NCBI GenBank assembly: GCA_027339965.1
Contig: DAHWNL010000067.1
Span: forward strand, 1 to 24,651
Direction: 5' to 3'
Length of the DNA stretch: 24,651 nucleotides
From: Granulicella sp.
GTDB lineage: Bacteria; Acidobacteriota; Terriglobia; Terriglobales; Acidobacteriaceae
In this document: positions 1 to 24,651 of the stretch, one piece after another
How the letters are laid out: each line of letters starts with the position of its first letter
Position numbering within the stretch: position 1 is the first letter of the stretch
Made by a program: the position numbers and the translations under genes
Notes under the pieces: model-generated
What the model was told of the DNA's origin: nothing
Database searches by the model: none
What the model saw: the letters and a program-made list of their open reading frames with translations, nothing else

Positions 1-1
1 A

Positions 2-82
2 AGCGCAGCGCAGAATCCCAGGGACGCCCAGCGCCTCTGGATCGAAGCCGAGCGGCTGACAGGAATCACGTTTCAAATCTGA
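2..82 (+). CDS. 3' end of a short-chain dehydrogenase/reductase (retinol-dehydrogenase-like SDR), truncated by the window
   Basis: Frame 2 reads SAAQNPRDAQRLWIEAERLTGITFQI*, matching the typical A-x-D/N...A-x-RLW-x-x-(S/A)E-x-LTG tail of this SDR subfamily. Not in the ORF track because it is a fragment. Confidence 0.7.
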   Translation, partial: SAAQNPRDAQRLWIEAERLTGITFQI

Positions 83-396
83 CCACCGCGCATCAAGGAC
101 GCATTTTGACTCCAGATTGCAAATTCAGGATCCTAATCCAAGATTCAAATCCCAGACAGAAAGCAAAAGGCGCTTCAACGACGTGATTTCAAGGCGACTT
201 CATCGTTGAGCTTCGTCCTCAATCATCATCGTGCTTGGTCGAAGAAGACGATAACGCGCTCCTTGCAAAAGGATCACCCTCAGGCTTCGTGATGTTCACC
301 TTACGCCCCGCCGGCCTTGAAACCAATCCCAGACAAGCAACTTCAGGTGCGAGGTTGTCATGGTAAATCTTCGCGGCAAGCGGCTTTGCAAAGGGA

Positions 397-1998
397 TTAT
401 TCCATCGGTCCACTGGGGGCATGGGGCCGGTTTCCCTTCAAGAAGAACGAGAGCAAGAACAAGGTAGCCGCGCCGACGGCGAAGACCTGATAACCATCGA
501 TGTAGGCCAAGGAGTAAGCCTGAGTCATCACACTCTGGTAGAAGCGTCCGTAGGCCTGATTGAGGGCATCGGTGGAACTGAGTCCCGCATAGAACAACGC
601 ATGCGACAGCTTTTGCAGCGCCTCAGTCGGGTACACATCGCCGGGGGTGAGATGCGGAACAAGAATCTGCTGATGAAACTGTTCTCGCCGAGCCAGGATC
701 GTGGTCACGATCGAGGTACCGAAGCTCATACCGATGTTGCGCATGAAGTTGATCAAGGCCGAGATCGAGTTGTTCTTCTCCGCGGGCAGGCCGACGTAGA
801 CGATGGTGGTAATGGGAACGAAGAGGAAGGGTAAACCGATCACCTGAAGGACACGAATCCAGGAGCCGGCCCGGAAGCTGATGAGCGTATCCATGTGCTG
901 GGTTGAAAACCACATGCCGAAGGCCATCGCCGCCCACCCAAAGTGCACCAGTCGGCGCGCCTGGACCTTGCCGAGCAGCCTTCCCACCATTGGCAGCTCC
1001 ATGAGCAGAAACAGGCCGCCAAAAGAGAGTAGCAGGCCGGCGCTCTCCGCCGTGTATCCCATCAGCGTCTGCAAGTAGAGGGGCAGCATGACGAGGGTTC
1101 CGAACATCATCACGCCGAAGCCGAACATCATGAGGTTGCAGGTGAAGAAGTTGAAGTGCTGGAAGAGGTGGACATCGATGACCGGATGATCCTGGAACCA
1201 CTCCCAGATGATGAGGGCGAGCAGAGCGGAGGCAGAGATCAGGGTGAGGATCAAGATGAAGTGGGAGCCGAACCAGTCGTCCTCCTGACCCTTGTCGAGG
1301 ACCACCTGAAGCGCGGCGATGCCGATGGCCAGCAAGCCGATACCGATGTAGTCAATCGGGTTGCGGTTACGCGTTCTCAGGCGCAGATAGGGAGGATCTT
1401 CCACCAGCCGCCCGGCCATGAAGAGCGCCACGATGCCAACCGGGATGTTGATAAAGAAGATCCACCGCCAGGAGTAGTTATCCGTGATCCAGCCGCCCAG
1501 CGTCGGCCCGATGATGGGAGCCAGCACGGTGGTGATTCCATAAACGGCAAAGGCCTGACCGCGTTTGTGCTCCGGAAACGCATCGGCAAGAATGGCCTGC
1601 GCCACGGGCTGCAACCCGCCGCCGGCCGCACCCTGCAGCACCCGAAATACGATCATCGAGGCGAGGCTGGGCGCCAGGCCGCAGAGCACGGAGCTTGCCG
1701 TGAACAGCAACAGGGAGATGAGAAAGTATCTCTTGCGGCCAACGGTGTTGGAGATCCACCCGCTCAGGGGCAGGATGATGGCATTGGCCACCAGATAGGA
1801 GGTGAGGATCCAGGTGGCCTGATCGTTACTGGAAGACAGGCTGCCGGCCATGTGCGGCAAGGCGACGTTGGCGATGCTGGCGTCGAGCATCTCCATAAAA
1901 GCGGACAGCGCGACAACGCCGGCGATGAGCCAGGGATTGTGCGACGGCATCCACCGAGCCGACGACGCTGGGGATCCGCCTGCATCGGAATCGGCCAT
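397..1998 (-). CDS. DHA2-family (EmrB/QacA) MFS multidrug efflux transporter
   Basis: Motifs MEMLDASIANVALPHM, WILTSYLVANAI, GRKR, APIIGPTLGGWITDNYSWRWIFFINIPVG, VLDKGQEDDWF; many TM segments. Start moved to ATG 1998 (MADSD), preceded by GAGGA; the longer ORF overlaps the HlyD gene. Confidence 0.95.
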   Translation of the reverse strand: MADSDAGGSPASSARWMPSHNPWLIAGVVALSAFMEMLDASIANVALPHMAGSLSSSNDQATWILTSYLVANAIILPLSGWISNTVGRKRYFLISLLLFTASSVLCGLAPSLASMIVFRVLQGAAGGGLQPVAQAILADAFPEHKRGQAFAVYGITTVLAPIIGPTLGGWITDNYSWRWIFFINIPVGIVALFMAGRLVEDPPYLRLRTRNRNPIDYIGIGLLAIGIAALQVVLDKGQEDDWFGSHFILILTLISASALLALIIWEWFQDHPVIDVHLFQHFNFFTCNLMMFGFGVMMFGTLVMLPLYLQTLMGYTAESAGLLLSFGGLFLLMELPMVGRLLGKVQARRLVHFGWAAMAFGMWFSTQHMDTLISFRAGSWIRVLQVIGLPFLFVPITTIVYVGLPAEKNNSISALINFMRNIGMSFGTSIVTTILARREQFHQQILVPHLTPGDVYPTEALQKLSHALFYAGLSSTDALNQAYGRFYQSVMTQAYSLAYIDGYQVFAVGAATLFLLSFFLKGNRPHAPSGPME

Positions 1999-2023
1999 AT
2001 CGAAATCCTCGCTGCCGGATGGG

Positions 2024-3289
2024 TTACTTGAGCCGAATGCTCGGCTCAACCGAGAGACCGATCTGGAGCAGATGGTCAGGATCCTGTCCTGGATCGAAGA
2101 CGATACGGACTGGCACCCGCTGGACCACCTTAACGTAATTGCCTGTGGCGTTCTCCGGCGGTAGCAGGCTGAACTGCACGCCAGTGGCTCCTGCGATCCC
2201 CTGAATCTTGCCGGTGTAATTCCGATCCGTCTCATCCACATGAATCTTCACCCGCTGGCCTGGATGCATGCCCTTCAGCGCGGTCTCCTTGTAGTTGGCC
2301 GTCACCCAGATATCCTTTGTCGGCACAACCGTCATGAGCGTCTGGCCAGGCGCGACGTTCTGGCCGGTTACCGCGGTGCGCTTTCCTATGATCCCCTCTG
2401 TGGAAGCAACGATGGTGGTGTATTGCAAGTTCAGTTCGGCGCGATGGAGTTCGGCGTCTGCCTCTTCGACAGCGGCTGCGGCGGCCTGGGCCTTGGCTTG
2501 CGTCACCTGCATCTGCTGAGGCCGGGTATGGGCGCGGCGAAGTTCGGCCTCCGCATCCTGCATCCTGCTGCGGGCCTGCGTCACCTGCTGATCGGCGGCC
2601 GCCACGCCGGCCTGGGCTCCGGCAACATCGGCAGCGCTCGCCTTGGAGGCCGCAACTGCCTCATCATATTGCTGGCGGGAGATCTCGTTCTTGCGAATCA
2701 ACTTGCTGTAGCGCTGGAGATCGTCCTGGATCTTGACGTCGTTGGCCTCGGCCTGAGTCAGGCGCGCTTCAGCCTGCTGAAACTGCTTTTCCGCGGCCAG
2801 AATGCCAGCCTGCGCACCTTGCACATCCGCCTCAGAGGCGTTGACCTGGCTCTGAGTGCTGATGGAGGTAATCGGGACACCACCCAACGCCGCGTTGGCT
2901 TCAGCCTGCGCTTCCGCCAGATGCGCCTTGGCCAGATCGACGGCAACCTGATAGTCGACCGGATCGAGTTGCACCAGCACCGTTCCCTTCTCGACATACT
3001 GTGTGTCGTCGACGGTCACTCGCGTTACGTAGCCGGAGACGCGAGCACTGATGGGATGCAAGTATCCTTCGATCTCAGCGTCATCGGTTGTGGCGAATTG
3101 GGATTCGTAGCGCCAGACACCCACTGCGCCAAGGATCAGAACGGCCAGGACGGCCAGCAGAATGCGCTCCTTTTTCCCGTTGGACTGTCCGTTGCCGGGA
3201 ACATCGTCGCGCGTCACTGCCGCCTCTGCGCTCGGGCTCGATGCCCTTGCCTGGACTTCTTCGCTCATCGGATGTTCTTCATGGTTCAT
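2024..3289 (-). CDS. HlyD/EmrA-family membrane fusion protein
   Basis: N-terminal TM anchor, TTDDAEIEG, lipoyl-like VEKGTVLVQLDP, Ala/Gln-rich helical hairpin, WVTANYKET and FSLLPPENATGNYVKVVQRVPVRI signature. Alternative start at 3268. Confidence 0.95.
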   Translation of the reverse strand: MNHEEHPMSEEVQARASSPSAEAAVTRDDVPGNGQSNGKKERILLAVLAVLILGAVGVWRYESQFATTDDAEIEGYLHPISARVSGYVTRVTVDDTQYVEKGTVLVQLDPVDYQVAVDLAKAHLAEAQAEANAALGGVPITSISTQSQVNASEADVQGAQAGILAAEKQFQQAEARLTQAEANDVKIQDDLQRYSKLIRKNEISRQQYDEAVAASKASAADVAGAQAGVAAADQQVTQARSRMQDAEAELRRAHTRPQQMQVTQAKAQAAAAAVEEADAELHRAELNLQYTTIVASTEGIIGKRTAVTGQNVAPGQTLMTVVPTKDIWVTANYKETALKGMHPGQRVKIHVDETDRNYTGKIQGIAGATGVQFSLLPPENATGNYVKVVQRVPVRIVFDPGQDPDHLLQIGLSVEPSIRLK

Positions 3290-3291
3290 GG

Positions 3292-4707
3292 CTATTTCTC
3301 TCCCAGATAGCTGAGACCTTCATGCTCGGCGACACCCATCGCGCGAGCCAAATTGAGTTTTGAGATGCTGTACCGGTAAAGACTGGCAATGTAGTCTTCG
3401 TCGGCCTGAGCAACTGCCTGCTGTGCCTGAACAACTTCGACATTGTTGGTCACGCCGGATGCAAACCGATCGCGGGATTGATCCAGGGTCTGCGCCGCAA
3501 GCTTGATATTGGTCTGCGCTACACCCACCTGGTCCGCATTGGTGTCCAGATTCAGCAAGGCCGTACGAACGTCGTAGTCGATCTGCTCCCTCAGGTTGGA
3601 GAGTTTGCTTTGCGCCTGATGCAAGCGGGCCTCTGCCGTCTGGATCTCTCCTCGAACTCTGCCTCCCTGGAACAAGGGCACGTTCACTGAGCCGGCGACC
3701 AGATAAGTCTGGTGGCCGTCGGTCAACCCTCCAGCGCCAATGTCGCCCCAACTCGCATTGACCCCAGCAGAGGGATAACGCTGTGCGCGCGCCGCTCGTA
3801 GCTGAGCCTCCGCGGCGGTCACCTCCGCCATGGCGGCCTGATAGTCGCCGCGATGCTGGTAGGCCCGAGCGACCGCATCTTCCACCACTGGAGCGGACAG
3901 GGGCTGGGAGGGAACATGGGTGGCAGGTTCAAACGCCTGGCCATCGGCCAGGCCGATGGCCCGCGCCAGATTCAGCTTCTCCGTGGCGTAGGCGTTCTGC
4001 GCAGCGAGCAGGTTTTCCTGGTGCTGCTTCAGCTCCACCAGCGCGCGCAGCGTATCAATCTGCGGGCTCAAACCCGCTGTTTGGCGGTCCTTGGCAAGCT
4101 GGTAGAGTGCCTGCGCCGTATCCCGTTCCGCTGTAGCCGACTGCACCTGCGCCTCGCCGGCGATTGCCATCAGATAGGCGTTGCCCACGGCCAACACCAC
4201 CGTGTCGCGGGCCTCCTGGTAGGTGAACCTTGCCGCCGAGAGCTCTTGCGATGCGGCGCGGGACGCCTCCAGATTGCTCTGGTTCCACAGCGGCGCGGAG
4301 ACCGCGAGCTGGGCGTCAAAGACGTGGAAGGGGCTGGGAATGGCGGGAATCGAGGGAGGCAGCGTCTTGGGTCCAACCATCGCCTGAAGGTCCAGCTCCT
4401 GTTCCAATCCGCTGACGCCTCCGTTCACCTGGGGCAACAGGCGGCTGAGTGCCTGCCGGCGACCTCCGTTGGCGGCCCTCCTGTCTTCGCCACTGAGCAG
4501 CAGCCCCAAGTTGGTGCGCAGTCCTCGAGCGATGGCGTCTTGCAGGGTCAGGTTGAGCGTCCCGGCTACAGGCTCAGCGGTAACAGCGCTGCCAAGATAA
4601 GGATTCTGGGCGGAATCCATGTCGAGCGACTGCTGCGCCATCCCCGCACAAACGCCACAGAGAGCGGCCGTCACCAGCATCACGGCTGTCCGCTCTCTCA
4701 GTTTCAC
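3292..4707 (-). CDS. TolC-family outer membrane efflux protein
   Basis: Signal-peptide-like N-terminus, LTLQDAIARGLRTN, LLPQV, RYPS...VNVPLFQGG, RFASGVTNNVEVVQAQ, KLNLARAMG. GTG start at 4707 chosen; 4680 is also possible. Confidence 0.92.
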   Translation of the reverse strand: MKLRERTAVMLVTAALCGVCAGMAQQSLDMDSAQNPYLGSAVTAEPVAGTLNLTLQDAIARGLRTNLGLLLSGEDRRAANGGRRQALSRLLPQVNGGVSGLEQELDLQAMVGPKTLPPSIPAIPSPFHVFDAQLAVSAPLWNQSNLEASRAASQELSAARFTYQEARDTVVLAVGNAYLMAIAGEAQVQSATAERDTAQALYQLAKDRQTAGLSPQIDTLRALVELKQHQENLLAAQNAYATEKLNLARAIGLADGQAFEPATHVPSQPLSAPVVEDAVARAYQHRGDYQAAMAEVTAAEAQLRAARAQRYPSAGVNASWGDIGAGGLTDGHQTYLVAGSVNVPLFQGGRVRGEIQTAEARLHQAQSKLSNLREQIDYDVRTALLNLDTNADQVGVAQTNIKLAAQTLDQSRDRFASGVTNNVEVVQAQQAVAQADEDYIASLYRYSISKLNLARAMGVAEHEGLSYLGEK

Positions 4708-4749
4708 CCTATCTCTTCGAAGCCGCGGCACGGAAGCGCTCCTGTTCGC

Positions 4750-5148
4750 TTACTGTTTCTCCTGCGCCATCTTCTCCTGCTCCTGCGCCATCGCCTCAAA
4801 AACCGGCTCAGCGTCGCCAACCACCTTCGTGGCCAGAGCAAAACGGACGATGCGGAACGTTTCGAGCACCTTCTCGGGGGCAATGCCCTGCATCTTTGCC
4901 TTGTTGGCCATTGCCTGAATACAGGCTTTGCTGCTGGCCGCCAGCGCGGAGGCGAGATAGATCAGTGTGCGCGTTTCGTCGTTGAGCGCTCCCTCCGCGG
5001 GCATGGCGTAGCTGCGTGAGCGCAGGTGCTCCCACAACAAACCTTCGTCGACGGCAACCGCCTTCTCAATGGTCGAGGGAATTGCGCCCATGGTCTTGCG
5101 CATCATCTCGAAAACTTGCTCAACGGTTGGCGTCTGCTCTGTGGTCAT
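4750..5148 (-). CDS. Carboxymuconolactone decarboxylase (CMD)/AhpD-like family protein
   Basis: MGAIP, GALNDETRTLIYLASALA...ACIQAMANKAKMQGIAPEKVLETF matches the CMD fold pattern. ATG 5148 is preceded by AAGGAA. Only one Cys, no CxxC. Confidence 0.82.
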   Translation of the reverse strand: MTTEQTPTVEQVFEMMRKTMGAIPSTIEKAVAVDEGLLWEHLRSRSYAMPAEGALNDETRTLIYLASALAASSKACIQAMANKAKMQGIAPEKVLETFRIVRFALATKVVGDAEPVFEAMAQEQEKMAQEKQ

Positions 5149-5214
5149 CTGTAGTTCCTTCTTTGGTTTGTTTCGTTCCGTCGGCTTCATGAGAAGAAAG
5201 CCACGTAAAGCTTG

Positions 5215-5227
5215 GTTTGTTACAAAC
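5215..5227. promoter_or_regulatory. Candidate operator palindrome GTTTGT-t-ACAAAC upstream of the CMD-efflux genes
   Basis: Perfect 6-1-6 inverted repeat in an AT-rich patch about 70 nt upstream of the CMD start codon. Confidence 0.35.
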
Positions 5228-5511
5228 AATATGTACCCTGCTACAACCCGTTCAGGTCCTCGCGATGAGGTCGCTCCGTGCGAAGTAGATCCCACGCGAA
5301 ATGAGCAGCCCTTCTGCTGGATCTGCGAGCTAAGATCTGCATAAAGATCATGTTGTCAAGGAGCCTGACGATCAGCCCGGCTGCGGCCGCAGACAGTGTG
5401 GCAAAGCCAGGAACTGGCATTGCGCACGGCTTGTATCTGGAATTTGCATCGTCGCCTTCAACTTCTCGTCCGCGACGCCGCTACCTGAAAGAGCAGAAAT
5501 AGCAGCGACGC

Positions 5512-5814
5512 CTATCCCTCTCGTTCCTTCAAGACCTGAGTCACGCACGTAAACAGATTGCAGACGCAGGGCGTGAGCAGCCGGTAATACACCGTGGTTC
5601 TTTCGCGCCGGTCTTCGACCACCCCGTGAGCGCGCAGCAATGCAAGATGTTTGGAGACGGTTGAAACATCGCCGCCCACAAGTTTGTGAAGATCACCAAC
5701 CGAACACTCGCCACGACTTAGCCGGTCGACAATCATCAGACGCGACTGGTTCGCCAAGACTCGAAGCACCCGGGCATGTTTGTTGAAGCGGTTGTGGTCA
5801 TCTTGATGTTTCAT
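5512..5814 (-). CDS. ArsR/SmtB-family transcriptional regulator
   Basis: LANQSRLMIVDRL, ECSVGDL, STVSKHLALLRAHGVV, RRERTTVYYRL winged-HTH pattern; Cys37, Cys83, Cys85, Cys90. Confidence 0.93.
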   Translation of the reverse strand: MKHQDDHNRFNKHARVLRVLANQSRLMIVDRLSRGECSVGDLHKLVGGDVSTVSKHLALLRAHGVVEDRRERTTVYYRLLTPCVCNLFTCVTQVLKEREG

Positions 5815-5829
5815 GTTTCTTTATTGGCC

Positions 5830-5838
5830 ATATTTTCA
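5830..5838 (-). promoter_or_regulatory. Candidate extended -10 element for arsR (TG-a-AAATAT)
   Basis: Minus strand 5838-5830 reads TGAAAATAT in an AT-rich tract and implies +1 near 5823, 9 nt before the ATG. Confidence 0.35.
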
Positions 5839-5856
5839 TATATCCATGCTCGGGGC

Positions 5857-5872
5857 TGTGACACAGGTCACA
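5857..5872. promoter_or_regulatory. CRP-family binding site TGTGA-N6-TCACA
   Basis: Sequence TGTGAcacaggTCACA is a perfect match to the CRP consensus, centred at 5864.5. Confidence 0.65.
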
Positions 5873-6068
5873 CTGGCTGGAGCGATCGCGGAGTTCTGCC
5901 GGCACAATGGGCAACAAGCATTATGTTGCGCTATGTCTCAGCAGCCGACGCAAACAGACTCCGAACGATGGATCGGTTGCCAAACGGGCTCTGCGCAGGA
6001 AGGCGTGAACACGGCCGGAGTTCCAAGGATGCAACGGCCCAGGGCTCCAAGGGAGGAGCCGGAACGCT

Positions 6069-6764
6069 CTACAGGCTGAGGACGCGGCTGATGGAGAAGC
6101 CGTCGTGGCCTTTGCTGCCTACGGTTTGCACGGCAGTAGAGGAGAAGCGGGGGTCGCCGGCGAGCAGCGCGAGGAACTCCCGCACGCCCTGGACGTTGGG
6201 ATCGCTGCTGGAGCCGTCGATGACCTTGCCTTCGCGGATGACGTTGTCGGCCAGGATCAGCGTGCCAGGGCGGCAGACGGGCAGGAATGCGGTCAGATAG
6301 TGCGGATAGCCTGGTTTGTCGGCGTCCAGGAAGACCAGATCAAAGGGTTCGACGCCTTCGGACTGAAGCTGGAGTAAAGAGTCCAGTGCGGGGCCCAGAC
6401 GGAGCTCGACAGCGTGGGAGAGGCCGGCGCGTGCGATGTTGGCCAGGGCCACCTCGGCGTGCCTGGGTTCGAGTTCCAGGGTGATCAGCCGGCCTTGCGG
6501 CGGGAGAGCGCGGGCGAGATGGATGGTGCTGTAACCCCCCAGGGCACCGATCTCCAGGATCCGCCGCGCGGATTGGGTCTGCGCCAGGATCTCAAGAAGC
6601 TTGCCTTGCAGGGGCGAGACGCTGATGGCGGGCAGGCCGGCGGCGCTGCCGGCATCCAGCGCCGACTGGAGCAGAGGGTCGGGAGAGAGCAGCAACTTGT
6701 CGAGATAGCTATCGACGGAGGCCCAGAGTTCCTCCGCGTTGTCTGCGATCTGGCGGGATGGCAT
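6069..6764 (-). CDS. SAM-dependent O-methyltransferase (catechol/caffeoyl-CoA OMT, YrrM-like)
   Basis: GLPAISVSPLQGKLL, RILEIGALGGYSTIHLARAL, FDLVFLDADK, ILADNVIREG, QTVGSKGHDGF. Confidence 0.93.
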   Translation of the reverse strand: MPSRQIADNAEELWASVDSYLDKLLLSPDPLLQSALDAGSAAGLPAISVSPLQGKLLEILAQTQSARRILEIGALGGYSTIHLARALPPQGRLITLELEPRHAEVALANIARAGLSHAVELRLGPALDSLLQLQSEGVEPFDLVFLDADKPGYPHYLTAFLPVCRPGTLILADNVIREGKVIDGSSSDPNVQGVREFLALLAGDPRFSSTAVQTVGSKGHDGFSISRVLSL

Positions 6765-6784
6765 GGCAGGCCCTCGGAGGGTTC

Positions 6785-7483
6785 TTACAGGGTGAAGAGC
6801 AGAGCTTGAAAGATGCTCATGAGGGGCAGGAAGAAGAGCATGATGACGTAGTAGCCCAGGAAGAAGAAGGCCAGCATCAGGACAAAGCTCATCTCCTGGT
6901 AAATCTTGGCAGCGTCGTAAGGGAGATAGTGCAGCAGGATCTTGCCTCCGTCCAGAAAAGGCAGAGGGACCAAGTTGAAGACGCAGAGCAGCACGTTGAC
7001 CAGGATGCAGAAGTAGAGGAAGAGGATTAAGGGGAAGATGCTGGGCAGACCCTGAATGCCGAAGGCGGCGTTGCGCATGGCCAGATGCGAGGCGATGACC
7101 AAGGAGTCCACAGTGCCGGGGAGGGTGTGGCGCACGACAACCAGAATCAGCAGGGCCAAAACGGCGGCCAGCAGTTGGGCGCCGGGGCCGGCCAGAGTGG
7201 CCAGCATCTCGTAGCGGGAGGGGTCGCGGAAGTTGCGTGGGGTGAAGGTGACCGGCTTGCCCCAGCCCAGCACCAAGGGGCTGCGGAAGATGAAGAGCAC
7301 AGGCCAGATGAGCGTGCCGAGCAGATCAAAGTGGCGCGCCGGATTCATGGTCAGCCGGCCCATCATGCGGGCGGTGGGGTCGCCCAGCCGATTGGCGGCC
7401 CAGGCCTGGGCGCAGTCGTGCAAGGAGATGGAGAGCACCATGACGACCAGCTCGAAGATGATCAAAGCGTAGTTCAACGGCAT
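6785..7483 (-). CDS. Peptidase M50 / site-2 protease homologue with degenerate zinc motif (HDCAQ)
   Basis: AWAANRLGDPTARMMGRLTMNP, GWGKPV, LAGPG, FNLVPLPFLDGG are M50 hallmarks; the expected HExxH is HDxxQ. Confidence 0.88.
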   Translation of the reverse strand: MPLNYALIIFELVVMVLSISLHDCAQAWAANRLGDPTARMMGRLTMNPARHFDLLGTLIWPVLFIFRSPLVLGWGKPVTFTPRNFRDPSRYEMLATLAGPGAQLLAAVLALLILVVVRHTLPGTVDSLVIASHLAMRNAAFGIQGLPSIFPLILFLYFCILVNVLLCVFNLVPLPFLDGGKILLHYLPYDAAKIYQEMSFVLMLAFFFLGYYVIMLFFLPLMSIFQALLFTL

Positions 7484-7490
7484 AAGAGAT

Positions 7491-7496
7491 AGTTTA
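7491..7496 (-). promoter_or_regulatory. -10 element TAAACT, 7 nt upstream of the ATG at 7483 (probable leaderless mRNA)
   Basis: Minus strand reads TAAACT-atctctt-ATG with no Shine-Dalgarno in between. Confidence 0.5.
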
Positions 7497-7637
7497 CGGG
7501 AGGTGTTTCAGGTCATGGACCTTCGGGTCTTCGAGTTTTCGGATTTGGAAGCTTCATGATTTGGCGTTTCGGGATTTGGCCCTGCCCTGCGTCGCCTTCA
7601 GATTCCCTGCGGACGCTGGGCGGGTATAAACTGCGGG

Positions 7638-7752
7638 CAGAGAAATCGACGTGGTTCGCCTGGGAGGTTCTGCTTGCAGAGTGCCCTCCCAATGGAGACG
7701 GACGCGGAGATTGCCAAAGACGGAGACAGCGGGCGCTGTCTCCGTCTTTTTG
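7638..7752 (+). ncRNA. Candidate small RNA of about 115 nt
   Basis: TAAACT -10 at 7627-7632, hairpin TGGGAGG-TTCTG(CTTG)CAGAG-CCTCCCA at 7661-7691, then a 15-bp terminator stem with a T run. No plausible plus-strand CDS. Confidence 0.4.
7716..7751 (+). terminator. Intrinsic terminator, possibly bidirectional
   Basis: AAAGACGGAGACAGC-gggc-GCTGTCTCCGTCTTT: perfect 15-bp inverted repeat ending in 5 T on + and 3 T on -. Confidence 0.75.
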
Positions 7753-7895
7753 CTACGTGTCTTTTGCTACGTCTCAAGGGCGTGAGGGAGGGGGCGCAGC
7801 TCCAACTCCTCAGGAGGAGGCTCCCAGCCGGGGTTAAGGCTGCGCGGGAGGACGATGGAAAACCGGCTCGGTTATTCTTTATTCCCCCGCTTCGG

Positions 7896-8078
7896 CTATT
7901 CTTCTTTCTCTTCGAGCAACTGGGCTAGCGTCTCCTTGTGTTTCGGCGGGGAGGCGGTTTTGTCCTTGAGGGTGGGCAGGGGATGGGAAGGCGGGGGAGA
8001 GCCGAGACGCTCGCGGGCGTTCCTCTTGACAGCTTTCACGGCCGAAAACGCCTGCTTTTCAGGCTTTGGCAGGGACAT
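7896..8078 (-). CDS. Small basic hypothetical protein (60 aa)
   Basis: MSLPKPEKQAFSAVKAVKRNARERLGSPPP...KHKETLAQLLEEKEE. ATG 8078 is preceded by GAGG and, further up, a TACACT -10-like hexamer. Confidence 0.6.
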   Translation of the reverse strand: MSLPKPEKQAFSAVKAVKRNARERLGSPPPSHPLPTLKDKTASPPKHKETLAQLLEEKEE

Positions 8079-8235
8079 GGGCGTCAACCTCTTGCCGTGA
8101 GTGTATCGCGGGCAGAGGGGGCGTCTCGCCAGGGGTCCAAGGCGTATTCTTGGGGTGAGGTTCAGCTCGCCCGGAGATGCTCGGCGAGTGGTTCTCCGGG
8201 CTTTGAGCTGAGGGGATGACGTAGAGAGGGTATCG

Positions 8236-8583
8236 ATGGAAGAACGCGACTTCTTCGACGAAGTGACGGAACGCAAGGTTCACAAGATGGTTTGTCCGCA
8301 CTGTGGGCAGGCGGCGGAGTATGAGCTGAACTGGCTGGTTCGGCGCAAGCGCGCACAGCTTCCACGGGGCGCCAATGAGAATGACCGCGCGCGGTTCGCC
8401 AAGGCGCGCAGCTACATGCTGCGGATGGATGATCTGGCCGGCTGTAAAAACATCCGTTGCCGCAAGCGGTTCGAGGTGGTGGGAGTTCAATCGGTGGCCG
8501 ATCTGCAGGAGGTGGCTGCCGGGTCGGCGGAGAATCGCGCGGAGCGGATCCGGGCAGCTTTCGGGCGGCGCACGCTGGGCTGA
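8236..8583 (+). CDS. Hypothetical protein with a probable zinc-ribbon (CPHC ... CKNIRC)
   Basis: 115 aa, GAGAGGG before ATG, GC3-rich codons, two Cys pairs. Confidence 0.8.
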   Translation: MEERDFFDEVTERKVHKMVCPHCGQAAEYELNWLVRRKRAQLPRGANENDRARFAKARSYMLRMDDLAGCKNIRCRKRFEVVGVQSVADLQEVAAGSAENRAERIRAAFGRRTLG

Positions 8584-8725
8584 GCCGAACCCGGCCAGGG
8601 CATGGCGAGGGCAGTGATCCGCAGAGTCGTGACCGGTGGATGGCGCAGCGCCAGGGCGCTCGGTGGGGAAGGCGCCGGTCAGTTTGCCGTTGGATCTTGA
8701 GCGGGGCGGAGAGCGGGCAGGACGA

Positions 8726-9847
8726 TCAGCGAGCGTGCAACTGCTGTAACAGTTGCAGATAATGGACCACATCATCACGGGAGAGCAGGCCCACGAACTC
8801 GTGGCCCTTCAGGACGGGCATCTGATTGATGCCGTCGCGCCCCATCTTGTCCAGCGCCGTCCAAAGCTCCGCCTCCGGTGCGGTGGTGCTGAGATTGGCC
8901 ATGGGGATCATGGCCGCCTCAGCCGTGGTGGAGGGCCAGTCGGAGGGGGGCACGGCCTTGATGCTGTGCAGCGTGAGCAGGCCCAGAACCTGACCGTCCT
9001 GCTGGACCAGAAAACAGCGTCTTCCGTGACGCAGAATCTCTTCGTCGACGATGGTTTTCAAGCTCGTATGGGCGGCGACGCGCAGGCCCTCGTTGCCTAG
9101 CGCTTCGGAGACCTTGTGCCCGACGAGCAGGTTCTGGACCAGTTGCTGCTGCACCTGGGAGCTGGCGGCGCTCTCCAGAAACCATCCGATGAATGCGGTC
9201 CAGAGCCCGTTGAACAAAGCGCCGCGCAGGGCCATCCAGACGCCGGTCATGATGAAGAAGAAGCCGAAGAAGCGGCCCACGTTAGCCGCGATGAGCGTGG
9301 CGCGGCGGAAATCGCCGATCCAGCCCCAGACCGCGGCGCGGAAGATGCGGCCGCCATCCAGCGGAAAGCCGGGGATCAGGTTGAACAGGCCCAGCATGCC
9401 ATTGATGAGGGTGAGGTACTTCACCACAGCCAAGGCGGGGGCCACGCCTGCCAGCGGTGCCTGGAGCAGAAAAAAGATGCCCGCCAGGGCAAAGCTGGCC
9501 ACGGGGCCGACGATGGTCACGACAAACTCGGCACCCGCGCTGGCGGGGTCCTGGGCGACCTGGGCGACGCCCCCAAAGATGAACAGCGTAATCCGGCGCA
9601 CCGGGATCCTGTAATGCAGAGCGGCCGCGGAGTGCGCCAGTTCATGCAGGAGAATACTGCAAAAGAACAGGATCGCCGTGGCCACGCCCATCAACCATAG
9701 TTCAGCCGGAGGCGCGCCCTTCAAGGCCTGGGGATAATAACTGACGGCCAGAATCCAGATCAGCAGGCCGAAGATGAGAAACCAGGAGAGGTCCACATCG
9801 ATGGGGATTCCCATGATGCGCCCGATGGCGATGGTGTGACGAAGCAT
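8726..9847 (-). CDS. Site-2 protease (M50) with tandem C-terminal CBS domains
   Basis: IMGIPIDVDLSW, intact LLHELAHS, ITLFIFGGVA, FNLIPGFPLDGGR, then two CBS-like repeats (VLGLLTLHSIK, QMPVL...FVGLLSRDDV). Start moved to ATG 9847 (MLRHT). Confidence 0.92.
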   Translation of the reverse strand: MLRHTIAIGRIMGIPIDVDLSWFLIFGLLIWILAVSYYPQALKGAPPAELWLMGVATAILFFCSILLHELAHSAAALHYRIPVRRITLFIFGGVAQVAQDPASAGAEFVVTIVGPVASFALAGIFFLLQAPLAGVAPALAVVKYLTLINGMLGLFNLIPGFPLDGGRIFRAAVWGWIGDFRRATLIAANVGRFFGFFFIMTGVWMALRGALFNGLWTAFIGWFLESAASSQVQQQLVQNLLVGHKVSEALGNEGLRVAAHTSLKTIVDEEILRHGRRCFLVQQDGQVLGLLTLHSIKAVPPSDWPSTTAEAAMIPMANLSTTAPEAELWTALDKMGRDGINQMPVLKGHEFVGLLSRDDVVHYLQLLQQLHAR

Positions 9848-9944
9848 GGCTCTTTCAAACCTTCCTGGCGAAGAGGACAGACGCCGGTTTCTTCTCAGCC
9901 GGTTGCAAGAGCAGACATGCCGCGAAGTATTGATCTGCAAAGGG

Positions 9945-10441
9945 CTACGGGATGTGATGCCGGTAGGCTGGCGCCGGTTGCGCCGGCCTCGCCGGGCCGC
10001 TTGTCGAAACCGATCGCGGCCGCATCCAGACGCGCACGAGGCCGGTTTCCACCGCGATCGGCTGGCTCCCGAGGCAACACCCATGGCCAGGGCGAAAGGC
10101 CATCGGCAAGGTGGAGCGGAAAAGGGCAACAGCGGAGGAAACCACCACCGTGACGGTCTACTGCCTGCTTCGTTCGGAACGGACGCCGGAGCGATTCCAT
10201 AACGATTCGATGAGGTGGTTCGCCGACACTGGGGCGTCGAGAGTGCGCCTACACCGGGGATCCGACGTGGTGACGAGCGAGGATTAGGACCGCGCCAGGG
10301 CCGAAGATGGCCCGCACAATCTGGCCGTACTGCGCCGTCCGCGGTCACGTCCGCGCCGGCCTGCGCGCCGAAGATGGCCCGCACAATCTGGCCGTACTGC
10401 GCCACATGGCCCCCAAAGCTATGCAAAAGGGAGGTTTCCAA
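9945..10441 (-). pseudogene. Possible decayed membrane-protein gene
   Basis: GGGAG-TTG start at 10441. Protein-like hydrophobic pieces lie in different frames (AQYGQIVRAIFG, YGIAPASVP, VVVSSAVALF, FALAMGVASG, IAVETGLVRVW), with an out-of-frame 37-bp duplication. Confidence 0.25.
10300..10403. repeat. Exact 37-bp direct repeat, two copies (10300-10336 and 10367-10403), 30-bp spacer
   Basis: GCCGAAGATGGCCCGCACAATCTGGCCGTACTGCGCC occurs twice with period 67. Confidence 0.95.
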
Positions 10442-10673
10442 GGCTCCCTGCGCTGAAGATTCAAACGCGCCGGCCTGGGCGACCGGCTGTTATTCAAGCC
10501 CTTGGGTGCGTTTTGAAGTGCGCTGGCCCTCTGGATGGCTGGGCCCGGATGAGCGCGCGGTCGCCTTTTTATGATTTAATCCAGGGTGTGCTGGTTTGTG
10601 GAAGATTTCGCGGTCCGAACCGAAACGAAGAGCGCGCACAAGTTGGCGGCAAGGAGGTAGGGAATTGGCCAAT

Positions 10674-10949
10674 ATGTTGATCCCCGTGGAGGAGCGTCAC
10701 CTGACTCCGGAGCAGGTGGCCCAGATGGATCGCCGCAGGCGCCGTGGCCAGTTGCTTCTGGTGATGGGCTTCCAGACATTTCTCGTCGGCACTCTGGTGA
10801 CCGTCTGGAGCGGCCAGGATCTCACCTATTCTCCAGGTTGGATCCATCCCATGGCCTATTGGAACGCGTTTCTCTACCTCGCCTCGCTCACCTGCTTCGT
10901 CGCCGGAATTCGGTTGCGGCGCGGGTTGAATGAGTTTTTCAGCTATTAG
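10674..10949 (+). CDS. Small 2-TM membrane protein, function unknown (91 aa)
   Basis: MLIPVEERHLTPEQV, poly-Arg stretch, two hydrophobic segments; GGAGG/GGGA upstream of ATG 10674. Confidence 0.75.
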   Translation: MLIPVEERHLTPEQVAQMDRRRRRGQLLLVMGFQTFLVGTLVTVWSGQDLTYSPGWIHPMAYWNAFLYLASLTCFVAGIRLRRGLNEFFSY

Positions 10950-11242
10950 TCAGGAGAAGATCGCTTCCGGAAGCGCTTTGCCAGAGTCTTCACCATCATA
11001 AGCTTGGGCAAGGTTCAGCTCATCTCTCAAACTGCTATTTCACTTTTGGCTACGCCGCAATCAAAGAAGCGCCGCGCCTGCGCACTAGCCTTGCGAGGAT
11101 CAGCCTGGCTCTGAGATCCCTGCGGAAGAATTCTGTGACCCATCAGCGTTGCGGGAAGGGTCCACAAAGGATTCCATGGGAGATCTCTGAGGTGGTCCGG
11201 CGCAGGCAATGGCGACTTGGCATAGATTCTCTCGGACGCAGG

Positions 11243-11270
11243 AAACGGCGGGCATCTGCCCGCCGTTTTC
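11243..11270 (+). terminator. Intrinsic terminator-like hairpin
   Basis: AAACGGCGGGC-atct-GCCCGCCGTTT(T): 11-bp stem with a T run, between the small membrane gene and the Fe-S oxidoreductase gene. Confidence 0.65.
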
Positions 11271-11363
11271 GTTGGCTCACTGCAGCGGATGGGAAGCTCT
11301 GTTATCTTGCTGTGCGCTGGGCTTTGGCATCAGATCCGGCGCTGAAGTTTGAAGGAGTTCGGG

Positions 11364-13331
11364 ATGACGGCTGCGGGGATGCTTGTCGGGATCGTTGGGC
11401 TAAGACTGAATCTTCGGTTAGCCGAGCCGGCGAGCTTGGGGCTGGGAGCGAGAGTTCTGCTGGCGGCTTTGATGCTGGGGTCCGCAGGGTTGTTCGCCTG
11501 GCGCGGTGCGCCCATCGCGCGCGCCATCTGGGGATCAAAGAAGGATACGGACCTTCGTCTGCGCCCGTTGGGCCGCCGCGGGTGGAGGTTCTTCTGGGAA
11601 GTCCTGTGCCAGGCCAAGGTGATTCGGCAACGGAGGCTCCCCGGGCTGGCGCATGCGTTGGTGTACTGGGGTTTCCTGGCCTTTGCGCTGGTGACCATCA
11701 ACGATCTGGCGGAGGGATTTGGCTGCGATCTTCTGGCCCGCGCAGGAGCGTTTGGAGCGTTTTATGTAGCGTTTGCCGGGGCGTGGGCGCTGTTGGTCGC
11801 TTTCGCCATTGCGGGACTCTTTGCGCGCCGGTTTCTGGCGCGGCCCAAGTGGCTGGGGGAGGTCTCTCTCGAATCCGGTGTCATTGCTTTGTTGATCTTT
11901 GCGCTGATGGCGACCTATCTGGCCATGCTGGTGGTGCCGCAGCGCAGCCCTGCTGCCGCCTGTCTCTGGTGGGCACACACGCTGGTGCTGCTGGCATTTT
12001 TGCCCATCATTCCTGGAACCAAACACCTGCATCTGTTGCTGAGTCCGCTGACGGTTTTCCTGAAGCGGCCGGAGTTTTCGCAGCTCTCCAAGCTGGAGGG
12101 CGATGAGGAGTTCGGACTGGTGACAGGCAAGGATCTTACCCGGATCATCGCGCTGCAGGCCTACAGTTGCGTCGAGTGTGGACGCTGTACGGAGCACTGC
12201 CCCGCGGCGGCAACGGGCAAGGTGCTGAACCCCAAGGAGGTGGTGCTGGGGGTAAAGGCCTATTTGAACAGCTATGGACCGGGTAGTGACGCTCCGCTTC
12301 TCCAGGACGAGCCGGAAGGCCGGCAGAAGGCGCTCTCCATGCCGGCGGCTTTTGCTTGCACCACCTGCGGAAGCTGCGAGTACCAGTGTCCGGTGGGGGT
12401 GCAGCACCTGCCGGTGCTGATCGGTCTGCGGCGAGGCGCGGTGAACACCGGCGCATGGGAGGACCGCTATGGCACCAAACTCTTTCTGAGCCTGGAGCGG
12501 CAAGGGAACTCGCTGGGCATGGGCGCGGCGGAGCGCGACAAGTTCATTGCCAAGCAGAGGTTTCCGCTCTTCGACGGCAGTCAGGAGTACTGCCTTTGGT
12601 TGGGTTGCATGGGCAGTTACGACCCCAAGGGGCGGGAGATTGTCGCTGACTTTGCCCGCGTCATGCAAGCCCTGGGAACCAGTTTCGGAGTGCTGAAGAA
12701 GGAGAGTTGTGCGGGCGATCCGGCGCGGCGGCTGGGCAATGATCTGCTCTTCGGAGAGCTTGCGGAGCAGGGTTTGAAGAGCTTTGCCCAGGCTGGGGTG
12801 AAGAAGATCGTCACCGTCTGTCCGCACTGTTTGCGGACCATCGCCAGCGACTGGCGGGAGTATGGCGTTGCGCCGGAGATCGAACACCACTCCGAGTTCA
12901 TGGCGCGGCACGCGGCTCTGCTGGAGCGGTTGATGGTCGGTGAGCAGGGAGGGAGCGTCGTCTATCACGACCCTTGCTATCTGGGTCGCTACCGCGAGGT
13001 CTATGAACCGCCGCGGGCGGTGGTGGCCATGGCCGGGGAGCTGGTCGAGGCAGAGAGGCATCGAGAGCGCTCGTTCTGCTGCGGAGCCGGCGGCGGGCTG
13101 GCGTTTCTGGGCGAAGAGGCTGGAGACCGAGTGAGCCATGGGCGAACCAGGGAGTTGATGGAGACCGGAGCGAAGACGATTGGAACCGCCTGTCCGTTCT
13201 GCAACTCGATGTTCCGCGATGCGTTGGGTGAGGTGGGCGGAGCGGCGCCGCCGCAACTGCTGGATATCGCACAACTGGTAGCGCGGCGTTTGCCGGCGCA
13301 GGCGCTGGATTCCGGCGAACTGAAGGGCTGA
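11364..13331 (+). CDS. fadF: Membrane-bound Fe-S oxidoreductase, FadF/heterodisulfide-reductase-like (probable ETF:quinone oxidoreductase)
   Basis: N-terminal TM region with His residues (AHAL, AHTL, KHLH), two CxxCxxCxxxCP motifs (CVECGRCTEHCP, CTTCGSCEYQCP), and CCG domains (LGC, ESCAGD, CPHC, HDPC, FCCGAGGG, CPFC). AAGGAG precedes ATG 11364. Confidence 0.88.
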   Translation: MTAAGMLVGIVGLRLNLRLAEPASLGLGARVLLAALMLGSAGLFAWRGAPIARAIWGSKKDTDLRLRPLGRRGWRFFWEVLCQAKVIRQRRLPGLAHALVYWGFLAFALVTINDLAEGFGCDLLARAGAFGAFYVAFAGAWALLVAFAIAGLFARRFLARPKWLGEVSLESGVIALLIFALMATYLAMLVVPQRSPAAACLWWAHTLVLLAFLPIIPGTKHLHLLLSPLTVFLKRPEFSQLSKLEGDEEFGLVTGKDLTRIIALQAYSCVECGRCTEHCPAAATGKVLNPKEVVLGVKAYLNSYGPGSDAPLLQDEPEGRQKALSMPAAFACTTCGSCEYQCPVGVQHLPVLIGLRRGAVNTGAWEDRYGTKLFLSLERQGNSLGMGAAERDKFIAKQRFPLFDGSQEYCLWLGCMGSYDPKGREIVADFARVMQALGTSFGVLKKESCAGDPARRLGNDLLFGELAEQGLKSFAQAGVKKIVTVCPHCLRTIASDWREYGVAPEIEHHSEFMARHAALLERLMVGEQGGSVVYHDPCYLGRYREVYEPPRAVVAMAGELVEAERHRERSFCCGAGGGLAFLGEEAGDRVSHGRTRELMETGAKTIGTACPFCNSMFRDALGEVGGAAPPQLLDIAQLVARRLPAQALDSGELKG

Positions 13332-13421
13332 AGGCGGCTCGGGTGGAGCAGAGGCACAAAACGGGTTCGGTACCGGTTAGGGTAGGCTGGCCGTGGCTGT
13401 TTTTTTAGAGCGGAGTTGGGG

Positions 13422-14231
13422 ATGAAGATTGTTGTAGCCGTAAAGCAGGTTCCGGAACGAGAGGCGGTGCTGCGCGTGACCCCCGATGGCCGCAGCATTG
13501 ACGAGAGTGATGTGGCATGGACGATGAATGAGCCGGATGCCTATGCCCTGGAAGAGGCGCTGCAGTTGAAGCAGCGCGCGGCAGAGGCAGGTCTGGGGGA
13601 GGCTGAGGTGGTGGTGCTGAGTGCCGGGCCGGAGCGGGTCCAGAGCACATTGCGGGAGGCTTTGGCCAAGGGCGCGGACCGTGCCCTGCATGTGGTGACG
13701 CCGGAGAGCGGGGAAGGTTCGCTGGCAGAGCGCGGCTCATTGGACGTGGCTCGGCTGCTGGCGGAGGCGGTGAAGGGCGAGCAGCCGGAGCTGGTGCTGA
13801 CAGGGTTACAGTCGGATGATCTCGGAGCCGGACAGACGGGTGTGGTGATGGCCGAGCTGCTGGGGCTTCCGCACGCCACGCTGGTGTTGCAGGTGGAGTT
13901 TGCAGGCCAGGGAGGGGTTGGCCGCCGGATCAAGGTTCGGCGCGAGCTGGAGGATGGATGGACCCAGTTCGTCGAGGTGCCGCTGCCGGCGTTGCTGACC
14001 ATCCAGTCCGGCGGCAATCGGCTGCGCTATGCGACCTTGATGGGCATCAAGCGGGCCCGGCAGAAGGAGATGCGTGAGTTATCCGCGGCGACCCCGACGC
14101 AGCGCGTCGATGAGGTAGTGAAGGTTTCTCCGCCGTTGCGCTTGAAGCAGACGGAGATGCTGACGGGAGCGGCGGAGGAGATTGCGGCCAAGCTGGTGGA
14201 GCGGTTGCGGTTTGAGGTGAAGGTGCTATGA
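13422..14231 (+). CDS. etfB: Electron transfer flavoprotein beta subunit
   Basis: MKIVVAVKQVP, MNEPDAYALEEALQLK, EALAKGADRA, LTGLQSDD...GQTG, RRELEDG, RYATLMGIKRA. Confidence 0.96.
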   Translation: MKIVVAVKQVPEREAVLRVTPDGRSIDESDVAWTMNEPDAYALEEALQLKQRAAEAGLGEAEVVVLSAGPERVQSTLREALAKGADRALHVVTPESGEGSLAERGSLDVARLLAEAVKGEQPELVLTGLQSDDLGAGQTGVVMAELLGLPHATLVLQVEFAGQGGVGRRIKVRRELEDGWTQFVEVPLPALLTIQSGGNRLRYATLMGIKRARQKEMRELSAATPTQRVDEVVKVSPPLRLKQTEMLTGAAEEIAAKLVERLRFEVKVL

Positions 14232-15244
14232 GCGCAGGCGTGTTGGTGGTGATGGAGACCAAAGACGTTCGGGAGCGCCGCGCCGAAGGTGGCGCTGCTT
14301 GGCACCGCGTCAGTCTGGAAGCGCTCACCGCTGGACAGATGCTGGCCGGAGAATTGGGTGTCGCTTGCTCGGCTGGGGTGCTGGGTGCGAGCGCAGCGAT
14401 CGCCCCGCTGGCTGCGGAGCTGTCCGCGCGGAGGCTGGAGACGGTCTGGGCCGTGGGCGATGATCTGCTGGCCGTGTATACCGCCGATGGCTGGACGATC
14501 GCGCTGGAGCAGCTGATTGCGCAAGTTGAACCGAAGTTCGTGGTGTTTCCGCACACCTACCAGGTGAGAGACTATGCGCCAGCGCTGGCTACTCGCCTGG
14601 GTGAAGTGCTGATCGGCGATGTGGCCGCGGTTCAGATGGCCGGCGAGCCGCGTGAACCGCTGTTCGTGCGGCAGTGGATGCAGGGCAAGCTGAATGCGGT
14701 CTACCGGCATCGAAAGCCGGGCGGAGTCTGTCTGCTATCGGTGCAGGCGGGAAGCTTCCGGGCCGATGCCGCGAAAGCGGGCCAGAGTCAGGTGCTGGAG
14801 TTTGCTCCCAAGCTGGCCGCGGAGAAGATCCGGACGGCGCCAAGTGAGCCGATTCGCGAGGCTGCGCGGACAGTGGACCTCTCTGTGGCGGAGGTGATTG
14901 TCGGGGTGGGACGAGGGATCGGCGAGCAGGAGAATCTTAAGCTGGTGGAGAATCTTGCCCAGGCGCTGGGAGCCGAACTCGCAGCCTCCCGGCCGATCTG
15001 CGATGCGGGCTGGTTGCCGTTGGAGCGTCAGGTTGGAAGCTCGGGGCAGACGGTCGCGCCCAAGCTGTATCTGGCCGTGGGCATCTCCGGCGCGATTCAA
15101 CACCTGGTGGGGATGAAGGGCGCTAAGACCGTGATTGCGATCAACAAGGACGCCGAAGCGCCGATCTTTGAGGTTGCGGATATTGGAGTGGTGGGAGACC
15201 TTTTCGAGGTGGTGCCTGCGCTGACCCGGGCCATACGCGGATAG
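14228..15244 (+). CDS. etfA: Electron transfer flavoprotein alpha subunit
   Basis: AEVIVGVGRG, AASRPICDAGW, QVGSSGQTVAPKLYLAVGISGAIQHLVGM, AINKDAEAPIFEVAD; ATGA overlap with etfB. Confidence 0.96.
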   Translation: MSAGVLVVMETKDVRERRAEGGAAWHRVSLEALTAGQMLAGELGVACSAGVLGASAAIAPLAAELSARRLETVWAVGDDLLAVYTADGWTIALEQLIAQVEPKFVVFPHTYQVRDYAPALATRLGEVLIGDVAAVQMAGEPREPLFVRQWMQGKLNAVYRHRKPGGVCLLSVQAGSFRADAAKAGQSQVLEFAPKLAAEKIRTAPSEPIREAARTVDLSVAEVIVGVGRGIGEQENLKLVENLAQALGAELAASRPICDAGWLPLERQVGSSGQTVAPKLYLAVGISGAIQHLVGMKGAKTVIAINKDAEAPIFEVADIGVVGDLFEVVPALTRAIRG

Positions 15245-15348
15245 GAGCGGCACATCTCGGCATGGGCCGCGGGGAGCGAAGTGGGGCGGGGCAAGAGGAA
15301 CTTCGCGAGACTCAAAGGGCTCGACTTGCGTCATAATAAAAAGAAGAG

Positions 15349-15391
15349 AGGCCAAGCCTGATCTTCGGTAAGACAGGCCAAGCCTGATCTT
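15349..15391 (+). repeat. Exact 17-bp direct repeat AGGCCAAGCCTGATCTT, two copies (15349-15365 and 15375-15391)
   Basis: Seen directly; lies just downstream of a CATAAT -10-like hexamer at 15332-15337. Confidence 0.9.
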
Positions 15392-15435
15392 GGTCCTGCT
15401 CCCAGCCTTTGAACAGATCAGTCCAACGCGGATGG

Positions 15436-15777
15436 ATGGATCCTACGCATTCCTTGTGCATGCGGGCGATCACTTTTGCGTGTCTGCTTCTCGTGACTGC
15501 GGCCAGTTCGCTGCAAGCCGTCCATATTCATGGGCAGTGGCTTCCGCAGCGGGCGGCGCACCTGACCACTCCTCCGGATGGTTCGCAGGTGCCGGGCGGC
15601 GAGGAGAATTGTCCCCTCTGCATGGCGATGCACACGGCCATGCCTGCGGCGGCGCGCATCGAGTTGCCGCACCTGGAATTGGTGGAGTGCAAAGAGATGC
15701 AGGCAAAGAATCATTTGCTTGAGACGCTATGGCACTATGCCACGTACAGCAAGCCTCCACCTGAGCAGACCCTCTGA
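15436..15777 (+). CDS. DUF2946/CruR-like small exported protein, putative regulatory upstream ORF
   Basis: Hydrophobic signal-like segment (AITFACLLLVTAASSLQA), HIH, CPLCMAMH and C-terminal YSKPPP, directly upstream of a TonB-dependent receptor. Start uncertain (15409, 15436 or 15460). Confidence 0.72.
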   Translation: MDPTHSLCMRAITFACLLLVTAASSLQAVHIHGQWLPQRAAHLTTPPDGSQVPGGEENCPLCMAMHTAMPAAARIELPHLELVECKEMQAKNHLLETLWHYATYSKPPPEQTL

Positions 15778-16327
15778 CCCTCTCCAGCCAAGAGAGCCGC
15801 GTTTCAGGTAGCACGAGAGCGAACAACGTTCGTTCCGTTCTTCATTCTTCCCGGAATTGGACAAATCATTCGGTTGGCGTAAGCCGAAGCCTTTGCGGGC
15901 ATAAGCTTCAGGATTTTGTCCGGCAGACGTTCTGATTGTCCATCTGAACAGCCCATCCGAGGCGATCTTCTCTTTCTACCCTGTAACGCGGGGTAAGACG
16001 AGCATGGGACTGGGGTCAGAGACTACCTTCCCCAAGGGGATATCGAGACGCAAACAATGGCGTTTCCTGGTGGGAAGATCTGCTCCGTAACTGCAAGGCT
16101 TCGCAGGACGCCGGGGAAAAAGGGATAGGAAGTCCTGTCTGGAGTTGCCGCGGAGCAACCACCGCGTCTGGCGCTATTTCGATTCAGCAGCCGAATGCTC
16201 TGGATTCATCTCTGCCGGTTGCTTTTTCAGCCAGATCATTTGAGGACGCATCGGCATGCTGTGGTGGCCGTGGGGTGAGAGCCCTGGTGCTGCCCGGTGC
16301 GGGTTTTGATCGACAGGAGGGTTTTCC
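15778..16327 (+). promoter_or_regulatory. Long, apparently multi-stem leader/intergenic RNA upstream of the TonB receptor
   Basis: Several nested complementary pairs seen by eye (see findings), no credible CDS, AGGAGG RBS at 16315-16320. Confidence 0.45.
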
Positions 16328-19237
16328 ATGATCCAAAGATTTTTCCGGCGCAAGTCTTCGAGCCTTTGGGGCGGCGTGGTCGTGAGCGCGGTGATCCTGA
16401 TGGCAAGGCCGAGAGCCGCTGCCGGCCAAGGCTTGTCAGGAACGCTGGATGGAACGGTGACGGATGCTACCGGGGCGATGATCCCTGGCGGCTCAGTGAC
16501 GATCAGCAACCCGGCAAGCGGTTATATCCGCAAGAGTACGGTCGATTCATCCGGTCACTTCCAGTTTGCCAACCTGCCTTTCAGTCCCTACGCCATTACG
16601 GTAAAGAGCCAGGGATTTCAGGACTTCAATGAAGCAATGCAAATCGATTCGCCGGTGCCGATGAAGCTGCGGATCGTGATGCAGGTAGCCGGCTCCGCGA
16701 CCACGGTGACGGTGACGGCCCCCACCGGCATGACGCAAAACTCTTCCACCTTTCACACCGACATCGATCGCGGGTCGTTCAACAAGTTACCACTGGAAAG
16801 TCAATCCTCGTCCCTGGTTTCGCTGGTGACGTTGGCGTCTCCCGGCGTAGCGGCGGATTCGAACGGACTCTTCCATGGTTTGGGAGATCATGCATCGAAC
16901 TCGTTTTCGATCGATGGTCAGCCGATCACCGACCAGCAGAGCAAGGTGTTCTCCAATGAGCTGCCATCGAATGCCGTGCAGTCGATCGAGGTGATCTCTG
17001 GAGCGCCGCCGGCCGAGTATGGCGACAAGACCAGTCTGATCATTGAGGTGACAACGCGCTCCGGCCTGGGAGTCACCACGCCAACGGGTTCAACCTCGTC
17101 CTCGTATGGAAGCTTTGGATCCACCACCGGTTCCTTCGACCTCAGTTACGGAGGCACGAAGTGGGGAAACTTCTTTGAAAGCGACGGTCTTGATACCGGC
17201 CGCTTTCTGGATGCTCCGGAGTTTGAGGTGATCCACGACAAGGGCAATGAGTTCAACCTGTTTGACCGTGTGGATCGGCAGTTTAAGCAGGCCGGCGCCT
17301 TTCACCTGAACCTGAACGTCAGCCGTTCCTGGTTCCAGACACCCAACGCTCTGAACAATTTGAACATCCAAAACGTAGCCAGCGATGAATCGTCCTCGGG
17401 CGGAGGGGCGAGCGCGAACCCAACTCTGGTGGATGTGGGCAATACCGATCAGCGATCGAAGATTTTGACCTACGATGTGGCGCCCTCGTATGACTGGACG
17501 CTCAACCAGTATGCCGTGCTGACCTTTGGGGCCTATGTGCGCCGTGACGACTACAACTATTATCCCAGCAAGAATCCGCTGGCGGACTACAGCACGGTGA
17601 CCCTGCAGAATCAGACGATCGGCCAGGCGCGCAGCCTGACCAACGCTGGAATTCGAAGTGATATCGCGTATGTGCGGGGCATCCACAACATCAAGGTGGG
17701 TGGCGAGTACGAGCAGACCTTTCTGCGCGAGAACGATGTTCTAGCTGTGGTGAACAACACCTTCAACTCCCCTTGCGTAGATCAGTACGGCAACTCGCTG
17801 CCGGGCTATTCCAGCCCCAGCGAGTGTCCGGCGGGGACCTTGCCCAACTCAAACTATCTCTCCGTTCTGGCGCCCTATGATCTTACGCGTGGAGGCGGCT
17901 ACTACACGTTCATCGGGCACACCGATGTGAAGGAGGCGGCGCTTTATGCGCAGGACCAGATCACCAAAGGCCCGTGGCTGTGGAACGTGGGCATTCGCGG
18001 CGATCTCTACAATGGCCTTGCGGTGGCGCGCCAGGCTGAGCCGCGAGTGGGCGTCGCCTACGACGTCAAGAAAACCGGGACCATTCTGCGCCTCTCGTAT
18101 GCTCGAACCCTGGAGACACCCTTCAATGAAAATCTGGTGCTCTCCAGCCTGGGCTGTAGCAGCGCCGTTCTGGCGCCGCTGTTGCAGTGCCAGCCTGGCG
18201 TCGGCACCATCATGCAGCCGGGCTTCCGCAACGAGTTCCATGCCGGCTTCCAGCAGCAGGCCAGCCGGTTCCTGGTGATCTCCGGCGAGTACATCTGGAA
18301 GTACACGCACAACGCCTTTGACTTCAGCGTGCTGGGCAATACGCCCATCACCTTCCCCATCGACTGGCACAATGCGAAGGTTCCGGGATTCATGTTTCAT
18401 GTGACCATGCCGCAGTACCACGGCTTCTCGGCGTTCATGGTGATGGAATCCGTGGCTGCAAGGTTCTTTCCGCCGCAGGTAGCCGGCGCGGGAGCTACGG
18501 GAGGTGTGGCTCCGGGCAAGGTGTACTATCCCTTCCTGATCGACCACGATGAAAAACTCAACCAGACGACCCATTTGCAGTACCAGATTCCGGGGCGGTT
18601 CGAGCCGTGGTTTGGCTTCAACTGGCGGTATGACAGCGGTCTGGTGGCGGGCTCGACGCCCTGTTATAACCCCTTGTCCAACGATCCCAACAGTGCCTGT
18701 CCCAACAGTTCCTATGCTCCGGACAGTCCCATTGGAACCAATGGCGTGCCGACCACGCCGGCGACGTTGAACGGCGTGCCCGCCGTGGTGCTGGTGGACA
18801 ACAATCTCCCCGCGACCGCCAACCCGGTGAATGGGGGATTAGCCTATCTGCCCTTGGACGCTGACGAAGAGTTTGAGGCCGGCCTGAGTTGTGATGGCGT
18901 GAAAGCGACGGGATTCAACCTGATTGGAACGCCGATTCCGAATACGCCTTACTATGAGTGCGAGGCCAGCCAGCTCAGATCTTCGCAGCTTCAGGTTCCC
19001 GCTCCGTTCAGGGGAGATAACGACAAACTCCCGCCGCGGGTGGCGCAACGCAGTCTGTTTGATTTCTCCATCGGACAGGACAACCTGTTTGATGGCAAGC
19101 GCTTCCGCTGGAGCGCGATGCTGACGGTGATCAACTTGACCGACAAGCGTGCTCTGTACAACTTTCTCTCCACCTTCAGCGGAACGCACTTTGTGACGCC
19201 TCGCGACATTACGGCGCAACTGGCCTTCCATTTTTAG
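16328..19237 (+). CDS. TonB-dependent receptor with N-terminal carboxypeptidase-regulatory-like domain
   Basis: Signal peptide, GTLDGTVTDATGAMIPG, plug-like IDGQPITD...AVQSIEVISGAPPAEYGDKTS, beta-strand pattern, NLTDK and terminal aromatic (QLAFHF). Confidence 0.93.
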   Translation: MIQRFFRRKSSSLWGGVVVSAVILMARPRAAAGQGLSGTLDGTVTDATGAMIPGGSVTISNPASGYIRKSTVDSSGHFQFANLPFSPYAITVKSQGFQDFNEAMQIDSPVPMKLRIVMQVAGSATTVTVTAPTGMTQNSSTFHTDIDRGSFNKLPLESQSSSLVSLVTLASPGVAADSNGLFHGLGDHASNSFSIDGQPITDQQSKVFSNELPSNAVQSIEVISGAPPAEYGDKTSLIIEVTTRSGLGVTTPTGSTSSSYGSFGSTTGSFDLSYGGTKWGNFFESDGLDTGRFLDAPEFEVIHDKGNEFNLFDRVDRQFKQAGAFHLNLNVSRSWFQTPNALNNLNIQNVASDESSSGGGASANPTLVDVGNTDQRSKILTYDVAPSYDWTLNQYAVLTFGAYVRRDDYNYYPSKNPLADYSTVTLQNQTIGQARSLTNAGIRSDIAYVRGIHNIKVGGEYEQTFLRENDVLAVVNNTFNSPCVDQYGNSLPGYSSPSECPAGTLPNSNYLSVLAPYDLTRGGGYYTFIGHTDVKEAALYAQDQITKGPWLWNVGIRGDLYNGLAVARQAEPRVGVAYDVKKTGTILRLSYARTLETPFNENLVLSSLGCSSAVLAPLLQCQPGVGTIMQPGFRNEFHAGFQQQASRFLVISGEYIWKYTHNAFDFSVLGNTPITFPIDWHNAKVPGFMFHVTMPQYHGFSAFMVMESVAARFFPPQVAGAGATGGVAPGKVYYPFLIDHDEKLNQTTHLQYQIPGRFEPWFGFNWRYDSGLVAGSTPCYNPLSNDPNSACPNSSYAPDSPIGTNGVPTTPATLNGVPAVVLVDNNLPATANPVNGGLAYLPLDADEEFEAGLSCDGVKATGFNLIGTPIPNTPYYECEASQLRSSQLQVPAPFRGDNDKLPPRVAQRSLFDFSIGQDNLFDGKRFRWSAMLTVINLTDKRALYNFLSTFSGTHFVTPRDITAQLAFHF

Positions 19238-19262
19238 TGCCTCTTTGATTGCTGGATGCATC

Positions 19263-19296
19263 ACGCCCGCTCTTGTCCAGAGCGGGCGTTCGTTTT
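19263..19296 (+). terminator. Intrinsic terminator after the TonB receptor
   Basis: ACGCCCGCTCT-tgtcc-AGAGCGGGCGT followed by TCGTTTT. Confidence 0.75.
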
Positions 19297-19351
19297 GCTG
19301 TTCGCGCGGAGATTCCCAGTTCTGGAGCCAACTCCCGTAGCATGGAGAGAG

Positions 19352-20311
19352 ATGTTCTCCCGGCTGCCGAAGTCGACGCTGATCCTGCTGGCCTTTGCCA
19401 GCGTGTACCTGTTCTGGGGCTCGACCTACGGCGCGATCCATATCGCGGGGGAGCACTTGCCGGTTCCGGTCGTCTCGGCGACGCGGTCGTTGATCTCGGC
19501 TACGCTGATTGCCATCATCAGCCTGCTTTGCGGCAAGAGCCTGCGGGTGCACGGGGATGAGTGGTGGAAGCTGTGCATCGTGGGTCTGTTGCTGATGTCC
19601 TGCAATAACATGCTGCTGACCTGGGGGGAGAAGCTGGCGCCCTCGGGTTTTGCTTCATTGATCGTCTCCACGATGCCGATCCTGATCGCGCTGATTGAGA
19701 GGATGTTGCCCGATGGCGATGCCCTGAACCGGCGGGGATGGATGGGAACGCTGCTGGGAACACTGGGGATCGGCGTGCTGGTGTGGCCTTCCCTGCGGGC
19801 CGCGCATGGAGATGAAGGCGCCGCCGGCTCGCGCGCTCTGCTGGGGGTGGTGGTTCTGATGGCGGCGGCTCTGGCGGCGGCATTGGCCGCGGTGTTGTCG
19901 CGACGTTTCCGATTTACCTCGGACAGCTTTGTCGCTACGGGCTGGCAGATTGGCGCTGCGGGCATCTTCAATGCGACCGTGGCCACCGCAACCGGAGGAT
20001 GGCATCGCGCGGTGTGGACCGTGCCCGGGCTGGGGTCGATCCTCTATCTGTCGGTCTTTGGATCGCTCTTTGGGCTGGTGGCGTTCACCTATCTGCTGCA
20101 GAACGTGGAGGTGACCAAGGTCTCCACCTATGCGTTTGTGAATCCCGTGATCGCCGTGCTGCTGGGGGTGTTGGTGCTGCACGAGCAACTGGTGAAGACC
20201 GAGATTGCGGGGATGGCTGTGATTGTCTGCGGGGTGGCGATGGTGATCTATAGCCGCGTCGAAGCCGGCAAGCGCGAGATCGTCGGCATTGCTGGCGAGG
20301 CGGTCGAGTAG
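19352..20311 (+). CDS. EamA/DMT-family transporter (YedA-like)
   Basis: AFASVYLFWGSTY, PSGFASLIVSTMP, YLSVFGSL, STYAFVNPVIAVLLG. ATG 19352 is preceded by GGAGAG. Confidence 0.92.
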   Translation: MFSRLPKSTLILLAFASVYLFWGSTYGAIHIAGEHLPVPVVSATRSLISATLIAIISLLCGKSLRVHGDEWWKLCIVGLLLMSCNNMLLTWGEKLAPSGFASLIVSTMPILIALIERMLPDGDALNRRGWMGTLLGTLGIGVLVWPSLRAAHGDEGAAGSRALLGVVVLMAAALAAALAAVLSRRFRFTSDSFVATGWQIGAAGIFNATVATATGGWHRAVWTVPGLGSILYLSVFGSLFGLVAFTYLLQNVEVTKVSTYAFVNPVIAVLLGVLVLHEQLVKTEIAGMAVIVCGVAMVIYSRVEAGKREIVGIAGEAVE

Positions 20312-20315
20312 CGGC

Positions 20316-21821
20316 TCAGGTGCGTTTCCAGCGGACGCCCTGCCGGGAGTCTTCGAGGAGGATGCCTTTTTCGAGCAGCTCCTTGCGGATGGCGTCGGCG
20401 CGAGCGAAGTTCCGCTGCTGCTTGGCGCGGGTTCGCTCGGCCACCAGGGCGTCAATCTCGGCATCGGTAAGGCTGCCGGCGCCAAACCTCTCCAGGACTT
20501 CGGGAGCAACCTGACTCAGACGGTTCTCAGCCTCAGCCCAGGCGAGCGCGGCGCGGGTGTGTTCGGCGTCGCGGTCCTCAAGGACGGCGAAGATGGAGTC
20601 GAACTTGTCCAGCAGCGCCAGGGTCTGTTCGGCAGCCAAACGAGAGAGGTTGCCCTGGTCGGCAGCGGTATTGACGGCGCGCAGGACATCGAAGACCGCA
20701 GCCCGGGCCTCGGAAGTGTTGAGATCGTCCTCCAGCGCGGCGGTGAAGCCGGCGTCTCCCTTGCGAATCAGCTCCAGCAGGGAGTTTTTCGCAGGCGATT
20801 CATCCGGCCAGGTTTGGTTGCGGATGCGGCCGTTGAAGGTGCGTAGGCGTTCCACGGCGTTGGTGGACTCGGTGAGGCCATCCAGGGTGAAGTTGATCTG
20901 ATGGCGGTAGGGAACGCTGAGCAGAAGAAAGCGGATGGCGGAGGCGCGGTAGCCTTTGAGCAGAAGATCACGGAGGGTGAAGAAGTTGCCCTCTGATTTA
21001 GCCATCTTCCGGCCTTCCACCAGCAGAAAGCGGACGTGGAACCAGTGCCGGGCAAAGGGCTTGTGCGAGGCCGCTTCGCTCTGGGCAATCTCATTCTCGT
21101 GGTGCGGGAACATCAGGTCTTCGCCCCCGGCGTGCAGGTCAATGGAGTCGCCCAGATACTTCATGGCCATGGCGGAGCACTCGATGTGCCAGCCGGGCCG
21201 TCCCGGTCCCAGGGCGGTATCCCAGGCAGCCTGGCTGGCGATCTCCTCAGGCCGGGCGGCCTTCCACAGGGCAAAGTCGCGAGCCGCATCCTTGTCATAC
21301 TCGTCCAGGTCGACGCGCGCTCCATCCTCCATGCCGGCCAGGTCCTTCTTGGAGAGCTTGCCGTAGCCGGGAAAGCGGTTGATGCGGAAGTACCAGCTTC
21401 CTTCCTCCGTCTTGTAAGCCATTCCCTCAGCGGCCAGCCGTTCGATGAGCGAGGCCATGGCGGGGATGTTCTGGGTTGCCCGGGCAATCTCTTCCGGGCG
21501 CTCGATGCCGAGGGCGTCCATGTCTTCAAAGAAGGCGCGCTCGAAGCGGGCGCTGTACTCGCCGATGGACTGTCCGGCGGCGGCGGCGTTGCGGATGATC
21601 TTGTCATCTACGTCGGTGATGTTCATGACGTGATGCAGCGCCAGACCGCTGAGCCGGGCGGCGCGGCGCAGCACGTCCACATGCAGAAACGTGCGGAAGT
21701 TGCCGATATGTCCGTAGTCGTAGACGGTGGGACCGCAGCAGTAGAAGCGCAGCGCATGGCCATCGGAGGCGAAGAGAGGTTCGATCTTTCCGGAGAGAGT
21801 ATTGAAGAGTTGTAAGGCCAC
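20316..21821 (-). CDS. cysS: Cysteine--tRNA ligase
   Basis: LFNTLSG, CGPTVYDYGHIGN, NITDVDDKII, DFALWK, GRPGWHIECSAM, HAGGEDLMFPHHENE, KMAKS, ADAIRKEL. GTG start at 21821 inferred. Confidence 0.97.
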   Translation of the reverse strand: MALQLFNTLSGKIEPLFASDGHALRFYCCGPTVYDYGHIGNFRTFLHVDVLRRAARLSGLALHHVMNITDVDDKIIRNAAAAGQSIGEYSARFERAFFEDMDALGIERPEEIARATQNIPAMASLIERLAAEGMAYKTEEGSWYFRINRFPGYGKLSKKDLAGMEDGARVDLDEYDKDAARDFALWKAARPEEIASQAAWDTALGPGRPGWHIECSAMAMKYLGDSIDLHAGGEDLMFPHHENEIAQSEAASHKPFARHWFHVRFLLVEGRKMAKSEGNFFTLRDLLLKGYRASAIRFLLLSVPYRHQINFTLDGLTESTNAVERLRTFNGRIRNQTWPDESPAKNSLLELIRKGDAGFTAALEDDLNTSEARAAVFDVLRAVNTAADQGNLSRLAAEQTLALLDKFDSIFAVLEDRDAEHTRAALAWAEAENRLSQVAPEVLERFGAGSLTDAEIDALVAERTRAKQQRNFARADAIRKELLEKGILLEDSRQGVRWKRT

Positions 21822-22375
21822 GCGTCGTCGGTTGCCGCGGGGCATTGGCTGGGGGCGCCGCACCGCAAGCTGCTTTCTGCTTTTGTCGCTACGCTTCGAT
21901 TTTAGCCGAGATGGAGCCGGGACCGGTTCGGCTGCCGCCCGGGCTCGGAGAGAGCCCTGGGACGGAAGAGCGCCAGGTCTCGCCTGTCGCATCGGCCAGG
22001 GCGCATGCGTTGCGAAGCGCCCAGGGGAACAGACCGCCGGAGCCCAGGCGAATCGGCGGCGCGGGCTCCTGAGAACTTCACCCGATCGCTGAAGTTGATG
22101 TCCCGATCCACCGCGAGAGCCGCGCCGCAGCTCGCTGGCTTAGCCCGTATATCACTCAATTTGTTAGTGTTACAGAGTTCCGAGGCCTCGTCTGTGGAGC
22201 TTGCGCGGAGCCTTTGCCACGGGCTACGCAAGGCGCGCTCTCTTTGTCTTAACGCTTGAACGTCGGTCTGGTTTGCGGGCGGCGCTGCTCGATGCAAAAA
22301 AGGCAAAAAAGTTCGTGATGCTTCGAGGTAAAAGCACGCTTCACAGCAAAGGCTTATCACTCTTCGGGGGTATCC

Positions 22376-23818
22376 ATGAATCGCATGACCAAGCAGGCAA
22401 GTTTCTCGGCCTTTACTCAACGTAGGCTTCTGGCCGTTGTCGCCCTTGCAGTGGCTTCGTCTTCGCTGATCGCGTGTGGAGGCACAAGCCACAGCGCGGC
22501 GAGCGGTTCGGGCTCCGGATCCGGCAGTTCGTCAAGAAGCAGCGGCGGGGCTGGGTCGAGCAGCGGAACCGGGTCGAGCGGAGAAGCTCCCAGCTTCACC
22601 TTCAGCAAGATCTCCGGCGGAACCTCGGGACTCTCGAACCCTCTGGATGTCGCGGTGGATGGGTCCGGCAATGTTTGGGTGACGGATTACTCCGGCGGCT
22701 ACGGTCAGGCGGGGGGAGGCAGCGTGACCGAGCTGACCAAGGCAAGCGACTTTTCGGCCGGCAGCGCGATCAACATCTCCGGCGTCAGCACGGGTCTGAA
22801 CGGTTCCAAATTTCTGGCCATCGATCCGTCCGGGAACGTCTGGATTACGAGCAGCTTTGGATCCAACTCCGTTACTGAACTGACCAAGGCGTCTGGATAC
22901 GCTGCTTCCTCTGCCGTGGTCATCTCTGGAGGAAATACGAATTTCAATGGACCTTGCGGAATCCTCGCTGACGAATCGGGGAACATATGGGTGGCGAATA
23001 TTGTCGGCAACTCTGTAACGGAGTTGCCGGCCTCGGCAGTCCAAGCGTCCAATGCGACTGGAGTTTCCATTGCCGTGGCCGCGCGCAATATCTCCGGCGG
23101 AAGCACCGGCTTTGCCAGTCCCGCGATGGTAGCGATGGATCCATCCGGCAATCTGTGGATTACAAATGTCGCTCTGCTTTCAGATAGCGGAAGCCCAGGA
23201 GTTACACAGCTTACGAAAGCCTCAAACTATTCGGCGAGCAGCGCCGTCAATATCTCCACCGCGAGTGCGAGCGGTGGGAGCTCTGGCGGGACGCTTCCCT
23301 TTGACATTGCCTCGGATAGCGCGGGGAACATCTGGATGACTGCGGAGAGGGTCAGCCCCGCCACCAATTCGTCTGGTACGGCAACGATGAATGCAGTGGT
23401 TGTGGAATTGACGCTGGCGTCCAACTACTCCTGGGCGCAAGCCGTAAGCATCACGGGCTTTGCTTCGGAGACGGACATTCCCTTGGGCATTGCGATTGAC
23501 GGGGCCGGGAACGTCTGGTTTACCAACTTGGAGGCGGCCTTCGACACTTCAACCAGCCAGGTGCAGTCCACCTCGAGCTTCGTTACGGAGCTGACCAAAG
23601 CCAGTAATTATTCGGCTTCCAGCGCGGTGACGATTACCGCCAGCCAAGCGGGGTTCACTACGGCTGTGGGCATCGCGATTGATGGCTCTGGAAACGTTTG
23701 GATTGCCAACTCGTCGATTGGGCTGGTGAACAGCCAGGTCGCCGCATCATCCGGCGGCACTTCCAACGTCGTTGAGATACCTGGCGCGGCCTCGCCGACA
23801 AGCCCGCCGCTGCTGTAA
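22376..23818 (+). CDS. Lipoprotein with seven NHL-like repeats (probable beta-propeller)
   Basis: Lipobox LIA-C, Gly/Ser linker, seven copies of P-x-x-(I/V)A-x-D-x-SGN(V/I)W followed by VTELTKAS-like segments. Confidence 0.85.
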   Translation: MNRMTKQASFSAFTQRRLLAVVALAVASSSLIACGGTSHSAASGSGSGSGSSSRSSGGAGSSSGTGSSGEAPSFTFSKISGGTSGLSNPLDVAVDGSGNVWVTDYSGGYGQAGGGSVTELTKASDFSAGSAINISGVSTGLNGSKFLAIDPSGNVWITSSFGSNSVTELTKASGYAASSAVVISGGNTNFNGPCGILADESGNIWVANIVGNSVTELPASAVQASNATGVSIAVAARNISGGSTGFASPAMVAMDPSGNLWITNVALLSDSGSPGVTQLTKASNYSASSAVNISTASASGGSSGGTLPFDIASDSAGNIWMTAERVSPATNSSGTATMNAVVVELTLASNYSWAQAVSITGFASETDIPLGIAIDGAGNVWFTNLEAAFDTSTSQVQSTSSFVTELTKASNYSASSAVTITASQAGFTTAVGIAIDGSGNVWIANSSIGLVNSQVAASSGGTSNVVEIPGAASPTSPPLL

Positions 23819-23961
23819 TTCGTGCGTCAACCTCAAGGTCCAGGGAACGGACGCGTCTCCGCTGTGCGATGAGGTTTCCCGGGAACCGGATGCGTGGTGA
23901 AAGGGCGATTGGCTCCAGTGATTTTGTAGCGGCGTAGCGCCGGCCCGGCGCTGAATCCGCT

Positions 23962-24651
23962 TCAGCCCAGGCGCAACTGCGGCGCGGGCTCCAGCGTGTC
24001 GGGGGCGAACTCCCCAGCCAGCAGCTTGGGCCAGGCCGCTGCAGCAATCATGGCGGCGTTGTCGGTGGAGAGCGCGACCTCAGGGAAGGCGATGGGTAGC
24101 CCGGCCCGCTGCGCCTCACCTTGGAAAGCTTTACGCAGATGGCTGTTGGCCGCGACTCCGCCGCTGACCAGCACGCCGCGTGCGCCGTAGTGCTCGGCGG
24201 CGTCGAAGGCGGCGCGGGCCAGGTTGCCGACGGCCGTGGTCTGAAAGCTGGCGATCAGGTTCAGGGTCAGCGCATCGAAGTGCGGCAGCGCGCGGGCGAT
24301 GTTAGCTGCTTCCGGCTTTGCCCGGTGCAGATCCATGGAACGGAGAGCTTGCTCGCGCTCCTGGATGGCGAGCTGCATCTGGTGCTGTTCGACGTAGTGG
24401 CGGACGGCCGTCTTAAGACCGGAGAAGGACATGTCGAAGCGAGCCTGATCGAGCGCTGCCGCGGTCTCTCGCGCAAGCTTGGGGGCAGTTCTACCGGTGA
24501 TCTTGGTTTTGATCCTGGCCAGCGGAAAGAGCTTGTCGTCGGCTTCGCCGTGGGCGGCCAGAGCGTCCATCCACGGTCCGCCGGGGTAGGGAAGGCCGAG
24601 CAGCTTGGCCACCTTGTCGTAGGCCTCGCCCGCGGCGTCGTCCAGCGTCTT
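23962..24651 (-). CDS. tsaD: tRNA N6-adenosine threonylcarbamoyltransferase TsaD, 5' part outside the window
   Basis: TLDDAAGEAYDKVAKLLGLPYPGGP, SFSGLKTAV, SGGVAANSHLR, STDNAAMIA; the frame is open to the window end. Confidence 0.96.
   Translation of the reverse strand, partial: KTLDDAAGEAYDKVAKLLGLPYPGGPWMDALAAHGEADDKLFPLARIKTKITGRTAPKLARETAAALDQARFDMSFSGLKTAVRHYVEQHQMQLAIQEREQALRSMDLHRAKPEAANIARALPHFDALTLNLIASFQTTAVGNLARAAFDAAEHYGARGVLVSGGVAANSHLRKAFQGEAQRAGLPIAFPEVALSTDNAAMIAAAAWPKLLAGEFAPDTLEPAPQLRLG

Follow-up and report, generated by a model that had tools for sequence, protein, structure and literature searches.

CruR and CutF are known examples of leader peptides that sense metal by stalling, and RAPP-type leaders in front of TonB receptors are widespread. 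CruR (BP2923, DUF2946/PF11162) is the leader of cruR-bfrG(crtA)-bp2921 in Bordetella pertussis (PMC9426467). Its arrest has been demonstrated (PMC12992588), its logic is EF-P-independent, and it senses copper through a CxxC at a spacing like that described below, with no effect of Fe and a moderate effect of Zn. The copper importer CrtA lacks conserved Cys and Met and uses His. CutF of Rhodobacter capsulatus stalls at the Arg-less PEPEGPPPRL, is EF-P-sensitive and requires its signal peptide (PMC9973294; bioRxiv 10.1101/2025.02.05.636593). Unfolding of its stem-loop likely needs short spacers, and CutF-like clusters with only His as ligands precede Ni/Co transporters (PMC9973294). CruR differs from CutF in polarity and in its dependence on EF-P, and neither protein has been detected as a stable product. 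Within the RAP motif, nearly all contacts to 23S rRNA are made by the Arg side chain, and in ApcA, ApdA and ApdP all 19 substitutions of this Arg, Lys included, relieved arrest.

Herein, we analyzed a window of 24,651 nt from Granulicella sp., the whole stretch of DNA in which a metal-sensing arrest ORF with Lys in place of this Arg had been predicted upstream of a TonB-dependent receptor (Table 1). The frame from 15409 to 15777 on the plus strand contains HIH, CPLC and KPPP, followed near its end by the four residues EQTL and the stop codon, and the co-oriented receptor was found as the original prediction described it, with a terminator-like 11-bp hairpin and T-run at 19263-19289 behind it. 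The predicted start codon, ATG 15436, had to be replaced. The in-frame TTG at 15409 was present in 11 of 12 aligned loci, with GTG in the 12th, whereas the ATG was kept in only 4 of 12, so the ORF is probably 122 aa long rather than 113 aa.

Table 1. Features of the leader-transporter locus, numbered from the first nucleotide of the window
Feature	Position	Strand	Remarks
Putative extended -10 element (TGCGT-CATAAT) of the leader-receptor unit	15327..15337	+	0-3 changes in 12/12 aligned loci
Probable DUF2946/CruR-like upstream ORF	15409..15777	+	122 aa from conserved TTG (113 aa from ATG 15436)
Hydrophobic signal-like stretch ending S-L-Q-A	15469..15519	+	By inspection; probable signal-peptidase site just 5' of V-H-I-H
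HIH motif (HxH family-wide)	15523..15531	+	HxH in 140/150 representatives
CPLCMAMH (CxxCxxxH), putative metal site	15610..15633	+	CPLC 15610-15621, 43 residues before the putative stall residue
W-H-Y-A-T-Y-S-K-P-P-P-E, putative pause motif	15730..15765	+	KPPP 15751-15762; C-rich
550-nt spacer	15778..16327	+	SD ACAGGAGG at about 16313-16320
Hairpin and pyrimidine tract in spacer	15817-15850	+	
Further pyrimidine tract in spacer	near 15960-15980	+	
Candidate anti-RBS segment in spacer (weak)	16075-16105	+	
TonB-dependent transporter, 969 aa: N-terminal CarboxypepD_reg domain, plug, beta-barrel	16328..19237	+	550 nt past leader stop; model and Foldseek
Intrinsic-terminator-like hairpin (11 bp and T-run) past receptor	19263..19297	+	

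The small ORF is not a chance reading frame: among the genome's 55,128 six-frame segments only one matched the pattern HxH, CxxC, 41-46 aa and [RK]PPP near a stop, 86 of the 101 genomes in the genus had homologues (a tally that takes in the unpublished G074), and dN/dS was well below 1. Among the ORFs carrying Lys, dN/dS ranged from 0.09 to 0.26 in 10 of 10 pairs at dS up to 1.3; by this sequence measure, they stay under purifying selection. A looser whole-genome regular expression, CxxC..xxPP, returned noise and was discarded.

We then compared the leader with the described families. At the DUF2946 (PF11162) gathering score of 23.7 bits the window protein itself gave no match, but orthologues in G018 (27.0 bits), P0347 (26.4) and G112 (25.2) passed. 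Of 46 close homologues, 22 matched the profile at E up to 1, the best at 0.0025. As in CruR, the leader is a small, apparently exported peptide (basic N-terminus, mean Kyte-Doolittle value of 2.1 over residues 21-35, and S-L-Q-A, all by inspection), with CxxC 43 residues before the C-terminal motif (45 ± 1-2 in CruR) and a C-rich end, and it is the first gene 5' of a TonB-dependent transporter across a long spacer. The C-terminal R-x-P-P of CruR-type upstream ORFs is absent: KPPP stands here and RPPP in the family, compared with RAPP in CruR, and the window leader, having Lys, likewise falls outside the RAPP-type class, for which Arg at the first motif position and an EF-P-resistant arrest are required. 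HxH and CxxCxxxH are additions relative to CruR, and the CruR operon continues with a PepSY_TM gene, which is lacking here, where the transporter carries the N-terminal CarboxypepD_reg domain. The published rules for CutF-like proteins (PMC9973294) describe it too, since it is shorter than 150 aa and has PP among its final 15 residues, a signal peptide and a same-strand gene within 1000 nt. It shares with CutF, which acts in cis, the Arg-less triple-proline C-terminus and a Cys metal motif, and with ApdA, ApdP, ApcA and SecM an x-x-P-P motif at the C-terminus of a small secreted leader (PMC12992588, PMC10951233, PMC10987492). The motifs, the spacing, the position and the orthologues beyond the profile cut-off support a CruR/CutF-like leader, likely a divergent DUF2946/CruR-like member in Acidobacteriaceae.

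Family-wide, both Cys were invariant in all 46 close homologues, and CxxC was present in 146 of 150 representatives, with 43 residues to the proline motif in 121 (42-45 in 140). A small-x-small sequence preceded x-HxH in 96 of 150. The additional HxH and His had been taken as a peculiarity of this locus that might change the metal sensed; they proved to be the family norm (His four residues past CxxC in 129 of 138) and therefore cannot explain a changed metal here. The consensus at the pause motif was W-x-F-x-x-F-S-R-P-P-P-A/V, and the PPP of the window leader lies 5-7 residues from its C-terminal end. The excess of C over G across the motif was +0.33 here, and C exceeded G in 90% of 41 short-spacer loci, a bias that is partly trivial because of the Pro codons.

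The rarity of Lys, as predicted, was borne out. The proline motif was RPPP in 143 of 150 representatives, RAPP in one and KPPP in none, Arg occupying the position in 144 of 144 with an intact motif; KPPP occurred in 2 of 99 near clusters and was confined to one small clade of five species-level genomes. The Lys codon is AAG, and close relatives have AGG. All five Lys loci also have Asp or Glu after PPP, which among Arg proteins is the case in 5 of 144 and 1 of 97, and none of the five has lost PPP, the W-H-Y-x-x-F/Y-S upstream of it or the spacing of exactly 43 residues. A pattern scan of metagenomes for further Lys members gave 0 matches, and a protein-based scan gave 22 loci, of which the 20 parsed were all Arg. 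The Lys and Asp/Glu changes may go back to a single ancestral event in these five related genomes, and they are thus not independent observations. The order in which the spacer lengthened first and Lys came later was suggested by a protein tree from a quick method, which placed the Arg relative with a long spacer (L005) outside the Lys group (SH-aLRT 95). However, DNA trees of the receptor, EamA and the leader gave a three-way fork in which neither arrangement was rejected (p-AU 0.07-0.42), compatible with either order and with one or more origins of Lys.

Published work on arrest bears on what Lys may do. In RAPP/RGPP peptides, arrest is partly sustained when the second residue is Pro (RPPP), and natural QAPP and HAPP variants exist, while Lys at the first position, natural here, relieves arrest in the three RAPP-type peptides tested. 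No natural K-type arrest peptide appears in those parts of the RAPP/RGPP arrest literature that were consulted. As Arg was irreplaceable in published mutagenesis, an EF-P-resistant RAPP-type arrest is unlikely with Lys. KPPP groups with the strong XPPP stallers in an efp mutant, and PPD/PPE make up 10 of 26 rows of EF-P-dependent pauses, where PPV/PPA have none (PMC4140641 Table 1). XPPP stalls of any strength are rescued by EF-P; together with the need for Arg, this means that the ribosome may not pause long enough at the Lys motif to serve CruR logic.

The leader lay 5' of the transporter in 27 of 28 genome loci, and in the 28th the contig ended within the spacer. Ten His but no Met are conserved in the transporter, whose best Foldseek matches were generic TonB receptors with identities of at most 13%. 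The locus is flanked by etfA upstream and EamA downstream, with no copper genes beside it; the genome carries rho, efp and two heme-copper oxidase subunit I genes. We found no literature tying an acidobacterial TonB-dependent transporter to a metal upstream ORF, although the supplementary tables of PMC9426467 and PMC9973294, which lay outside the search, may list acidobacterial members. Three RNA runs of the same study contained short foreign pieces only.

The 550-nt gap is as unusual as had been thought. Spacers were 487-564 nt in the Lys clade and L005, compared with 113-190 nt in 40 other loci and 162 nt in CruR. The proposed long RNA platform fared weakly: strong structure with covariation marks the short ancestral spacer, but in the long spacer the 3' portion folded no better than shuffles (22/40), and the long spacer as a whole had a stability z of -0.05. 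An Rfam search of the window gave no match at the gathering score and three chance-level matches (E 2-5), and on this search a known riboswitch in the spacer was rejected. An origin of the long spacer from a repeat or from short-spacer copies in tandem was rejected as well, since local alignments did no better than shuffles; the genome yielded no second copy of the spacer.

Taken together, we put the probability at roughly 55% that the small ORF acts in cis as a CruR-like nascent-chain metal switch, in which the Arg-Pro-Pro-Pro arrest is predicted to have given way to a weaker pause, sensitive to EF-P, at Lys-Pro-Pro-Pro-Glu. By analogy with CruR, the metal is probably copper. A single transcript would run from about 65 nt 5' of the TTG through leader, spacer and receptor, because the putative -10 element is conserved and no conserved internal one was found; the sigma-70 scan missed this element since it has no good -35. 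When metal is scarce, the ribosome would dwell on the Pro codons and cover the C-rich end of the ORF, RNA polymerase would pass the spacer, and the importer would be made, as in CruR. Metal, most likely copper, would bind CxxCxxxH with help from the N-terminal HxH, the chain would fold or be pulled, the ribosome would leave, and Rho would then end transcription within the spacer. In the Lys clade, one transition would have turned Arg into Lys and the Val after the prolines would have become Asp/Glu, moving the pause to PPP-D/E and shortening it. With the spacer tripled and pyrimidine tracts added, Rho would gain room to act, and the importer would be held lower than in relatives.

The Arg-less motif also allows a mode closer to CutF, in which EF-P clears the KPPP-E pause, metal on the exported chain prolongs it, and the ribosome refolds the spacer and frees the receptor RBS, giving metal-on or translational control. 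CutF, itself Arg-less, EF-P-sensitive and dependent on its signal peptide, lends this some plausibility, and so does RNA pairing: the duplex of the Pro codons with the SD was stronger than with randomized Pro codons in 37 of 45 loci, four relatives with long spacers giving -14 to -16 kcal/mol, and the candidate anti-RBS segment aligned in five of five long spacers, each time ranking among the top 1-6% of windows. Yet the anti-RBS helix had a probability of 0.02 or less in single-sequence folds, with a consensus no better than column shuffles (22/40), and masking by a stalled-ribosome footprint shifted the RBS opening energy over 45 loci by a mean of only 0.13 kcal/mol (17 up, 16 down; window -0.5) in equilibrium folding models, beyond whose reach a co-transcriptional switch lies. 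SD unmasking, the CutF mechanism, is thus without computational support here. CutF combines CxxxC, a multicopper oxidase target, an adjacent stem-loop over the SD and induction by copper, whereas here CxxCxxxH precedes an importer 550 nt away; its SD is about 560 nt from the pause, far for an unfolding that likely needs short spacers, and a metal-induced importer would be the less usual logic. We consider this mode unlikely.

It is rather improbable that Lys abolished arrest altogether and left a small exported metal-binding protein, with the receptor under its own promoter, a protein-binding site or an RNA element gained with the longer spacer. Such decoupling would agree with the irreplaceable Arg of the tested peptides and with the restriction of Lys to long-spacer loci, where the Arg-bearing L005 would fit a spacer change followed by relaxed arrest. 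The short-spacer covariance model likewise did not find the long spacers (window, L001-L005), giving no match with E below 3.9 with filters and fragments of 6.6 bits or less without them. But the motif and spacing kept in all five Lys ORFs at such dS argue against decoupling, as does the failure to detect CruR and CutF as stable proteins. No plus-strand sigma-70 site was found in the spacer by a scan of that promoter type, no -10-like hexamer was common to all long spacers, and neither an ORF common to the five long spacers nor an Rfam family emerged. Finally, the leader might monitor export, periplasmic redox or a Ni/Co/Zn-type metal, with CxxC as a disulfide or as ligand to another metal together with His. 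The His-rich ligand set, the His-only clusters before Ni/Co transporters and the His-bearing, Met-less transporter fit this, but CxxC at this spacing is the CruR copper sensor and CrtA likewise relies on His, and we regard this reading as very unlikely, although a metal other than copper is entirely conceivable.

What this locus adds to the known systems is a natural experiment, in which an Arg irreplaceable in the laboratory gave way to a Lys that selection has kept, while the residue following the prolines also changed and the spacer became three times as long. With Arg/short, Arg/long and Lys/long orthologues at hand, the difference between CruR and CutF becomes testable with a few reporters. 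Motif searches limited to R-x-P-P also overlook live members. Should Lys do no more than weaken the stall, the leader would be a normal member of the family whose set point has been adjusted. A bolder and doubtful possibility is a natural conversion at one orthologous locus from the Arg-dependent, EF-P-resistant arrest of CruR to an EF-P-gated pause of the CutF mode at Lys-Pro-Pro-Pro-Asp/Glu, coupled to a new 380-nt RNA segment that rewires the output and possibly inverts or rescales the metal response. If true, it would mean that a K-type motif can stall ribosomes even though mutagenesis finds Arg irreplaceable, and would supply a series for testing the interconversion of two opposite DUF2946 mechanisms. 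EF-P duplication was also considered as a correlate of Lys and was rejected: two copies were present in all five long-spacer genomes and also in four of five Arg genomes.

The small ORF ahead of the TonB-dependent receptor (the leader) carries the HIH, CPLC(MAMH) and KPPP motifs where the original prediction had placed them, and its tail reads KPPP-EQTL-stop. Of the genome's 55,128 six-frame segments, a single one matches the combined motif pattern. However, the predicted start, ATG 15436, is kept in just 4 of 12 aligned loci, whereas an in-frame start at 15409 is conserved (TTG in 11, GTG in 1), and thus the leader is probably 122 aa. No Shine-Dalgarno (SD) sequence is evident before it, which would fit a weakly translated leader. 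The gene order is etfB-etfA, leader (end 15777), a 550-nt gap (the spacer), receptor, hairpin, an EamA gene and, on the other strand, cysS; etfA is the upstream neighbour and a transporter lies downstream in 27 of 28 genome loci each. The putative 5' UTR contains, just past the putative -10 element (TGCGT-CATA(A/C)T), a 22-nt direct repeat (15344-15391, 95% alike, 26-nt spacing), which is also present in the related loci L001 and L002 and single-copy in the others; it could be a recent duplication or a putative protein-binding site.

Features of the leader-receptor locus and the efp-like genes (window positions unless a contig of the window's genome, G000, is named)
Feature	Position	Remark
Fe-S/CCG-domain membrane oxidoreductase, then etfB, etfA	11349-15244	
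TGCGT-CATA(A/C)T element	15327-15337	conserved across 12 aligned loci
Candidate anti-RBS segment	16075-16105	potential pairing with the RBS in 5/5 long spacers, some covariation
Receptor ORF, 969 aa	16328-19237	
Terminator-like hairpin	19263-19289	3' of receptor
efp-like gene	G000:C28:91780-92325	
efp-like gene	G000:C70:9988-10542	

Within the genus, a leader homologue turned up in 86 of 101 genomes, the unpublished G074 being part of the tally, and 24 genomes from another family of the same order yielded none; the named relatives are Acidobacteriaceae, several of them Granulicella. Searching 1.84 billion representatives with a profile yielded 215 matches. Among the best 150 of these 215, the motif was RPPP in 143, RAPP in 1 and not intact in 6, and the distance from CxxC to the motif was 43 in 121 and 42-45 in 140. 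Within the same best 150, HxH lies ahead of CxxC in 140, and a His follows four residues past CxxC in 129 of 138; therefore, these residues, previously regarded as peculiar to this locus, are family traits. Since HxH typically comes after a small-x-small site (96 of these 150), the mature N-terminus would be x-H-x-H. The proposed kinship with DUF2946 holds for some orthologues: the window protein matched nothing in Pfam or NCBIfam, 22 of 46 homologues matched DUF2946 weakly, and orthologues in two genomes (G018 and G112), together with the homologous protein P0347, passed the PF11162 (DUF2946) cut-off. An Atlas cluster with 21% DUF2946 members (score 0.96) is a further lead. Through its orthologues, the leader is classed as a divergent DUF2946 relative.

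The Lys-for-Arg replacement is as rare as supposed, with KPPP in 0 of the best 150 of 215 matches and SKPP in 2 of 99 near clusters, the other 97 having SRPP. At the genome level, Lys was found in the window and its relatives L001, L002, L003 and L004; its codon is always AAG, and close relatives use AGG there. Asp or Glu directly follows PPP in 5/5 Lys loci and is rare among Arg proteins (5/144 from the best 150 of 215 matches, and 1/97). By simple Nei-Gojobori counts on related sequences, the Lys ORFs are still constrained, with dN/dS of 0.09-0.26 (10 pairs, dS up to 1.3) and 0.13-0.53 for the Arg ORFs (45 pairs). The distance to the receptor was rightly called unusual: the spacers of four Lys loci measure 550, 564, 552 and 539 nt (the L002 contig stops within the spacer) and that of the Arg-bearing L005 measures 487 nt, whereas the 40 other loci compared have spacers of 113-190 nt, after same-genome duplicates and three loci with mis-called starts (L014, L026, L027) were dropped. 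Three DNA trees unite the long-spacer loci as a firm clade (100/100) without fixing the place of L005 inside it, and the Lys and Asp/Glu changes may represent one ancestral event. In the main texts of the papers searched, no mention of this subclade was found; the principle of a metal-sensing stall leader is already published, and the subclade is what is added.

Of 58 loci, 29 encode the motif Arg by the rare codon AGG (7% genome-wide), and 40 encode the third Pro by CCT (13% genome-wide). The retention of rare codons at 15751-15762 and in orthologues suggests a constraint at the RNA level or on speed. In another Arg-bearing relative (L065:3280-3700), ~300 extra bases stand ahead of the hairpin module. 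Immediately beyond this module comes receptor coding sequence, with no SD or start of the usual kind in front of it, and the receptor start has apparently been deleted.

The short ancestral spacer forms a predicted chain of hairpins with 38 pairs, 92.5% paired, 10 of them with two-sided changes. This structure, taken from the same alignment it was scored on, scored better than all but 0-1 of 500 letter shuffles by four measures and than all but 19 by a fifth, and 0 of 40 column shuffles were as good. The long RNA platform that had been envisaged was borderline over the 5' 235 nt of the long spacers (3/40 column shuffles), and the remainder folded no better than shuffles (22/40). The short-spacer model was not found in the long spacers, and we detected no Rfam family in the spacer and no ORF common to the long spacers.

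Published motif data bear on what Lys would do to stalling. In ApcA, ApdA and ApdP, each of the Arg substitutions reported was enough to relieve the arrest, whichever residue was put in; Pro at the second motif position supported arrest partially, arrest by ApdA/ApdP resisted EF-P, and CruR arrested in vitro (PMC12992588). The RAP contacts described with 23S rRNA run nearly all via the Arg side chain (PMC10951233), and the natural variants QAPP and HAPP stall (PMC10987492). In an efp mutant, KPPP groups with strong XPPP stallers; the stalls tested there were rescued by EF-P and, without Arg at -1, can shift one codon to PPP/Z (PMC4176338). PPD/PPE account for 10 of the 26 rows of EF-P-dependent pauses in Table 1 of PMC4140641, and PPV/PPA for none; PPD is among the highest pause scores (PMC13602936). 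On these data, RAPP-type arrest with Lys would be unlikely, and KPPP-D/E is plausible as an EF-P-sensitive pause. The CutF motif, PEPEGPPPRL, has no Arg ahead of PPP, and its stall is relieved by EF-P and prolonged by copper (CutF preprint); this family precedent for an Arg-less motif lowers the novelty.

A leader, an importer, a long spacer, a C-rich end and fixed spacing are shared with CruR of Bordetella pertussis (PMC9426467), and the locus anatomy, as read from sequence, is closest to that system. For this reason, we favour, at a probability of about 0.55, a model in which metal would relieve ribosome pausing on the leader, Rho-dependent termination would set receptor output, and the pause would be weaker and EF-P-sensitive in the Lys clade. 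The leader shares every sequence-visible feature of CruR and CutF except Arg; it falls formally within the rule-based definition of CutF-like proteins (PMC9973294), and its KPPP lies outside the RAPP criterion. The genome carries rho, two genes for heme-copper oxidase subunit I and two efp-like genes; of 10 relatives checked, 9 likewise have two efp-like genes. Each long spacer holds two or three pyrimidine tracts. In 37 of 45 loci, the choice of Pro codons favours pairing with the SD, a bias compatible with an anti-SD and equally with a C/U-rich Rho site. That the Lys form is a switch of mode is doubtful.

Translational control of the kind known from CutF of Rhodobacter capsulatus is unlikely. 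The candidate anti-RBS helix has near-zero probability in single-sequence folds, and its pairing is a lead only. In folding models, masking the footprint of a Pro-stalled ribosome opened the RBS inconsistently (mean 0.13 kcal/mol; 17 up and 16 down of 45). An 18-nt imperfect inverted repeat in the spacer (15876-15893 / 16095-16112) could provide an alternative pairing, because its 3' arm overlaps the anti-RBS segment. Less likely still is that leader and receptor control have become decoupled; a check for an internal promoter found no -10 element common to the long spacers. Least likely is a signal other than copper.

Pfam recognizes CarboxypepD_reg and plug domains in the receptor, and its alignment-based model (pLDDT 69, pTM 0.65) matches the TonB-dependent transporters Fiu, FecA and FhuE (E ~1e-22, identity <=13%). 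Across 23 full-length receptor orthologues, ten His positions are conserved in 22 or more, and no Met position is. OprC carries a Cys/Met copper motif, and none of this type is evident in the receptor. CrtA is described as importing copper without conserved Cys/Met (PMC12914433).

A profile search of the window's genome found no other leader of the same family or of a paralogous RGPP family. Elsewhere in the genus, a second DUF2946-type family (CCxxxxxxxC..CPYC..KRGPP/RGPP; L108, L109, L111 and L113-L117) precedes a different TonB-type receptor, and 7 of these 8 loci pass the PF11162 cut-off. The window also encodes, at 22376-23818, a 480-aa Ser/Gly-rich NHL-repeat beta-propeller protein with a lipoprotein-like N-terminus.
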